Source: Candidatus Aenigmatarchaeota archaeon (GTDB taxonomy: Archaea; Aenigmatarchaeota; Aenigmatarchaeia; QMZP01; QMZT01). From it: a stretch of DNA of 64,000 nucleotides. Position numbers and translations under genes: made by a program. The notes beneath the pieces were generated by a model. The model did no database searches. It was not told where the DNA came from and saw only the letters and a list, made by a program, of their open reading frames with translations. Position 1 is the stretch's first letter; every line of letters starts with the position of its first letter. Location: NCBI GenBank assembly GCA_026397315.1, contig JAPLVC010000007.1, positions 102,378 to 166,377 on the forward strand, in the 5' to 3' direction. This document shows, one piece after another, positions 1 through 64,000 of the stretch.

Positions 1-240
1 AGCCAAAGGCACAAGTATCTTTTTCCCCTTGGTAAGGGATTCTGAAATCATGTCGTATGTCCTCACTTCGCCCCTGACTGAAACGTAGAAGAGGATTGTT
101 TTTGCGCTCTTGTATTCAGGAAGCTCCATGAGTCTTTTCTTTATGGCCTCGTCTTTCGGTTGTTTGATGTCGCCTTTCTGCGTGGACCTCCTGGTGAGTA
201 TGTCCCTTCTTATTATATCTTTAGGATAAAGCCATGCCAT
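1..240 (-). CDS. 5-formyltetrahydrofolate cyclo-ligase (N-terminal part; runs off window)
   Basis: Hand translation from ATG at 240: MAWLYPKDIIRRDILTRR...IKKRLMELPEYKSAKTILFYVSVRGEVRTYDMISESLTKGKKILVP, the typical 5-FCL N-terminus. Not in ORF track. Confidence 0.85.
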   Translation of the reverse strand, partial: MAWLYPKDIIRRDILTRRSTQKGDIKQPKDEAIKKRLMELPEYKSAKTILFYVSVRGEVRTYDMISESLTKGKKILVPLA

Positions 241-335
241 ATTACTTACATATTATGTCAATCAGTTAAAAAGCATGATGTTCTGAAAGAAAACTTTTAT
301 TGTCTGGCCTTATATATAATTTATTCGGTGAACGC

Positions 336-818
336 ATGTGGGTTGTGGGAGTCGGTTACAAGCATGAGCATAGGGACCCTGCAGGTGAGAACGCGAAGGC
401 TGACATACTTGGCCTGGGGTCTTATGACGTGAAAAACGTCAAGACGCTGCAGACATACGTTATCGACGGCGATCTGGAAAGCGGCGACGCCGAACGTATA
501 GGCAGGGAGCTGCTAGCCGATGGAGTAATACAATATTTCAAATTCAGTCATTTCTCGGATGACGGCAGTCACGCGGCCTTCGCTAGTGCGTCAAACGCAT
601 GGATAGTCGAAGTGTTCTTCAGGCCGGGCGTCATGGACCCTGTCGGCCTCTCCGTCGCTAGCGCTATAAGCGTTCTCGGCGTGAAGAGTGTAAGGTCTGT
701 GAGAACCGGCACCACTTACGTGATAGAGGGCGACCTGAGCGAAAGCGAGGTAAAGGCGATTTGCGAAAAATGCCTGGCCAACGACCTGATACAGACGTAT
801 GCTTACAGGAGAATCTGA
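336..818 (+). CDS. purS: FGAM synthase PurS-like subunit with two tandem PurS domains
   Basis: Two ~75-aa repeats (..RDPAG..TYVIDGDL..LADGVIQ / ..VMDPVG..TYVIEGDL..LANDLIQ). Lies directly upstream of purL. Likely ATG at 336. Confidence 0.8.
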   Translation: MWVVGVGYKHEHRDPAGENAKADILGLGSYDVKNVKTLQTYVIDGDLESGDAERIGRELLADGVIQYFKFSHFSDDGSHAAFASASNAWIVEVFFRPGVMDPVGLSVASAISVLGVKSVRSVRTGTTYVIEGDLSESEVKAICEKCLANDLIQTYAYRRI

Positions 819-819
819 A

Positions 820-3174
820 ATGGATGCGAGACACATAGAATTGCTCGGCAAAAGCGACACTGAATTGCTGGAAATATCCCGCATGTTCATGCTGGCGCTC
901 AATCTGGAAGAGATGCAGAAGGTGCAGGATTATTTCAAGCGACACGGCCGCAACCCGACGGACATAGAGCTGGAGACGTTCGCCCAAACATGGTCGGAAC
1001 ACTGCGTGCACAAGACGTTCCGCGGCAACATAGAATACAACGGGCAGAAGATAAACAACCTCCTGAAATCCTACATAATCAAGGCGACCAATGACCTGCG
1101 AATGCCCTGGTGCGTGCACGTTTTCGAGGACAACGCGGGCATCGTCGAGTTCAACGACAAGCACAACATCGCGGTGAAAGTCGAGACTCACAACCATCCG
1201 AGCGCGCTGGATCCTTACGGAGGAGCGGGCACCGGCTCAGGCGGCGTTTTCCGCGACGTCATGGGCGTCGGGGCGAAGCCGATCATGTCAACGGACATAT
1301 TGTTTTTCGCGCCGCCGGATTACCCGCACGACAAGCTTCCGAAAGGCGTTCTTCATCCGAAGCGCCTGATGAAAGGCGTCGTGGCCGGCATCCGCGACTA
1401 TGGCAACAGGATGGGCATCCCGACGGCGAATGGCGGATTCGGATTTCACGAAGGTTATGTGGGCAACCCGCTCGTTTATGCCGGTTGCCTGGGCATAATG
1501 CCGAAGGAAAAATACGTGCGCGACGCGAAACCGGGAGATAAGATAGTGCTCGCAGGCGGGCGCACAGGACGTGACGGAATACACGGCGTAACGTTCGCCT
1601 CGCTGGAGCTTTCGACTGACTCGAAGAAAACGTCGAGCGGAGCGGTGCAGATAGGCAACGCCATCGAGGAGAAGCGCGTGCTCGACGGACAGCTGAAGGC
1701 GAGGGACGTCCGAGACGTCCCGCTCTATTCGGCCATCACCGATTGCGGAGGCGGAGGATTGTCATCGGCGATTGGCGAGATGGGCAAAAAAACCGGTGCC
1801 AGGGTATGGCTGGACAAGGTCCCGCTCAAATACGATGGTCTCGAGCCGTGGGAGATTTGGATTTCAGAGGCGCAGGAAAGGATGCTTCTCGCCGTACCTG
1901 AAGAAAACGTCGCAGAAGTGCTGGAGATTTTCAGGGAGGAGAACACGGAAGCGAATGTAATAGGCGAATTCACCAGTGACAAAAAGCTCACGCTCATGTT
2001 CAACGACAAAACTATCGGAGAGCTCGACATGGGATTCCTGCACGACGGCTTTCCGAAAGCCGAGAAGAAAGCCGTGCTTAAAATAAGCGAAAAGAAGGAT
2101 CCTGACCTGCAGGACCAGAAGGATTTCGGTATGGACGTGAAAGCGCTTCTTTCTTCACCGACCATTGCGAGCAAGGAATGGGTCATACGCCAATACGACC
2201 ATGAAGTGCAGGCGAAGACTGTGATAAAGCCGATACAGGGCCTCGGCGGACCCGGAGACGCATGCGTGCTCAGGCCGATATACGACGAATGGAAAGGGGT
2301 AGTCGTCTCGAACGGTTATAATCCCAGGTTTTCCGGCAATCCCTACAACATGGCGCTGTCCGCGATAGACGAAGCGATGCGCAACAACGTCTGCTGCGGA
2401 GGGCGCCGCATAGCGCTGCTAGACAACTTCTCATGGGGCAACCCCGAAAAGCCCGACCGGCTTGGAGCGCTCGTTGAGGCTGTGAAAGCCTGCCACGACG
2501 GTTCGTTAGCGTTTTGCGCGCCTTTCATTTCCGGCAAGGATTCCCTTTACAACGAATACAGCCTAGGCGGGGCGAAAGACACGATTTCCATCCCGTATAC
2601 GCTCGTTATTACTGCGGTCGGCATAATACCCGACGTGCGCAAGGCCGTGACCATGGACCTTAAGATGGCAGGCAATCCCGTTTACATGGTCGGCGAGACG
2701 AAAGACGAGATGGACGGCTCACATTATTACATGATAAAGCACGTTGATGGCGGAACGGTTCCTGGCGTTGACCTAGCGAAGGCGAAGGAAAGCATGGATT
2801 CGCTAGTCGAAGCGATGGACGCTGGTTTGGTCCGCGCGTGCCACGACTGCTCGGAAGGAGGACTAGCCGTCGCAGCCGCGGAGATGTGCTTCGCCGGCGG
2901 CCTCGGCATGAGAATCGACCTAGACAATGTTCAGCAGAAATGCATCGTTAAAAATCACAAGCTGCTGTTCTCGGAGAGCAACTCCCGCTTCCTGGTCGAA
3001 GTTGCCAAAGGCAAGGAGGACGAGTTCGAGAATCTAATGGGCTCTCATGTTTCGAGAATAGGAGAAGTGACGCAGCGCAATAATCTGCTTGTCGCCGGCC
3101 TGAACGGCAGGGCTATAATAGACGAGGATATCGACGATCTCAGGAAAGCGTGGAGGAAGACTTTCGACTGGTGA
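820..3174 (+). CDS. purL: Phosphoribosylformylglycinamidine synthase subunit PurL
   Basis: WSEHCVHK, KVETHNHPS, TGRDGIHG, DCGGGG, SEAQERM and ISGKDS motifs. Confidence 0.97.
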   Translation: MDARHIELLGKSDTELLEISRMFMLALNLEEMQKVQDYFKRHGRNPTDIELETFAQTWSEHCVHKTFRGNIEYNGQKINNLLKSYIIKATNDLRMPWCVHVFEDNAGIVEFNDKHNIAVKVETHNHPSALDPYGGAGTGSGGVFRDVMGVGAKPIMSTDILFFAPPDYPHDKLPKGVLHPKRLMKGVVAGIRDYGNRMGIPTANGGFGFHEGYVGNPLVYAGCLGIMPKEKYVRDAKPGDKIVLAGGRTGRDGIHGVTFASLELSTDSKKTSSGAVQIGNAIEEKRVLDGQLKARDVRDVPLYSAITDCGGGGLSSAIGEMGKKTGARVWLDKVPLKYDGLEPWEIWISEAQERMLLAVPEENVAEVLEIFREENTEANVIGEFTSDKKLTLMFNDKTIGELDMGFLHDGFPKAEKKAVLKISEKKDPDLQDQKDFGMDVKALLSSPTIASKEWVIRQYDHEVQAKTVIKPIQGLGGPGDACVLRPIYDEWKGVVVSNGYNPRFSGNPYNMALSAIDEAMRNNVCCGGRRIALLDNFSWGNPEKPDRLGALVEAVKACHDGSLAFCAPFISGKDSLYNEYSLGGAKDTISIPYTLVITAVGIIPDVRKAVTMDLKMAGNPVYMVGETKDEMDGSHYYMIKHVDGGTVPGVDLAKAKESMDSLVEAMDAGLVRACHDCSEGGLAVAAAEMCFAGGLGMRIDLDNVQQKCIVKNHKLLFSESNSRFLVEVAKGKEDEFENLMGSHVSRIGEVTQRNNLLVAGLNGRAIIDEDIDDLRKAWRKTFDW

Positions 3175-3190
3175 AGCGAAAAAAGGTGTC

Positions 3191-3946
3191 ATGATGGTAA
3201 AGACTTTGGTGCTAAGGGCTGACGGGACAAATTGCGATGAAGAGACTGCGTACGCGTTCCATCTTGCTGGTTCGCACGCGGACAGGGTCCACATAAACGA
3301 GCTCATAAAAGGAAAGAAGTCGCTGGACGATTACCAGATACTGGCCATCCCCGGCGGCTTCGCTCACGGCGACGACGTCGCATCCGGAAAAATACTTGCA
3401 AATCTCATAAGGTTCAAGCTCAACAAGGATTTTGTAAAATTCATAGAAAGCGGCAAGCTGGTCATAGGCATATGCAACGGCTTCCAGGCGATAGTCAAAG
3501 CAGGACTGCTTCCTGCGTTCGGAGGTTTTGGCAACCAGGAGGCGACTCTGGCGGCGAATGACTCCGGCTACTTCATTGACAAATGGGTCACGCTTAATCA
3601 CGTCAACAAGGGCAAATGCGTCTTCACGAAGGGTATGAAAAGCGAAATTTTCGTGCCCATAAACCACGCCGAAGGCAAGTTCATAGCGTCTTCGGAGATA
3701 CTGCATTCGCTAGAGACGAATGACCAGGTTGTTTTCACATATAAGGACAACCCCAACGGCTCGATGAACTCGATTGCCGGCATATGCAACACGCAGGGCA
3801 ATGTGTTCGGGCTTATGCCGCACCCGGAAAAATTCGTATCGAAATACACGCACCCGTTCTGGACGCGCGATAAATGGCTCCCAGAGGAAGGCGACGGCCT
3901 GGCGATATTCAGGAACGCGGTGAATTATGCCAAGAAGAAATTCTGA
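3191..3946 (+). CDS. purQ: FGAM synthase glutaminase subunit PurQ
   Basis: PGGF, GICNGFQ nucleophile elbow and MPHPE motifs. Confidence 0.97.
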   Translation: MMVKTLVLRADGTNCDEETAYAFHLAGSHADRVHINELIKGKKSLDDYQILAIPGGFAHGDDVASGKILANLIRFKLNKDFVKFIESGKLVIGICNGFQAIVKAGLLPAFGGFGNQEATLAANDSGYFIDKWVTLNHVNKGKCVFTKGMKSEIFVPINHAEGKFIASSEILHSLETNDQVVFTYKDNPNGSMNSIAGICNTQGNVFGLMPHPEKFVSKYTHPFWTRDKWLPEEGDGLAIFRNAVNYAKKKF

Positions 3947-4077
3947 CCCACGACCGGCTCATTTCTTAACCTTTGAAGCGACTTCTCCGGCGAAGCCCCG
4001 TGAGGAAAGCAGGACAGAAAAATATTTAAACCACGTCAACAGAATAATGAATTAAATATAAGACAGGAGAAGATAAA

Positions 4078-4254
4078 ATGGCATTTAGAGAAAGACGTTT
4101 CGACGAAAGATCGGAAAGAAGAGACTTCAGACCACGCGAGATGCACAAGGCTGTTTGTTCTGAGTGCGGAAAAGAGTGCGAAGTCCCGTTCAAGCCCACG
4201 GATGGCAGACCGGTTTTCTGCAGAGACTGCTTCGCAAAAAAGAGAAGGTTCTAA
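4078..4254 (+). CDS. CxxC-x17-CxxC domain small zinc-ribbon protein (58 aa)
   Basis: Hand translation: MAFRERRFDERSERRDFRPREMHKAVCSECGKECEVPFKPTDGRPVFCRDCFAKKRRF. AGGAG upstream and T-rich tract downstream. Below ORF-track cutoff. Confidence 0.9.
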   Translation: MAFRERRFDERSERRDFRPREMHKAVCSECGKECEVPFKPTDGRPVFCRDCFAKKRRF

Positions 4255-4371
4255 GTTGGTTAAACACGGGACCATTGCAGAAATTTAATTTGGTTAGTTT
4301 TTACTTTATTTTTCCAAAATTTTCCAAAAATCAGATTTCAGAGGCGATTTCAAGCCGTGCGCTCACTGTTC

Positions 4372-5721
4372 TCAAATAGCTATCGCTATGAAAGAGCAGA
4401 TGAATATGGCTGCTATGGAAACGAGCAGGCCAGCCTTCAGCAGATCCCTCAGCTTGACGTAGTTCGTAGAATACGCTATGGTTGTAGGCGGCGTCCCGCT
4501 GGGCATTATGAAGTCGAGCGAGACTCCGACGCCCGCGAGCATCGCTAGCATCCGCGGGTTTATGCCAGTCGCTACTGCGAGCGGTATCATCATCGGCACG
4601 ATTACCGAAGCGGCTGCCGTGTTGCTGGCGAACGCTGTGAGAGCGACGCCGAAGGTTATTATGACTAACGCTATTAGTAACGCTCCCTGCCCGGATATTA
4701 TGTTGCCTATCGCATTCGCCATAGTCACGTCGAGGGCGGAAGCGTGCATGGCAAACCCTAGCGAAATGCCGCCTCCTATCAGGATGAGCGAAGGCCAGTC
4801 TATCTTCTTGAAATCGTCGCCTTTCAGCAGCCCCAGGCCGAACAAAAGGAAAACCGGCACGAGGGAAATGGTGCCTATGTCCATTTTATGTATCTCCGTC
4901 GTGACCCAGAGCATGATGGTAATCGCGAATATTGCCAGGACTTTCTTTTGGTCCATGTTAAGCTTCCTCTTGTTCTCCTGCATGTTTATCTTCTTCACTT
5001 CCGGCTTGAACAGGAAAGTGAGGATTATGAAAGTCGAGCAGATTAGCGCCACCATCATGGGAAAGCCGTAATACGTCCAGTCCATGAAGCCGAAAGAATA
5101 GCCTGCCTGGTTCAGGAATTTCGCCACGAGCACGTTGGGCGTGCTGCCAACCATTGTACCCAGGCCGCCGATGGTCGCAGCGAAGCCAATGCCGAGGACG
5201 AGCGACTTGCCGAAGCTGGATTTGCCGGGCAGCATCTTGTTGCTCTTGAGTATGATGAGGCCGATGGGCATCATCATGGCGGCGGCGGCCGAATTAGCCA
5301 TCCACATCGATATGAAAGCCGTCACTCCTATCATGCTGAAAAGGACGATGCGCGGGCTTGAGCCGCGGTGCACGAGCTTGTGGCCTATGTATTCGTCGAC
5401 CTTGTATTTGCTCAGGGCGAGTGCTATGACGAAACCGCCGAGCACGAGCACGACGACGGAATCGAAGAACGGAGAGAACGCCTCCGCCGGTTTAAAGCCG
5501 CCGAATATGACTAGCAGGAAAGGTATGAACAGCGCGGTTATGTGAAGGGGAACTATTTCCGAAAGCCACATGAAGAGGGCGGTGAACGTTATGGTGAAGA
5601 CGATTTGCTGAGGCGAACCGAAGCCGAGAAAATAAGACGACAGAGCAGTTGAGAACAAAATGCCTGCAATCACAAACAGTATCTTCTTGGCAATGCTCCA
5701 CGTGGGAATCTCGTGACGCAT
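4372..5721 (-). CDS. DASS/SLC13 family Na+-coupled anion symporter
   Basis: Many TM helices; SMWMANSA, ASNTA, GSTPN and PSGTPP motifs. Confidence 0.9.
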   Translation of the reverse strand: MRHEIPTWSIAKKILFVIAGILFSTALSSYFLGFGSPQQIVFTITFTALFMWLSEIVPLHITALFIPFLLVIFGGFKPAEAFSPFFDSVVVLVLGGFVIALALSKYKVDEYIGHKLVHRGSSPRIVLFSMIGVTAFISMWMANSAAAAMMMPIGLIILKSNKMLPGKSSFGKSLVLGIGFAATIGGLGTMVGSTPNVLVAKFLNQAGYSFGFMDWTYYGFPMMVALICSTFIILTFLFKPEVKKINMQENKRKLNMDQKKVLAIFAITIMLWVTTEIHKMDIGTISLVPVFLLFGLGLLKGDDFKKIDWPSLILIGGGISLGFAMHASALDVTMANAIGNIISGQGALLIALVIITFGVALTAFASNTAAASVIVPMMIPLAVATGINPRMLAMLAGVGVSLDFIMPSGTPPTTIAYSTNYVKLRDLLKAGLLVSIAAIFICSFIAIAI

Positions 5722-5785
5722 ATTATTATTTTGGGAGCCACAGATAATAAGATATTTTCTTAAGCAGGGCGGTCAAAGGTATATC

Positions 5786-6232
5786 ATGACTAAGAAATCC
5801 GGGAAGCCATCTAAAGCTGCCAGTTCTGAAACCATCTCAGACATCTTCGAGAACTACGCCAGGGAAAAAATACAGGTGCCGTGGGAGCTTAGGATTGACA
5901 CGAAAATCGCCGCGGCAGTCTCGGCTGTCGCCGCCCTGTTATTATTTGGAACGTTCGTTTACCACTTCATGGAGAACTGGAGCTGGATTCAGGCGTTCTA
6001 TTTTTCAGTCACGACGCTGACCACCGTCGGTTATGGCGACATACACCCGACCACCGACCTGTCGCGGCTTTTCACAGCAGGATACATCCTGACGGGCGTC
6101 GCGATAGTGCTTGCGTCGCTGGAAATAATAGGCTCGACCTACATCACCAGACGAGAGACTCAGATACTGCTGAAAAAACAGAAATACGAAAGTGAAAGGA
6201 CGAAAAGGAAAAAGCAGCGGCAAAACTTATAA
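5786..6232 (+). CDS. Two-TM KcsA-like potassium channel
   Basis: TTLTTVGYGD selectivity filter between two TM helices. Confidence 0.92.
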   Translation: MTKKSGKPSKAASSETISDIFENYAREKIQVPWELRIDTKIAAAVSAVAALLLFGTFVYHFMENWSWIQAFYFSVTTLTTVGYGDIHPTTDLSRLFTAGYILTGVAIVLASLEIIGSTYITRRETQILLKKQKYESERTKRKKQRQNL

Positions 6233-6298
6233 AACACGCGCCGAAAAGATTAGTATAATTGTTTTGCGCCGTTGGATGGCGGCGCCTGGGGTGATGGG

Positions 6299-6727
6299 AT
6301 GAAAGTTCTTATAATTTGCGGCAGCGAATCCGACCTTGAAATCGCCAGGAAGGCGGAGGACATACTCAAGAAGAACAAGATTGCCTTCGATATCCGCGTC
6401 TCGTCCGCCCACCGCGATCCGGAGGGAACCAGAAAGATCGTTAAGTCGACCGACGCGGACGTCATAATCGCCGTAGCCGGCCTTGCGGCCGCGTTACCAG
6501 GGTTTGTCGCGTCGATGACACATAAGCCCGTGATAGGCGTGCCTGTCGGAGTCAAGCTCGGTGGTCTCGACGCACTGCTTTCCATGATGCAGATGCCGTC
6601 GGGCGTGCCAGTCGCGACGGTTTCCATAGACGGTGGTAAAAATGCTGCAATATTAGCTATGGAAATATTGGCTCTAAAGGATGAAAATATCAGAAAGAAA
6701 CTTATAAAATATAGAAGATTGAAATGA
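6299..6727 (+). CDS. purE: PurE (AIR carboxylase / N5-CAIR mutase family)
   Basis: GSESD, SAHRDP, AGLAAALPG, PVIGVP and MPSGVPVATV motifs. Confidence 0.95.
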   Translation: MKVLIICGSESDLEIARKAEDILKKNKIAFDIRVSSAHRDPEGTRKIVKSTDADVIIAVAGLAAALPGFVASMTHKPVIGVPVGVKLGGLDALLSMMQMPSGVPVATVSIDGGKNAAILAMEILALKDENIRKKLIKYRRLK

Positions 6728-7596
6728 TAGATGAAAAAACTTTACAAGAATGGACCGAATTATATAATATCGGTTGGGGTTCATACAAAATTGCTAAGAA
6801 ATATGGCATTTCTATTCCTACCGTGCAAAAATATTTAAGAAAAGTTGGTATATTTAATGGGATTAGGACGCGAGACGCACGTATCAAAAATTTTGATAGT
6901 ATGGCCAAAGAGAAGAATTGTATTGTGATAAAAGGTGATATATCTGACAATGAAAAAAGATGTGATCTGAGATTTTCTCTCGGAAATCTTGACGGGGTGA
7001 AAATTGTTCCCAGATTTGATAAAGGATTTAAAAAAGTCCTTTTAATACCCAACAAAAATGGCCGCAAACTATCACATTGTGATGGTTATAATGTTGCAGG
7101 AATTGGCACTTACATACCAAATCATCTCAGAAATCAGCAAGTAAAAATACGGCATAAAAAAATATCGGTATATTTCCCTTTAGCTGAATTCAATATCTCC
7201 GAAGTTGACACGGTATTGGATTTGGACGGTAGAAAATTGGCAGAACGGCTTGTGAAAATGGGATGGAAGATGCCAAGAACCAGATTAACTTTTGCCGATC
7301 AGGGGGACTTGTTAATCATAAATCCCGAAGGTAAAAAAATCCTAATGGAAATTACAAAGTCTCACGGATTAAAAAATAGAAATGAAACCACATACCTTGT
7401 TTTAGGGAAAATCCTAAAAACAAAAGTCTATGCAAATAAGGTTAATGCGTCTACTGTAATAATACTCAATTCGGCATTGAAGAGAAAGCTTTTTAGTTAT
7501 TTTAATGGATGTGTTAAATATCTAAACGTTAATCTTATGTGGACAGACTTCAAAGAAAATTGGATAGATGAAGTGATATCAAATATAGAAAAATGA
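6724..7596 (+). CDS. AT-rich HTH protein with a possible C-terminal PD-(D/E)XK-like nuclease domain; putative free-standing selfish endonuclease
   Basis: N-terminal HTH (SYKIAKKYGISIPTVQKYL) and C-terminal GDLLI...ILMEITK. Much lower GC than the pur genes. ATGA overlap with purE. Confidence 0.5.
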   Translation: MIDEKTLQEWTELYNIGWGSYKIAKKYGISIPTVQKYLRKVGIFNGIRTRDARIKNFDSMAKEKNCIVIKGDISDNEKRCDLRFSLGNLDGVKIVPRFDKGFKKVLLIPNKNGRKLSHCDGYNVAGIGTYIPNHLRNQQVKIRHKKISVYFPLAEFNISEVDTVLDLDGRKLAERLVKMGWKMPRTRLTFADQGDLLIINPEGKKILMEITKSHGLKNRNETTYLVLGKILKTKVYANKVNASTVIILNSALKRKLFSYFNGCVKYLNVNLMWTDFKENWIDEVISNIEK

Positions 7597-7649
7597 GATG
7601 AACATATGCTTCACGTTTGCGACATCGCTACGAAATTTGAGGAGTAAAA

Positions 7650-8630
7650 ATGATAAATACAGAAATCATCAGAAGGAATTTGAGCAACACTCTCGAAAAA
7701 ACAGAGCTGAACATAGGCGACAAATACGAGGGGAAAGTCAGGGATAATTACATTCTCAGGGGCAAGAGGATAATAGTCACGACCGACAGGATATCCGCTT
7801 TCGACAAGGTCCTGGGCACCATACCCTTCAAGGGACAGGTCCTGAACCAGCTCGCAGCTTTCTGGTTCGATAAAACCAAAAACATCATCAAAAACCACAT
7901 GATAGACGTCCCGGACCCGAATGTCATGGTTGTCACGGAATGCAGGCCCATAGCCATCGAGATGGTGGTGCGCGGCTACATGACCGGCGTGACGACGACG
8001 TCGGCATGGTACAACTACCAGAACGGCGTCAGGAATTTCTGCGGCAACCGCTTGCCAGAAGGCATGCGCAAGGATCAGAGATTCGAGCGTCCCATAATAA
8101 CGCCGACCACCAAGGCAGGCAAGGGCGAGCACGACAGGCCGGTATCCGGCGATGAAGCGATTGAAGAGGGACTGGTGACAAAAGACCTTTTCGAAAAAAT
8201 GTCCGAGGTAAGTCTCATGCTTTTCGATTTCGGCTCGAGGTTCGTCGCGAAGCACGGCCTCATACTCGTCGATACTAAATACGAGTTCGGCCTGCTCGAC
8301 GGCGAGCTGGTACTCATGGACGAGATTCACACTCCTGATTCATCTAGGTTCTGGTTCGCGGATACATACGACGAGCTTTTCAGGAAAGGCGAGGAACAGC
8401 GAAAGCTGGACAAGGAATACGTCAGGACATGGCTCGCTAATCAGGGATATCTTGGCGATGGAAAGCCGCCCGTCCTGACTGATGAAGTAAAGATTGAAGC
8501 GGCGAGGAGATACATTGAGGCTTACGAAAAAATAACCGGTAAAAAATTCGAGGTGACGGAAGGCAACGTCGCTGAAAGGATAAGGGAAAACCTCGAGAAC
8601 AAAGGCTATCTGAAGAAGTTTAAGAAGTGA
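7650..8630 (+). CDS. purC: SAICAR synthetase
   Basis: YEGKVRD, TDRISAFD, PFKGQVLN, LVDTKYEFG, DEIHTPDSSRFW and DKEYVR motifs. Confidence 0.97.
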   Translation: MINTEIIRRNLSNTLEKTELNIGDKYEGKVRDNYILRGKRIIVTTDRISAFDKVLGTIPFKGQVLNQLAAFWFDKTKNIIKNHMIDVPDPNVMVVTECRPIAIEMVVRGYMTGVTTTSAWYNYQNGVRNFCGNRLPEGMRKDQRFERPIITPTTKAGKGEHDRPVSGDEAIEEGLVTKDLFEKMSEVSLMLFDFGSRFVAKHGLILVDTKYEFGLLDGELVLMDEIHTPDSSRFWFADTYDELFRKGEEQRKLDKEYVRTWLANQGYLGDGKPPVLTDEVKIEAARRYIEAYEKITGKKFEVTEGNVAERIRENLENKGYLKKFKK

Positions 8631-8645
8631 GTTTGGGGTGAACTT

Positions 8646-9986
8646 ATGGCAATACATCCGATAGAGTATCGTTATTGTTCTGACGAGATGACAGCAGTTT
8701 TCGATGAAGAAGCGAAGCTGCAGAAGTGGCTCGACGTTGAAGCGGCGTTAGCCCGCGCGCACGCGCAGCTCGGCAACATTCCCAAGAAAGCCGCTGGGGA
8801 AATCGCGAAGAAGGCCGACACGCGCTTCGTGACCGTCGATCGCGTCCATGAAATAGACGCGGAGATACACCATGATCTCATGGCGATGGTGCGCGCGCTG
8901 ACCGAAGTCGCTGGTGACGCTGGGAAATACGTGCATTACGGCGCGACGTCTTATGACATTGAAGACACGGCGCTGGCGCTCCAGCTCGGGGATGCCATAG
9001 GCATAATAGAGACGAATCTCGATAAGCTGAAGTCGACGCTGGCCATGCTTGCGGGAAAACACAAGGACGTCGTTTGCATCGGCAGGACGCACGGCCAGCA
9101 TGCAGTTCCCACGACGTATGGCCTCAAGTTCGCCAACTGGCTCTGCGAGATTCAGAGGAACATCGAGCGTCTGGAGCAGGCGAAGAAGCGCATACTCGTG
9201 GGCAAGATGACCGGCGCAGTCGGAACCCAGGCGACTTTCGGGACGAATGCGCGGCGGCTGCAAGCGTTAGTCATGAAAGACCTGAATCTTAAGCCTGTCA
9301 TGGTTTCGACGCAGGTCATACAGAGGGACAGGCATGCGGAGCTAGTCTTCGTGCTCGCGCTGACAGGCACGACGCTCGATAAAATAGCGAAAGAAATCCG
9401 CAATCTCCAGCGCACTGAAATCGGCGAGGTGCTCGAAAGGTTCGAGGGTAAACAGGTCGGCTCATCGACGATGCCGCACAAGCGCAATCCATGGAAGTCT
9501 GAGAACGTCTGTTCGCTAGCGCGCGTTCTCAAGTCGCACGTCATGGTCGCTTTGGACAACAACCCGCTGGAGCACGAGCGCGACCTTACGAACTCTGCTA
9601 ACGAGCGCATCATTTTCGCCGAGAGCTTCATGCTGCTCGACTTCATGCTCAGGCGCATCAACGACATACTGCTGAGCCTTGAGCTGAGAAAGGAGAACAT
9701 AGACAAGAATTTGCATATGACGAAGGGCCTGGTCATGAGCGAGAAGATAATGATACACATGGTAAAGAAGGGCATCGGCCGCCAGGACGCGCACGAGATA
9801 ATGCGCTCGTCCGCGATGCAGTCTTACGAGACGGAAGAGCCGCTCATTGCCGTGCTCATGCGCAATTCGCTAGTCAACAAGAAGTTCGGCCGGGCAGAGC
9901 TCGAGCGCCTGCTCGACCCGCGCAACTACGTCGGAACCGCCAGGGAGCAGGTGGACGACGCGCTGAAGGCGACGAGAAAAAAATAG
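8646..9986 (+). CDS. purB: Adenylosuccinate lyase
   Basis: GRTHGQHA and GSSTMPHKRNP signature. Confidence 0.97.
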   Translation: MAIHPIEYRYCSDEMTAVFDEEAKLQKWLDVEAALARAHAQLGNIPKKAAGEIAKKADTRFVTVDRVHEIDAEIHHDLMAMVRALTEVAGDAGKYVHYGATSYDIEDTALALQLGDAIGIIETNLDKLKSTLAMLAGKHKDVVCIGRTHGQHAVPTTYGLKFANWLCEIQRNIERLEQAKKRILVGKMTGAVGTQATFGTNARRLQALVMKDLNLKPVMVSTQVIQRDRHAELVFVLALTGTTLDKIAKEIRNLQRTEIGEVLERFEGKQVGSSTMPHKRNPWKSENVCSLARVLKSHVMVALDNNPLEHERDLTNSANERIIFAESFMLLDFMLRRINDILLSLELRKENIDKNLHMTKGLVMSEKIMIHMVKKGIGRQDAHEIMRSSAMQSYETEEPLIAVLMRNSLVNKKFGRAELERLLDPRNYVGTAREQVDDALKATRKK

Positions 9987-9995
9987 GAAATTAAT

Positions 9996-10550
9996 ATGGA
10001 ACAGACATCTTTACAAAAAATTGAAAAGAACCACGGAAACTACGCAAGTTTTGCTATATGGGACGAAAAAAATTACGATGCCAATCCTACCGAGCTAATA
10101 AAAATTTACATGAACGATCTCAAACCGCAAATTGTCATAGTTGGCTTGAATGCATCGAGGGACACAAAAAATTTCGAGGCTTTTCATTGTAAACATCGTG
10201 GTGGAAGGGGCGAGTGGCTAAAAGACGCTTTTAACAAAAGCCGTTTCCGAGGAGCGTATATGACTGACATAATAAAAGATGTTAACCCTAAATCAAAAAA
10301 TGTCAAACTATCCGAAAATGATATCAAAACTTTTTCAAATGAACTGAAAGATTTAGGGTGTAAAAATTTCACAGTTATTGCAATTGGTAAGAGAGCATAC
10401 AAGATTCTGAATGACAATAAAACAAGAATAATAAATCAAGACAATATAAAAATCGACATTAAAAAAATACCACACTATGCTAGTAGAATCGAAAGAGAAG
10501 ATTTTATTGGAAAGGTAAATAAGTTAGCGTATTCTTTCACCAAAACTTAA
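9996..10550 (+). CDS. Uracil-DNA-glycosylase-like superfamily protein (AT-rich)
   Basis: IVIVGLNAS, AYMTDIIK, VIAIGKRA and IPHYAS occur in UDG-fold motif order. Confidence 0.55.
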   Translation: MEQTSLQKIEKNHGNYASFAIWDEKNYDANPTELIKIYMNDLKPQIVIVGLNASRDTKNFEAFHCKHRGGRGEWLKDAFNKSRFRGAYMTDIIKDVNPKSKNVKLSENDIKTFSNELKDLGCKNFTVIAIGKRAYKILNDNKTRIINQDNIKIDIKKIPHYASRIEREDFIGKVNKLAYSFTKT

Positions 10551-10619
10551 AAAATCACTGCCACATATTATTTACAGGAATGAGTTGCAATAATTTGCAG
10601 AATTGAGAGGTTGATGGTA

Positions 10620-11711
10620 ATGGCTGGCGGTTTCAAGGAAATCAAGAACTTCAAGGAAAATGATTCCAAATCAAAGGAATTCACTTACGCGAAGGCGGGC
10701 GTCGACATAGAGAAAGTCAAGAACTCGCATACGGCGATGGCCGAGATTTTCAGGCAGACATTCGCCCACAGGTCGGGCAAGTTCGGTCACGTGATTTCAG
10801 ACATCGGCCACTACGCGGGCCTTATAGACATCGGTGGCGGACGGGTTCTCGCCGTCCATGTAGACGGCGTCGGGACCAAGACACTCATCGCGCACGCCAT
10901 GAGGAAATACGATACTGTCGGCTTCGACTGTGTCGCGATGAACGTCAACGACATCATCTGCATGGGCGCGGAGCCGACAACACTGGTCGACTATATCGCT
11001 CTGGAAAGGGCGGACGAGAACATGCTCACCGAAATTTCAAAGGGTCTCGCGGCGGCCGCGCGGGAAGCGGGAGTCGCGATAGTCGGCGGCGAGACTGCGA
11101 TAATGCCTGACGTCGTAAAGGGGTTCGACCTCGCAGCCATGTCGCTCGGAGTGGCTTACAAGGACAAAATAGTGACCGGCCAGAAGATGCAGCCAGGCGA
11201 CGTTGTCATAGGCATCGAGAGTTCAGGTGTGCATTCGAACGGCCTTACGCTAGCCAGAAAGCTGCTCACAAGCAGGTACGACATCGGCGCCTACGTCAAG
11301 GAGCTCGACTGCACAGTCGGCGAGGAGCTGATGAAACCGACCAGAATTTACGTCAAACCCGTCCTGGAAATTATGCAGAACTGCAAAGTACACGGCCTTG
11401 CCCACATAACTGGCGGAGCTTTCTCGAAACTCAGCCGCATCGGCAGCAAGGCGGGCGTGGGCTTCGACATACATCTCCCGAAACCCAAACAGATTTTCAA
11501 GCTGATGCAGAAGATAGGCATGCTAAGCGATCGCGAAATGTTCAGGACTTTCAACATGGGAGTCGGTTTCGTGATAGTCGTGCCTGGCGAGGACCCGGAG
11601 GACTACGAGCGCGTCGCTGATGTCCTCAAAAAATACAAGATGCCCTACAGCAAGATAGGCACCGTGACCAAGATAAGCAAAGTCACGGTAAACGGCATTG
11701 ACGTGCTCTGA
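10620..11711 (+). CDS. purM: AIR synthetase
   Basis: YAKAGVDI, DGVGTK, GGETA, SSGVHSNG, HITGG and TFNMGVG motifs. Confidence 0.97.
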   Translation: MAGGFKEIKNFKENDSKSKEFTYAKAGVDIEKVKNSHTAMAEIFRQTFAHRSGKFGHVISDIGHYAGLIDIGGGRVLAVHVDGVGTKTLIAHAMRKYDTVGFDCVAMNVNDIICMGAEPTTLVDYIALERADENMLTEISKGLAAAAREAGVAIVGGETAIMPDVVKGFDLAAMSLGVAYKDKIVTGQKMQPGDVVIGIESSGVHSNGLTLARKLLTSRYDIGAYVKELDCTVGEELMKPTRIYVKPVLEIMQNCKVHGLAHITGGAFSKLSRIGSKAGVGFDIHLPKPKQIFKLMQKIGMLSDREMFRTFNMGVGFVIVVPGEDPEDYERVADVLKKYKMPYSKIGTVTKISKVTVNGIDVL

Positions 11712-11723
11712 GGCGCTGGTAAC

Positions 11724-12032
11724 ATGATAAACTGGAGAATGGTTGTAGTTGCCGCCGCTTTCATGTGTGCCATTTTCTTCGTGGGCATTGCCGTGTATTT
11801 CATCAGCCTGCCTCCACCTTACGTCGACGAAAATACCAACGAGAAATACTGTCTCGCCGACGCGGACTGCGCGTGCGGCGTGCACATAAAGTCGAGAATC
11901 TGCTTTTACGGCAATGAAGATTACGTCGACACGAGCGAACAGTGCCCTGATTTCTGCAATGGCATCGCGGCCCACCTGATAATAAAATGCATCGACAACG
12001 AATGCGCGCAGATAAACAGGCTCGGCCAGTGA
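11724..12032 (+). CDS. Membrane-anchored small protein with an eight-cysteine extracellular domain
   Basis: N-terminal TM helix followed by 8 Cys in ~55 aa. Confidence 0.6.
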   Translation: MINWRMVVVAAAFMCAIFFVGIAVYFISLPPPYVDENTNEKYCLADADCACGVHIKSRICFYGNEDYVDTSEQCPDFCNGIAAHLIIKCIDNECAQINRLGQ

Positions 12033-12079
12033 ACATGCGGGGGTTTTAAAACTTTTTGCTAATAAACAATTGTGGAAAA

Positions 12080-12409
12080 ATGGCTGTCAAAGGCTTCAAA
12101 TACGTTGTGCCCGTGACTCTCGCCGGAAGGAGGCCTGGCCACAACGGCGAACCCTGCGTTTTCTTCGGCAACTGGAAATATCCTGTAGAACTAGACCCGG
12201 AGACAAACAAACAATTCGTGAATATGGATGGTAAAATTTATCGTGTATTGGAAAGGAAGATCGATGGGCCGGGCAAACTTTACATAGAGGTTGAAGAGGA
12301 ACCGTTCCCAATTCCGGCGCTAAGCAACCTGATGAACATGATGAGAAAATACATGGATCATCCGGAACGCTATGTCCTGAAGTATGATACCGAACCGCTT
12401 TTAAAGTAA
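12080..12409 (+). CDS. Hypothetical protein
   Basis: ORF with its own TTTTAAAA box at 12044-12051. No recognisable motif. Confidence 0.55.
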   Translation: MAVKGFKYVVPVTLAGRRPGHNGEPCVFFGNWKYPVELDPETNKQFVNMDGKIYRVLERKIDGPGKLYIEVEEEPFPIPALSNLMNMMRKYMDHPERYVLKYDTEPLLK

Positions 12410-12429
12410 ATCCTGCTAATCATTTTATC

Positions 12430-13269
12430 ATGAAAACCGCGAAAAAGAAAGAGGGCTGGAAATTCTTCATCGGCATATTTGTCGGCATGGGTATAATCGT
12501 CATCCTGCTGCTCGCATCGATGCTTTCGTCTTTTTCGTCGCCTTTCACGAGCAAAATTGCAATCATAAAAATCCGCGGCACTATCGCTTCAGGTCACAGC
12601 CTGCTCGCTGAAACGGTCACGCCCGATGATACGCTTCCGCTCATACAGAAGGCCGAGGAAGATTCGTCGATAAAGGCAGTCATGTTCGACATCGACTCGC
12701 CCGGCGGCTCGGTTGTAGCATCGCGCGAGATAGCATACGCCGTCGCTGAGATGAAAAAGCCCACGCTATGCTGGATGGGCGACGTCGCGGCGAGCGGAGC
12801 TTACTGGATCGCTTCTTCCTGCGACTACATAATGGCCGACCCGCTTACTTTGACGGGCTCGGTTGGGGTGACGGCTTCGTATCTGGAGTTCTCGAAGCTG
12901 TTCGAAAAATATGGCATAACGTATGAACAGATTACTTCCGGCGAGAGCAAGGACATGGGCTCGCCTTTCCGCAACCTTACAACCGGCGAGCGCGGCAAGC
13001 TGGAGTACATAGTAAACGAAACGTTCACTTATTTCATCGCCGACGTGACAAGCAGGCGCAATCTGACGCAGGAACAGATTGACACGATAAAAACTGGGGA
13101 CATATTCCTGGGCAAAGACGCAATCGCGCTCGGCCTCATAGACGCCACAGGCACGCTCAGCGACGCGCGGGAAAAAGCGAAGTCGCTGGCGAACGACAAG
13201 AACGCGAATTTCGTGTCGCTCCAAAAGAGCGGCTTGAACATATTCGAGCTACTTGGCATGCTCGGATGA
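12430..13269 (+). CDS. sppA: Signal peptide peptidase SppA (S49)
   Basis: N-terminal TM; IDSPGGS, AASGAYWIA and TGSVGV motifs. Confidence 0.93.
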   Translation: MKTAKKKEGWKFFIGIFVGMGIIVILLLASMLSSFSSPFTSKIAIIKIRGTIASGHSLLAETVTPDDTLPLIQKAEEDSSIKAVMFDIDSPGGSVVASREIAYAVAEMKKPTLCWMGDVAASGAYWIASSCDYIMADPLTLTGSVGVTASYLEFSKLFEKYGITYEQITSGESKDMGSPFRNLTTGERGKLEYIVNETFTYFIADVTSRRNLTQEQIDTIKTGDIFLGKDAIALGLIDATGTLSDAREKAKSLANDKNANFVSLQKSGLNIFELLGMLG

Positions 13270-13326
13270 TTTTCTGAACCAACTGGAACAATGCTGCTTT
13301 AAAAAAATTCTATATAAAACGTGATA

Positions 13327-13710
13327 ATGGAAAGCTACGGTCAAATACTGAGCCATATCATGGATGTTCAGCACGAAAACATAGAAAAATTTACCGAAAT
13401 TTACAGAAATAACAGAGAAGGGCTTCTGAATATATGCGAACGGATTGACGTGGGCATGGAAACCGTTGCGCAGGGAATTCTGCTAAAAGATATGGGGGAT
13501 AGGCCCCACATAAAATCATATCTCAATCAGCTGCTTTGGGGAGAGGTAGAACCGGCTATAAGGGTCTCGAGACATATACTGAAGAGTGAAGAACCGGTTC
13601 CTACGGACGCATCATATATTCCTATACAGATGGCAAAGGCTTACGGGGCGGTTGTCGGGATGGCGGAAAAACTTGGCATTGATATCGAGCCGATAAGTCT
13701 CGATAAATAA
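13327..13710 (+). CDS. Hypothetical protein
   Basis: Helical ORFan with an upstream TATA-like box. Confidence 0.55.
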   Translation: MESYGQILSHIMDVQHENIEKFTEIYRNNREGLLNICERIDVGMETVAQGILLKDMGDRPHIKSYLNQLLWGEVEPAIRVSRHILKSEEPVPTDASYIPIQMAKAYGAVVGMAEKLGIDIEPISLDK

Positions 13711-13889
13711 AGATTCCTTTATTTTTAGGTTCCAAAGTTCCATTATTGGCTTATTTACGCATACTTTAGTATTTTTAACATTTTGTTCAAATAAATAAGA
13801 AAATTATTGTATAAAATACCTAAAATATAATAATTTTGGAACAAAAATATTAAAATAAGCAGAAATTTTGTAAAAAGTGCAGTAAGAAG

Positions 13890-13920
13890 TTTTTGCTAAA
13901 GCTCTTTCTAAAAAGCTTTA
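13890..13920 (-). repeat. Diverged copy of the short palindromic AAGC-TTTT/AAAA-GCTT element, starting at the gltX stop codon
   Basis: Minus strand TAAAGCTTTTTAGAAAGAGCTTTAGCAAAAA: hairpin plus GC(G)AAAA tail, as in the copies at 33106 and 43085. Confidence 0.5.
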
Positions 13921-15594
13921 CTTGTGCGCGAAATAGATTACGATTTCTTTGCCGTCGTTCGCGTCGACGCGCCCGAAACCTACGCGCTCCATCTGTATCA
14001 AATCGTCGACTTTGAGCTTCGCCATCTCCGGCTCGCCTATGCCGTGCAGCACGCCGTCCTTGCTGACAATCCTTACTTTCACGTGCGGCTCGCTGACCCA
14101 CTGTATCTTCTGCATGTCTTTCATTATTTCGTCACCCACGCATTTCGCCGTTTTCACAAGCGACACATTGCACATTCCTTTAAGGCGAACCACGCCGCCC
14201 TTGAGCTTTTCGTAATCGTCATGCGATATGTGAATGCTTTTGTGATTAAGCGGGATTTTCTTCTTGCCGCGCTCCGGGAAATCCGGGTGCAGCGCTTCGA
14301 AAACTTCATGTTTCTCAGGCATGCCCTCGGGAGCGATGTTAACCGGGTCTATGACGACCATGTAGCGGTTCGCCAGAGAGTCTATGAGCTTGCGGTTGTG
14401 CGCGTCGAGGTTTTCCCAGCCGAGCTCGATATCGTTCTTACTCAGGCCGCACTGCATGGCGAGGCTTTTTATCGCATCGGGCCTGAAGCCGCGGCGGAGA
14501 AGAGCGCGAATCGTCGGGAGCTTCGGGTCGTCCCATCCGCTGACGTCGCCGTTAGCTATCATTACCTTGATATCCCTCGTGTGGACCGCGCCCTCGGGAA
14601 AACGAATCATGCCGAAGTTGACTACGTTCGTGAATTTCCAGCCGAGCATGTCCGCTATCGTCTTCTGGACTGCCGTGTTGTGCTCGTGCTCCTTGCCTCG
14701 AAACACGTGCGTAACGCCTAGTTCATGGTCGTCGATCGCGCAGGAAAAATTGTAAAGAGGCCACGCGGAATACTGCGTCCCCTTGAGAGGATGAGGCGTT
14801 TTGCTTATCCTGAAAATTGGCGGGTCGCGGAGTACGGGATTCGGATCCGACATGCTGGTCTTCAGGCGCAGCGCGGCTGAGCCGTCTTCCATCCCGCCGG
14901 CAACCATCGCTTCCCACAGCTCTTTGTTCTTCTCCGCTGTGTGATGCCTGCAGGCGCACTCGCTCTCTTCGAGCTTCTGCTTCCTGAAATCCTCGGTCGC
15001 GCAGGCGCAGACGTAAGCCCTGCCCTTTTCTATCAGATGCTTGGCATGCTTGTAATAAACGGGGATCCTGTCGGACTGCATGTAGAACTCGTCCCATTTC
15101 GTTTCCATTCGCTCGAGATCCTCGCGCAGCCAGTCGTAAGCATTCGGCTCGATCTTCTTCGCGTCCGTGTCCTCGATTCTCAGGATGAATTTGCCATTGT
15201 ATCTTTTCGCGTAATAATGACTTAGGAAAACGGCGCGCATGAACTGGCCAATCGATAGCGGGCCTGTCGGGGACGGGGCGAAACGAGTGACTACGCGCCC
15301 TTCGACCGCATCTTCGAGGGCGGCAAGGCCTTCCTGTTTTTTCTCCTGTCTCTCGAGCAACTCGGGCGCGAGCTCTTCGAGCTTCTTTCTCTGCCCGTCC
15401 GGGTGCATGTGGTTCACTTCTTTTACAACCTGGTCTATAAGCGTTCGAGTCTCTGCTATATTTGCCCTCGCCTCGTGGTCCTGCGAAACGACTTTCCCCA
15501 GGACGGCCGAAGGGTTGGCCTTGCCTTTGTAGAATATCGCGTTCTGAAGCGTGTATTTCAGGATGACTTCCTTCAGCTTGGAATTGGCCCTCAT
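13918..15594 (-). CDS. gltX: Glutamyl-tRNA synthetase (archaeal type)
   Basis: VVTRFAPSPTG, ILRIEDTD, RDPPIFR, THVFRGKEH, WDDPKLPT and QMERVGF motifs. Confidence 0.95.
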   Translation of the reverse strand: MRANSKLKEVILKYTLQNAIFYKGKANPSAVLGKVVSQDHEARANIAETRTLIDQVVKEVNHMHPDGQRKKLEELAPELLERQEKKQEGLAALEDAVEGRVVTRFAPSPTGPLSIGQFMRAVFLSHYYAKRYNGKFILRIEDTDAKKIEPNAYDWLREDLERMETKWDEFYMQSDRIPVYYKHAKHLIEKGRAYVCACATEDFRKQKLEESECACRHHTAEKNKELWEAMVAGGMEDGSAALRLKTSMSDPNPVLRDPPIFRISKTPHPLKGTQYSAWPLYNFSCAIDDHELGVTHVFRGKEHEHNTAVQKTIADMLGWKFTNVVNFGMIRFPEGAVHTRDIKVMIANGDVSGWDDPKLPTIRALLRRGFRPDAIKSLAMQCGLSKNDIELGWENLDAHNRKLIDSLANRYMVVIDPVNIAPEGMPEKHEVFEALHPDFPERGKKKIPLNHKSIHISHDDYEKLKGGVVRLKGMCNVSLVKTAKCVGDEIMKDMQKIQWVSEPHVKVRIVSKDGVLHGIGEPEMAKLKVDDLIQMERVGFGRVDANDGKEIVIYFAHK

Positions 15595-15637
15595 GAAAAC
15601 ATATTAAAGCATTGTAATTAAAAATAAATGTGGTTCA

Positions 15638-15787
15638 ATGCGCTTCGACGTGAAATGCAGGGATTGTGTATTTTTCAAGGGCAAAGCGCCGCCTGTGACG
15701 GACTGCGCCAATATTGACGGCAAGATATGGGACCCGGAGCAGCGCGCGTGCGACAACTTCGTGAAAGGCAAGAAAAAAGCGGATTAG
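15638..15787 (+). CDS. Small four-cysteine protein (49 aa), putative metal-binding
   Basis: Hand translation: MRFDVKCRDCVFFKGKAPPVTDCANIDGKIWDPEQRACDNFVKGKKKAD. Host-like codon usage. Not in ORF track. Confidence 0.6.
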   Translation: MRFDVKCRDCVFFKGKAPPVTDCANIDGKIWDPEQRACDNFVKGKKKAD

Positions 15788-15836
15788 GCGGCGCTGCTTT
15801 TAGCCTGGCCCGTTTCGCTTGATATATCTAATTATA

Positions 15837-16667
15837 TTACTCGCCGCTTTTTTTCAGGCTATGGTAAAAGCTCACCAGCGACGCCACCGAGAGCAATGCC
15901 AGGTATGTAGTCACGAGCGTCCGCACGAGCATGAAAGCGAACCCGTCAAGGGTCAGGCCCGTCTGCTGGGTCGTGAAAATGTAATACAACATCTCGGGCA
16001 ATGAGCCTCCCAGCGATATGGAAATGTAAACTATGATGAACAACGCGAAGAACAGCAATGTATTCATTTTGTTCTTGGCGACTGTCTTCCACGACTTCTT
16101 CAGCGATTCCAGCGGACTCGCGTTTTCGAGCACGCAGAATGCCGGGGATAGATAAGTGAAAAACGCGGCCACCGCGAAAACAACTATGCCGATAAGGAGC
16201 CACACGCCTCCGGCGGCGACCATGGCCAGTCCTTCGGCAGTTTCCATGACGGGCAATGCCATGGTCGTTAGGACCATTCCTCCGAAGCATGCCGCTATTA
16301 TGAGGAAGTATATCAGTGATAGAATCAGCATGGGGATGAACCTTTTTCTGGAAACTTCAAGGCTTTCAGTTATGCCCTTCTTCTTGACCTTGTGGTAATG
16401 CGAGGCGTTGTCCATGTAAGCGGGGATGAGATAAATATTCACCACCCAGCCGAGAACGGCTATGGGGATTATGTAAACCATGAAAGGCATGATGTTGGCA
16501 GGTATGATTGTGCCCTCGCTGGCGATGATGTCCGCCCCGAAATAGCCTGTCACAAACCATCCCGCCACGGCGAAAACAAGCTGCACGGCGAAAGCCAGCA
16601 GGAAGACGTCCTTCCTCAAAGGATACCTGACTGAATTGCTGAAAATCTTATTGAAATCCACGCCCAT
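15837..16667 (-). CDS. Multi-pass membrane protein of unknown function
   Basis: About 6 TM helices; 'SPLESLKKSW' motif typical of uncharacterised membrane families. Confidence 0.7.
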   Translation of the reverse strand: MGVDFNKIFSNSVRYPLRKDVFLLAFAVQLVFAVAGWFVTGYFGADIIASEGTIIPANIMPFMVYIIPIAVLGWVVNIYLIPAYMDNASHYHKVKKKGITESLEVSRKRFIPMLILSLIYFLIIAACFGGMVLTTMALPVMETAEGLAMVAAGGVWLLIGIVVFAVAAFFTYLSPAFCVLENASPLESLKKSWKTVAKNKMNTLLFFALFIIVYISISLGGSLPEMLYYIFTTQQTGLTLDGFAFMLVRTLVTTYLALLSVASLVSFYHSLKKSGE

Positions 16668-16746
16668 AACAACCCCTCACTTATGTTCTATATTTATATT
16701 ACCCTTCTTAATATCTTTGACTAATCATAGTCACAGGCGTGATTAA

Positions 16747-17553
16747 ATGAAGATAACGTTCCTTGGCACCGCTGGTGGCCGCATACTCATAATGACGCAG
16801 ATGCGGGCATCCGGCGGATGGATATTGGAGATGGACGGCGAGACGATTCACGTAGACCCCGGACCCGGCGCGCTCGTGAGGGCGAAGCAGTACGGAGTCG
16901 ACCTGCGCAAACTGACGGCCATCGCGATATCGCACGCGCATCCTGACCACTACACTGACACGGAAATAATAATAGAATCAATGACGAACGGCACTAGGAA
17001 AAAGCGCGGCATACTTCTGGGCAACGAGCACGCCATAAAAGGCGGTTCGGATTACAGGCAGGTCGTTTCACCTTTCCATTTGAGGCTTCTTGAAAAATAC
17101 AGGGCGCTGGAGCCCGGCAAGATGATGAAAGTCGGCAGCATCGAGATAACCGCGACTCCCACGAAACACAGGGAGGAGAAGGGCATAGGCTTCGTGTTCC
17201 GCGGCTCGAAAACGCTCGGCTACGCCGGCGACGGTGAATATTTCGCGGGTATGGAAAGGCATTTCGAAGGCTGCGATTATCTCATTCTCAACGTCCTCAG
17301 GCCGAGGAGTGCCAACTGGCCGGGTCACATGAACACTGCGCAAGCGAAAGAGCTCATAAGCAAGGTCAGGCCCAAGCTCGTCATGATACAGCACTTCGGC
17401 ATGCTGATGGTGAAAGCAGGTCCGGAGAAAGAAGCGAAATGGATCGAGGAGCAGACGGGCGTCAGGACCATCGCGGCGACGGACGGCATGAATATTGATC
17501 CGGAAAAGGCGCTGGCGTACGGCCTCGGCAAATGGGCTTCGGGAAAAAAGTAG
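16747..17553 (+). CDS. MBL-fold metallo-hydrolase
   Basis: ITFLGTAGG, VDPGPG and SHAHPDH motifs. Confidence 0.9.
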   Translation: MKITFLGTAGGRILIMTQMRASGGWILEMDGETIHVDPGPGALVRAKQYGVDLRKLTAIAISHAHPDHYTDTEIIIESMTNGTRKKRGILLGNEHAIKGGSDYRQVVSPFHLRLLEKYRALEPGKMMKVGSIEITATPTKHREEKGIGFVFRGSKTLGYAGDGEYFAGMERHFEGCDYLILNVLRPRSANWPGHMNTAQAKELISKVRPKLVMIQHFGMLMVKAGPEKEAKWIEEQTGVRTIAATDGMNIDPEKALAYGLGKWASGKK

Positions 17554-17565
17554 ATATAATAAATT

Positions 17566-18078
17566 TCAAATTTTTGCAGCAATTTCATCCGCATGTTTTT
17601 GCCATGTGCCGCTAGTATCGATGATGAAATGCTTCTCTTTTATCTGTTCAAAAGATTTCCTGAGTTTTTTGTAGATGGCGAAATCGGCGTCGCTGGCGCA
17701 GCAAGTCTTGCACCGCTTTGCTAGGCGCTCTCTTACGACGCTCTCGTCGCACACGACTTCGACTATGCACAGCTCGCTCTTCGTTTTTACCGCGAGTTCT
17801 TTGACATTTTCGCGCAGCTCTTTTTTGTAGAACGTGCCGTCGAGCAAGACGTTCCTGCCGTCCTTCAGCAACATGCCCGCCATGTTAAAGAGCATGGAAT
17901 AAACCAGCGTCTTCTCGTCTTCCGTGTAGGCCGGATTGTCCAGCATCTCTTTCCTGATTATATCCGTGCTGAGAATGCGGGCGTCCGTTTTTTTCGCTAT
18001 CGCTTCAGCGACTGTAGTCTTGCCCGTCCCGGGCAGGCCGCAGACCAGAATGAGCTTGGTTTTCTCATTCGCTTTCAT
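17566..18078 (-). CDS. P-loop kinase (AAA_33-like)
   Basis: GLPGTGKTT, STDIIRK, VLLDGTF and SDA motifs. Confidence 0.85.
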   Translation of the reverse strand: MKANEKTKLILVCGLPGTGKTTVAEAIAKKTDARILSTDIIRKEMLDNPAYTEDEKTLVYSMLFNMAGMLLKDGRNVLLDGTFYKKELRENVKELAVKTKSELCIVEVVCDESVVRERLAKRCKTCCASDADFAIYKKLRKSFEQIKEKHFIIDTSGTWQKHADEIAAKI

Positions 18079-19315
18079 GCGGCATCATGTCCTTATCCAC
18101 GATTTCAGCTGGCCTGGTCGAGAGCGAAGGCCATATTTTTCTTCCCGGATAAATGGAAGTGTTTATGCCCGTGCGCACGTTGTCGCCGATGAAGGCGCCG
18201 AGCTTTTTCAGGCCAGTATGGATTTTCTTTCCGTTTACAATCGTCGCGTGCTCCTCGCCGTCGTGGCGATAATCGGCGGTCACTGTGCCTGCCGCTATGT
18301 TGACGTTCTCGCCGACGACAGAGTGGCCTATGTAGCAGCTGTGCTTGGCCGTCGTGTTGTTCATGATTATCGAATCGACGACCTCGCCGCGGAAACGCAC
18401 GCCGTTGCCCAGACAAGTGTCCGGCCTTATGTACGCGTTCGGACCTATGATGCAATTCTCTCCAATGTATGCAGGGCCTTCTATGTGGGTGCCGGAATGC
18501 ACGATGGTTCCGGCGCCTATGTGGACGCTGCCTTTTATCGTCACATGCGCTTCTACACGGCCGAAAGTCCTGCCTTTCATGATGGCAAGGACGGATCTGT
18601 TCGCCACTAGCAAGTCCCATGGATAAACGATGGGAATCCAGTCCTTTGTGTAGAAGCAGCGTATGCGCATGGTTTTCGCCAGCTCGTTTACCGCGTCGGT
18701 GAGCTCGTACTCGCCGCGCTCCGACCTGCCGGTCTTTTTCAGCGCGTCGAAAATCCTGCTGTTGAGAACGTAAAAGCCCGTGTTGGCCATGCCGGACGAA
18801 ACGTCGAATGGCTTCTCATTTATTTTTGTCAGGAAGCCGCCGTCCGTTTCCAGCATGCCAAAATCCGAAGGGTTGTCGACTTTCTGCCCCAGCATTGAAA
18901 TGCCGTATGAGAAGCATTCAGCCATCGCTTCCTTCGGGTAAATATCGTCTCCCATCATGACCATGAATTTATCGTCCTTCTCTATCAGCTTCTCGGCCTG
19001 CAGCAGTGCATGCCCCGTGCCCAGCGCCTGGTCCTGATCTGCATACGTTATTGAGATGTTGCCGTACCTGTTCCCGAGCTTGGTTTTTATCTGCTCGCTG
19101 CCGAAGCCCACGACAAGTATCGCGTCGCTGGCGATGCCTACGAGCGAATCAAGAACATGTTCTATTATCGTCTTACCTCCGACGAACAGGAGAGCCTTCG
19201 GCCTGTGAACCGTGAGCGGATATGTCCTGGTCGAGCGGCCGGCGCATAGGATGACTGCTTTCGCTTTTCTCACGTGGTCGCTCCCTTTAAACAGTGCCAT
19301 AGAACGAATTTTCAT
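18065..19315 (-). CDS. Bifunctional sugar-1-phosphate nucleotidylyltransferase/acetyltransferase (archaeal GlmU-like)
   Basis: AVILCAGRSTRTYPLT..RPK and SERGEYELTD, plus a hexapeptide-repeat C-terminal domain. Start may be 19300. Confidence 0.9.
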   Translation of the reverse strand: MKIRSMALFKGSDHVRKAKAVILCAGRSTRTYPLTVHRPKALLFVGGKTIIEHVLDSLVGIASDAILVVGFGSEQIKTKLGNRYGNISITYADQDQALGTGHALLQAEKLIEKDDKFMVMMGDDIYPKEAMAECFSYGISMLGQKVDNPSDFGMLETDGGFLTKINEKPFDVSSGMANTGFYVLNSRIFDALKKTGRSERGEYELTDAVNELAKTMRIRCFYTKDWIPIVYPWDLLVANRSVLAIMKGRTFGRVEAHVTIKGSVHIGAGTIVHSGTHIEGPAYIGENCIIGPNAYIRPDTCLGNGVRFRGEVVDSIIMNNTTAKHSCYIGHSVVGENVNIAAGTVTADYRHDGEEHATIVNGKKIHTGLKKLGAFIGDNVRTGINTSIYPGRKIWPSLSTRPAEIVDKDMMPHESE

Positions 19316-19980
19316 TCGCGGTTTTTTAAAGATTTTTTGCCTTTCGCTTTCAGACGTCTTCTTATCAGTTCGAACGCGAGAGGAGCGAATGATATCGCGA
19401 TTATCGCTATCATGACCAGGGCGAAATTATCCCTGACCACCTGAATATTGCCGAAGAGATATCCGCCCGTAAGGAAAACGGCCACCCACGCTACCGCGCC
19501 CAGAATATTGTAGACTATGAAGCGCCTGTAGTTCATGGCGCCTATACCTGCGACGAACGGCGCGAACGTGCGGATAATGGGTATGAATCTCGCGAGCACT
19601 ATGGTCTTGCCGCCGTACTTCTCGTAGAAGCGATGCGCGCGCTCGAGATGCTCCTTGTTCATGAAGCGCACGTTCTTCTTCGTGAAGACTTTCGGCCCGA
19701 CGTAATGGCCGAGCCAGTAGTTCACGGTATCGCCTATTATGGCGGCGGCCGCCAGCGAGACGAATAGCAGGGCGAAGTCAAGCGAGCCGAGCGCCGCGAA
19801 CGCGCCCGCTGCGAAAAGAAGCGAGTCGCCGGGCAGGAACGGTGCGACGACAAGACCAGTCTCGCAGAAAATCACGGCAAAGAGAATGACGTATGTCCAC
19901 GGACCAAACGTTGCTATCAGTATGTTGATATTCTGGTCCAAATGCAGCACGAACTCGGTAAAAAGCGTGATAATGTCCAT
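19312..19980 (-). CDS. DedA family membrane protein
   Basis: FCETGLVVAPFLPGDSLLF and ARFIPIIRTFAPFVAG motifs. Confidence 0.95.
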   Translation of the reverse strand: MDIITLFTEFVLHLDQNINILIATFGPWTYVILFAVIFCETGLVVAPFLPGDSLLFAAGAFAALGSLDFALLFVSLAAAAIIGDTVNYWLGHYVGPKVFTKKNVRFMNKEHLERAHRFYEKYGGKTIVLARFIPIIRTFAPFVAGIGAMNYRRFIVYNILGAVAWVAVFLTGGYLFGNIQVVRDNFALVMIAIIAISFAPLAFELIRRRLKAKGKKSLKNRE

Positions 19981-20004
19981 ACAAATCAGATGTCTTCCGC
20001 ATAT

Positions 20005-20964
20005 TTAAGCGATTATGCCGGAGCCGAGAAGCCATAGGATTCCGTAGCCCGCGAGGCAGCCGGCTGTGATGAAAGGCATGGCCGGATAGAAGCGATCCTT
20101 CTTGGCGAACGCGAGCAGCGAGAAAAGCGCGATTGCGACGACGACCGGTATGATCAGCGCGTAAGCGAATGCGGTCGTCTTGGCGACGCTCATCTTTATC
20201 AGCGAGTCCATCACGACGCCCGCGAAAATGAGCGGGAATGCTATGTCACCGCCTCCGAGAATCGCGTTCCTGTATTCTACGCTAGCGACTTCCTTTTTGG
20301 CGGTTTTGGCGGTTTTTTTGCCCTTCACGGTCCTGGCGGCTTTGCTTAATCCTTTCTTCGCTTTCAGCTTGTACGTGACGAACACGCCCGCGAAGGCGCG
20401 GCTCTTGGTCTGGAACTGTGCCATGGAAACCATGTGCTTCGACTTCCAAACCGCGAACACATCATAGACGGAAATCACAAGCAATAGTAGAGTCACCCAA
20501 AAAATGTTGAGATTTGGTACGAATATGATAGCTATGCCGGGGTAAATCAAAAGTTCGCTAACATTGTGAATTATCATATTAGGTTTGAAAATTTTGAAAA
20601 ACGCAAGGAAAATAGACACGGAGAAAGCTATTATCGGGTCGACAAAAACACCAAGTGTTACAGAACATGTCATCCACACAGCGAAAAAGAACATGGCCTT
20701 CCATATCTTGAATTTCTTGAATTTCACCAACAGCAGTATAAGACCCGTGCCTATAAGTATTGCGGCAATCATGTAAAGGAACATTCCCATGTCATATAAC
20801 TGAGGCCTTTCGCCTATTGCTGTATCCGCATATTCAACTACAACTTCACCCTCTGGTGTATAGCCTATTCCTTTTATAGTGTAGCTGAGCGCGTAAAGGC
20901 CGATAACCTGCGACAGGAAGAATATCAGGATGATAATTAGCGTCACGGGAATCGTATGCTTCAT
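20005..20964 (-). CDS. Presenilin-family (GxGD) intramembrane aspartyl protease
   Basis: SVYDVFAV, LGGGD and PAMPF motifs in a multi-TM protein. Confidence 0.9.
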   Translation of the reverse strand: MKHTIPVTLIIILIFFLSQVIGLYALSYTIKGIGYTPEGEVVVEYADTAIGERPQLYDMGMFLYMIAAILIGTGLILLLVKFKKFKIWKAMFFFAVWMTCSVTLGVFVDPIIAFSVSIFLAFFKIFKPNMIIHNVSELLIYPGIAIIFVPNLNIFWVTLLLLVISVYDVFAVWKSKHMVSMAQFQTKSRAFAGVFVTYKLKAKKGLSKAARTVKGKKTAKTAKKEVASVEYRNAILGGGDIAFPLIFAGVVMDSLIKMSVAKTTAFAYALIIPVVVAIALFSLLAFAKKDRFYPAMPFITAGCLAGYGILWLLGSGIIA

Positions 20965-21015
20965 GAAAATAATTGGGATGGAACGCTTATTAATCACTTT
21001 GAATAACAAAATATT

Positions 21016-21456
21016 ATGGCGTTTCTTTCTCCCCTGGAAATCGAGATCGTAGTGAAGCTGGTCGTCGCCGCGAGCCTCGGCCTAATACTGGGTTTCGAAA
21101 GGGAAATGCACAAAAGACCCGCTGGTTTGCGAACACACTCGCTTATCTGCATGGGCGCGGCACTGTTTACGGTTCTCTCCATGTCGATTGTCGGCGAAAA
21201 CGTCGACGCCTCGAGGATAGCGGCCGGTATTGTGACGGGCATAGGCTTCATAGGCGGAGGCATGATATTCAAGTCCGACGACCGCGTCATCGGCCTGACA
21301 ACAGCGGCGGAGATATGGGTCGTGGGCGCGATAGGCATCGCGGTCGGCGTGGGCTATTATTTCGCGGCGGGCGTGGCAACAGCGATTGTCCTTTTCATAC
21401 TCGTGCCGCTCAAGCACCTGGCCGACGAGGCGAAAAGAAAAGCAATCCTCAAGTAG
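21016..21456 (+). CDS. MgtC/SapB family protein
   Basis: GFERE, AGLRTH, GIGFIGGG and GLTTAA motifs. Confidence 0.93.
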   Translation: MAFLSPLEIEIVVKLVVAASLGLILGFEREMHKRPAGLRTHSLICMGAALFTVLSMSIVGENVDASRIAAGIVTGIGFIGGGMIFKSDDRVIGLTTAAEIWVVGAIGIAVGVGYYFAAGVATAIVLFILVPLKHLADEAKRKAILK

Positions 21457-21530
21457 CGTTTTTTAAGCAGTGCTCTTTATCAAATTATTAAATACGGAAA
21501 GCAAGATAGATTTTATTGCAGGTCGCGACC

Positions 21531-23942
21531 ATGCTGCCGAAAGACTACGATTTCAGGGAAAGTGAAGAGCGATTGCAGAAGTTCTGGGAGCACGAGGGCG
21601 TTTTCAAGTTCAACCCGGAAAGCGAGATGCCAATCTTCGCTATCGATACTCCGCCTCCGACCGTTTCTGGCAAGATGCACTTGGGCCACGCATTCTCATA
21701 TTCACAGCAGGATTTCGTCGTCCGCTTCAAGCGCATGAGCGGCTTCGAAATGTTCTACCCTTTCGGCACGGACGACAACGGGCTCGCGACGATACGCCTG
21801 GTCGAGAAGATGACCGGCAAGAAGGAGAAGTTCATGTCGCGCAAGGAATTCATCGCTCTCGTCCTCGAGACGCTGAAGCAGATACGCCCTTCTTACGTGC
21901 GCGACTGGAAGCGCATAGGCATGAGCTGCGACTGGTCGATTTATTACACGACCATCGACGACCATTGCCGCCGCATCTCACAGAAGTCGTTCATCGACCT
22001 GTTCAAAAGCGGCCGGGTCTATCGCAAACGCACGCCTTTCATGTGGTGCCCTGAATGCCGCACTTCGATAGCGCAGGTGGAGCTTAAAGACGAGCAGAAA
22101 GAATCGCATTTTGTTTACATGAAATTCGACACGAGTATAGGCGAGCAGATAACCATCGCTACCACGAGACCTGAGCTGCTGCCGGCATGCGTCATGGTCC
22201 ACGTCCATCCCAATGACGAGCGCTACAAAAAGTTCATCGGCGCGAAAGCGAAAATCCCGTTCTTCAACCGCGAGGTCGACATAATGGCGAATGCGGACGT
22301 CGACCCGGCATTCGGTTCCGGCGCTGTTTATCACTGCACGTTCGGCGACATGGACGACGTCGAATGGCTGGAGCGATACAAGATCCCGGCGATAGAGATA
22401 ATGGGAAAAGACGGACGTTTGAACGAACTGGCTGGGAAATACGCCGGCCTGAAATCGAACGAGGCGAGAAACGCCATAATCGACGACCTGAAGGCGGAGA
22501 ACAGGATTGAGAAAATCGAAAAAATAACGCACGTCGTCAACACTCACGAGAGATGCGCGACGCCCATCGAGATTCTCATGACAGAGCAGTGGTTCATCCG
22601 TTACATGGACCTTAAAGGCGATTTTCTCAAGGCGGGCAGCGAGATGAACTGGTTCCCTGCTTTCATGCGCTCGCGCTACGACAACTGGATAAAAGGCCTC
22701 AAATGGGACTGGAACGTTTCGCGCCAGCGCAGCTTCGGCGTCCCCGTACCCGTATGGTTCTGCGAGAAATGCGGCAATATCATGCTTCCGGAGGAGACTG
22801 ACCTGCCAGTCGACCCGACTATAGACAAGCCGAAGCACGCATGCAAATGCGGTTCGCGCAGCTTCCACGGCGATCCTGACGTCCTCGACACGTGGGCCAC
22901 GTCGTCGCTCACGCCGCAAATCGCCGCGTCGCTGTACCCGCAGGCTTACGGCAGGCTTTATCCCATGTCCCTGCGGCCGCAGGCGCACGATATCATAACG
23001 TTCTGGCTTTTCAACACGGTCGTCAAGTCACGCATGCACAATAACGTGAACCCGTGGAATGACATCATGATTTCCGGATGGGCGCTCGACCCGAGCGGCA
23101 AGAAGATGAGCAAGTCAAAAGGGAATGTCGTCGAGCCGCAGGCGCTGATGGATAAATACGGCGCCGACGCACTGCGCTTCTGGGCGGCCGGCTCGAAGCT
23201 CGGCGAGGACCTGGCGTACATGGAGAAAGACTTCGTCACGGGCAGCAAGTTCGTCACGAAGCTCTGGAACGCCTCGAAATTCGCGCTCATGCATCTTCAG
23301 GGCTACGAACCCGTCAAACCGGAGAAGTTCAGCGAAACGGACAAGTGGCTGCTCACGAAAATCAGCGACATCATCAAAGTCTCGACCGAATCGTTCGAGA
23401 ACTACGAGTATTCGCGCGCGAAAGCGGAGATAGACAATTTCTTCTGGCACACGTTCTGCGACTATTATCTCGAGATGGCGAAGGACAGGCTATACAACCC
23501 CAAGGATTACGAAGAATGGGAAATCAACTCAGCGAAGTTCACGCTTTACTACACGCTGCTTGCCGTGCTGAAGATAATCGCGCCCATCACGCCGCACATC
23601 ACCGAGGAGATTTACCAGCATCATTTCAAGCGCACGGAAAAGCACAAGAGCATACATGTTTCCGAATGGCCGAAATACGACTCTTCGCTTGTCAACAAGA
23701 AATCCGAGGAAGCGGGGGACATCGCCACTGACGTGATAGCGGCCGTCAGGAAGTTCAAGTCGGCCAATGCGATGCCCATGAACGCGCCGCTGCGCTACGT
23801 GACCGTCGATTCCGTCGCTGTGAAGCCGCTGCTCAGGGACATAGAGAAGACCATGAAAATCGAGAGCGTGCGCGTGGGCAGCGTCAAGGAAAAGACCATC
23901 GAGACGGAAAGATTCAAGCTCGCGCTCGAAATAATGAAATAA
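21531..23942 (+). CDS. valS: Valyl-tRNA synthetase
   Basis: IDTPPPTVSGKMHLGH, ATTRPEL, WNVSRQR, RPQAHDII and KMSKS motifs. Confidence 0.96.
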   Translation: MLPKDYDFRESEERLQKFWEHEGVFKFNPESEMPIFAIDTPPPTVSGKMHLGHAFSYSQQDFVVRFKRMSGFEMFYPFGTDDNGLATIRLVEKMTGKKEKFMSRKEFIALVLETLKQIRPSYVRDWKRIGMSCDWSIYYTTIDDHCRRISQKSFIDLFKSGRVYRKRTPFMWCPECRTSIAQVELKDEQKESHFVYMKFDTSIGEQITIATTRPELLPACVMVHVHPNDERYKKFIGAKAKIPFFNREVDIMANADVDPAFGSGAVYHCTFGDMDDVEWLERYKIPAIEIMGKDGRLNELAGKYAGLKSNEARNAIIDDLKAENRIEKIEKITHVVNTHERCATPIEILMTEQWFIRYMDLKGDFLKAGSEMNWFPAFMRSRYDNWIKGLKWDWNVSRQRSFGVPVPVWFCEKCGNIMLPEETDLPVDPTIDKPKHACKCGSRSFHGDPDVLDTWATSSLTPQIAASLYPQAYGRLYPMSLRPQAHDIITFWLFNTVVKSRMHNNVNPWNDIMISGWALDPSGKKMSKSKGNVVEPQALMDKYGADALRFWAAGSKLGEDLAYMEKDFVTGSKFVTKLWNASKFALMHLQGYEPVKPEKFSETDKWLLTKISDIIKVSTESFENYEYSRAKAEIDNFFWHTFCDYYLEMAKDRLYNPKDYEEWEINSAKFTLYYTLLAVLKIIAPITPHITEEIYQHHFKRTEKHKSIHVSEWPKYDSSLVNKKSEEAGDIATDVIAAVRKFKSANAMPMNAPLRYVTVDSVAVKPLLRDIEKTMKIESVRVGSVKEKTIETERFKLALEIMK

Positions 23943-23994
23943 ACACAGTTAAAGGACAATATCGTTTTTTAAAATTTGATTTCTTTCTACTTTT

Positions 23995-24720
23995 ATGGAG
24001 AATGCCAGCTTGGAATTCAACCCGCGCAAAGACATGTTTTACGATGGCACGGGACTGCCGTCAGTGAAGATAGAGAACTTCGACCGGATAAGCAGTAAAC
24101 AGAAAAGACAGCTGAGACGGGCTGTGAAAGATTTTCTGGTGGAAAATGCAACAGGCGGCAAACGGGTAAGTGCCGATACTTTCAGCAGATTCGATGAATA
24201 TAACGACATGGAATTTTGGAACGGCGGCTGGTTTAGAAATAGGGAACATTTGGCTGATTTGGAGAGAGACACTGGGAATAAAGCGCATCTCATACTTCAC
24301 GTTCCCGCCAAACCCGGCGAGGACACTGCTAAAATCTACGGGCGATTCCTGAAATATGCAAGAGACAGGATCGTATGCCAGAGGCCTGTCGACTACTCGA
24401 ATGACATACAACCGAAAGTGGATGGAGATGGATACTTAATCCTCAACAGATCCTGGGGAAGCTTAACGCGGAAAGAAAAACGGCGTTTGAAAATGGACAT
24501 AAAAACATACCTGAAAGATAACGTTTCGTACGGACGCGTGATAATTCCATGGTCGCACCCGGATTCAGCATGCGATTTCGTGGACTGGCATAAAGGACAA
24601 GGTCAGGTCATTGCTGACATAAAGGAAAATGACGGAACTCCTGAACTCAGGTTTTATTTCGGCAATAAATTGTGCGGGCCTTTTGCAAGAGGCTTCTTGT
24701 CATACGCACAGAACAGGTGA
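23995..24720 (+). CDS. Hypothetical protein with two internal repeats
   Basis: FDRISSKQKRQLRRAVKDFLVEN... resembles WGSLTRKEKRRLKMDIKTYLKDN... Confidence 0.6.
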   Translation: MENASLEFNPRKDMFYDGTGLPSVKIENFDRISSKQKRQLRRAVKDFLVENATGGKRVSADTFSRFDEYNDMEFWNGGWFRNREHLADLERDTGNKAHLILHVPAKPGEDTAKIYGRFLKYARDRIVCQRPVDYSNDIQPKVDGDGYLILNRSWGSLTRKEKRRLKMDIKTYLKDNVSYGRVIIPWSHPDSACDFVDWHKGQGQVIADIKENDGTPELRFYFGNKLCGPFARGFLSYAQNR

Positions 24721-24750
24721 AACGGTTTTAAAATCCCGTTCCAATTTTAA

Positions 24751-25131
24751 ATGATGAGACTTTTTGTTTTCGCTGTGGTCTGCATCATTATTCTGGTGAT
24801 AGCTGCGCATCCGGCCCGCGCCGAAGACCCGGCCTGTAAAGAAGGGGAGCGCAGAATATGCGGCATCGACACTGGCATCTGCGAACCGGGCAGGTCGACC
24901 TGCAGGGACGGCGTCTGGGGCGCCTGCGATGGCGGAATCTGGCCTAAGGACAGCGAAACGTGCGGCAACTCGCTTGACGACAACTGCGACGGAGCGATAG
25001 ACGAGAACTGCTTCCCATGGACTTCTTTCGTACTTATCGGCATAGGCATGCTGTTTCTGGGCATAGGCATGATTTACATGCAGAAGAACAAGGGCGAGCG
25101 CATGCTGAGCGATGGTGTGAGCAAGGATTAA
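24751..25131 (+). CDS. Secreted, membrane-anchored Cys-rich protein with a MopE-like metal-binding motif
   Basis: Signal peptide, ETCGNSLDDNCDGAIDE motif and C-terminal TM. Confidence 0.75.
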   Translation: MMRLFVFAVVCIIILVIAAHPARAEDPACKEGERRICGIDTGICEPGRSTCRDGVWGACDGGIWPKDSETCGNSLDDNCDGAIDENCFPWTSFVLIGIGMLFLGIGMIYMQKNKGERMLSDGVSKD

Positions 25132-25289
25132 CGCGCACGCGACAGAAACCCTAAAAAGCGGCGTATGCTGCCGGTTTCCAGAGAAACTTTAAATAACCTT
25201 TATATATAAATCCTTTATACTATACTATACCTAAACGGACAGACAGCTTTCACGCTGTTCAAGCTAAAATATAAGCTAGGAGGGAGAAA

Positions 25290-26561
25290 ATGGCAGAAAA
25301 GCCGCACATTAACATTATAACATCAGGTCACGTAGACCACGGAAAATCGACTTTAATAGGCCGATTGCTCTTTGATTCCGGAGCGATAGGCGAGCAGGAA
25401 ATGAGGAAACTTAAGGAGAAAGCGAAGGAGTTGAAGAAGGAAACCTTCGAATTCGCATTCGTCATGGACAACCTCAAGGAAGAGCGTGAACGAGGAGTGA
25501 CCATCGACCTTATGCATAAGGAATTCCAGACACCGAAGTTCTACTTCACCATCATTGACTGTCCTGGCCACAGAGACTTCGTCAAGAACATGATTACGGG
25601 AGCGAGCCAGGCAGATGCAGCGATCCTTGTGGTTTCAGCAAAAGACGGCATCCAGGAACAGACAAGGGAGCACTTGTACCTCGCAAAGGTCTTGGGCATC
25701 CAGCAGCTTGTAGTGGCAGTCAACAAGATGGACGCTGTCAACTACGAGAAGGCAGCATACGAGAAGACCAAGACAGAAGTTGGAAAGCTGCTTCAGACGC
25801 TGGGCTACAAGGCTGACAAGATACCGATGGTCGCATGTTCCGCGTATGTCGGCGACAACGTATTCAAGAAGTCGACCAACATGGCGTGGTACACGGGCCC
25901 GACACTCGTCGAGGCTCTGGACCAGACAATAGTGCCACCACACAAACAGCTTGACAAGCCGCTTAGGCTTCCGGTTCAGGACGTCTTCGCCATCACAGGC
26001 GTAGGAACGGTCCCTGTCGGAAGAGTCGAGAGCGGTGTCTTGAAGCCGGGCGACAAGATTATTTTCGAGCCGTCCGGAGCGCAGGCTGAAGTCAAATCCA
26101 TAGAAATGCACCACAAACAGCTGACGAGAGCCGAACCGGGCGACAACGTCGGTTTCAACCTCAGAGGCGTTTCAAGGACTGACATAAAGCGCGGTGACGT
26201 CGCAGGTCATCTTAACAACCCGCCAACGGTAGCCAAGGAATTCACGGCGCAGATAATCGTTCTGCAGCACCCGACAGTGCTGACGAAAGGCTACACGCCG
26301 GTATTCCACTGCCACACGGCGCACGTCGCGGGCAAGATAATCGAGCTTGTAAAGAAGCTTGACCCGAAGACCGGCGCAGTCTCCGAGGAGCATCCGGAGA
26401 TGCTTAAGCCGGGCGATGCAGCCATAATAAGAGTGCAGCCGTCGCAGCCAATAGTCGTTGAGAAACAGGCGGATTTCCCCGGACTCGCAAAGTTCGCAAT
26501 CCGTGACATGGGCAAGACTATTGCTGCAGGGATTGTCATCGACCTTGTGAAGGCGAAGTAA
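25290..26561 (+). CDS. tuf: Translation elongation factor aEF-1alpha
   Basis: [33 protein letters not shown] and NKMD motifs. Confidence 0.98.
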
Positions 26562-26600
26562 TTTTTTACTTCCCTTTAACTTTTTCTTTTTATTTAACCC
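26562..26600 (+). terminator. Oligo-T archaeal-type terminator after tuf
   Basis: T-rich tract immediately after the stop codon. Confidence 0.5.
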
Positions 26601-26662
26601 TTTAGCGCGAGCTTTGTCTCTCGAAACAAAGGCATTTAAAACTTTTTCACTCCCGTATCTTT

Positions 26663-26983
26663 ATGGAAAAAGAACGTCATAAGTTCCACGGCAGGGCGAT
26701 AGAGACAGATCCGCTCGTTCCGTACGGCATGGTCGTTTATGCAAACAAAGAACCTGTCTATGTGGAACTGGATATAGGGCAAAGGATAAGGGAAATCGGA
26801 AGCCTGGGCGCGGACGAAGCGGTTAATCAGATATCCGCGTTGATTCTCAACCAAAAAAATCCCATGATAAGGCTCAGCGAAAGGCAGAGGGGCGCGATAA
26901 AGAACACGCTGGAAGTTCTGGAAAATATGGGTGAAGCTCTGGGCGCCGCAGAAACTGGAAAATACAGCCTCTCAACATTTTAA
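26663..26983 (+). CDS. Hypothetical protein
   Basis: ORFan with TTTAAAA about 22 nt upstream of the ATG. Confidence 0.55.
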   Translation: MEKERHKFHGRAIETDPLVPYGMVVYANKEPVYVELDIGQRIREIGSLGADEAVNQISALILNQKNPMIRLSERQRGAIKNTLEVLENMGEALGAAETGKYSLSTF

Positions 26984-27006
26984 AACAACGCACTAAATTA
27001 TTCTCT

Positions 27007-27747
27007 ATGAAACCAAAGATGTCAGACATCAGCAACAGGATCGAGATGTGGCTCAAGGCAAAGTTCGTCGAGTCAGGCGCCAGCGGCGTCGTAATCGGCC
27101 TCAGCGGGGGCGTCGATTCGTCCGTGGTTGCCGCGCTCGCGAAGCGCGCGCTAGGGAGCGCGAAAGTTCTCGGCCTTTTACTGCCATGCGAGTCGAACGC
27201 GAAAGACGCGGAACGTGCCAGAATTATGGCAAAAAAACTTGGCATAAAAACGGACATGGTCGATTTGACTCATACGTTCCGCGAATTCGGCGAAACGCTG
27301 CCTGAAGCGGACAAAAAGACGCTGGGCAATCTAAAGTCTCGCCTGCGCATGCTTACATTGTATTACTACGCCAACAAAAACAATTCGCTAGTTCTCGGCA
27401 CTTCAAACAAGTCGGAAATAGCGATTGGCTACTTCACGAAACACGGCGATGCTGCAGCGGACCTGAAACCGATAGGCAGTCTTTACAAGACGCAGGTACT
27501 CGATCTTGCAAAATACCTCGAAATCCCGGAAGATATAATAAATGCGACGCCGGCAGCGGGACTGTGGGATGGGCAGACCGACGAGGGCGAGATAGGCATG
27601 AGCTACGCGGAGCTGGACAATATCCTGAAATCAGCGGAGAATGGTCTTCGTCCCGCAGGAGCTGACGCGAAGAAAATCTCGCTCGTGAAAGAAATGATAA
27701 AGAAATCCGTCCACAAGAGAAAGCTGCCTGAAGTCTGCGAGATGTGA
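27007..27747 (+). CDS. nadE: NH3-dependent NAD+ synthetase
   Basis: GLSGGVDS, GNLKSRLRM, GTSNKSE, GYFTKHGD and GQTDE motifs. Confidence 0.96.
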   Translation: MKPKMSDISNRIEMWLKAKFVESGASGVVIGLSGGVDSSVVAALAKRALGSAKVLGLLLPCESNAKDAERARIMAKKLGIKTDMVDLTHTFREFGETLPEADKKTLGNLKSRLRMLTLYYYANKNNSLVLGTSNKSEIAIGYFTKHGDAAADLKPIGSLYKTQVLDLAKYLEIPEDIINATPAAGLWDGQTDEGEIGMSYAELDNILKSAENGLRPAGADAKKISLVKEMIKKSVHKRKLPEVCEM

Positions 27748-27756
27748 TTTCAATTA

Positions 27757-29835
27757 TCAAAGCGTCCCTTTCAGCGCCCTGGCCTTGTCTATTTCGAGAC
27801 GGTTATTGAGCGCGTTCACCAGGTATTTCTTCTTCTTGTTCGTTATGACCCAGTACGGATAATAGACGGGCTTTATCTCGAGTATGTTGATGTTCCATAT
27901 CTCGGCGACTTTCTTGACCGCGTCCTTAGTCACCGTGAAGTCGAGAGTCTCGCCAACGCGGTCGCGCTCTATTATCTTGCGGCTGAGCTTCATCGATGAC
28001 GTCTCGGAAGGCAGATGTATCGAACTGGAAAGCGCGTATTCCTCGCCCTCACGAATGACCATCTTCTTTTCCACGAGGTGCTTCAGTGCGCTCTGCGCGT
28101 CGCTTAGTAACATCTTAGTATTGCCGGATATCTTGTCTATGCCAGCCGCGCCCGATCCTGCGAGATAAACGATAACCCTCCTCTGGTCGTGCGGCAGTTC
28201 TAGGATGGATGCGATGCCTTTGCTGCTGTCGACGTCCTCGTCTTTCTCGAAGAATATTTCTCCCGTTATGCCGTCGACCAGCAGTTCCACGTCTTTGCCG
28301 ATGCGGACTCCGTCCGCCTTCCAAACGGGGTAATTGAGGAAGCGCAGGTCGTCGACGCTCTTGAAAGTGCGCATGATGTCCTCCTCGAAGAACCTGGGCG
28401 CGTAAACCTGCAGCTTGCTCTCATAGACCGGCGTAATCCCTTCGATAGCTTCAGCGCCTTCTTTTCCCGGCTCGAGCTGTTTGACCATCGCCTCTCCGCC
28501 GTGCTGGCTTCTTCGAATTCGAATGTCTACTATGAGCGGCTGCTCGGTCACGCCGACTATCATGCCTATGCCAATGGGCAGGTCCTTTATCTCTTCGCGC
28601 GTTCCCAGCTCGATGCCCTCGACCGAGTCCATTATCGCGCGGATGTCGTTGGGATTCGTGACTTTCAGAATTATCTGCGTCGAACACTGCGACAGCACGT
28701 TCTTGTCGACTTTCGCCGGCCTTTGCGAGATTATGCACAGGCCCACGCCGAACTTTCGCCCTTCGGAAGCGATGACGCGCAGGAGCTTCGAGCTGGCGAC
28801 TTCGCCCAGCCCTCGTTCAGGGCAGAAGTTGTGCGCCTCCTCGAACACCATGAAGAACTCCGGAATCTTGCCGTATTTCCTGGCGTTGAAAAGCTCCTTG
28901 GCTACTTTGTATACTATGATCTGCTGCACGTCGGGGCTCGCTTCCTTCAGGTCGATTATCGTCATGCGGCCTTCCTTCACCAGCTCCTCGGGCTTGGTCG
29001 GGTTGGCCGAAAACAGCTTCGTGCCCTCGAGAAACTCGAGCAGCGATGATAAATTACGTTTGGCGTTGCTGTCGACTGAGTTGACCTCTTCTATCACGTC
29101 CCTGAGAGTGTAGTCCTTGCTTGCGAGGTTCTTCATCGCGGAATAAAGTATGCCCTCCTGGCCTGCGGATATGTGCGTGGGCAGCATCTCGAATATGTCT
29201 TCCGTCGATAGCTTAGCGTCAAGCTTTATCGGGTTCTGCGTGCCCGCGTCGAAGATTTGTATCTTGTTCTTGTAGGATTTCGGCTGGATGCTGAAGCGTT
29301 TCATCTGCTGGATTTCGTTCTCCTTCCTGTTCTCGTCGACCATGGTCATGTATTCGCCGTGCGGGTCTATGACGACGACGGGGATGTTTTTCTCGGCAAG
29401 CTCTTCGAGAAGAACGCCTGCGGCATACGATTTCCCAGCGCCGGACTTGGCGAGGATCGCGACGTGCTTGGTGATGAGATGCCTTGGCGGCAGGTTCACG
29501 GCAATGTCATATCCCTCGAGAATTCCTATGTAGAGGCCGTCGTCCTTAAGACCGAGAGTCAGCTTTATCAGCTCGTCGTCAGCCGAGTAGACTGGCGTGT
29601 CGGGCTCAAAAGGGACTGGTAACGGCTTGAGAAAATTCCTCGAGTCGCGGAAGCCTATGACCTTCGCCTTGGCGAGCGTGCTGTTCATGTAGTTTGTTAT
29701 GGAATCGATGTAACTGAGAATCCACTTGCCCTCGAAGTCCTTGACAGCGACGTATTGCAACTTCTTGACTTTTGCCTCCGCTTTGAATGCGAAGTCCTTG
29801 GTCGTCACGCTTCCGGAAATGCGGCCGAGCATCAT
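27757..29835 (-). CDS. HerA/FtsK-like (DUF87) ATPase with HAS barrel and C-terminal wHTH-containing extension
   Basis: HVAILAKSGAGKS, IDPHGEY, EEAHNF, EGRKFG and SQRPA motifs. Confidence 0.88.
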   Translation of the reverse strand: MMLGRISGSVTTKDFAFKAEAKVKKLQYVAVKDFEGKWILSYIDSITNYMNSTLAKAKVIGFRDSRNFLKPLPVPFEPDTPVYSADDELIKLTLGLKDDGLYIGILEGYDIAVNLPPRHLITKHVAILAKSGAGKSYAAGVLLEELAEKNIPVVVIDPHGEYMTMVDENRKENEIQQMKRFSIQPKSYKNKIQIFDAGTQNPIKLDAKLSTEDIFEMLPTHISAGQEGILYSAMKNLASKDYTLRDVIEEVNSVDSNAKRNLSSLLEFLEGTKLFSANPTKPEELVKEGRMTIIDLKEASPDVQQIIVYKVAKELFNARKYGKIPEFFMVFEEAHNFCPERGLGEVASSKLLRVIASEGRKFGVGLCIISQRPAKVDKNVLSQCSTQIILKVTNPNDIRAIMDSVEGIELGTREEIKDLPIGIGMIVGVTEQPLIVDIRIRRSQHGGEAMVKQLEPGKEGAEAIEGITPVYESKLQVYAPRFFEEDIMRTFKSVDDLRFLNYPVWKADGVRIGKDVELLVDGITGEIFFEKDEDVDSSKGIASILELPHDQRRVIVYLAGSGAAGIDKISGNTKMLLSDAQSALKHLVEKKMVIREGEEYALSSSIHLPSETSSMKLSRKIIERDRVGETLDFTVTKDAVKKVAEIWNINILEIKPVYYPYWVITNKKKKYLVNALNNRLEIDKARALKGTL

Positions 29836-29875
29836 GAAAATTAATTGGCTTCGGGCTTAATAAAAAGTTGAAGCG

Positions 29876-30811
29876 CTACCAAGTCCAGCCGAAGCATGCC
29901 TGCGGCTTCTTATCCTTGCATCTGCGGATGCGCTTCTTTCTGTGTTCGAAACCTATCAGAACATTGGCCGCGATTATCAGGGCAGCGCCGATAAGCACGT
30001 TCTCAGGAACGGCTTCCGCCAGGACGACGAAAGCGATGGCTATGGCCGAGAGCGGCTCGATGAGGGTAGATATTATCACTGAGTCGTGCGCCCTCACGAT
30101 CTTCAGACCCTCTGCGTAGAATATGTATCCCAGGAAGCTCGAGACAGCGATGCCTGCGATGAAAAGCGGCACTGAGCCTGATGGCGTGAAAGTGAACTGT
30201 TCGAAAGGCATGAACAGTAATAACAACAAACCACCTATGAGAAGCGGCCAGAACGTCACTTTCCAGTAAGGCATACCCTTGCTCTCGAAGTAGCGCATGA
30301 ACACGATGAACACGGAGTAGCCGATGCCTGCAACAAGCGCGAGCAGGTTGCCTAACACGCTGGACGCCACGTTTATCTCCGGGCCGTATATGGCTACTAT
30401 GCCGCATATTATCAGCGCGTTCGCGACGATATCCTTTCTGGTAATCTTCTCTTTAAGGAAAACATACGAGAGTATCGATGTCGCGATGGGGTAGACGTAA
30501 ACGAGCGCGACCGCGTTGGCGACTGGAATGTAGGAGAAGGATTTTATGTAAAAGCCGAAGCCGATGGTCACGCCGAAAAAGCCGGCCGCGAGGAAAAGGG
30601 GAATGTCGCTTTTCTTTATGCCAAGATTCTGCCTGGTGTTTATTTTTTTGGAAAGTATGATGAGCGCGAGAATCATGGCGGCTGAGAAAATCGTCCTTAG
30701 AATGGTCAGCATGAATGGCGAGACGCTCGCACCCACGAGCTTCGCCCAGATGCCGGTCGTGCCCAGCAGTATTCCGGTGATGACGAGGTAAAACGTGCCC
30801 TTCATATTCAA
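29876..30811 (-). CDS. DMT/EamA family transporter
   Basis: About 10 TM helices in two EamA repeats (FLKEKIT; LIEPLSA). Confidence 0.88.
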   Translation of the reverse strand: MNMKGTFYLVITGILLGTTGIWAKLVGASVSPFMLTILRTIFSAAMILALIILSKKINTRQNLGIKKSDIPLFLAAGFFGVTIGFGFYIKSFSYIPVANAVALVYVYPIATSILSYVFLKEKITRKDIVANALIICGIVAIYGPEINVASSVLGNLLALVAGIGYSVFIVFMRYFESKGMPYWKVTFWPLLIGGLLLLLFMPFEQFTFTPSGSVPLFIAGIAVSSFLGYIFYAEGLKIVRAHDSVIISTLIEPLSAIAIAFVVLAEAVPENVLIGAALIIAANVLIGFEHRKKRIRRCKDKKPQACFGWTW

Positions 30812-30853
30812 AGCCTATACTTTTAATTTCCGCGCGCAATAATTAATGCTATT

Positions 30854-31411
30854 ATGATGCAGGTTTATTTCGCGACCGGCAACAAGAACAAGTTCAAAGA
30901 GGCTGCCATGATTTTCGGCCCAAGCCTCAGGCAGAAGAAAGTGGACGTGCAAGAAATCCAATCTCTCGACGTCAGGAAGGTCACGGAAGCGAAGGCGAAG
31001 GCTGCTTTTGAAAAAGTTAAAAAGCCCGTGATTGTCGAGGACACGGCACTATACATAAACTCATGGACAGGCCTGCCAGGACCGCTTATAGCTTGGTTCG
31101 TGAAGAGCATGGGAATCGAGAAGTTATGCAAGCTCGCCGGCCCGGACAGGACGGCGAGAGCCGAGGCGTGCGTAGCCTACTACGACGGCAGGAACATGAA
31201 AGTCGTCTCAGGCTCCATAAACGGCAGGATAGCCTTCGTCCCGAGGGGTGAGGACAGGTTCGACTGGGACAGGATTTTCATCCCGGAGGGCCACGGCAAA
31301 ACGTTCGCCGAGATGACGCTCGAGGAAAAGAACCGCATATCGCACAGGATGAAGGCGTTTTCGCAGATGAGGAAATACTTGCGGTCGATGGCGAGAAAGA
31401 AAGGCTTTTGA
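30854..31411 (+). CDS. Non-canonical purine NTP pyrophosphatase (HAM1/RdgB)
   Basis: FATGNKNK, VEDTAL, GLPGP, FDWDRIF and EKNRISHR motifs. Confidence 0.95.
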   Translation: MMQVYFATGNKNKFKEAAMIFGPSLRQKKVDVQEIQSLDVRKVTEAKAKAAFEKVKKPVIVEDTALYINSWTGLPGPLIAWFVKSMGIEKLCKLAGPDRTARAEACVAYYDGRNMKVVSGSINGRIAFVPRGEDRFDWDRIFIPEGHGKTFAEMTLEEKNRISHRMKAFSQMRKYLRSMARKKGF

Positions 31412-31424
31412 GCGCACGCAACGG

Positions 31425-31432
31425 TTTTAAAA
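31425..31432 (+). promoter_or_regulatory. TATA box (TTTTAAAA), representative of several boxes about 20-22 nt upstream of ATGs, implying leaderless transcripts
   Basis: Same box at 23967, 24726, 26635, 50953 and 58675 at similar spacing to start codons. ACGG precedes the 24726 and 31425 copies. Confidence 0.6.
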
Positions 31433-31454
31433 TTTTCGGCCATATTATCATTCT

Positions 31455-32609
31455 ATGAAAACCGAAAAGACGGCCAGACCTTTCGCTCTCGTATATCTTC
31501 TGCTGGCCTGCATACTGGGCGGCATAATCGGTTCAGTTGTCACTCTTTTGGTTTTGTCCCCGGAGGTTTTCTCCAATACACAGCAAGTCGCTGGCGGTGT
31601 AACCCAGACCATTTATTCGGGCCAGACCATACAGATGGAAAACAGGATAACAGGCTTATTCGACGAGAACAAGGAGTCCGTCGTTTTCATCAACTCCGTG
31701 ATATACACGCAAACCATATTTGGCATCGCCCAGTCGGAAGCGTCAGGCTCCGGCTTTATCGTCTCCGACGACGGCTACATAGTCACCAACGACCACGTGG
31801 TCGCCGATGCGACGAACATAACAGTCACGCTAGCGACTGGCGAGGAGTTCAAAGCGACAATTAGAGGCGCGGACCCGCTCAACGATGTTGCAGTCATAAA
31901 GATAAATCCAAGCAAGACCCTCAGGCCGGTCGTGATAGGCGATTCCGACAACGTCAGGGCCGGCGAATTTGTCGTCGCGATAGGCAGCCCATTCAGGCTG
32001 CAGAACACGGTGACGCTTGGCATTGTTTCCGCCCTGAACAGGACGCTTGAATCGGAAGGGGGGTTTGTGATAGAAAAGGTCATACAGACGGACGCGGCAG
32101 TCAATCCGGGCAATTCAGGAGGACCGCTGCTCAGCCTCGATGGCAAGGTCATAGGCATAAACACTGCGATAATCTCGCAGTCCGGCGGCTCTGAGGGTAT
32201 CGGATTCTCGATACCGATAAACACTGTGAAGAAGATATACACCGAGATAATAGAAAGCGGCAAGGTCAAGAGGCCATGGCTCGGCATAACCGGTTCTGAC
32301 GTGACGAGTGAGATGGTCAGAGTGTGGGACCTGAAAGTTGATTACGGCGTTGTCATAGTCGACTTCGCTGACAACAGCCCGGCCAAGAAAGCGGGGCTAG
32401 TGGAAACCATGTCGAGACCCGGGAAGCCTGACTTCGTCCTTGGAGACATAATAGTCAGGATTGCCGGACAGAAAATAGAGGATAACGGCGGCCTTCTTAA
32501 CGTCCTGCTGAAATACAAGCCTGGCGACACCGTCGAAGTAGAGGTGTACAGGGACGGAGAATTCGTAAAAGCGAACGTTGCCCTGGGCGAAAGACCTGAA
32601 GGGCTTTAA
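31455..32609 (+). CDS. HtrA/DegP-like serine protease with PDZ domain
   Basis: N-terminal TM, GSGF, TNDHVV, QTDAAVNPGNSGGPL, and RPWLGI PDZ. Confidence 0.95.
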   Translation: MKTEKTARPFALVYLLLACILGGIIGSVVTLLVLSPEVFSNTQQVAGGVTQTIYSGQTIQMENRITGLFDENKESVVFINSVIYTQTIFGIAQSEASGSGFIVSDDGYIVTNDHVVADATNITVTLATGEEFKATIRGADPLNDVAVIKINPSKTLRPVVIGDSDNVRAGEFVVAIGSPFRLQNTVTLGIVSALNRTLESEGGFVIEKVIQTDAAVNPGNSGGPLLSLDGKVIGINTAIISQSGGSEGIGFSIPINTVKKIYTEIIESGKVKRPWLGITGSDVTSEMVRVWDLKVDYGVVIVDFADNSPAKKAGLVETMSRPGKPDFVLGDIIVRIAGQKIEDNGGLLNVLLKYKPGDTVEVEVYRDGEFVKANVALGERPEGL

Positions 32610-32635
32610 GCGATTTCTGTTAAGCAATTCGCGAT

Positions 32636-33058
32636 TCACAAATCCAAAAACATGAGACCGGTTTCCGCATCTTTTTTTCTATGAAGCTTGGCTTTCAGCG
32701 GGGTGAAAATTATCTCGCACATGGGGAAAACGCTCGCCTCGTTGAGATGCCCGCCGAAAGCGCGGAATTCAGAATCGGATAACACTATGTGCGCGTGTAT
32801 CTTCAATTTTCCTTCGGACATTGAAACGTTGCCTTTCAGGCTGACGACTTCGTAAGGCGGCTTGTCCAGAACGCGCGCGTGGTATTTCCTGTCCCTGATA
32901 TCGTAATAAGCCACGTCAATTTTCGCGACGCCGCCGATGCCGGAAAGCGAGCCGGCTTTTATTTTCTCTTTCGCGCAGAAGCGCGTGAGCGCCTCGATTA
33001 TGCCATCGCCTTTCTCAAGCAGAATAACATATGCGTTCCCTGATTTTTTGTATTTCAT
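32636..33058 (-). CDS. PPC (DUF296) domain protein
   Basis: GIGG, EVVSLKGN, HAHIVL and FGGHL motifs. Start at ATG 33058 after GAGAGG. Confidence 0.9.
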   Translation of the reverse strand: MKYKKSGNAYVILLEKGDGIIEALTRFCAKEKIKAGSLSGIGGVAKIDVAYYDIRDRKYHARVLDKPPYEVVSLKGNVSMSEGKLKIHAHIVLSDSEFRAFGGHLNEASVFPMCEIIFTPLKAKLHRKKDAETGLMFLDL

Positions 33059-33105
33059 TGCCTCTCGGAAGTCAGGAGCGAACATCGTGAGCGACGATGG
33101 CTCCA

Positions 33106-33137
33106 TTTTCGCTTAAGCCTTTTTGAAAAAGGCTTAC
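33106..33137 (-). repeat. 32-bp palindromic element immediately 3' of tRNA-Arg
   Basis: + strand TTTTCGCTTAAGCCTTTTTGAAAAAGGCTTAC, 31/32 identical to 43085-43116. Followed on the minus strand by a second hairpin, GGAGCCATCGTCGCTCACGATGTTCGCTCC. Confidence 0.9.
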
Positions 33138-33138
33138 A

Positions 33139-33279
33139 TGAGCCCGGAGGGATTCGAACCCCCAACCTCTCGGTTTCTTCTGTTAAGAGCCGAAGCCGAG
33201 CGCTCTTTCCGAAGCCTGCGGTTTTTCCGCAAGCGCTTTTGCCGCGGCAAAAGGGCTTATCCGGTTGAGCTACGGACCC
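33139..33279 (-). tRNA. tRNA-Arg(UCG) with two introns: D-loop 20a/21 (33207-33258, 52 nt) and canonical 37/38 (33175-33189, 15 nt)
   Basis: Removing both introns gives the cloverleaf GGGTCCG TA GCTC AACCGGATA GAGC G CTCGG CTTCGGA CCGAG AGGTT GGGGG TTCGAAT CCCTC CGGGCTC A. Both junctions fold as bulge-helix-bulge. A20 Arg identity element present. Confidence 0.9.
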
Positions 33280-33396
33280 GTTCTAGCGAAAGACATGTGC
33301 CAAGCACATGTCAACCTACTTTATTGTATTCGCAACAAAATAAAAAGCTAAAGCCGGTCAGAGCCAGTGCAGTTTCCGCATGTTAACGGAAACCTT

Positions 33397-33936
33397 TCAC
33401 CGGTATACCAGTTCGCTTCTGACCTTTTCGGCCTGACTGCTGCCTAAAAGCATCTTGACTATTTCCAGCGCGAAATCTATCGACGTGCCAGGACCCTGCG
33501 ACGTTATTATGTGGCCGTCTGTCACGACGTTTGCCGTTCTCGGGCGGGGGACGTCTCTCTCCATGCCCGGGTAAATGGTCGCCCTCTTGTCGTCGAGGAT
33601 GCCCATCTTGGCGAGAATCGACGGCGAAGCGCATATGGCGGCTATCATTTTCTTCGACTTGTCCAGATCGTTGATTATCTCAATGATCTTCTTCGATTTG
33701 CCCAGATTTATGTAGCCCGGGTTGCCGCCTGGCAGGACGATGCCGTCGAGGCTCTTTTGGTCGATCTCATCGACTCTTTTGTCGGTGACTACTTTCACCC
33801 CAGAGCGTCCCTTCACAATCGTTCCCGGCAAACCAGCGACGATGACGTCGATGCCTGCTCTTTTGAGCACGTCGATAGCGGCCATGGCCTCAAGCTCTTC
33901 GAAACCCTCGGCAAGCGGAACAAGAACCCTTTTCAT
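33397..33936 (-). CDS. DJ-1/ThiJ/PfpI family protein
   Basis: GFEELE, LPGG, AAICASP and TSQGPGT motifs. Confidence 0.93.
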   Translation of the reverse strand: MKRVLVPLAEGFEELEAMAAIDVLKRAGIDVIVAGLPGTIVKGRSGVKVVTDKRVDEIDQKSLDGIVLPGGNPGYINLGKSKKIIEIINDLDKSKKMIAAICASPSILAKMGILDDKRATIYPGMERDVPRPRTANVVTDGHIITSQGPGTSIDFALEIVKMLLGSSQAEKVRSELVYR

Positions 33937-34107
33937 AACATAACACCCCTTTCCGTCGATTTTGTCGAATTACGACTGACACCGGCTTATATAATTAAAA
34001 GGTCCCGGAGCTTTATAAACAAACTATTTATATATAGAAGTTAAAATAATTGAATAATCCGAAATGCGCAAATTGCGTTTAATCATATTTAATCGAGGAG
34101 GTTTGAA

Positions 34108-34812
34108 ATGCAACCTACACCGCCTAATTACATGGCATATGACAGGACGATTGTCGTCTATTCACCCGACGGAAGGCTCTTGCAGGTCGAATATGCAAGG
34201 CAGGCCGTTAAGCGTGGAAGCACGGCAGCAGGTTTGGTCGTGAACAACGGCGTGTTACTTGGAGCTACGAAATCGTCAGCTCCTCTGAGCGTCAGCGATT
34301 CGTACAAGAAGATTTTCGCAATCGACGATCACATAGGCATAGTCGGTTCAGGGATACTGGCGGACGCAAGATACCTTGTGGAGATAGCGAGGGTCAAGTC
34401 GCAGATAAACAGGATTACATACGGCGAACCTGTTTCAGTACAGACGGTAGCCAAGTCCCTGGCGAACCACAAGCACATGGCGACACAATACGCGGGTTTG
34501 AGGCCGTTCGGCATAGGCCTGCTCGTTGGCGGAGTCGACAGCACAGGCGCCAACTTGTATGAAACTGACCCGTCCGGCACCATGCTGCAGTGGAAAGCCC
34601 AGGCAATAGGCCGCGGTTCAGAGAAGGCGAAGAAAGTCCTCAATTCCGGCTACAAGAAAGGCATGTCCGTGAAAGAGGGACTTAAGCTTCTTGTGAAGGC
34701 GCTGAAAGCGGGCGAGAAAAGCTTACCGAAAGAAGGCATCGAAATCGCTGTGATCACAGAAAGCGGCATGAAGAAGATTTCTCCGGGCGAGTTCGACAAG
34801 CAGGAAGAGTAA
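34108..34812 (+). CDS. psmA: Proteasome subunit alpha
   Basis: YDRTIVVYSPDGRLLQVEYA, RPFG and TDPSG motifs. Confidence 0.96.
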   Translation: MQPTPPNYMAYDRTIVVYSPDGRLLQVEYARQAVKRGSTAAGLVVNNGVLLGATKSSAPLSVSDSYKKIFAIDDHIGIVGSGILADARYLVEIARVKSQINRITYGEPVSVQTVAKSLANHKHMATQYAGLRPFGIGLLVGGVDSTGANLYETDPSGTMLQWKAQAIGRGSEKAKKVLNSGYKKGMSVKEGLKLLVKALKAGEKSLPKEGIEIAVITESGMKKISPGEFDKQEE

Positions 34813-34850
34813 GTGCCAGTGTACAGGCGGAAGTTGCAGAAAGTGGTTCT

Positions 34851-35555
34851 ATGGTTTCTGTTGAAGATGCAGTCATAGCTCGGATTACGAAGGCCGGCAT
34901 GAACTTCGAGATCCTCGTCGACCCAGACAAAGCTCTCGAGTTCCGCCGCGGCAAGGAAATCGACATAACCGACATGCTTGCCGTATCCGAGATTTACAAG
35001 GACTCGAAAAAGGGCGATCGGCATTCTGCTGAAGAGCTGCAAAAGGCCTTCGGAAAAGCGAGCATCTGGGACATCGCGAAACTCATACTCAAGGAAGGCC
35101 ACATACAGCTCACGACCGAGCAGAGAAGTAGGATGGTCGAGGAGAAGAAGAAGGAAATCGCTAGCTACATAGCCAGACAGGGCATGGACCCGCGCACCAA
35201 GATGCCGCATCCGCTCACCCGCATCATGAACGCAATCGCCGAGGCGCGCGTCATAATAGACCCTTTCAAACCGGCGAAAGACCAGGTAAAAATCGTCCTG
35301 GACAAGCTGCAGGAAATCATACCCATCTCTCTCGAAAGGATAGAAGTGGCTATACGCGTGCCCATTGAATTCGCTGGTAAGGCGAATTCCATCGTCCGCG
35401 AGATAACTGACGTCAAGAACGAGGAATGGACTAATGTTGCATGGATTGCATTGATAGAAATACCCGCAGGAATGCAGAGCGACATATACGACAAACTGAA
35501 CAAGCTCACGTCCGGCAGGGTTGAAGTCAAAATAGTTAAGGAGCACAAGATATAG
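34851..35555 (+). CDS. Ribosome maturation factor SBDS/Sdo1
   Basis: FEILVDP, QLTTEQR and DPRTKMPHP motifs; superoperon position. Confidence 0.95.
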   Translation: MVSVEDAVIARITKAGMNFEILVDPDKALEFRRGKEIDITDMLAVSEIYKDSKKGDRHSAEELQKAFGKASIWDIAKLILKEGHIQLTTEQRSRMVEEKKKEIASYIARQGMDPRTKMPHPLTRIMNAIAEARVIIDPFKPAKDQVKIVLDKLQEIIPISLERIEVAIRVPIEFAGKANSIVREITDVKNEEWTNVAWIALIEIPAGMQSDIYDKLNKLTSGRVEVKIVKEHKI

Positions 35556-35566
35556 GTGATGTGAAT

Positions 35567-36475
35567 ATGGAAACTGAAAAGATAGAAATGGATGAAAGCA
35601 TACGCAAAGAACTTGAAGAAGACGTTATGGAAGAGATAAAGGCGATACAGGAAAAGGAGAATAACGGTTTTGACGAGAGCGATGAGCCGGCTTTCGAGAA
35701 GCAAGAAAGTCCGCACGCCGCGCCCTCGCATGTGCACGAGCAAATGCACTTGGCACATGAAAGAATGGAAGAGAAAAGGGAAGAATCGGTTAGACGGGGC
35801 AAGAACGTCGTCCTTCCTGGCGACAGGATCGTCGAATCGATGGAATACCTTCCGGGCAGGAACTGCTACCGCGACGGCAACTCGATTTATTCCAAGCGAC
35901 TGGGCGTCGTGTACTACCGAGGGCATGTGATAGATGTCGTCCCGCTTTCCGGCAAATACATGCCTGAAGCCGACGACATGGTAATCGGCAAAGTGTCCGA
36001 GGTCCAATACTCAGGATGGACGATAGACGTGAACTCGCCTTACAGGGCTTTTCTGCCGCTGTCGGGCGTGCGAGGTTTCATAGAGCCGTCCAGGACCGAC
36101 ATCTCGAAAATCTACGGGGTCGGCGACCTGATATACGCAAGAATCTCGGAAGTCACGCCGCTGAAGGACATCCGCATATCGATGAAAGACCCGAGCACCA
36201 GGAAATTCGAGAACGGCAGGATAATAAGGATTTCGCCTGTGAAAGTCCCTAGGGTCATCGGCAAACAGGGCTCGATGATAAACCTGATAAAGGACAAGAC
36301 GGGCTGCAGGATTTCCGTGGGCCAGAACGGAGTGATATGGATCCAGGGAGAGAAAGAGCAGCTTGCCGCCAGGGCTATACAGGAGATTGAGGAAAAGTCC
36401 CAGATACAGGGTCTGACTGACCACATAGGGAAACTTCTCAACCAGGAAACTCCATCTGCAGGAGTCAGGATTTAG
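35567..36475 (+). CDS. rrp4: Exosome subunit Rrp4 with acidic N-terminal extension
   Basis: VVLPGD, S1 domain, KH motif KVPRVIGKQGSM, and GQNGVIW. Confidence 0.93.
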   Translation: METEKIEMDESIRKELEEDVMEEIKAIQEKENNGFDESDEPAFEKQESPHAAPSHVHEQMHLAHERMEEKREESVRRGKNVVLPGDRIVESMEYLPGRNCYRDGNSIYSKRLGVVYYRGHVIDVVPLSGKYMPEADDMVIGKVSEVQYSGWTIDVNSPYRAFLPLSGVRGFIEPSRTDISKIYGVGDLIYARISEVTPLKDIRISMKDPSTRKFENGRIIRISPVKVPRVIGKQGSMINLIKDKTGCRISVGQNGVIWIQGEKEQLAARAIQEIEEKSQIQGLTDHIGKLLNQETPSAGVRI

Positions 36476-36481
36476 GAGGAG

Positions 36482-37189
36482 ATGATTATGACAACATACA
36501 AAAGAAACGACGGCAGGAAGCTTGACGAAACCAGGCCGATAAAAATGAAAGTCGGCGTGCTGAAGCACGCGGATGGTTCGGCGCTCGTCAGCATAGGCAA
36601 GACTGTCGCGCTAGCAGCCGTTTACGGACCCAGGGAACTGAACCCGCGCCACATGCAGGAAAGCGATCGCGCGATACTGCAGTGCAACTACACTATGGCG
36701 CCGTTCTCGACAAAGGAGCGCGTCCGCCCTGGTCCTTCGAGGAGGAGCACGGAAATTTCCAAGGTCACGCGCGAGGCGCTCGAGCCCGCGCTGTTCCTGA
36801 AGGACTTCCCGAAGACGACCATCGACTTGTATATCGTGATACTGCAGGCCAACGCAGGCACGAGGACGGCAGGCATAAACGCGGCCAGCCTGGCGCTAGC
36901 GGATGCAGGCATCCAGATGCGCGACCTTGTGACGTCGATAGCGGCGGGCAAGATAGAAGGCCATTACGTTATCGACTTGAACGGCGAAGAGGAAGAACTG
37001 ACGGACTGTGACCTTCCCATCGCATACATGCCGCGCGAGAAGAAATTCACTTTAATCCAGATGGACGGCAAGATAACAAAGGAAGACATGAAGAACGTCA
37101 TAAAGCTCGCGGTAAAAGGCTGCGAAACGCTTTACGAACACCAGCGCAAAGCGCTGCTGGAGAAATGGTCAAAGGAGGGATTTGAATGA
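36482..37189 (+). CDS. rrp41: Exosome subunit Rrp41
   Basis: RNDGRK, AVYGPRE, RRSTEISKV and ANAGTR motifs. Confidence 0.95.
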   Translation: MIMTTYKRNDGRKLDETRPIKMKVGVLKHADGSALVSIGKTVALAAVYGPRELNPRHMQESDRAILQCNYTMAPFSTKERVRPGPSRRSTEISKVTREALEPALFLKDFPKTTIDLYIVILQANAGTRTAGINAASLALADAGIQMRDLVTSIAAGKIEGHYVIDLNGEEEELTDCDLPIAYMPREKKFTLIQMDGKITKEDMKNVIKLAVKGCETLYEHQRKALLEKWSKEGFE

Positions 37190-37968
37190 ACATACAAACG
37201 AGCTACATAATTTCCCATCTCAGCAAGGGCATGAGGCTCGACGGCCGCAAGCCCGATGAGCACAGGAAAATCGAGATAGAGATAGGCCCAATAGAGCAGG
37301 CCGAAGGCTCCGCCCGCGTAAAATTAGGAGGCACGGAAGTCATAGCCGGAGTGAAGCTGGAGGTGAAGGAGCCGTTCTCCGACACGCCCAACGAGGGCGT
37401 TTTAATGGTGAACACGGAATTATCGCCGGTCGCTTCGCCGGAATTCGAGCTCGGCCCGCCGAGAGAGACTGCGATAGAACTCGCCCGCATAGTCGACCGC
37501 GGCATACGCGAGTCGCACTGCATAAACACCGAGAAGCTCTGCATAAAGGTAGGCGAGAAAGTCTGGATGGTCATGGTGGATATACAACCGCTCAGTCACG
37601 AAGGCAACCTGATAGACGCTTCGGGCATCGCTGCAATCGCGGCGCTAATGACAGCCAAGATGGTCAAATATGACGAGGCTGGGGACAAAGTCATCTACGA
37701 GAAGACGGATGAAAGCGTTCCCCTCGACGACATTCCAGTCCCCGTTACGTTCGGCATAATCGACGGCAAGCTTATCGTGGACCCGACACTCGAAGAGGAA
37801 GAGTCCATGGACGGCAGGCTCACGATAACGACGAACGAAGCCGGCGATGTCTGCGCCATGCAGAAAGGCGGGGCATGCTCGCTAACGTTTGAGCTGATAG
37901 AGCAGGCCGCGGAGATGTCGATAAAGAAAGGCAAGGAAATACGCGAACTGATAAGGCAAAGCTTATAA
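37186..37968 (+). CDS. rrp42: Exosome subunit Rrp42
   Basis: RLDGR, AEGSA, PFSDTP, ELARIVDRGIRES and QKGG motifs. Confidence 0.95.
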   Translation: MNIQTSYIISHLSKGMRLDGRKPDEHRKIEIEIGPIEQAEGSARVKLGGTEVIAGVKLEVKEPFSDTPNEGVLMVNTELSPVASPEFELGPPRETAIELARIVDRGIRESHCINTEKLCIKVGEKVWMVMVDIQPLSHEGNLIDASGIAAIAALMTAKMVKYDEAGDKVIYEKTDESVPLDDIPVPVTFGIIDGKLIVDPTLEEEESMDGRLTITTNEAGDVCAMQKGGACSLTFELIEQAAEMSIKKGKEIRELIRQSL

Positions 37969-38047
37969 GTATGCGAATGGAAACAATCAAAATCAAAAAC
38001 GTTCGCATGCTTAAAAAGCATAGCTGAAAAAAACGGAAAGTGATGCT

Positions 38048-38269
38048 ATGGGAAGAACAAAAAAAGTAGGCTCGACCGGAAGGTTCGGCGTCAGATACGG
38101 CAAGGGTGTAAAGAAGCGGTTTCTGAAAATAGAAACCGTGCAAAAACAGAAACACACGTGCCCGCGCTGCCTCAGGACGGGCCTGAAAAGGGTTTCATCG
38201 GGTATATGGCTGTGCGAGAGGTGCGGCATGAAATTCGCCGGCAAGGCTTACGAGCCCGGATCGAAGTGA
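38048..38269 (+). CDS. rpl37ae: 50S ribosomal protein L37Ae (eL43)
   Basis: TGRFGVRYG, CPRC...GIWLCERC and FAGKAY motifs. Confidence 0.96.
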   Translation: MGRTKKVGSTGRFGVRYGKGVKKRFLKIETVQKQKHTCPRCLRTGLKRVSSGIWLCERCGMKFAGKAYEPGSK

Positions 38270-38279
38270 GGCTGATTTT

Positions 38280-38435
38280 ATGGAAAGGAAGGATTATGGC
38301 TACAAGTGCCTTAACTGCGGCAAGCCCGTAGAGATAGACCTGCAGAAGGCGAAGAAGATCATCTGCCCTTACTGCGGTTACAGGATCCTCGAAAAAAGAA
38401 GGCCATCAATCGGCAGAAAGGTAAAAGCGAAGTGA
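38280..38435 (+). CDS. rpoP: RNA polymerase subunit P (Rpo12)
   Basis: Hand translation: MERKDYGYKCLNCGKPVEIDLQKAKKIICPYCGYRILEKRRPSIGRKVKAK. Not in ORF track. Confidence 0.93.
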   Translation: MERKDYGYKCLNCGKPVEIDLQKAKKIICPYCGYRILEKRRPSIGRKVKAK

Positions 38436-38440
38436 TTTCC

Positions 38441-38803
38441 ATGGAAAAGGACCAGACGTCTCAGATTCTCGGACAGGCGCAGCTTTACAGTCAGCAGATC
38501 CAGAATGTCGCCGCACAAAAGGCGGCCCTCACAATGGAGCTCAATGAAATAAAAAGAGCTCTGGAAGAGGTAAAGAAGACGAAAGAGAAGTTCGTCTACA
38601 AGCTTTCCGGGCCTATTCTCATCAAAGTCGATGCTCAGGAACTGGTAAAGGACTTCGAGGAAAAGGAAAACATGGTCAACCTGCGGCTGAAGACGCTGGA
38701 GAAGCAGGAGCTGAGGCTCAAGGAAAAAATCGAAGAGTTACGAACGCGCATGATAAAGGTCGCTCCATCTTCGAAAGACGATGAAGAGGAAAACGGGAGA
38801 TAG
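38441..38803 (+). CDS. pfdB: Prefoldin beta subunit
   Basis: Coiled coil with VYKLSGPILIK hairpin; conserved position after rpoP. Confidence 0.9.
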   Translation: MEKDQTSQILGQAQLYSQQIQNVAAQKAALTMELNEIKRALEEVKKTKEKFVYKLSGPILIKVDAQELVKDFEEKENMVNLRLKTLEKQELRLKEKIEELRTRMIKVAPSSKDDEEENGR

Positions 38804-38813
38804 GCTGATTTCT

Positions 38814-39065
38814 ATGGGCAAGATTGACAAGGCAATCGAACTTATCGAAGACATAATGAATGACCGCGGCGTGCCGAGGAATGTCAAGTCGTCGCTGGAA
38901 GCGTCGATAAAATCCATAAAGACCGAGAACGAAAGCGACGGAGTGAAAATTTCGACTCTCATCAGCGTACTCGACGAATCATCGAACGACACGAACATCT
39001 CGCTTTACGCGAGGACGAAAATCTGGGACGTCGTATCGAAGCTGGAAGAGCTCAGCAAAAACTAA
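38814..39065 (+). CDS. UPF0147 family protein
   Basis: DRGVPRNV, LDESSNDTNI and RTKIW motifs. Confidence 0.88.
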   Translation: MGKIDKAIELIEDIMNDRGVPRNVKSSLEASIKSIKTENESDGVKISTLISVLDESSNDTNISLYARTKIWDVVSKLEELSKN

Positions 39066-39180
39066 GCGCAGTCGCCAAAAAGCGTTGTGCGCCTTTCGCT
39101 TCTTCCAACTAATCTTTTTAAGTCTTTTCGTAACTATATAATTATCGTTATTGATGGTTTAATCGCGGGAGGGATTTGAT

Positions 39181-39531
39181 ATGGTGCTTGAAAAACTCAG
39201 AAAGAGCTTATCAAGGGATATGGATTCAGACGACATTCCGAAGGAAGAGTTCATAGAGGTCGGCGTCGAGGAAGCGAAGATGCATGGCAAGATCGGCATA
39301 TCCATCGAGAAACTGGACGACTTCGCGGACACGGACAGGGTTCTGAAAGTCGTGCGCGAGGGATCCCTGGTCTTTCTTAAGATAAAGACGCTTAAAGAGA
39401 AGGACTTGGGCGAGCTCAAGAGAGCGGTCGAGAAGCTGAAGAAAACCGTCCTCGCTCAGAACGGCGAGATAATCGGCGTCGAGCAGGACTGGCTGATTCT
39501 CGCGCCAGAGCATGCCAGAGTGATGAGGTAA
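39181..39531 (+). CDS. sepF: Cell division protein SepF (archaeal)
   Basis: Amphipathic N-terminus, VREGSLV, and GEIIGV..WLILAP. Confidence 0.8.
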   Translation: MVLEKLRKSLSRDMDSDDIPKEEFIEVGVEEAKMHGKIGISIEKLDDFADTDRVLKVVREGSLVFLKIKTLKEKDLGELKRAVEKLKKTVLAQNGEIIGVEQDWLILAPEHARVMR

Positions 39532-39655
39532 AGCCTTTATTTTTGCTTCGCTTTTAATTTTTGTTTTTATTTAACCCAGAATTAGCAATACGTTCTGTCA
39601 CTGCTAAATTTATAAATATATAAACTTATATATATAATATTATTAAGGAGAAAGC

Positions 39656-39928
39656 ATGAAAACTCAAACGATTCATATGCCGAGACTTGACAGCGTGCTT
39701 ATGGTAGAGGATACGATAAAGAAGCTGGATTACTATCCGACAAAAAACCAGCTATGGAGAGCTCTCCCAAAAGCTATGATGTGGCAGACGTTCAACGTTA
39801 TTCTGGATTATTTAGCGAAAAGCAACAAAATATTGATTGACAAAGAAGGTAAAGTAGTATGGATATTTGCGGACAACCCAAAAATAAAGGAATTTCTGAA
39901 TAAGTCGATTCCTTATAAGAGGCAGTGA
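39656..39928 (+). CDS. Small wHTH-like protein, putative antitoxin/regulator
   Basis: PRLDSVLMVE...QLWRALPK..MWQTF..ILDYL. Directly abuts the RelE-like gene. Confidence 0.5.
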   Translation: MKTQTIHMPRLDSVLMVEDTIKKLDYYPTKNQLWRALPKAMMWQTFNVILDYLAKSNKILIDKEGKVVWIFADNPKIKEFLNKSIPYKRQ

Positions 39929-40267
39929 ATGACGGAAATAAATTTGTCGCAGGAATTTGCGAAAGAGTTTTCAGATTTGCAGAGAAGAATAGAGAAAGGC
40001 GACGGTGAAGCCGAACATCTGCTGAAGCTGATAGAAAAGGGTATAGCCAAGCTCATCGAAAATCACGAAAGCGGACAGAAAATACGGAAAAATTTATGGC
40101 CAAAATACTACGTGAACAAATACGGTATAAACAACCTTTGGAAATTAAGACTTGACGATTACTGGAGAATGATATACACTATTATCGGAGAACAAGTCCG
40201 TATTGTGGCTGTCATACTTGAAGTTATGAACCACAAAGAATACGACAAGCGTTTCGGATATAAGTAA
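39929..40267 (+). CDS. RelE/ParE-like toxin
   Basis: INLSQEFAKEF...NLWKLRL...WRMIYTI...HKEYDKRFGY. Confidence 0.7.
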   Translation: MTEINLSQEFAKEFSDLQRRIEKGDGEAEHLLKLIEKGIAKLIENHESGQKIRKNLWPKYYVNKYGINNLWKLRLDDYWRMIYTIIGEQVRIVAVILEVMNHKEYDKRFGYK

Positions 40268-40316
40268 TCAGTAATCCATCAACGATTTATCAGTAAAACA
40301 TCGATTTTTATTTATT

Positions 40317-42191
40317 TTATTTCAGCCTGATTACTTCCAGAAGCCTCGGGGCGAGCGTCTCGATCTTGTTGTATTTGTGCAGGTCGCGCGACAATTCTAG
40401 CGTCGCATATCCGTCGCCGTGGTTGCAGATTATCCTGTCGGGCCTGCTCGCGAGCCTGCTCACGAAGCTAAGGAGTTGTTTCCGATCCGAGTGGCCGGAC
40501 AACCCTTCTATCGTATCGACCGTCATCTCCATGTTTATCGTCCTGGTTTTTCCGCCCACGGACGAGATTGGCGTCTCTCTCCAGCCTTTCTGTATTCTGC
40601 GGCCGGGTGAGCCCTCGGCCTGGTAACCAACGAAAAGGAGCGTGTTCTTCTTGTCTGAAGCAAACGCCTTCAAATATTCCAGCGCCGGTCCGCCTACGAG
40701 CATGCCTGACGTCGCTATCACGACGCACGGGTCGGGCGAACCGATGACCACTTCTCGCTCTTTAGCGATTGTGATTCTCTTGAATATGTCCGCTATGAAC
40801 GGGTTCTTGCCGAAGTGGAAAATCTGCTTCTGCAGGTAGTGCGACAGGTATTCGGGGTATGCCGTGTGTATCGCCGTCGCGTCCCAGAGCATGCCTTCCA
40901 TGTAAACCGGATACTTGAAATCGTTAGCAGCGAGTATGCACATTATTTCCTGCGCTCGGCCGACCGCGAACGACGGGATGAGCACCTTGCCCCCGCGCGC
41001 CATCGCTTCGTTTACGATGCGCATGAGCTTTTCTTCAGCTTCCTTTCTCGTCGGCTTCAGGTCGCTCGAGCCGCCATAGGTCGATTCAATTATCAGCGTC
41101 TCGACGCGCGAGAAATTCGTGTAAGCCGGTTCAAAAAGCCTAGAGGGTCCGTAGAGCAAATCGCCCGTATAAAGTATGTTGTGCAGGCCGTCGCCGACGT
41201 GCAGGTGCACCAGTGCAGACCCTAGAAGATGGCCTGCCGGCTGGAGCGTCAAACGAATGTCAGTCGTCATGTCAGAGACTTCGCCGTATTCCAGCGTGAC
41301 CGTGTGCTTGACGACTTTCTCGACGGACTTCTTGGTGTAGGGAACTTTCTTCCCCTCCCTGTGGCAGATGTCAACATAATCGAGGCACAGCAGGACCATC
41401 AGGTCTCGTGTGGGCGCGGTGCAGTAGACCGGCCCTGTATATCCGTTCTCATACAGCCACGGCACGTAGCCGCAGTGGTCGAGGTGAGGATGCGAAATCA
41501 CGACGGCGTCGAGCTTTTCAATATTGAATTCCGGGACTTCGAAATAAGGGAAGTTGTCCGACGCGACATTGACGCCACAGTCGAGCAGAACATTCGACTC
41601 AGGCGTCTCGACCAGCATCGCGGAGCGCCCGACTTCGCGGAAGCCGCCCAGGCACGACAGCCTTACCCATCGGTCCGTTATTTCCTTTTTAGGCGCGTTT
41701 ATCTTCTGGCCTATGGAATTAAGAAACTTTTTTCGATAGTCGATTTCAGTATGAAGCAGATTCCGGACGGCACGCACGATTGCGCTCTCTATCGCCGGCG
41801 CCCTTTCAATCTTGGGAAGCCAGAGCGTTTCATTCTTGATTTTCTTGTAGGTCTCGCCGCCCTTGCCTATGACCATGCCCGGCTTCTGGGATTCGATTAC
41901 CACTTTCCCCATCTCCGGCTCGAAATATATCTCGCGAATGCCAGCGTCTTCGGGCACGATTTCCTTTATTTTCTTCTTCGTCTTCTCCATGTCCATCGTT
42001 ATCGACAGGTCGGGACGTATCTCTATCCTTTTCTTGAGGTTCGAGACCATCTCCCTGACTATCCTGTCGTGGTCGCGGAAGAATTCCGGGCTCTTCGTGT
42101 AGAGCACGATTTCCGGCCCCTCGAACTTGACTTCCGTAATCTGAGCTTCCTTGGACAAATTTTTCTGTAGTTCCTTCAGAATATCGTTCAT
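40317..42191 (-). CDS. fttA: Beta-CASP ribonuclease aCPSF1 / transcription termination factor FttA
   Basis: N-terminal KH domains, GGFREVGRS, SHPHLDH, AGHLLGS and SGHSD motifs; adjacent to psmB. Confidence 0.95.
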   Translation of the reverse strand: MNDILKELQKNLSKEAQITEVKFEGPEIVLYTKSPEFFRDHDRIVREMVSNLKKRIEIRPDLSITMDMEKTKKKIKEIVPEDAGIREIYFEPEMGKVVIESQKPGMVIGKGGETYKKIKNETLWLPKIERAPAIESAIVRAVRNLLHTEIDYRKKFLNSIGQKINAPKKEITDRWVRLSCLGGFREVGRSAMLVETPESNVLLDCGVNVASDNFPYFEVPEFNIEKLDAVVISHPHLDHCGYVPWLYENGYTGPVYCTAPTRDLMVLLCLDYVDICHREGKKVPYTKKSVEKVVKHTVTLEYGEVSDMTTDIRLTLQPAGHLLGSALVHLHVGDGLHNILYTGDLLYGPSRLFEPAYTNFSRVETLIIESTYGGSSDLKPTRKEAEEKLMRIVNEAMARGGKVLIPSFAVGRAQEIMCILAANDFKYPVYMEGMLWDATAIHTAYPEYLSHYLQKQIFHFGKNPFIADIFKRITIAKEREVVIGSPDPCVVIATSGMLVGGPALEYLKAFASDKKNTLLFVGYQAEGSPGRRIQKGWRETPISSVGGKTRTINMEMTVDTIEGLSGHSDRKQLLSFVSRLASRPDRIICNHGDGYATLELSRDLHKYNKIETLAPRLLEVIRLK

Positions 42192-42242
42192 TGTAATCTC
42201 TCCTCGTGGGTATAAAATTCGCGCTATGACGCGTTGAAAATA

Positions 42243-42875
42243 TCACTTCATACAAGCTTTGACTTCATCGTCGCTTAGCGACGTCATGCCTTTCTGGGTT
42301 ATGACCATGACGTCTATGCCCGAGCCGCCTGATGCGATATCCCTTTCAATCGCGGCTCTTACGGCGCGGACCGCGAGCTTCTTGGTGCTCTCGACGTCTA
42401 ACCCTTCCTTGAACTTGTCCTCAAGGACGCCGAGTGCCATGACCGAGCCAGAACCGGTGGAAAAATAACTGTCCTCCTCAATCACCGAGCCGCTCGGGTC
42501 GAACGAGAAAAGCTTTGGGGCGGCGTCGTATCCGCCTATCAGTAGTTGCACGTAATATGGGTAGTAACTCCTGGCGTAAAGTATGTTCGCGACCAGCGAC
42601 GCTATCGACTTGATGTTCATTCTCCTCGATTCCTCGAGCTCGTAGAGCTTTATCTCGGCCTTGACGTAGCGCTCCAGCGCCTGTGCGTCTCCCACGCTTC
42701 CCGCGATCGTCATGGCCGCGTGGTCTGCGAGCTTCATTATCTTCTTAGTATTCTTGCTGGCGACGAGGTAGCCCATAGTCGCCTTTCGCTCGGCCGCGAG
42801 GACGACGAAGTCCTTGCCCACTATGCCGAGCGTCGTCGTGCCGGTATGCAAGTTCTCTATCTTTCTTTCTGTCAT
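42243..42875 (-). CDS. psmB: Proteasome subunit beta
   Basis: Propeptide then TG|TTTLG; GSVGDAQ, TGSGS and RDIASG motifs. Confidence 0.96.
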   Translation of the reverse strand: MTERKIENLHTGTTTLGIVGKDFVVLAAERKATMGYLVASKNTKKIMKLADHAAMTIAGSVGDAQALERYVKAEIKLYELEESRRMNIKSIASLVANILYARSYYPYYVQLLIGGYDAAPKLFSFDPSGSVIEEDSYFSTGSGSVMALGVLEDKFKEGLDVESTKKLAVRAVRAAIERDIASGGSGIDVMVITQKGMTSLSDDEVKACMK

Positions 42876-43006
42876 AATTATCACACATCACTTATACACA
42901 TATACATAACACACGGCCTCAATTGCCGCAACAAAGAACCCGTGCATTCAGAATATTGATATTGTATTACAAGGGAGTATTTAAATATTTTCTATCGTGC
43001 AGGATA

Positions 43007-43130
43007 TGCCCCGGCCGGGAGTCGAACCCGGGTCATCGGATCGAGAGTCCGATATCCTTGGCCTTTGTCCAAGCCATTTCCGGCTTTTCGCTTAAGCCTT
43101 TTTGGAAAAGGCTTACTAGACTACCGGGGC
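43007..43130 (-). tRNA. tRNA-Glu(CUC) with a non-canonical D-loop intron at 15/16 (43065-43115, 51 nt)
   Basis: Spliced form: GCCCCGG TA GTCT AGAGGCCAA GGAT A TCGGA CTCTCGA TCCGA TGAC CCGGG TTCGACT CCCGG CCGGGGC A. BHB has central helix GTCT/GGAC and bulges AGT and AAA. Confidence 0.9.
43085..43116 (-). repeat. 32-bp palindromic element occupying the tRNA-Glu intron
   Basis: + strand TTTTCGCTTAAGCCTTTTTGGAAAAGGCTTAC; one mismatch to 33106-33137. Confidence 0.9.
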
Positions 43131-43230
43131 AGGGTATAAAATCCTTTTAAAGCATTTATATATAAATAGCAGATAATCCAAATACTTTATTGCGCCCGGG
43201 GCTAATTCGTACGCGGGCAGCGGTGATTTT

Positions 43231-44028
43231 ATGACAACCATAAAAGTTATCGAGAAGCCGAAGCTGAAAAATGCGATTCTCATTGAAGGATTGCCAGGCG
43301 TCGGCAACATCGGACGCGTAGCGGCCGGTTACATGGTCGAGGAGCTGAAGGCGAAGAAGTTCGCCGAGCTTTATTCCGAGTGGTTTTTCCCTTTCGTCAT
43401 GCTGCACAAGAAATACAAGATTCACCTTCTGAAGAACGAGTTCTATTACGTCAAGGGCAGGAAAAAGGGGCAGAGGGACATCGTCCTGCTGGTCGGCGAC
43501 TGCCAGTCGCTCACGCCGCAGGGGCATTACGAGGTCAGCGAAAAGATTCTCGACTTCGTGGAGGATCTTGGCGTGACTGAAATCATAACCATCGGCGGCC
43601 TCGCCACGGGCGACCTGGAAAGCAAAAAAAAGGTCATAGGCGCGGTCACCGACGACAGAATGCTTAATAAATACAAGAAATACAATATCGATTTCGACGC
43701 GGGCGACAAGGTCGGCTACATCGTCGGAGCGGTCGGCCTTTTGCTGGGCCTCTGGAAGCAGAGGGACAAGGATGGCATCTGTCTCCTAGGGCAAACGGCC
43801 GGGTTCCCCATAGTCACGGATCCGAAGGCGGCCGAGACGGTGCTCGAGGTCCTGACCAGGATAGTCAACATCAAGCTCGACATGAAGAAGCTCGACAAGA
43901 AAGTGAAGGAAATGGAAAACTTCATCAGGAAAGTCGAGGCGCTCCAGAAACGCGCGCTCATGGAAATAACAAAAACGGGCAGCGGCGACAAGGGGCAGAA
44001 GACCGACGAGACTAGATACATAGGGTGA
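43231..44028 (+). CDS. PAC2 family proteasome assembly chaperone
   Basis: [23 protein letters not shown] and DPKAA motifs. Confidence 0.9.
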
Positions 44029-44032
44029 TGAT

Positions 44033-44212
44033 ATGGAAAAACATTACACGAGATACGAGAAGGCAAGGATAATATCGGCGCGCGCGCTCCAGATAGCGCA
44101 GGGCGCTCCCATACTTGTCAAGATTCCCAAGGGCCTTTCGGACCCGAAGGAAATCGCGAAAATTGAATGGGAAGCCGGCGTGGTACCGATAGATATCAAG
44201 AAACTTGCGTAA
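44033..44212 (+). CDS. rpoK: RNA polymerase subunit K (Rpo6)
   Basis: Hand translation: [59 protein letters not shown]. Not in ORF track. Confidence 0.95.
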
Positions 44213-44247
44213 GCTATTTTTATCTCCCTGACCATATTATTGATAGC

Positions 44248-45492
44248 ATGATAAAGGATGTCAGGATTTATTCGGTTTACAACTCCAAGGGAGACCACGC
44301 GCTGCGCGTGAAAATACAGACGGGCGACAACAAGTTCTTCTCCGCTTCCATCCCGTCGGGCACGTCGAAAGGCAAGAATGAAGCGAAGGATTTCGACATG
44401 AAGAAGATCCTGGAAATCTTCCCCAAGGTCAGGCAAAACGTCATCGGCCTCGACGAGAACGACTGGGTGACCGCCGACGAGATAATAGAGCAGACTGACA
44501 ATTCAAAGAACTATAACAGCATAGGCATCTCGCTAGCGCTGGGGTTATCGCTGGCGATTGCGAAGGCATCGACAGCAGGCGAGCTGTGGAAGCTGCGCGG
44601 CGCGAAGACGACTTACAAGTTCCCGCTGCCGCTTGGGAATGTGATAGGCGGCGGCTCGCACGGCGGCGGCACGGCGTGGCAGGAATTTCTGATACTTCCA
44701 TACAAGGCAAAGTCGCCGATGGAAGCGACCCAGACAAACTATGAGATGTGGAAGGTCGTCGGCGAGGAGCTGCAGAGGAACGGCTGGCTGCTCAGCAGGA
44801 ACATCGAGAACGCGTGGACGGCGAGCATCGACGATCTTAAAACGCTGGACCTGCTTTCTTCGATTGCCGAGGACTTTAACGTGCGGCTTGGCGTCGACTT
44901 CGCGGCTTCGTCGCTCTGGAACGGCAAGACATATGCTTACAAGCCGCTCAAGAAAATGCTGACGCCAGAAAAGCAAATCGATGCCATCGTGCGCACGGCA
45001 GAGGTTTACGACCTTTACTATCTGGAAGACCCGCTGCACGAGGACGACTTCATCGGCTTTGCCGAGCTGAACAAACGTTTGCACGGCAGGCTCATCGTGG
45101 GCGACGACCTTTTCTGCACCAACAGGGAGCGCGTCGCAAAGGGCATAGAGTTGCGCTCGGCCAACGCGGCGATAATAAAGCCCAACCAGTACGGCACGCT
45201 CTACCAGGTGAGCAAGGTCATCCGCCTAATGAAGAAGAACGGTATGGTTCCCATAGTGTCTCATCGTTCCGGCGAGACGGAAGACGACTGGCTGTCCGAC
45301 CTGGCGCTCACGTGGGACTCGCCTATAATCAAGATAGGCAACCTCGGCTCGGACATACCGAAGCACAGCAGGTTCGCGGAGCTGTGGAACGACATCCCGA
45401 ACAAGCGCATGGCGCCGCTGCCGATTCTCGAAACCGCGGATGTCGAAGCGGACGAAGGAAAAGAAAACGATGAAGAAGAGAAAGACGAGTAG
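44248..45492 (+). CDS. eno: Enolase (divergent)
   Basis: PSGTS, NVIGGGSH, QEF, LEDP, VGDDL, IIKPNQ and SHRSGETED motifs; follows rpoK. Confidence 0.9.
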   Translation: MIKDVRIYSVYNSKGDHALRVKIQTGDNKFFSASIPSGTSKGKNEAKDFDMKKILEIFPKVRQNVIGLDENDWVTADEIIEQTDNSKNYNSIGISLALGLSLAIAKASTAGELWKLRGAKTTYKFPLPLGNVIGGGSHGGGTAWQEFLILPYKAKSPMEATQTNYEMWKVVGEELQRNGWLLSRNIENAWTASIDDLKTLDLLSSIAEDFNVRLGVDFAASSLWNGKTYAYKPLKKMLTPEKQIDAIVRTAEVYDLYYLEDPLHEDDFIGFAELNKRLHGRLIVGDDLFCTNRERVAKGIELRSANAAIIKPNQYGTLYQVSKVIRLMKKNGMVPIVSHRSGETEDDWLSDLALTWDSPIIKIGNLGSDIPKHSRFAELWNDIPNKRMAPLPILETADVEADEGKENDEEEKDE

Positions 45493-45516
45493 TTTTTCTA
45501 AACTCTTTTCTGAATT

Positions 45517-46515
45517 CTAGACGAACGCCTGGCTTATGTCCAGCGCTCTCGCCGAATGTGTGAGGCAGCCGAGCGATACGGCGTCAACGCCTGCTTTCGC
45601 GTATTGGGCTATGTTATCAAGCTTCACGCCGCCCGACGCCTCGAGAAGCACGTAATCGTAGAGTTTCTTCTCTTTCAGCGCGGCGATGGTTTTTCTGACA
45701 CCTAGAGGCGAGAAGTTGTCGAGCATGATTATGCACGCCTTGATTTCCTTGTCCTTGTTCTGCAGGAACTTGAACCGCTCGCCAGCGCGTATCGCCTCCT
45801 TCAGGTTCCTAGCTTCTATCTCAATGAACACCGTCCGCTTCCGCTGTTCCCATGCCTTGTCAATCGCATGCGCGATCGGGTCCTTGACATTGTGCTTTTT
45901 CAGCGCGTCGATGTGGTTGTCCTTTATCAGGAAGGATTCGAAAAGTCCGAGCCTGTGCGCATATCCTCCGCCGAGCGTGACGGCTTTCTTGTCGAGAAAG
46001 CCCCATGGCGTCTTGCGCGTGCCCGCGACTATGGTGCGAAAGTCTTCTTTTTTCAGCAGCTCCGCGTGCCTGTGAGTCTCGGTAGCGATGCCGCTCATGC
46101 GCTGGAGAAGATTGAGGCCGGTCCTTTCAATGGCAAGTATTTTTTTCTCAGGGCCTTCCAGCTCGAAAAGCCTGTCGCCCCTGCATATCGCCTCGCCGTC
46201 TTTTTTGTGGCGGGTGAGCGTTATGCCGCTGCGACCGCAAAGCCATGCAAGCTCGTCGCCGCCTGCAAGAATCCCGTCGTCTTTGGTTGTTATCTCCGCC
46301 TTGGCGGGCGCGCCGCCTAACAACGCGTCGCTCGTTATGTCGCCGGTACCGACGTCCTCTTTCATGAGGCCGACGAGCAAGCCTTCAAGGCTTCTCTCGT
46401 ATTCCGGGTTCCTCAAGACAAGGAAAAACGAGCGGTCATACGCCAGCTTTATCAGGCGGGGCCGGCTGTTCTCGCGCGGCGTCGGCTCCAGGCGGCCCAA
46501 AGACTTCACTCCCAT
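45517..46515 (-). CDS. nadC: Quinolinate phosphoribosyltransferase
   Basis: EDVGTGDITS, ERTGLNLLQRMSGIAT, TRKT, IKDNH, MLDN and EASGG motifs. Confidence 0.95.
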   Translation of the reverse strand: MGVKSLGRLEPTPRENSRPRLIKLAYDRSFFLVLRNPEYERSLEGLLVGLMKEDVGTGDITSDALLGGAPAKAEITTKDDGILAGGDELAWLCGRSGITLTRHKKDGEAICRGDRLFELEGPEKKILAIERTGLNLLQRMSGIATETHRHAELLKKEDFRTIVAGTRKTPWGFLDKKAVTLGGGYAHRLGLFESFLIKDNHIDALKKHNVKDPIAHAIDKAWEQRKRTVFIEIEARNLKEAIRAGERFKFLQNKDKEIKACIIMLDNFSPLGVRKTIAALKEKKLYDYVLLEASGGVKLDNIAQYAKAGVDAVSLGCLTHSARALDISQAFV

Positions 46516-47864
46516 AATTCTAAATTCACCGCGTTATTTAAAAAAATATTTTCGGCCTTCATGCGTGATATGAAATTATCTTCTTCGAAAATCACGAACT
46601 TCGTATCGTAGTCGCTCTTCTGCTTGTAGTCGCTCGTTGACGAGTATTCGCTCTTGACGTGGTAGTCGGAGAGCGAGACGCTCGTCTCGTGCTTCGAAGC
46701 GTATTTCTCCTCGCTTATGGCGTCCTCGATGTGCATCGTTTTTTTAATCTCGAACGTGTATTCGCTTTCAATCGAAGGTACGGAAGCGATTTGCTGGCTG
46801 CTGCTCTCGAAGCGCCATACCTCTTCGCCCGTTCTCCGGTCGAGCGCGTAGTAATGGCAGTCCCAGCTGCCGAAGCAGAGCAAATCGCCTATTATTTTGG
46901 CATCGTCAAGTATGCCCGCCCCTGCCTTGTATCTCCACAGCTCCTTGCCAGTCTCCGCATCTATGGCGTAGAAAAACGAGTCCTCGGAGCCGAAATAAAC
47001 CACGCCGGCGTGCACGATGTTCTTGGCTATGAAGCCGCCCGTGTGGAAGCGCCATATTTCCTTCCCGTCCATGGTGAGGGCGTAGACTATGCCGTCTCGC
47101 GTGGAGTGGTAGAGCCTGTTTTTGTAAAGCGACGGTGTGCTGACGTTACCGTACTTGCCCGTCCGGAAGCGCCATATCTCTTTTCCGGTATCCACATCAA
47201 GGCAATAGAGATGATTGTCAAGCACGGCGAAATAAATCCTGCCGTCCTTTATCAGCATCTGCCTGTTTATCTGGGCATCGTCGCCTGTGATGAAGCGCCA
47301 TACTTCCTTTCCGCTTTTCGCGTCGAGGCAGTAGATATTGTGATCGCATGCGCCGAAGAACAGCACGTTTTTGTAAAATGTGATCGTGGATGCTATCAGG
47401 CCGCCGGCCTTGAAGCGCCAGAGCAGTTTCCCTGTCGCCGTGTCGAGAGCGTAGAGATTCTGGTCCTCAGAGCCGAAGACGACCATCCCGCCGCAAACGC
47501 CCGGCGTGCTGAACAGCCTGCCTCCGGTCTTGAAGCGCCAGACCTCTTTGCCGGTTTTTATGTCAACCGCATACAAGTGGTTGTCGTAAGATGGTGTGAA
47601 AAGAAGCTTCCCGTCTGTCGCCGGCGAACCGTAGTTGCGGTCGTTCGTGCGGAAGCGCCATATCTCTTTCCCCGTTTTCGCTTCTATAGCATAAACGTAA
47701 TGGTCGCCGCAGGGCGCGTATATCACGCCTTCGTGCATCATGGTGAAGCAGAAGCTGCCACCCTCGCCTATCTTGAAGGCGCGGTCCCATTTCTTGGCCT
47801 TCCTGACCGTGAAATCCTCCAGTTCGGCATTCAGGCCTTCGAAGCCCTCGAAGTCGAATTGCAT
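46506..47864 (-). CDS. PQQ-like beta-propeller repeat protein, no signal peptide
   Basis: About 8 repeats of YA(L/I)D..TGKE(I/V)WRF; Tyr/Ser-rich tail. Confidence 0.9.
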   Translation of the reverse strand: MQFDFEGFEGLNAELEDFTVRKAKKWDRAFKIGEGGSFCFTMMHEGVIYAPCGDHYVYAIEAKTGKEIWRFRTNDRNYGSPATDGKLLFTPSYDNHLYAVDIKTGKEVWRFKTGGRLFSTPGVCGGMVVFGSEDQNLYALDTATGKLLWRFKAGGLIASTITFYKNVLFFGACDHNIYCLDAKSGKEVWRFITGDDAQINRQMLIKDGRIYFAVLDNHLYCLDVDTGKEIWRFRTGKYGNVSTPSLYKNRLYHSTRDGIVYALTMDGKEIWRFHTGGFIAKNIVHAGVVYFGSEDSFFYAIDAETGKELWRYKAGAGILDDAKIIGDLLCFGSWDCHYYALDRRTGEEVWRFESSSQQIASVPSIESEYTFEIKKTMHIEDAISEEKYASKHETSVSLSDYHVKSEYSSTSDYKQKSDYDTKFVIFEEDNFISRMKAENIFLNNAVNLELWE

Positions 47865-48001
47865 ACTCCAGAATAGGCGAAAAGGTTTAAAAAACGTATA
47901 TTTATTAATATACCTCACATATATTAGGATTATCTATTAATGCCGGAACGCATAATACGATTGTGTTTATCGGTAATTAATGGCTTTAATGGTGAAATTA
48001 C

Positions 48002-48628
48002 ATGACGGTTAAAACCACGAAAGACGATGGGACGAATCAGCCGGGCAACATGCTGGTCGACAGGACCGAATACCTTACTTCAGGCGTGCACATAGGCATG
48101 AAAACCTGCACGAAATACATGAAGCAGTTCATCTACAAGATCAGAGAGGACGGGCTAGCGGTTTTCAACATCCAGATGGTGGACGAGAGGCTCAGGATGG
48201 CCGCCAGATTCCTTTCAAATTTCAACAACATCATGATCGTATCGAGAAAAGGGAATGGTATAACGCCCGCGGATAAAATGGCAGAGATCCTCGACGGCAA
48301 GGCCATAAGCGGCCGCTTCCCGCCGGGAACGCTCACGAACCCGTCTTTCCGCAACTTCTACGAGCCCGACGTCATATTCCTTATAGACCCGCTGGTCGAC
48401 AAGCAGGCCATCACGGAGGCGAAGAGGAAGCGCATTCCTGTCATCGCCTTGTGCGACACCTTCAACGAGGCGAGCGACGTCGACCTGATCATACCCGCCA
48501 ACAACAACGGCAGGAAATCGCTAGCTCTGATCTGCTGGATCATGACGAGGGAGATACTCAAGAACAAGGGGAAAATAAAGGAGAATTCCGAGTTCGCGCA
48601 CACGCTCCAGGACTTCGGTTCCGAATGA
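48002..48628 (+). CDS. rps2: 30S ribosomal protein S2
   Basis: YLTSGVHIG, GRFPPGTLTNP, IPVIALCDT and PANNNGRKS motifs. Confidence 0.96.
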   Translation: MTVKTTKDDGTNQPGNMLVDRTEYLTSGVHIGMKTCTKYMKQFIYKIREDGLAVFNIQMVDERLRMAARFLSNFNNIMIVSRKGNGITPADKMAEILDGKAISGRFPPGTLTNPSFRNFYEPDVIFLIDPLVDKQAITEAKRKRIPVIALCDTFNEASDVDLIIPANNNGRKSLALICWIMTREILKNKGKIKENSEFAHTLQDFGSE

Positions 48629-48643
48629 TGTTCAAGTGATAGC

Positions 48644-49120
48644 ATGAATGTAAGCTCACAGAAAAAGCTGGCCGCGAAGGTCATGGGTATCGGCTTGTCA
48701 AGGGTCAGGATTGTCGACGAGAAGAGCGTCGGCGAAGCGCTGACCAGGAACGACATACGCAGGCTCATTTCCCACGGAGCGATAACGTCAGTCGAGAAGC
48801 GCGGCACGAGCAAGAAATATTCCGCTCACAGGCAAAGCCAGAAGAAAAAGGGCAGGCGCGTAGGCAAAGGCAGCTGGAAAGGCCGCAAGTTTTCCAAGAA
48901 AACCCACAAGGAGCACTGGATGTCCACGATTCGTCCGTTACGACGCCTGCTGCGACAACTTAGAGACGAGGGGAAACTCAGCGTCAACGATTACAGAAGG
49001 ATATACTACATGATGAAAGGCGGTGCGTTCAGAAACAAGAACCACTTGCTTTACTACCTCAAGGGCCAGGAGCTTATAGAATCCAAAGATAAAGTCAAGG
49101 AAAAGGGTGCCAATAAATGA
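48644..49120 (+). CDS. rpl19e: 50S ribosomal protein L19e
   Basis: QKKLAA, TRNDIRRLI, KKGRRVGKGS and KGGAF motifs. Confidence 0.95.
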   Translation: MNVSSQKKLAAKVMGIGLSRVRIVDEKSVGEALTRNDIRRLISHGAITSVEKRGTSKKYSAHRQSQKKKGRRVGKGSWKGRKFSKKTHKEHWMSTIRPLRRLLRQLRDEGKLSVNDYRRIYYMMKGGAFRNKNHLLYYLKGQELIESKDKVKEKGANK

Positions 49121-49851
49121 GAAAAAATCCTAATCTTATAGTTCCGCACAGAAGGCAGCGGGAAGGCAGGACCGATTACCACCAGCGCCTCAGGCTTCTC
49201 AAGTCGAGGGAGCCGAGACTCGTCGTTAGGAAGTCGCTGAACTGCTTCTACTGCCAGATTGTCAGGTACGAAGAAAAAGGCGACAAAGTCGTCGCTTCGG
49301 CCGTTTCTAGCGAACTGAAGGATTTCGGCTGGAAATTCCACGGAGGCAACACACCTGCAGCTTATCTTACGGGCCTGCTTTGCGCGGAGCGCGCGAAGAA
49401 GCACAAGGTCTCGAAGGCGATACTGGACATAGGCTTATACAAAATAACCCCGGGCAACACGCTCTTCTCCGCCCTCAAAGGCGCGGTGGACGGCGGGCTC
49501 GATGTACCCCACAACGAGGAGATACTCCCGTCCGAAGACAGGATTTCCGGCAAGCACATCGCTGAATACGCGGAAGCCGTGAAGTCCGATGCCGCCAAAT
49601 ACAAGAAACTTTTCTCTGCTTACATCAAGGACAAGGCAGACCCCGCGGAGATGCCAGCCGTCTTCGAAGCGACGAAGAAGACGATAATGGATAGCAAGGG
49701 TGAACGCAAGAAAAGCGCTCACAAGGCTGAACATAAAGAAGCTCATACGGAAACGAAAGAACACGAGCACGCAGAAGCGCACCACGAGCACAAAACTGCG
49801 GAGCACCACAAAACAGAACATAAGCACACGGAACACCACAAGAAGGAATAA
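49117..49851 (+). CDS. rpl18: 50S ribosomal protein L18 with His-rich C-terminal tail
   Basis: RRQREGRTDY..RLRLL, NTPAAYLTGL and KGAVDGGLDVPH motifs. Confidence 0.95.
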   Translation: MRKNPNLIVPHRRQREGRTDYHQRLRLLKSREPRLVVRKSLNCFYCQIVRYEEKGDKVVASAVSSELKDFGWKFHGGNTPAAYLTGLLCAERAKKHKVSKAILDIGLYKITPGNTLFSALKGAVDGGLDVPHNEEILPSEDRISGKHIAEYAEAVKSDAAKYKKLFSAYIKDKADPAEMPAVFEATKKTIMDSKGERKKSAHKAEHKEAHTETKEHEHAEAHHEHKTAEHHKTEHKHTEHHKKE

Positions 49852-49907
49852 ATTTTCTTTTTCTGACGCATGTTAAACTTAATTAAAGCTGCGACAATAT
49901 TGATTAT

Positions 49908-50369
49908 ATGAAAGCGGCCGTTTTGCTGTTCGCGCTTCTATGGTCTTTCTGGGTAGTTATCAACGGCTACGCTTTCGAGGAGCTCGTAACGGGATTCATA
50001 GTCTCGCTGGTAATAGCGGTCGTTTTCGCTGGGTTTTTCATACAGAAAGCCGGCAAGAATTACGCGAAACGCTTTGTTTACATGCTCGCCTACATTCCCT
50101 ATTACATCTGGCAGGAAGTCCTCTGCGTCAGCGACGTCACGAAGCGGATAATAACCGGCAGGATTAACCCTGCGATAGTCGAAGTGCCACACCCGCACAA
50201 GAGCGAGTGGGGCATAACCATGCTTTCCAACTCGATAACTATGACGCCTGGAACGCTCGCCCTCGAGGCGAGACCGGGCAAAGTATATGTCCACTGGCTC
50301 AACGCCAGCGGCGACAAGAAGCAGATTGCTGGCGTATTTGACAGGCTGCTGACAAAGATATGGGATTGA
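49908..50369 (+). CDS. mnhE: Mrp/Mnh antiporter subunit E
   Basis: INPAIV, NSITMTPGT and YVHW motifs. Confidence 0.88.
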   Translation: MKAAVLLFALLWSFWVVINGYAFEELVTGFIVSLVIAVVFAGFFIQKAGKNYAKRFVYMLAYIPYYIWQEVLCVSDVTKRIITGRINPAIVEVPHPHKSEWGITMLSNSITMTPGTLALEARPGKVYVHWLNASGDKKQIAGVFDRLLTKIWD

Positions 50370-50370
50370 T

Positions 50371-50646
50371 ATGCTCGAATATGTTTTGACATTGCTGGGA
50401 ATTGCGATATTCGTATGCGCAGCCAGGGTAATCAAAGGGCCGACGGCGCCCGACCGCGTGCTGGCGGCCGACACGATAAACTCGGTAATAATAGCCGTAA
50501 TAGTGGTTTTTGCGGTGTATTTCAACAACCAGATGTTCGCTGATGTCGCGATAGTCTATGCCATGATATCGTTCCTGTCGACAATCGCGATTTCCAAATA
50601 CCTCATGGAGAAACGAGATGAAAACGCGATAAAGGTGAAGAAATGA
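50371..50646 (+). CDS. mnhF: Mrp/Mnh antiporter subunit F
   Basis: RVIKGPTAPDRVLAAD and DVAIVYA..SF motifs. Confidence 0.9.
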   Translation: MLEYVLTLLGIAIFVCAARVIKGPTAPDRVLAADTINSVIIAVIVVFAVYFNNQMFADVAIVYAMISFLSTIAISKYLMEKRDENAIKVKK

Positions 50647-50951
50647 TAACCTTGGGAATAGTCATCATGCTGCTTGGAGGCGTGTTTGCCATAATCGGAG
50701 CTATCGGCCTAATCCGCTTCCCGGATGTGTATGCGCGCTCGCACGCACAAACTGTCGTGACCGTGGGCGGGACGTGCCTTGTTCTGATAGGCGTCATGAT
50801 AGACTACTACCAGACACTGCTGCTGGTGAAATGCGTGTTCCTGATAATCTTCATCTTCTTAACATCACCTGCGGGCACGCACGCCATAACCAAGGCGGCC
50901 TATTTGTCCGGCGTAAAGCCGAAAGTAAAGAAAGACGAGTGGAAAGGCTGA
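50643..50951 (+). CDS. mnhG: Mrp/Mnh antiporter subunit G
   Basis: IGLIRFPDVYARSHA and LTSPAGTHAI motifs. Confidence 0.9.
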   Translation: MITLGIVIMLLGGVFAIIGAIGLIRFPDVYARSHAQTVVTVGGTCLVLIGVMIDYYQTLLLVKCVFLIIFIFLTSPAGTHAITKAAYLSGVKPKVKKDEWKG

Positions 50952-50979
50952 TTTTTAAAACTAACTTCCAAGTAAAATA

Positions 50980-51360
50980 ATGGCAGATGAAGAAGTACCG
51001 CAGCTGGATTATAACAGAGATTTGGTTATACCTGTCTGCGAGGAAACGCTCAGGCAGGCGGCCACGCCGCAAGGCGCAAGCTTCCTTTTTCCTCTGAATG
51101 ACCATCCTGAAAACATCAGAGAAGCGCTTATGGCGATAGGCGACCTTGGACTGGCAGAGGCTGAGGTCATGGGCTACAGCCCGCACGGAAGCTCGCCCCA
51201 CGACATATACGTGAGGTTCCTGACAACCGAAGATTACAGTGCACTCCAAGCAAACGGGCAGTTGGAAAAAGTTCTTCGCATTTATCTGAATCACAAGCTT
51301 TTCGACATCGGCAGGTTCGTATTGACAGACGACCTAATAGGGTCAAAACACGTTATGTGA
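50980..51360 (+). CDS. Hypothetical protein
   Basis: ORFan with its own TTTTAAAA box at 50953-50960. Confidence 0.55.
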   Translation: MADEEVPQLDYNRDLVIPVCEETLRQAATPQGASFLFPLNDHPENIREALMAIGDLGLAEAEVMGYSPHGSSPHDIYVRFLTTEDYSALQANGQLEKVLRIYLNHKLFDIGRFVLTDDLIGSKHVM

Positions 51361-51403
51361 AAACTTTAATAGTATCTGAATTCTTTAAAATTGTATTGAT
51401 ATT

Positions 51404-52627
51404 ATGTTAGGCTTTCTGAAGAAGAAGCTTTCGGAATCGGTGGAGAAGCTCAGCGACAAGATCAGGGGCAAGGAAGAGCTTCCTGTGCCGCCTGTTTTAG
51501 AGAAAAAGATAGAGAAGCCGGCTGAAAAACCGAAAGCCCTTGAAAATGCTCATGAAAAAAAAGATGAGAAGAAAGAGGTAAAGAAGGAAGAAAATAAGCC
51601 TGAATTAAAGCATGAAAAAGCGAAAGAACCGAAGCCGGAGGTCCGCATTGAAAAGTATGAAAAACCTGCGGAGAGGCCGGCCGAAAAAATTGTAGAGAAA
51701 GCTGTTGAGAAGCCCGCGGAGAAAGTCGCTGAAAAGCCTGTTGAGAAAAAGGCCAGCTTCATGGACAGGCTTACGGGCAGGGTTCTTGAAAGGAAGATTT
51801 CTGAGGATGACATCAACTCGCTTTTCGACGAGATGGAGCTGGGCCTCATGGAAGCCAACATGGCCATCGAGACCATCGATTTCATCAAGGCCGAGATGAA
51901 AAAGCTGCTCGTCGGGAAGCAGCTGAAGCGCGGCGACATAGAAAAGGACATACGCTCGTCGCTAGAGAAAATCATGCTTGAGATTTTCGATCAGGGCAAG
52001 ATTGATCTCGAAGGCCTGGCAAAATCGAAGAAGCCCGTGTGCATCGTGTTTCTCGGCTTCAACGGAGCCGGCAAGACTACATCGATAGCAAAGCTTGCCC
52101 AATACCTCAAGAACAGGCATCTCGACGTCGTGCTCGCCGCTGGCGATACGTGGCGTTCCGCCGCTATAGAACAGCTTGAGGTGCATGGCAACCGCCTGGG
52201 TATTAAAGTGATAAAGCACAAGTATGGCGCGGACTCAGCAGCCGTAATTTACGACGCGGTAGAGCATGCGAAAGCGAAGGGCACGCATTTCGTGCTTGCC
52301 GATACCGCTGGCCGCTCGCACGCCAATCAGAACCTGATGGACGAGCTAAAGAAGGTTGTCAGGGTGAACAAACCGGACCTGAAAATCCTCGTCATGGATT
52401 CGCTGGCGGGAAACGACCTGGTCGAGCAGGCCAGGAGCTTCGACGCGGCCGTCGGGGTCGACGCGATGATATTCACCAAGGTCGACGTGAACGAGAAAGG
52501 CGGCGGCATGGTTTCCGCCTGTCAGGCGGTCAAGAAGCCTATTTTGTACATCGGAACCGGCCAAGAATACAAAGACATCGAGCTTTTCGACGCGCAGAAA
52601 TTCGTAAAAGATTTGATGGAAGGCTGA
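51404..52627 (+). CDS. ftsY: SRP receptor FtsY
   Basis: GFNGAGKTT, DTWRSAAIEQL, DTAGR, TKVD and GTGQ motifs; charged EKPAEK-repeat linker. Confidence 0.96.
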   Translation: MLGFLKKKLSESVEKLSDKIRGKEELPVPPVLEKKIEKPAEKPKALENAHEKKDEKKEVKKEENKPELKHEKAKEPKPEVRIEKYEKPAERPAEKIVEKAVEKPAEKVAEKPVEKKASFMDRLTGRVLERKISEDDINSLFDEMELGLMEANMAIETIDFIKAEMKKLLVGKQLKRGDIEKDIRSSLEKIMLEIFDQGKIDLEGLAKSKKPVCIVFLGFNGAGKTTSIAKLAQYLKNRHLDVVLAAGDTWRSAAIEQLEVHGNRLGIKVIKHKYGADSAAVIYDAVEHAKAKGTHFVLADTAGRSHANQNLMDELKKVVRVNKPDLKILVMDSLAGNDLVEQARSFDAAVGVDAMIFTKVDVNEKGGGMVSACQAVKKPILYIGTGQEYKDIELFDAQKFVKDLMEG

Positions 52628-52631
52628 TGAT

Positions 52632-53021
52632 ATGAAAAACTGCATATTCTGCAATCCTAAATTTTCCAGTAAAAGAATTGCAGAGAATGGTTATTTTTTT
52701 GCGTTATTTGACAACCATCCCGTAAGCAGGGGCCACGCTCTCATCATTTCCAGAAGGCATATTGATTCGTTCTTCGGGCTTACGAAGGAAGAGATGCCTT
52801 ACCTTTTCGATCTACTGAAAAAGGCGAAAAAGGAGATTGACGAAAAATTTCATCCGGACGGTTACAACGTGGGAATAAACGTGGGAAAAGCGGCCGGTCA
52901 GACCGTTTTTCATCTGCACGTACATATAATTCCGCGGTACAAAGGCGACGTCACGGACCCGACAGGCGGGGTTAGGAACGTCATCCCTGGAAAAGGCAAC
53001 TACTTGAAGAAAAAAACCTAA
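52632..53021 (+). CDS. HIT family hydrolase
   Basis: CIFC and AGQTVFHLHVHIIPR motifs. Confidence 0.95.
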   Translation: MKNCIFCNPKFSSKRIAENGYFFALFDNHPVSRGHALIISRRHIDSFFGLTKEEMPYLFDLLKKAKKEIDEKFHPDGYNVGINVGKAAGQTVFHLHVHIIPRYKGDVTDPTGGVRNVIPGKGNYLKKKT

Positions 53022-53036
53022 CAGCGGATATATTGT

Positions 53037-55874
53037 TCATCTCTTCCAGAACTTCTTGGTTTTTGCGAACTGCTTTTCAGCCTGCAGAATTTCATTGAGC
53101 AACTCATTGCCTTTACGACCTTTTCTCAGAATTCTGGCCGCCGTCTGCGCACCTATGCCACGTCCCGCTAGCGCTAGCGTCGCGTCCCTGCCGTGCGCGA
53201 CTATGAGCGACGCGGAGTCGTGAATCATGTTGTAATGCTTTTCTTCATCGTTCGCTAGCGACGAGCCCTTGAGCTGTTTCTTTATGATTTTCTGCCCTTC
53301 ATGGACGTATCTGTGCGGCACGTAGCCCACGAGAATCGCGCCGCATTTTTTGCAGCGTATTTTTTCCGGTATGTTCTCAACGGAGGATGTGGAAACCATC
53401 TCGCCGCAGTTCACGCAGACCAGCCCGATTTTCGTGTCGAGCAGACGCCTTTCGAAAGCCTTTAATATTTCACCGTCCGGCCTGTCTGGAGCGACTATTT
53501 CATAACGCTTCTCCAGGCCCGTCTGGCCAAGCTCCGACAAACCGGCCCTGAAAGTGATTTTTATTTTGCCCGACCTTATGTCGTTCAGCGCTTTTTTCGC
53601 GCCCTCGACGTCGAGCTTCTCCTGGAAAATCTCATTCAGTGCTTCGAGATACGGCGGCTGCTTGAAATAGACGTCGATTATCTTCTGCACGTAGGCCTTC
53701 CCGAAATCCGCGTTCCTGCCTATCATGCCGAAGCGCTGCGCGACCTGCACGAACCTCCACTCGAACAGTTCGCTCCTGGGCAGCGTTATCTCCAGAATGC
53801 CGCGCATCTCTTCCGGTTTCATCTCCCTGAAAGTATCTAGAACCTGCTGGTACTGGTAGCCTGGCAGCTTGACTATGATTCTGTAAGGGTCAGTTTCTAG
53901 TCCTACGGAGCCGAGCTTGTTGGTAAGCAGGACTGTGAGCACGCGTCCGAGCGTCTCGTTTATCAGCGATCCGAACGGTGCATGGAACACGACGAAATCG
54001 TCATAATACTCAACTAGCATGTTCTCGTGGTCCGGCACAAAGCCATATTTCATCTGCTTTTCCATTGTTTTGAGCATCTTTGAGGCGACGTCACCATTGA
54101 CGGGATAGTCTGCGGTTATTCTGGAAATGATTTTATCTTTGCTTTTCCCCTTCGCTAACATGTCAGCTATCTTCTTCCGAAGCATGTTCACTTCCTGCGA
54201 AACTGCGTAAGGCACTGGTATCAATTCGCCCTCCCACGCAGGTATCGCGGCGGCGGCGTTCTCCTCGGGTTCTACGAGAATCGAGTTCTCGCCCACGTCT
54301 ATGATTCTCCACGCCTGGCCCTTGACGACGAACGACGTGCCGTATCGCCCGTGCAGCGCGACGAACTCCTCGTCGAGTGTGCCTACGGGCTTGTTGGTGA
54401 CGATATCTATTACCTTGTATTTCTTAACGTCTGGAATCGTGGACATGTTCTGGTAGTAGTAGAGCCATGCGGGCTTTCGCCTTCTCAGCGGGACGTATTC
54501 ATCGAACTTCGAGCCGACCCAGATGTAGCCGAGCTTCTCCATAAGCTTCGCGGTCTCGAAAAACTCCTCTTTCGCCAGGTCACGGAAAGGGTAGGCGCGC
54601 TTTATGATGGAGTAAGCCTTGTCGAACGGAATGTTATATTCCTCCAGCGACAGGCCGACTATCTGGTGGCCGAGGACGTCGAGCGATTTACCATAGACGA
54701 ATGTCGGCTCTATCTTTCTTTCCATGCCGAGTTTCGCTATCGCGCTCGCTTCGAAGCAGTCGTCTGCGTCCGTCGATATGACAATGCCTTTCGAGATTTC
54801 CGAAACCTTATGTCCCGAGCGCCCGACGCGCTGGAGCAGCTTCGACACCTGTCTCGGTGACATGTATTGCAGAACCAGGCTTATCGCGCCTATGTCTATC
54901 CCCAGCTCCAGGCTCGACGTGCAGACCAGCGACTTGAGCTTCTCCTGCTTGAATCGCTCCTCAGCGTCGATGCGCACGTCTTTCGCTAGCGATGAATGAT
55001 GCGTCTCTATCGGAAGCGACGGGTTCATCATGCGCAGGCGCGATGATAAAACTTCAGAGAACTCGCGCGTGTTGGTGAAAGTGAGCACTGACCTGTTCTT
55101 CTCTATCAGTTCCGCTATTCGTCGCAGCCGGGCGGTCGTCTCCGGACCTACGAGGACTTTTTCAGAAATCTCGTCATCCCTCTTATCGTGTCTCGGCGAT
55201 TCCACGCGTATCTCGACGTTTCGCTTCTCGGACATGTTCACTATGTCGCATGGCTTGCCGGCGGTAAGGAAAGCAGCGACGCTTTCCGGCGTGCCGACTG
55301 TCGCGGAAAGCCCGACTATCTGGATCTTCTCTTTATCATTGACAATCTCTTTAAGACGTTCGAGAGCGACGGAGAGCTGAACGCCACGCTTGTTATCCAC
55401 CAGTTCGTGTATCTCGTCTATGACAATCCAGCGCACGTTCTTCATGTGTTCGCGCATGCGACTCCCCACGAGCATCGCCTGCAACGTCTCGGGCGTCGTG
55501 ATGAACATGTCGCTGGGGTTGGCAGCCTGCATGCTACGCTCGTATTGGCTCGTGTCGCCGTGGCGCACGCTGACCTCGAAGTCCAGCTGCTCCGCCCACC
55601 ACTCTATGCGTCTGAGCAGGTCGCGGTTGAGCGACTTGAGCGGCGTGACGTAAAGTATGGAAATCGGCTTCTGCTTTCCCTTGTTCCTGACAAACTCGTC
55701 GAACACTGGCAGAAGCGCGCTCTCGGTCTTACCAACTCCTGTCGGCGCTATAAGCAAAGTGTTCCTTCCCTTGATTATCGGAGGTATGCCCTGCGTCTGT
55801 ATGGCGGTCGGCCTGTCGAAACCTCTTGTCTTTATCAGCGCCTGCAGTTTGTCCGAAAAAAGCTTCCACACCAT
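53037..55874 (-). CDS. lhr: Lhr-like SF2 helicase
   Basis: APTGVGKT, DEIH, SAT, TSSLELGIDIG and QRVGRSGH motifs; C-terminal Zn finger. Confidence 0.93.
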   Translation of the reverse strand: MVWKLFSDKLQALIKTRGFDRPTAIQTQGIPPIIKGRNTLLIAPTGVGKTESALLPVFDEFVRNKGKQKPISILYVTPLKSLNRDLLRRIEWWAEQLDFEVSVRHGDTSQYERSMQAANPSDMFITTPETLQAMLVGSRMREHMKNVRWIVIDEIHELVDNKRGVQLSVALERLKEIVNDKEKIQIVGLSATVGTPESVAAFLTAGKPCDIVNMSEKRNVEIRVESPRHDKRDDEISEKVLVGPETTARLRRIAELIEKNRSVLTFTNTREFSEVLSSRLRMMNPSLPIETHHSSLAKDVRIDAEERFKQEKLKSLVCTSSLELGIDIGAISLVLQYMSPRQVSKLLQRVGRSGHKVSEISKGIVISTDADDCFEASAIAKLGMERKIEPTFVYGKSLDVLGHQIVGLSLEEYNIPFDKAYSIIKRAYPFRDLAKEEFFETAKLMEKLGYIWVGSKFDEYVPLRRRKPAWLYYYQNMSTIPDVKKYKVIDIVTNKPVGTLDEEFVALHGRYGTSFVVKGQAWRIIDVGENSILVEPEENAAAAIPAWEGELIPVPYAVSQEVNMLRKKIADMLAKGKSKDKIISRITADYPVNGDVASKMLKTMEKQMKYGFVPDHENMLVEYYDDFVVFHAPFGSLINETLGRVLTVLLTNKLGSVGLETDPYRIIVKLPGYQYQQVLDTFREMKPEEMRGILEITLPRSELFEWRFVQVAQRFGMIGRNADFGKAYVQKIIDVYFKQPPYLEALNEIFQEKLDVEGAKKALNDIRSGKIKITFRAGLSELGQTGLEKRYEIVAPDRPDGEILKAFERRLLDTKIGLVCVNCGEMVSTSSVENIPEKIRCKKCGAILVGYVPHRYVHEGQKIIKKQLKGSSLANDEEKHYNMIHDSASLIVAHGRDATLALAGRGIGAQTAARILRKGRKGNELLNEILQAEKQFAKTKKFWKR

Positions 55875-55928
55875 AAGACCACACGCCTCGCGAGCGAGGT
55901 TATAATAAGGCCGCGCTATTTAAATGTT

Positions 55929-56480
55929 TCATTTCTTTTCCTTCAGTCCAAGCATGTCCGACTTGGTTATTATGCCGCATATCTTGCCCTTGCAGGCGAC
56001 GAGGACAGCCGCGTGCATCTCGAGAAGCGGGAGGATGATGTCCACCCTGTCTCTAGCGTCGACCAGCGGGAACGTCTCTTCTATGATGTCCTTCGCCTGC
56101 AGCCGCTCGAGATGCCTGTCCATGTTGTGCAAAAGCGTTTCCTCGCTTATGCCGCCAATCTGCCTTCCCTTGTCAATGACAGGCAGCTGGGAGAAGCCGG
56201 ACGTTTTCATTATAGCTATAATTTTCTTAACCGGGGTGTCCGGCCTCACGAAAATCACGCGGCTCATTATGTCCGCGCACGTCTTTGACTTTCTTTCCCT
56301 GTCGGAAAGGACGAGCAGTATCTTGTTGACCGTCGATAGCCGCGGGTCGACCTTGCCGCCCTCTATCTTCGCCACGTGCGCCTGCGAGACGTCGGCGAAC
56401 TTCGCTACCTCCGTCTGCGATAAGCCGCGCTCCATGCGCAGTTTTTTGAGATATTCACCTGTTAGCATCTGAAGCTCCAT
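55929..56480 (-). CDS. XRE-HTH plus CBS-pair transcriptional regulator
   Basis: LSQTEVAKFADVSQAHVAKIEGGKVDPRLST followed by two CBS domains (FSQLPVID; GIITKSD). Confidence 0.92.
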   Translation of the reverse strand: MELQMLTGEYLKKLRMERGLSQTEVAKFADVSQAHVAKIEGGKVDPRLSTVNKILLVLSDRERKSKTCADIMSRVIFVRPDTPVKKIIAIMKTSGFSQLPVIDKGRQIGGISEETLLHNMDRHLERLQAKDIIEETFPLVDARDRVDIILPLLEMHAAVLVACKGKICGIITKSDMLGLKEKK

Positions 56481-56567
56481 TATTACCACCAGTTATAATT
56501 TTGAGCGATAAGATATAAAAATCAATATAAATAGAGTTGGTAATTATTCTATTCCATATGTGATAAT

Positions 56568-57458
56568 ATGAAATCTGTCGAAATCTCATCCGGTGCAGAA
56601 TTTTTGGCTGAATGGATAGAAGGACATCCTGCATATTTAAGTGATAAAAGCGTAAATGATATCATGGGGGCTACAATTCATCCAAAAAACAAGAAACGTA
56701 TGCTGCCGTTCATAAAATCGAATTTTGGAAAACTATCTGAGAGGGAAATTGCCAGGAGACTGGAAATAGGAAAAACGACCGTCAACAAATGGCGGATAGG
56801 GCTTGGATTAGAAATTAAAAAAAATACGGTGAATGAAAATTTCTTTAAATTATGGAACCCGGAAATGGCATATATTATCGGATACATTTTCGCGGATGGT
56901 AATATTAACTGGAAACCTGAGAAGTCATACAGAGCACTGACCATAACAGCAGCGGCTAAGGATGCGGAACATCTGGAAAGGATAAGATTGAATCTGAACA
57001 GCACCAGAAAGCTCACATATTCTGCGGATACAAACTCGTACCGGTTAATTGTGAACAGTAAAGAAATTTGCACGGATTTGATGAAAATTGGTCTGTGCCC
57101 AAAAAAATCATTAACGATAAAATTTCCAAATGTTCCGGAAAAGTTTCTAAGCCACTTTATCAGAGGGGTTATAGACGGGGATGGAAACGTAAGATATGTA
57201 AAAAGGGAACGAAGTCCCTACTTTGAAATAACCATATCTTCAGGTTCCAAAGCTTTTTTAATAGAAATGGCGAAGAAAATTGCATCGAAAGGGATTGGGG
57301 GCAACGTAAGAAAAACGGGAAAAAACGTGTACATATTGCAATACGCCTGCACGAGGGGCCTAACTCTGGCAAAATGGGTTTATGATAATGATAGCCTTTG
57401 TCTAAATAGAAAATATCAGCAATATAAAATAGCATTAGGCGAAAAAGGGAGGTGGTGA
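56568..57458 (+). mobile_element. Free-standing double-motif LAGLIDADG homing endonuclease with N-terminal HTH
   Basis: AYIIGYIFADG and HFIRGVIDGDG motifs, HTH LSEREIARRLEIGKTTV, and C-terminal LNRKY. AT-rich. Real start may be 56664. Confidence 0.88.
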
Positions 57459-57460
57459 GC

Positions 57461-58625
57461 TTGAAGAGACATTTCTTCACTTCGGAATCAGTAACCGAAG
57501 GGCATCCCTGACAAATTGTGTGACCAGATATCGGATGCTGTACTCGATGCGATATATAAGAAAGACCCTAACGCAAGGGTCGCATGCGAATGCGGAACAA
57601 AAAACGGAGGTGTGATGGTTTTCGGTGAGATAACCACGTCTACCTATATAGACATTCCTCTTGTCGTCAGGGAAACTATAAAAGACATAGGATATACGAA
57701 ATCCGAATACGGTATAGAACATGAAACTTGCACCGTATGGGTCCAGATAACTGAGCAGAGCCCGGACATCGATCAGGGCGTCTCGGAAAACAAGGGCACG
57801 CACAAGGAACAGGGAGCAGGCGACCAGGGCATGATGTTCGGCTACGCGTGTGACGAAACGCCGGAGCTAATGCCGCTTCCTATAACACTGGCACACAAGC
57901 TCGCCATGCGCATGGCCGAGGCCAGGAAGAAAGGCGAGATAAAATGGATGCGACCAGACGGCAAGACGCAGGTTACCATAGAATACGACGAGCAAGGCAA
58001 GCCGCTTAGGGCGGATACTATTGTAATAGCCACGCAGCACGACGAAGATGTGAGCCATGACACGATAAAAAAAGAAGTGATAGAGAAAATAATAAAACCC
58101 GTTTGCGGAAAATGGCTTGACAGTGAAACCAAATTCCACATAAACGCAACGGGTGCATTCGTGCGCGGCGGGCCATACGCGGACGCAGGCGTGACCGGAA
58201 GGAAAATAATCGTCGATACATACGGCGGCATCGGACGTCACGGCGGCGGCGCTTTCTCAGGCAAGGACCCGTCTAAAGTCGACCGCTCTGCAGCCTACAT
58301 GGCCAGATACATTGCGAAGAACATAGTCGCCGCTGGAATCGCGAATAAATGCGAGATTCAGCTTGCATACGCAATAGGTTATCCGGAACCTGTCTCGATC
58401 TATGTCGACACGTTCGGTACCGGTAAGATACCTGACGAGGAAATATGCACGCTCGTGAGAAAACATTTCCCTCTGAAGCCTGCTGGTATAATAGAATATC
58501 TTAAGCTCAGGAGGCCGATATACAGGAAGACGGCCGCATACGGCCACTTCGGCAGGAACGACCCTGACTTCACGTGGGAGAAAACGGACAAGGCGGCAGA
58601 ACTCAAGAAGGATGCTGGCCTTTGA
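57461..58625 (+). CDS. metK: S-adenosylmethionine synthetase (bacterial/eukaryal type) encoded in two frames joined by +1 at CCC-TGA (57506-57511)
   Basis: SD GGAGGTG then TTG 57461 gives [16 protein letters not shown]. The +1 frame continues [13 protein letters not shown]...GAGDQG...[11 protein letters not shown]...[16 protein letters not shown] with no other lesion. Confidence 0.93.
57497..57512 (+). promoter_or_regulatory. Candidate programmed +1 frameshift cassette GAAGGG-CAT-CCC-TGA-C
   Basis: Same layout as prfB AGGGGG-UAU-CUU-UGA-C. A CCC to CCU slip is synonymous (Pro). Confidence 0.5.
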
Positions 58626-58703
58626 TTTTCACACCTTTGTTTTAATTTTTATTTTCTACACTGTCAGAGGAAAGTTTAAAAATTAGGCATGCGAATAAAT
58701 CGT

Positions 58704-59600
58704 ATGGAAGAAAAGATTCTTGAAAATTACATAAAAGCCGGCAGGATATCCGGCCAGATAAAAGCGGAAGTCCTGCAGACGATAAAACCCGGCATGAAGA
58801 TTCTCGAATTAGCGGAGTTCATAGAGAAGCGCACTCTCGATCTGGGCGGCAAGCCCGCGTTCCCTGTTAACATCGGCATAAACGACATCACTGCACATTA
58901 CACGCCAAAGGCGGATGATGCGACCGTCATAAAGGCCGGCGATTTAATCAAGATAGACCACGGAGTCCACGTGGACGGCTGGGTGGCAGACATGGCTTAC
59001 ACATATTGCACGGATAAGAACGAGATGATAAAAGCCGTGGAGCACGCTCTCAATGAAGGCATTAAAGCCATAAGGCCGGGCGTTAAAATCTCCGAGGTAA
59101 GCCGGGCAATAAACGACGCCGTCACTTCAGCGGGGTTTGGCGTTGTGGTGAATCTCACGGGCCACGGGCTCGGCCAGTATGTGATACACGGGCCGCCGAC
59201 GATTCCCAATGTCAAAAACGAATCTGCCGATGTTTTGAAAGAAGGCGACGTCATTGCGCTGGAGCCTTTCGTGTGCGAGAAGAACGGCTATGTAAAAGAA
59301 TCCGAGCCTTACGAGATTTATTCTTTCATGCAGCCTAAGCCCGTCCGCCTTCCTGAGGCGAGAGTGATTCTCGACACAGCAGGCAACGAATACATGGGTA
59401 TGCCTTTCTGCAAGAGATGGCTCGTGAAAAAAGGCATTTCACCTTTCAAGATTTCCTTCGCCCTCAGGCAGCTTGAAACAAATGAGGCACTCAAAAGTTA
59501 TCCTGTTCTCAAGGAAAGAAGCGGCATGAAAGTGGCGCAGGCAGAGCATACGATAGTGGTCGCTGAAAAGCCCAGCGTGATAACCAGGGCACCGGAATAG
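58704..59600 (+). CDS. map: Type II methionine aminopeptidase
   Basis: PAFPVN, AHYTP, KIDHGVHVDG, NLTGHG, ALEPF and AQAEHT motifs. Confidence 0.95.
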   Translation: MEEKILENYIKAGRISGQIKAEVLQTIKPGMKILELAEFIEKRTLDLGGKPAFPVNIGINDITAHYTPKADDATVIKAGDLIKIDHGVHVDGWVADMAYTYCTDKNEMIKAVEHALNEGIKAIRPGVKISEVSRAINDAVTSAGFGVVVNLTGHGLGQYVIHGPPTIPNVKNESADVLKEGDVIALEPFVCEKNGYVKESEPYEIYSFMQPKPVRLPEARVILDTAGNEYMGMPFCKRWLVKKGISPFKISFALRQLETNEALKSYPVLKERSGMKVAQAEHTIVVAEKPSVITRAPE

Positions 59601-59706
59601 ACGGTTACTATATTACTAATATAAATAATTGGTTAGACAATTAATTATTGGGTGTGTCTGTAAAAGCGTAACCTACAGTTTTAAAAGGGACATACGTAGG
59701 CCACGT

Positions 59707-62700
59707 ATGCATAAGAAAATCATAAGGGATACTGTTTACTATTATACCAGCGTTCGCGAGAACGGCAGGATAAAGACTATTTATCTGGGGCGCACGGAAG
59801 AAGAGGCGCTAAGAAAGGAAGGCGAGCTTAAAAAAACAAAGGCCGCCGGGACGCTGCCCGCGGATAATACCCGGGCTCCTTTGGCCAGAAAAGCTCCCGC
59901 CTACAGGTTGCCACTGTATTTCGCAGTCGTTTTTTTCATAATTATCGGCCTGCTTTTCATCAGGGGCACATACGTAGGTTACGTTTCTCTTACCGGTCCG
60001 GAGAAGTTCATGCCCCTGGACATGATTAACGGCTCGATAGCAATGACTCTGAAGAGCGGCGAATTCTATCCGATGGATGCCATAATAGAAGCCGGCATAG
60101 GAAACGACGTCAAAAAAATGCAGCTATATCCTCTTGTTGAGCAATACGCCGCCGGCACAGAGAGTGGCAGCGGGGATTACCTGATAATGGGCTCTAACAT
60201 ATCAGGCTCCGGGGACGGTTTCGGCATCGCTTCGGGAAACGAAAACGACGTAGACTTCTCAATACCGGTGGAGGACTTCGGCATAAGCGCCCCTGAAGAG
60301 CCCGGAGACTATGTGTTCGTCGTCAGGCTGCTTTACAACCAGACCATAATATCTGACGCTGAGAAAAACATAACCGTTGCCGAGGCTGACAGCGCGGCAG
60401 AGCCGGAAATGCTCCCGGATGCGCAGCCCGGGATAGAAACGCCTGAAATAGACGTGAAGATTCCCAAAATAAACGTTTCTTTCTACTGCGACGCCGACTC
60501 CGACGGCTATTACAGCAGGAGAATCAGCATTACATGCGAAAAGGTCAAATGCGTCAAGGAGCACGCTTCAATATGCTCGCTGGAGCGGGGCGACGACTGC
60601 GATGACAGTAAACCTGAAGTCAAGCCGGGAGCGGAAGAAATATGCGAGAACCTGATCGACGACGACTGCGACGGCTTCGACAAAGCCTGCACGACACTCA
60701 CAGAAACAATAAGCAGGGATGACATAGACTTCGTCAGCAAAGAACTCGTAAATGAAATAGAGAACCTGAAAAAGGTGAGGGTCAGGATTAAGCTAAAGGA
60801 TTCTTACGTCACGGGCAAAGAGCCCTCGGAGATAGCAGAAACGTTCAAGTCCGCCATCAAGGTAAAGAACTATGTCTCATCTTCAATGAACGAGCTTGAA
60901 ATCATCGTAATTCTCAGGGACCACAAAGAAGACATAGAAGCGATGGAAGTGGACCATCGCCTGAATCTGTTCCTGGAGGAAGCCGTAAATGCCACTGGAG
61001 TCACGATGGTATGGGATGCGAACGTGACAGGCAAGGGGCAGACAGTCTGCATAGTGGACAGCGGCATAGATTACAACCACCCGAACCTTTCAGCCAGCTA
61101 CATCGGAGGCTATAACTTTATAGGCAGCAACTCCAGCGACCCCATGGACGACCTGGGCCACGGGACTTATGTCGCCGGCATCGTCGCGGGCATAGCTAAA
61201 GACGCAAAGATAGTCGCGGCCAAGGTTTTCGGGGAGGATGGTTCCGGATACGAATCCGACATCCTGGCGGGCATCGACTACTGCATAAGGAACAAGGACA
61301 CGTATAACATTTCAGTAATACTGATGGCATTCGGCGGCGGCATATACAATACATCATGCTATTGCGATTCAAACATCATAGCCAACGAGTCCAATTTCGC
61401 CGCTTCGCGGGGCATACTCCCTGTAGCAGCATCGGGCAACGACGGCCTGGCGTATCTCAAAGCCCCGGCGTGCGGGACCAGCGTCACATCCGTCGGCGCG
61501 ACAGATGATTACGATGATGTGGCAAACTTCACCAACATAGAGCCGTTGCTCGACCTGCTCGCGCCCGGCGTGAACGTGACGTCGCCGAAAATGGGCGGCG
61601 GATACGAGACGAGAAGCGGCACGTCCGCTTCAGCCGCGGTGGTGGCAGGCATAGCGGCGCTTCTCAAGGAAAATGATAACCTCGCTCCGCCGGACATGCA
61701 ATACGTGCTGAGGAGCACAGGAGTAATGATAAGCCACAACGGGACTGCTTACCCGCGCATAGACGCTTACGCAGCTTTCACCAACAGCACGACCAACGAG
61801 CCGGCAATACACGAGGGCACGCAGTGCGAAAGCGAGTGGGAAGAATACGAACCGGCATCTATCGAGTGCGACATAAGCTGCGCCCCGTGCAATACCGGCT
61901 GCGATAATAAGTGTTATGTGGAAGGATGCTCCGTTACTGAGAATACTTGTGCGATTTGCTATACATGGGGGGAATACCGTTGTGACACGAGTTACTGCGG
62001 CGCGACCTGCGACGTTGTCAGCGGCTGCCCGGATACGTGCGTACTCAACACGCTTTACACGGGCAGGACGTGCAACACGGCATGTTCCAGCTGCAGCTGC
62101 TCCGCTGGTTCGGCAACCGACTGCCTGACGCTGTGCGCGGACGGCTGCGTAGAATACACCGGATGTTCGGGAGGGGTGTGCACATACTCAGGTGGTGACT
62201 GCGGCTCTTATACGTGCTCGGGAGGGGCGTGCACGTCAACGTGCAGTCAGGCTTGCGGCGCCGCGTGCGACGCGGACAACGACTGCACCAGCGACTACTG
62301 CGCCGGCACCTGCGGCACCGGAGCGGACAGCTGCGCGTGGAGGGATTATTATTGCACGGCTGCCTGCGCATGTACTTATGACGGATACGATGCCGACACG
62401 ACTACTGGCAGGTGCACGGGATGCAGCCAGAACTGGAACACCGGCGGCAGCGGCGACTGCACCGGCGAAAGCGGCTGCACGACGGCCTGCTGCGGCGACG
62501 ACTCGGGCGAGAAATACAGGTACTGCCAGGCAGCTTCCGGTTTCCCTGACGCAGGAGATTGCATAGCAGGCGATAATACATGCTGCGATTTGTCAACTGA
62601 TTGTGTGACTACGGATGGGAATACCTGCGTCACGAGCGGGAGCACGGCCACCGACGGCGACGGGGACGGCAACAACGACTACTGCCTCTCCGGGACGTGG

Positions 62701-63156
62701 TATGACTGCAGCACGGATCCACAATGCGCAACGGGATATACGTGCATATCCAACAACTGCGTCGCCAGCGACGTCATAAACGGCGGCACCGGGACGACGT
62801 GCGATGGTTCAAACCCCTGCTTTTACATAAAAGACAGCGGAGGAACCGTCAAGGCGAGGTTTGACGATAACGGATATATTGACATAAAGGGAAGCTACAA
62901 CGCCGGCCAGGGCGGGACCCTGTCCTGCTCGAGCTGTTTTCAGGTCAAAAACTCCGCAGGCACGCTGATGCTGTATGTAGACAGTTCCGGCAACATGTAC
63001 ACGAAGGGGTATTTCTACAAGCAGACGACCCCGGCCCCGTCCGGAGGCGACGACTTCATAATAAAGGATTCGGGGGGGACTGTCGCCGGCTTTATAGACG
63101 GGGCGACCGGAAACCTTTACTTCAAGGGCCAGCTGCATTACAGTTCGAGCTTTTAG
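59707..63156 (+). CDS. Large membrane-anchored S8 subtilase with Cys-rich stalk
   Basis: Basic N-terminal domain, TM, MopE-like motif, catalytic IVDSG / GHGT / ASGN / SGTS, about 300-aa Cys/Thr/Gly-rich region, and three C-terminal F.(I/V)K(D/N)S.G repeats. Confidence 0.85.
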   Translation: MHKKIIRDTVYYYTSVRENGRIKTIYLGRTEEEALRKEGELKKTKAAGTLPADNTRAPLARKAPAYRLPLYFAVVFFIIIGLLFIRGTYVGYVSLTGPEKFMPLDMINGSIAMTLKSGEFYPMDAIIEAGIGNDVKKMQLYPLVEQYAAGTESGSGDYLIMGSNISGSGDGFGIASGNENDVDFSIPVEDFGISAPEEPGDYVFVVRLLYNQTIISDAEKNITVAEADSAAEPEMLPDAQPGIETPEIDVKIPKINVSFYCDADSDGYYSRRISITCEKVKCVKEHASICSLERGDDCDDSKPEVKPGAEEICENLIDDDCDGFDKACTTLTETISRDDIDFVSKELVNEIENLKKVRVRIKLKDSYVTGKEPSEIAETFKSAIKVKNYVSSSMNELEIIVILRDHKEDIEAMEVDHRLNLFLEEAVNATGVTMVWDANVTGKGQTVCIVDSGIDYNHPNLSASYIGGYNFIGSNSSDPMDDLGHGTYVAGIVAGIAKDAKIVAAKVFGEDGSGYESDILAGIDYCIRNKDTYNISVILMAFGGGIYNTSCYCDSNIIANESNFAASRGILPVAASGNDGLAYLKAPACGTSVTSVGATDDYDDVANFTNIEPLLDLLAPGVNVTSPKMGGGYETRSGTSASAAVVAGIAALLKENDNLAPPDMQYVLRSTGVMISHNGTAYPRIDAYAAFTNSTTNEPAIHEGTQCESEWEEYEPASIECDISCAPCNTGCDNKCYVEGCSVTENTCAICYTWGEYRCDTSYCGATCDVVSGCPDTCVLNTLYTGRTCNTACSSCSCSAGSATDCLTLCADGCVEYTGCSGGVCTYSGGDCGSYTCSGGACTSTCSQACGAACDADNDCTSDYCAGTCGTGADSCAWRDYYCTAACACTYDGYDADTTTGRCTGCSQNWNTGGSGDCTGESGCTTACCGDDSGEKYRYCQAASGFPDAGDCIAGDNTCCDLSTDCVTTDGNTCVTSGSTATDGDGDGNNDYCLSGTWYDCSTDPQCATGYTCISNNCVASDVINGGTGTTCDGSNPCFYIKDSGGTVKARFDDNGYIDIKGSYNAGQGGTLSCSSCFQVKNSAGTLMLYVDSSGNMYTKGYFYKQTTPAPSGGDDFIIKDSGGTVAGFIDGATGNLYFKGQLHYSSSF

Positions 63157-63220
63157 GTGATTATGACGAAACGCATGCTTACGGAAAATCATGCTGAGAA
63201 GTTTACAGGGGGTGAAGAAC

Positions 63221-64000
63221 ATGGGCTTGAAGGGAAAGTCCATAGAACATAAGTCCGGAGGTAAACCGATAAATGCCTACGTGACTGGAGGATTTTCCAA
63301 GCTCACAACGCGACCAGTTCTAGCGGTAGCTCTGTCGCTCATATTCTTCGCCTTCGTGGCAATCGCCCTAGCTCCGTTTGCCAGCGCAGCAGACCCCGGC
63401 CACCCGGCATCAAGCGTCTCGGCAGGCACGTTCGAATCCGGCGACTTCGTGTTCCCCCAGAACCTTACGATAAACAAGTTTTTCGCCGTCAACGGCACGA
63501 CGCTGTTCGTGGACGCGGTGAACGCGAGGGTAGGCATCGGGACGACGAGTCCGGGGAGCAAACTTTCCATATGGGAAGCTGACGGTTCTACTGCAACACT
63601 ATCAATCAGAGGAGGCAATAGCAGTGTTAGTGCTGTGGGCGAAGTTCATTCTAAAATAGATTTGGAACAACGCGATGCTTCTGTAACTGGTTATATTGCC
63701 GGGCGAATTGCGGCAATAAACGAATACAGTAATGGCGCTTACGCTGGATTGGGCTTTTATACCGCTAAACAGGGTAGGACACCAGAGTTGCAAGAAGCAG
63801 TGAGAATCAATTACGACGGCAAAGTCGGCATCGGGACGACGACCCCGACCCAGAAGCTTGACGTGGCGGGGACGATGAACGTGTCGAATATAACTCTCAA
63901 GGCCAACTGCGCGGACGGCGAGGTATTGAAGTGGGCCAGCGGCGTGGGGACGTGCGGGACGGATACTGGCGTCGGGTCGGAAAGCGATCCGATATGGGCG
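63221..64000 (+). CDS. Surface adhesin/tail-fibre-like protein with VGIGTT.P repeats (partial)
   Basis: Hand translation: MGLKGKS...hydrophobic signal/TM...ADPGHPASSVSAGTF...RVGIGTTSPGSKL...KVGIGTTTPTQKLDV. Open to the window end. Confidence 0.75.
   Translation, partial: MGLKGKSIEHKSGGKPINAYVTGGFSKLTTRPVLAVALSLIFFAFVAIALAPFASAADPGHPASSVSAGTFESGDFVFPQNLTINKFFAVNGTTLFVDAVNARVGIGTTSPGSKLSIWEADGSTATLSIRGGNSSVSAVGEVHSKIDLEQRDASVTGYIAGRIAAINEYSNGAYAGLGFYTAKQGRTPELQEAVRINYDGKVGIGTTTPTQKLDVAGTMNVSNITLKANCADGEVLKWASGVGTCGTDTGVGSESDPIWA

Follow-up and report, generated by a model that had tools for sequence, protein, structure and literature searches.

The 32-nt palindromic element that occurs twice in the window, the whole 64,000-nt stretch of DNA that was analysed, is on our preferred reading a member of a class-wide module family: a small, non-autonomous dispersed repeat that survives where it is harmless. 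We put the probability of this reading at a little under 0.6. The same block was found in three settings, as a complete new intron in a T-loop, as the front of older introns, and loose behind tRNAs or on stop codons. Within tRNA or rRNA genes, the module would persist when it completes a BHB-type motif that the epsilon2 endonuclease can cut; behind tRNA 3' ends it would persist with predicted removal by trailer processing, and on or after stop codons it would do no harm.

Module copies and interrupted tRNA genes in the window

A pattern search of the window gave exactly two matches to the 32-mer, at 33106..33137 (-) and 43085..43116 (-), while 100 shuffles of the sequence gave none. As the sequence-only reading had claimed, the two are identical at 31 of 32 positions; the sole mismatch is a T/C difference at the top of the hairpin. 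The first copy (covariance model, 48.6 bits) is free. It begins 1 nt 3' of the discriminator base of tRNA-Arg(TCG) and consists of a 10-bp hairpin (TAAGCCTTTT/AAAAGGCTTA) followed by the tail AGCGAAAA, with a minimum free energy of -10.2 kcal/mol (z -3.0). The second (47.1 bits) lies in tRNA-Glu(CTC), where it spans exon base G15 and the opening 31 nt of the D-loop intron. A third family copy, of the CT type and beginning with TAAAGCTTTTT, lies at 13890..13920 (-) (39 bits), where its initial TAA doubles as the stop codon of a 558-aa ORF (13918..15594 (-)). The sister genome (G003) of the genome under study (G000; Aenigmatarchaeota, DPANN) has module copies at both places orthologous to the 32-mers, which rules out misassembly; since both loci pre-date the split between G000 and G003, recent copying as the source of the 31/32 identity is also weakened.

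Neither default ARAGORN nor Rfam gathering thresholds call any tRNA in the window, which the module-bearing introns explain; in their place we used a BHB finder and ran ARAGORN on spliced candidates. This returned tRNA-Glu(CTC) at 43007..43130 (-), with one 51-nt D-loop intron after nt 15 (43065..43115 (-)) that reads, in order, module, GCCGGAAAT, distal GGCTT, exon complement GGAC and AA. Its motif is of the relaxed HBh' form, with H GTCT/GGAC, bulges AG|T and AA|A and a 5-bp h' (AAGCC/GGCTT), and has no outer helix. Removal of the predicted intron leaves a canonical cloverleaf of 73 nt (ARAGORN). In the minimum-energy fold of the pre-tRNA the hairpin outcompetes AAGCC/GGCTT, which makes the fold suited to splicing an alternative conformer and counts against the preferred reading. 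The intron is common to G000 and G003; homologous introns with other module subtypes occupy the same D-loop site in G002, G009 and G013, and five other relatives have no intron there.

The tRNA-Arg(TCG) gene (33139..33279 (-)) has two introns, and its spliced sequence, a canonical 74-nt cloverleaf (ARAGORN), matches intron-less orthologues. One intron is canonical (position 37/38; 15 nt; 33175..33189 (-)), with a strict BHB (H CTTC/GAAG, outer helix of 5 bp) and no module. The other, in the D-loop (52 nt; 33207..33258 (-)), has the HBh' motif H CCGG/TCGG, bulges AT|A and AA|A and a 4-bp h' (AGCC/GGCT). After splicing, the D-arm equals the intron-less D-arm of the congeners G001 and G002, which confirms the D-loop junction. 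This intron had been described as a diverged form of the same design, and we agree: it belongs to a diverged sister subfamily and is 66% identical to the tRNA-Glu intron, 69% to the D-loop intron of tRNA-Val in G000 and 81% to the orthologous intron of G004. The orthologues in G001, G002 and G005 have no D-loop intron.

Both D-loop introns of the window follow one scheme. Pairing is possible between the module's (A)AGCC and a GGCT(T) further along the intron, which adjoins a 4-nt exon complement; this gives a helix-bulge-helix with a 4-bp central helix and two 3-nt bulges. The earlier suggestion that the AGCC end supplies the outer helix of the BHB thus stands for the intron-side helix h' of both introns (AAGCC/GGCTT in tRNA-Glu, AGCC/GGCT in tRNA-Arg).

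The free copy is part of a 79-nt composite block (33059..33137 (-)) that fills the space from tRNA-Arg to the ATG of the next ORF (33058) and consists of the module plus a GGAGCC...GCTCC...CTTCCGA part. In G003 the block occupies the same position, with a hairpin identical to that of G000 and a diverged second half. It is missing in G002, in which the same ORF starts 1 nt after tRNA-Arg(TCG) with no block between. Homologous blocks of about 70 nt were found at C4:88535-88607 and C1:23090-23158, and the bulk of the tRNA-Leu D-loop intron in G012 is also homologous to it.

Structure and distribution of the module family

The genome-wide search that the sequence-only reading had called for, run with a covariance model, gave 20 module matches in the 1.05 Mb of G000. 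Eight start tRNA introns, five lie 1–2 nt behind tRNA 3' ends, three begin on a stop codon and four are otherwise intergenic, so that 12/20 are extragenic overall. The intron copies occupy the D-loop, anticodon loop and T-loop, where the module begins introns after nt 12, 15, 37 and 59 of tRNAs for Pro, Glu, Ala, Gln, Ser, Thr and Arg(CCT) and one other; its role as the 5' part of BHB-type introns therefore extends to many tRNA positions. Two further introns in G000 carry the diverged subfamily. Of the 61 genomes of the order, 43 had matches, copy numbers ranging from 0 to 37 per genome, and further orders of the class had them too, which supports the view of the element as a dispersed palindromic repeat family. 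Whole families gave no match, f13 for example (0/27), and serve as a negative control.

The module is about 33 nt long and consists of a 9–11-bp hairpin, (T)AAGC[CT][CT]TTT / AAA[AG][AG]GCTT(A), followed by the tail A[GT]C[GA]AAAA. In an alignment of 102 copies, pairing holds in 96% of cells, and compensatory double changes were counted in 104 cells, distributed over 6 of the 10 pairs; this level of covariation was reached by 0/500 shuffles, and slid controls were far lower. The tail also follows a rule relative to the 3' arm, with identities in 91/102 and 101/102 copies. A complement of the tail, TTCGCT, lies downstream in 26 of 139 copies, against an expectation of about 11, and characterises only a subset, which includes the window's free copy. 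The antisense strand of the module carries two T-runs.

In about 20 copies of the family, the first three bases of the hairpin are a stop codon. Other copies lie in-frame within a protein gene and inside 16S rRNA, and the copy at C4:88575 shows that the family occurs in either orientation relative to neighbouring genes. Automated classification of context could not place 98 of the 139 copies and took some trailers for long introns, and we therefore used it only for the clear cases. Exact-pattern scans of viral contigs gave no match to the module, and a literature search found no description of the element in Aenigmarchaeota.

Filled sites, empty sites and splicing

Orthologous sites that differ in whether they hold a module, which the sequence-only reading had proposed to look for in relatives, were found at two places: behind tRNA-Arg(TCG), as described above, and in the T-loop of tRNA-Arg(CCT). 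In the latter, G000 and G003 have a bare 33-nt module between TTCGAA and TCCCCC, whereas the T-loop is uninterrupted in G004 (same genus), G014, G008 and G005; from D-arm to T-arm the gene is identical in G004 and G014, save one D-loop base in G004. Here the bare module is the complete intron, its hairpin forming the inner helix, its tail CGAA pairing with T54-T55-C56-G57 and AA forming a bulge. The two orthologous introns differ within the hairpin, with AAGTC/GGCTT in G003 (including a G.U pair) and GAGTC/GACTT in G000.

Whole modules thus come and go as blocks. Parsimony across the genomes, applied without a tree, points to gain rather than loss at the empty sites. Neither site has a target-site duplication (TTCGAA|TCCCCC and GGGCTCAT|ATG). 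We also considered the AAGC of the tail as a target-site duplication of the AAGC in the hairpin; neither empty site contains AAGC, and therefore hairpin and tail arrive together. In the relatives the module is seen to arrive as one discrete unit, a concrete starting point for explaining how introns enter archaeal tRNA genes, and the matched empty sites in close relatives make the question of intron origin testable.

Other observations suggest exchange between copies. In G000, the trailer copy at C7:152606 is identical to one that starts a tRNA-Ser intron (C7:157040), and the orthologous trailer in G003 bears a different subtype; the differing subtypes at the D-loop site of tRNA-Glu point the same way. 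Most module-bearing introns are long-standing, that of tRNA-Ser(GGA) across genera and those of tRNA-Glu and tRNA-Gln within the genus, and both D-loop introns of the window are old. We suggest that insertion of the module creates new introns and that older ones may then be remodelled through exchange between copies.

Removal of the introns would fall to the splicing endonuclease. G000 encodes a single 395-aa ORF with two tRNA_int_endo matches, which matches the epsilon2 EndA of ARMAN-2 (PDB 4FZ2) end to end (E 3e-104). Enzymes of the epsilon2 type cut non-canonical introns, according to PMC3239211 and PMC5829648, and this broad-specificity endonuclease, judged from its sequence, could remove the module introns. 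We also examined whether the free copy could form a BHB with the 3' end of tRNA-Arg; by eye, nothing in its flanks is complementary in a way that would form a central helix, and the trailer copy is probably not cut by the enzyme.

Alternative readings and known systems

The module resembles bacterial REP/BIME elements and MITEs in several respects: it is a short palindromic unit in tens of copies, mostly at gene 3' ends, its hairpin arms covary, and its copy number varies greatly between relatives. The analogy with REP/RAYT that the sequence-only reading had drawn was nevertheless not supported. We searched with profiles for Y1_Tnp, TnpB and RVT_1. No Y1 transposase (PF01797) was found in G000, in the genus (0/5) or in the copy-richest relative, G024, with 37 copies, and among relatives the presence of Y1 does not track module copy number. 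For TnpB, G000 gave no convincing match (one sub-threshold match of 17 bits), and no reverse transcriptase (RVT_1) was found in this 91%-complete genome. Inverted-repeat arms are present as in MITEs, but the two empty sites lack a target-site duplication and these profiles revealed no related autonomous element. Both the missing enzymes and the missing duplications weigh against the dispersed-repeat reading. The module further differs from REP elements and MITEs in being strongly linked to tRNA genes and to the splicing motif. A bolder version, in which it is an active, transposase-independent vehicle of intron gain, we regard as possible but doubtful. On insertion, its tail and 5' end would supply the helices of the splicing motif, so that a DNA block of about 33 nt would turn the insertion site into a ready-made BHB intron. 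If true, non-canonical archaeal tRNA introns would for the first time have an identified source.

The strong structural covariation across the 102 copies also speaks for a quite different role, which we consider unlikely overall: the module could be a useful RNA part rather than a selfish one, a hairpin for 3' ends or RNA processing, serving as stabiliser, terminator or protein-binding site directly after tRNA 3' ends, stop codons and 5' exons, and a folding scaffold within introns, spread by ordinary duplication and gene conversion and kept by selection. Orthologous copies keep the hairpin even where the sequence next to it has changed, the module is invariably found at the end of a functional unit (1–2 nt past tRNAs, or stop codons), and the rule linking tail and 3' arm suggests a further structural constraint. 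Structural selection on the hairpin, and the fact that most module-bearing introns are old and stably inherited, fit a useful part as well as a selfish one. However, a range of 0 to 37 copies among close relatives, with many orthologous sites empty, is unusual for a required signal, and copies occur in either orientation, in-frame in a protein gene and inside 16S rRNA. A terminator on the sense strand was rejected: it would halt essential tRNA transcripts, as the T4-T6 run of the 5' arm is also present in intron copies of single-copy tRNA genes (there as T5-T6), and the tail is rich in A rather than U. The next ORF after tRNA-Arg also seems to be transcribed through the module, because no obvious TATA-like promoter of its own was visible by eye.

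Free copies have whole intron-like blocks in common with introns of relatives, as the tRNA-Arg trailer block has with the tRNA-Leu D-loop intron of G012. This, together with the swapping of intron contents at fixed splice sites, would suit an RNA-mediated origin in which introns came first, were excised, ligated or reverse-spliced into other RNAs and copied to DNA, leaving the free copies as retro-copies. This we hold to be improbable: no reverse transcriptase was detected in G000, the free copies have, by eye, no flanking BHB motif or central-helix complement, some relatives with tens of copies hold them mostly in settings that the automated classification did not recognise as tRNA genes (G024), and the T-loop gain is a new site rather than a swap at an old one. 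Chance similarity or an assembly artefact is scarcely credible; the element is short and of low complexity (A/T runs), but the empty shuffles, the orthologous copies in G003, and the 20 copies in G000 and hundreds in relatives, with compensatory changes, argue against it.

A close precedent for the module is found in Thermoproteales, in their conserved or 'transposed' families of BHB introns (Fujishima et al. 2010, Mol Biol Evol 27:2233, via PMC4090602). In the parts of PMC4090602 that deal with them, these introns are gained late and at the DNA level, the BHB motif decides their persistence, and the mechanism of transposition is unknown. Their hallmark, a highly similar intron sequence at different positions of different tRNA genes, is shared by the module, whose host belongs to another phylum (Aenigmatarchaeota, DPANN). 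Whereas the Thermoproteales families share whole introns, the module family shares a discrete front unit of 32–34 nt, has clean filled and empty sites among close relatives, and extends beyond tRNA genes to trailers, stop codons, a protein gene and 16S rRNA; the account of intron transposition in PMC4090602 makes no mention of copies outside tRNA genes. ARMAN-2/Micrarchaeum offers another likeness, being likewise a DPANN archaeon of tiny size whose many introns lie at unusual positions and have relaxed HBh' motifs; by title and abstract, PMC3239211 and PMC3488258 deal with the enzyme and the substrates it accepts rather than with a repeat module common to introns and extragenic sites. For Asgard archaea, a 2026 census describes many independent gains at BHB-competent sites and in its abstract leaves open the route by which the introns arrive (bioRxiv 10.64898/2026.10.13.758758); in G000, by comparison, a module common to the inside and the outside of tRNA genes is evident.

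Module copies at two interrupted tRNA genes

A pattern search of the window returned two minus-strand copies of the 32-mer, at the positions given in the sequence-only reading (33106-33137 and 43085-43116) and with a single mismatch between them; shuffled sequence gave no match. The free copy (33106-33137) has its first base 1 nt past the discriminator of tRNA-Arg(TCG), and the second copy starts at D-loop base G15 of tRNA-Glu(CTC) and continues into an insert. Because both tRNA genes are interrupted, ARAGORN and Rfam at default settings called no tRNA in the window. We searched for BHB splicing motifs with a 4-bp central helix H, two 3-nt bulges, each cut between its second and third base, and an outer (h) and an intron-side (h′) helix to either side. 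This predicted a 51-nt D-loop intron in tRNA-Glu(CTC) (43115..43065, minus strand; H GTCT/GGAC, bulges AG↓T and AA↓A, 5-bp h′ AAGCC/GGCTT) and, in tRNA-Arg(TCG), a 52-nt D-loop intron (33258..33207, minus strand; H CCGG/TCGG, bulges AT↓A and AA↓A, h′ AGCC/GGCT) together with a 15-nt canonical intron in a strict BHB (33189..33175, minus strand). With the predicted introns removed, ARAGORN drew normal cloverleaves of 74 nt for tRNA-Arg and 73 nt for tRNA-Glu. The D-arm of the spliced tRNA-Arg is identical to that of intron-less orthologues in two genomes of the same genus (G001 and G002), which fixes the D-loop junction independently.

The end of the element had been proposed to supply the outer helix of the BHB. 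What held was the intron-side helix, which in both D-loop introns can form between the element's 5′-most bases and a distal GGCT(T) lying immediately before the 4-nt exon complement; the tRNA-Glu motif has no outer helix. The minimum-energy fold of pre-tRNA-Glu contains the module's own hairpin (-10.2 kcal/mol) instead of AAGCC/GGCTT, so the splicing-competent fold would be an alternative conformer or a three-way junction. The tRNA-Arg D-loop intron is indeed a diverged relative of the element, belonging to a sister subfamily that recurs in the tRNA-Val(TAC) D-loop intron of this genome and behind a tRNA-Arg in the relative G005. Both 32-mer loci are present in the sister genome G003, with one and two substitutions; the 31/32 identity thus reflects slow change after an older copying event rather than a recent jump.

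The module family and its hairpin

Short-word BLAST, a hairpin-plus-tail scan and a covariance model (R1, built from 17 copies) were applied to the 1.05-Mb assembly. The scan gave 71 matches, against 14-27 in shuffles, and R1 found 20 full copies, in keeping with the suggestion that the element is dispersed. Eight of these begin tRNA introns: in tRNA-Glu after nt 15, in tRNA-Pro(CGG) after nt 12, in the anticodon loops of the Ala(GGC), Gln(CTG), Ser(GGA) and Thr(GGT) tRNAs, and in the T-loops of tRNA-Arg(CCT) and one multi-intron tRNA. Another five are trailer copies, lying 1-2 nt behind the 3′ ends of the Arg(TCG), Ile(GAT), Pro(CGG), Cys and Leu-like tRNA genes. In three copies the opening TAA doubles as the stop codon of an ORF; one of these is in the window (13890-13920, minus strand), at the stop (13918-13920) of a 558-aa ORF (13918..15594). 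The remaining four are otherwise intergenic.

Downstream, the free copy is part of a block of ~70 nt (module plus GGAGCC...GCTCC...CTTCCGA), which recurs in this genome at C4:88535-88607 and C1:23090-23158 and makes up most of a D-loop intron of tRNA-Leu in G012. An ATG right after the 32-mer (33104-33106, minus strand) opens a frame through this composite block into the downstream ORF, giving 156 aa versus ~140 aa; the extended frame is probably not real, G003 having neither the same ATG nor the frame. Behind several tRNA genes (G000:C7:111503-111563, minus strand, in the genome under study, and G003:C30:52861 and G003:C28:45990 in its sister, each with the 30 nt downstream), an intact module beside the tRNA has a decayed second copy behind it, as if copies had arrived successively at one spot.

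In a model-based alignment of 102 copies, 96% of the cells are paired, and 6 of the 10 pairs carry changes on both sides (104 cells). The covariation score was 0.345, compared with 0.141 in shuffles, and none of 500 shuffles reached it; fitting the alignment to the model biases the result in its favour, yet the margin is wide. Slid registers, used as a control, scored far lower. An orthologous T-loop intron reads AAGTC/GGCTT in G003, with a G.U pair, and GAGTC/GACTT in the genome under study, which shows the classical compensatory path. The A-rich tail follows a rule of its own: the tail base before the A-run equals the 3′-arm base after it in 91 of the 102 copies, and at the adjoining position the two match in 101 of 102 (alignment A3, columns 26/38 and 28/37), although copy types are old subfamilies and these counts are hence of limited independence. 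The identity extends to 8 copies with U in the 5′ arm opposite G. This purine identity between tail and 3′ arm is a mirror-type three-strand rule.

Filled and empty sites among relatives

Comparison with close relatives, suggested in the sequence-only reading as a way of finding empty sites, revealed them at the tRNA-Arg(CCT) T-loop and at the block behind tRNA-Arg(TCG). In the genome under study and in G003, its closest relative (91% identity in the flanks of this gene), the T-loop of tRNA-Arg(CCT) reads TTCGAA, a bare 33-nt module, TCCCCC. It is uninterrupted in G004, of the same genus, and in G014, G008 and G005; in G004 and G014 the sequence from D-arm to T-arm is otherwise the same, bar one D-loop base in G004. 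The module here is the entire predicted intron: the hairpin is h′, the tail CGAA pairs with the T-loop TTCG, AA forms the bulge and the outer helix comes from the T-stem. Parsimony favours a single gain on the branch leading to these two genomes. In G003 the block behind tRNA-Arg(TCG) occupies the same place, and in G002 the same ORF (MRYKKSG... versus MKYKKSG...) begins one base past the tRNA. G013 also has a module behind tRNA-Arg(TCG), so the block may have been lost in G002. Neither clean empty site has a target-site duplication or a pre-existing AAGC. In G002 (contig C3, locus L053), the start codon one base past the tRNA-Arg(TCG) discriminator implies a tRNA-mRNA co-transcript and, upon 3′ processing, a leaderless mRNA.

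The tRNA-Glu intron after nt 15 is present in the genome under study, G003, G002, G009 and G013, with homologous 3′ ends (GGYTTGGRNRA) and differing module subtypes and middles, and is absent from G004, G012, G014, G015 and G005. The tRNA-Arg(TCG) D-loop intron is homologous between the genome under study and G004, is replaced by unrelated sequence in G003, and is absent from G001, G002 and G005. The trailer copy at C7:152606 has the same sequence as a tRNA-Ser intron copy 4.4 kb away, and its G003 orthologue is of a different module subtype; by sequence comparison, this would be exchange between settings.

Across the order, R1 matched 43 of 61 genomes, copy numbers ranging from 0 to 37. Of 141 genomes sampled evenly across the phylum, 32 gave matches, all 32 inside the class, and entire families without a match (for example, 0/27) served as a negative control. 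The module likewise begins D-, anticodon- and T-loop introns and trails tRNA ends in these relatives.

Movement, maintenance and further settings

A RAYT/Y1 transposase, which the sequence-only reading had suggested looking for, was not found in the genome under study (91% complete), elsewhere in the genus, or in the 37-copy genome G024; Y1 transposases occur in 9 of the 61 relatives, unrelated to copy number. We also found no convincing TnpB and no reverse transcriptase in the genome under study, and exact-pattern scans gave no module match in viral contigs. An ORF with two LAGLIDADG_3 matches lies in the window (56859-57338, plus strand; 304-aa frame), and the genome has three further LAGLIDADG genes outside it, of which two neighbour tRNA genes. 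The predicted splicing endonuclease is a single 395-aa ORF matching the three-unit epsilon2 enzyme of ARMAN-2 over its full length (4FZ2, E 3e-104), and epsilon2-type endonucleases are reported to cleave non-canonical introns (PMC3239211, PMC5829648).

The best-supported reading is that the module is a small non-autonomous repeat, kept where it is harmless and able to complete a predicted splicing motif. Copies would persist at harmless sites, and the module's own 5′ end and tail would complete the motif; it could thereby create introns, as in the T-loop case, or come to form the leading part of older ones. The chief rival, that the module is a useful hairpin maintained by selection, fits the covariation and the constant place directly after functional RNA ends. 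It sits poorly with the wide range of copy numbers and the empty orthologous sites, with the occurrence of both orientations, with a copy inside a protein gene, and with T5-T6 runs in introns of single-copy tRNA genes. Intron sequences common to unrelated tRNAs are already known from Thermoproteales (Fujishima 2010, via PMC4090602), to which this genome adds a discrete module; odd introns and an epsilon2 enzyme are likewise known from ARMAN and are paralleled here by predicted odd introns and an epsilon2 match. We found no description of the module in the literature; the discrete module, its occurrence outside tRNA genes, and the matched filled and empty sites are new here.

Several copies in relatives occupy other settings. 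At G040:C18 (L029:1441-2405), the 3′ part of a 16S rRNA gene covers 965 nt for 680 model positions, and a module copy at about L029:1501-1534 is bounded by AAGTCGTAA and CAAGGTAGCC; the insert looks like an rRNA intron starting with the module. At G028:C3:22818-22851 (L018:1501-1534), a 33-nt module lies in frame, with no stop, in an AHSA1-family gene (ORF L018:1157-1660; Pfam E 2e-16) and contributes NKLFRKKLKQK. Because a BHB-like excision of 36 nt (TTTT/AAAA helix) would likewise preserve the frame, the copy may be either an insert that is translated or an intron of the mRNA. For about 20 of the 84 copies unassigned to a tRNA, a frame open across 150 nt upstream stops at the first three bases of the hairpin, TAA or TGA. 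Nested 50-nt forms in some genera carry a second hairpin (CAGGAGC..GCTTCC) within the module's hairpin loop, not after the tail, at tRNA D-loop sites (L132, L134, L136, L137, L147, L155 and L164-L167, from G009, G013, G040, G007 and G025). In G024, copies L096, L097, L098 and L024 have common flanks (TTTAGGCTCC..TTTTTGATTA upstream, GTTTACAA downstream), and the module there forms part of a larger repeat.

Follow-up and report, generated by a model that had tools for sequence, protein, structure and literature searches.

The metK locus and its interrupted reading frame

The window, by which we mean the whole 64,000-nucleotide stretch of Candidatus Aenigmatarchaeota archaeon DNA that was analyzed, carries a gene for S-adenosylmethionine (SAM) synthetase (methionine adenosyltransferase, MAT; metK) that is interrupted close to its 5′ end. 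The features of the locus are listed in Table 1. As an earlier, sequence-only reading of this DNA had described, a Shine-Dalgarno (SD) sequence and a TTG codon open a frame of 16 codons, which ends in the residues EGHP and stops at CCC-TGA. Within the cassette the P-site codon CCC occupies 57506-57508, the shifty stop TGA occupies 57509-57511, and GAC (Asp) is the codon read in the +1 frame. The same reading held that skipping one base restores an intact enzyme, and this was borne out: when any one base of 57506-57509 is dropped, the result is an open MAT of 387 amino acids that ends at 58625 and contains all three MAT Pfam domains. The N-terminus encoded in the window contains KRHFF, and its own clade has KEKILL.

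Table 1. Features of the metK locus, in window coordinates
Feature	Position	Strand	Remarks
HTH+CBS host gene	55929..56489	-	Left neighbour of metK, divergently oriented and conserved
Double-motif LAGLIDADG homing endonuclease ORF, intact	56568..57458	+	PF14528; metK SD falls in its final codons
Degenerate copy of the metK EGHPDKxCDQ codons	56619..56648	+	Reads EGHPAYLSD; 15/20 invariant positions, centre altered
Shine-Dalgarno GGAGGTG of metK	57448..57454	+	Inside the endonuclease gene, at its 3′ end; 16S tail found in source genome
metK codons 1-16, zero frame	57461..57508	+	TTG start at 57461; element-supplied
Frameshift cassette GAA GGG CAT CCC TGA C AAA	57497..57515	+	Also the putative, disrupted endonuclease target
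metK body, +1 frame, 371 codons	57510..58625	+	Intact bacterial-type methionine adenosyltransferase
Methionine aminopeptidase (M24)	58689..59600	+	Right neighbour, conserved in in-frame relatives

A sequencing error had been named as a possible cause of the break, and exact contig matches in two samples reject it. A 32-kb Logan contig from run X1 (depth 23), which may be the source sample itself, shows 0 differences from the window over 56000-57844. The second sample, X6, belongs to the same study, and its contig matches 57439-57721 with neither a difference nor a gap. It is thus confirmed that the break in metK is real and is no assembly error. As to whether this is the only MAT gene, no other was found in the source genome of 1.05 Mb, which is 91% complete: the bacterial-type MAT has a single match there and the archaeal-type MAT (PF01941) was not found.

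Recurrence of the extra base in other genomes

To look for the same break elsewhere, a pattern with one extra base between the Pro and Asp codons was used, with an extra A, C or G in place of T as the control. The extra-T pattern was found in 24 GTDB genomes compared to 2 for the control. Both control matches read CCC-G-GAC, one of them has a truncated body, and the two look like assembly errors. A second pattern, anchored upstream, matched 34 GTDB genomes, or 32 once a chance match and a fragment were removed, and 73 metagenome contigs; no match was found in viral contigs. The break predicted to recur in the metK genes of relatives is therefore present at the same codon in 32 other GTDB genomes, and the recurrence of the extra T is far beyond chance. 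The hosts of frameshifted metK belong to the Aenigmatarchaeota, Nanoarchaeota and Iainarchaeum (DPANN) and to several groups of Patescibacteria. Matches that were excluded came from indel-rich long-read assemblies (L072, L082, L096 and L098), fragments (L060 and L080) and chance (L058). In the four long-read assemblies, homopolymer error mimics CCC-TGA and inflates the pattern counts.

A census of the window's phylum was also made, in which 135 metK 5′ ends were picked by protein similarity and not by the presence of a break. Fifteen were frameshifted, 13 had a mini-intron of 21-32 nt at the same codons, and 107 were uninterrupted. The mini-intron loci of the census are L154, L163, L170, L177, L188, L196, L202, L203, L220, L222, L223, L238 and L242, and further ones are L259-L266 (except L261), L272 and L273. 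Their hosts are genomes of the Aenigmatarchaeota phylum, Micrarchaeota, Woesearchaeota and genomes labelled Methanosarcinales, and they show bulge-helix-bulge-like arms at the Asp-Lys codons.

Codon constraint and decoding at the shift site

The codons around the break were compared between 75 non-redundant frameshifted alleles and 105 in-frame alleles. The Pro codon was CCC or CCT in all 75 frameshifted alleles versus 42 of the in-frame ones. The neighbouring codons were also enriched: GGG (66/75 versus 38/105), CAT (70/75 versus 63/105) and GAC (71/75 versus 81/105). Third positions of the flanking Ser, Val, Thr, Lys and Asp codons, a few codons to either side of the shift site, were variable, so the expectation that the shift site would stay fixed while nearby synonymous sites diverge is in agreement with the data. 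The slippery codon is CCU in most relatives and CCC in the window.

The enzyme downstream of the break is maintained. The metK body was full-length in 78 of 81 complete frameshifted bodies, and the median dN/dS between frameshifted sister pairs, some of which may have gained the T separately, was 0.07 compared to 0.057 for in-frame pairs, with dS up to 2.2. Conservation and dN/dS together indicate that the full-length product is needed. With the recurrence, the codon constraint and this purifying selection, the earlier caveat of a recent null mutation was discarded. Translation from a downstream start was likewise rejected, because no start codon is conserved after Asp-Lys, where ATT, ATC, GTA or GTC, none of them a standard start codon, is often found. 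Re-initiation past the stop would also cost MAT its catalytic His, Asp and Lys.

The shift site itself is of a known type. CCC_UGA is a shifty stop in E. coli pheL, in Listeria phage tail genes and in some antizymes, with an efficiency of 15% in pheL and about one third of that for CCU_UGA (PMC3082878). CC[C/U]-[C/U] sequences are slippery, and loss of m1G37 raises +1 errors at them approximately 8-fold in E. coli (PMC4519876). By analogy with this slippage, the peptidyl-tRNA-Pro on CCC would pause at UGA-C and slip by one base, after which Asp-tRNA would read GAC and full-length MAT would be made. The strict combination of CCY and a stop codon is what re-pairing of peptidyl-tRNA-Pro predicts. 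The recurrence of the break, the constant CCC/CCT codon and the purifying selection make a programmed +1 frameshift very likely, and we hold with high confidence that metK is decoded in this way; the corresponding proposal of the sequence-only reading is strongly supported.

The likeness to the prfB cassette that the same reading had pointed out stands only in part. The shifty UGA-C, the 3-nt spacer and the purine run are present, but the SD pairing is no better than in in-frame controls: the GAAGGG run pairs with the anti-SD of the source genome at -3.6 kcal/mol, and the in-frame alleles reach -3.9. An internal SD of the prfB type, placed 3 nt before the slippery codon, is absent in the window and in class 1 alleles and is present only in CPR class 2 (ACG GAG GGG, mostly followed by CCC), where the internal SD is strong (-10 kcal/mol). 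No conserved 3′ RNA stimulator was seen downstream of the shift site (fold z -1.5).

Association of the frameshift with an upstream LAGLIDADG endonuclease

The distance between the HTH-CBS gene and the Gly codon of metK is about 140-155 nt in in-frame relatives versus 1010 nt in the window, which corresponds to an insertion of approximately 0.86-0.88 kb. The intact LAGLIDADG ORF is a patchy insertion beside one conserved gene, metK. Its true start is likely ATG 56664, as in homologues. Relatives of the endonuclease were found by an alignment-based scan, where a single-sequence scan gave none, and phage records contained only distant relatives (~30%). Around the element, sigma-70 scans gave no more than chance matches. 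In a related population (run X3, record 17) the CBS gene lies about 130 nt from the metK body without an endonuclease, apparently as a naive allele.

Upstream of metK, an endonuclease gene or its 3′ tail was present at 45 of 70 frameshifted alleles versus 1 of 101 in-frame alleles. In the held-out subset, which comprised alleles that had not been used for the models, the endonuclease or tail was found upstream in 17 of 42 frameshifted loci. The T is still kept in the 39 of 70 frameshifted alleles that have no intact endonuclease. Two endonuclease families lie upstream of frameshifted metK, a PF14528-type family and, in the CPR class, a PF03161-type family, and the two are only about 30% alike, locally.

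On the tree of enzyme bodies, frameshifted alleles repeatedly lie next to in-frame ones, among them that of the window's same-genus neighbour (L002), and 13 changes are needed for 15 frameshifted alleles, compared to 12-15 for shuffled labels, and monophyly of the frameshifted alleles was rejected on a 36-row subset (p-AU 2e-39). On the endonuclease tree, the frameshift-linked endonucleases group loosely (3 changes). No clear revertants to the in-frame state were found. The frameshift allele is mobile: its occurrences are dispersed across the metK tree and go together with the upstream LAGLIDADG endonuclease. In seven other loci (L071, L084, L101, L105, L119, L156 and L159) the metK bodies are 617-828 amino acids long and probably contain inteins, which suggests that metK is targeted by further selfish elements.

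Altered codons at the putative target, and target-like boxes

When the search was started from the endonuclease in GTDB genomes, 26 of 26 evaluable close homologues lay directly upstream of metK, and none of the distant homologues did. The EGHPDKxCDQ codons behind the 26 close homologues, which are the cleavage target as predicted from sequence, carried the extra T in 6 cases, a mini-intron in 9 and amino-acid changes in 11, and were unmodified in none. The nine mini-introns have a bulge-helix-bulge fold by inspection, and their removal restores Asp-Lys. The motif is unmodified in 65 of 105 census alleles, so that substitutions are common (38%) without an endonuclease. Among the relatives of a Woesearchaeota genome, the motif was unmodified in 17 of 26 endonuclease-free alleles and in 0 of 4 with an endonuclease or its remnant. 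Given how common substitutions are in the absence of the endonuclease, and as kin are not independent, p=6e-5 overstates the link between endonuclease and altered motif, which we take as supportive rather than as proof. One in-frame allele (L027, genome G044) has an intact endonuclease and a motif changed to PGHPDKIAD, and its endonuclease lies on the tree between the frameshift-linked and the substitution-linked ones.

A degenerate copy of the same codons is found before the endonuclease (Table 1), 45 nt ahead of the likely Met codon and overlapping a TATA-like TATTTA. Of 35 loci, 8 have the same box between -41 and -47, compared to 0 of 163 control windows. In the PF03161 family, 9 of 15 loci have a copy of the right half whose position is exactly -33. 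By inspection this copy falls within a sigma-70-like promoter, and it scores at least 10/12 in 7 of the 9 loci versus 1 of 297 control windows. The boxes before both families point independently to the EGHPDKxCDQ codons as the target. A host-like metK 5′ stub precedes the endonuclease in 6 other loci, which indicates insertion into the metK 5′ end with a replacement start being supplied. Stubs and boxes were scored by motif tests, and a whole-window PWM test was mostly uninformative. The box is a putative operator, through which the endonuclease may repress its own gene, and/or a remnant of the original metK 5′ end. The -45 box could be no more than a decayed stub, a point against the homing model set out below.

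At the shift site (57506-57514 in the window, where the codon is CCC), class 1 alleles with CCT contain TTGACA, which matches the sigma-70 -35 hexamer perfectly, and the class 2 box before the endonuclease has an equivalent TTGATA as its apparent -35. This likeness is a possible origin of the extra T in bacteria.

A probable homing element with a proposed one-base substitute for an intron

The explanation that we favour, and that we consider probable on the sequence comparisons above, is that the +1 frameshift is the immunity allele of a homing element. The LAGLIDADG gene would have been inserted at the 5′ end of metK together with an SD of its own and a substitute 5′ end for the gene. The endonuclease is predicted to cut naive metK at the GHPDK codons, and repair would copy the element into the cut gene. 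Since a rebuilt metK would recreate the EGHPDKxCDQ target, the target must be broken. The extra T would move the two half-sites one base apart while the ribosome still makes an unchanged active site, and in this manner it may do the job of the intron in collaborative homing and confer immunity to cleavage. The T is often retained after decay of the endonuclease, plausibly because it protects against an enzyme that still circulates. The persistence of the T in the majority of alleles without an intact endonuclease, together with the lack of clear revertants, counts against this model to the extent that immunity alone may not explain it. Among the earlier caveats, that of an endonuclease repair scar comes nearest to this explanation: its link to the endonuclease stands, but a maintained immunity allele would take the place of a one-off scar.

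The sequence-only reading had preferred a SAM sensor, in which low SAM would lead to less m1G37 on tRNA-Pro or less methylation of release factor, and hence to more slippage and more MAT. Such a sensor could also be the later domestication of a frameshift that came in with the endonuclease. We find this unlikely. The effect of m1G37 loss cited above is in its favour, as are the Trm5-family gene and the aRF1-family genes of the source genome and the persistence of the T in endonuclease-free lineages over dS > 1; the logic parallels that of prfB and antizyme. The analysis gave no positive evidence for SAM-responsive feedback, and several observations argue against it. The break is patchy, with in-frame sisters within the same genus, and it goes with a mobile endonuclease; members of that family are also paired with introns or substitutions instead, so that interruptions other than a frameshift are interchangeable with it; the enzyme itself requires Pro at this position; there is no conserved 3′ stimulator; and m1G37 is a stable mark on a long-lived tRNA. 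In addition, SAM-I riboswitches are kept upstream of two frameshifted metK alleles in CPR genomes (L031:3249-3363 and L038:2272-2368, - strand). In L031 the endonuclease lies between the riboswitch and metK. The retention of the T after loss of the endonuclease does leave room for domestication, that is, for an immunity frameshift kept in endonuclease-free lineages because slippage at CCY-UGA-C rises with falling SAM-dependent methylation. This is unlikely, but if true it would mean that SAM synthesis in archaea and CPR bacteria is under a feedback that needs no riboswitch.

It is also conceivable, though improbable, that a functional frameshift is merely co-converted with the element, confers no immunity and has nothing to do with a target that lies elsewhere. 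Linkage alone cannot show function, and the loose grouping of the frameshift-linked endonucleases is what descent from a single event would give. Against this, the same T is carried by two distinct endonuclease families, no element precedes an unmodified motif, the target-like boxes copy exactly the EGHPDKxCDQ codons, and a costly hitchhiking frameshift should revert.

Removal of the extra base at the RNA level (transcription slippage, editing or splicing), or a quadruplet suppressor tRNA-Pro, is very improbable. Archaeal relatives do have splice-type mini-introns at the same place, but the site lacks a long homopolymer, a single base is too little for a bulge-helix-bulge intron, and the hosts from the CPR are bacterial. 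As for a suppressor, the GGG isoacceptor of tRNA-Pro was not located in the source genome because many tRNA genes have introns, and the only tRNA-Pro seen (CGG; C7 111564-111632) has a normal 7-nt loop. That CCY and a stop always occur together at the site fits tRNA re-pairing rather than either route. Most tRNA genes of the source genome contain introns, several of them at non-canonical positions.

A pseudogene, an assembly error or re-initiation past the stop has almost no likelihood left, since the pattern is mimicked by the excluded long-read assemblies and fragments but the exact match in two samples, the recurrence, the dN/dS of 0.07, the intact bodies and the codons after Asp-Lys all speak against it.

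Comparison with known systems and significance

The metK site resembles prfB (RF2) in its shifty UGA-C stop, in the 3-nt spacer, in a purine run ending in GGG and in the need for a shift to obtain the full-length product, and the internal SD of the CPR class is equally strong (-10 versus -8.7 kcal/mol for prfB). In contrast to prfB, where the slippery codon is Leu CUU, metK has Pro CCY; the archaeal class, the window's allele included, has a weak SD; the metK allele is mobile and endonuclease-linked; and MAT is no release factor, which means that there is no autoregulation by RF. The CCC_UGA shifty stops (PMC3082878) share the same shift site, but in metK this site falls within a motif that belongs to the active site of a housekeeping enzyme, occurs in archaea and CPR bacteria, and is conserved between phyla.

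Homing by free-standing endonucleases, either collaborative or intronless, is known from T7-like phages, a cyanophage and the T4 seg/mob genes (PMC10448857, PMC2988022). As in those systems, the endonuclease gene lies outside the coding sequence and adjoins a conserved gene, in which the putative target would be broken in donor alleles, and the metK mini-intron alleles fit collaborative homing directly. Unlike those systems, the metK element resides in a chromosome and provides an SD and a substitute 5′ end for the gene, and the interruption in the window is one base removed by recoding, with no spliced intron; as there is no intron, the window falls outside collaborative homing in the strict sense. 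The autorepression of I-TevI through an operator (PMC2988022) is similar in that a degenerate copy of the homing site lies over the promoter region of the endonuclease, with 15/20 positions there and 15/20 invariant positions in the window. I-TevI, however, is a GIY-YIG enzyme, and the window has a LAGLIDADG enzyme and a putative operator. The archaeal fucA1 gene is also an interrupted chromosomal gene expressed by frameshifting, but by a -1 shift on a heptamer (PMC8211752). The same source, a 2021 review of archaeal recoding, gives +1 frameshifting in the portion consulted only for a halovirus, adds a predicted magnesium chelatase case with its direction unstated, and includes there no chromosomal +1 case in archaea (PMC8211752). 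In the open-access literature, no report of a metK frameshift or of a metK-linked LAGLIDADG gene was found.

The break in metK is real and probably represents a new form of shifty-stop frameshifting, linked to a homing element. A chromosomal housekeeping gene of archaea would thus have a programmed +1 frameshift that is conserved and shared with CPR bacteria. This would also provide a specific way for recoding sites to originate and spread, namely a selfish nuclease that carries a one-base stand-in for an intron. The three alternative solutions at one site (frameshift, mini-intron and substitution) would make the evolution of interrupted genes directly testable. In practical terms, approximately 1 in 9 of the bacterial-type metK genes sampled in the phylum (15/135) would be mis-annotated as truncated or dead, in addition to the 13 with a mini-intron, and such errors would distort the metabolic reconstructions of DPANN archaea and CPR bacteria.
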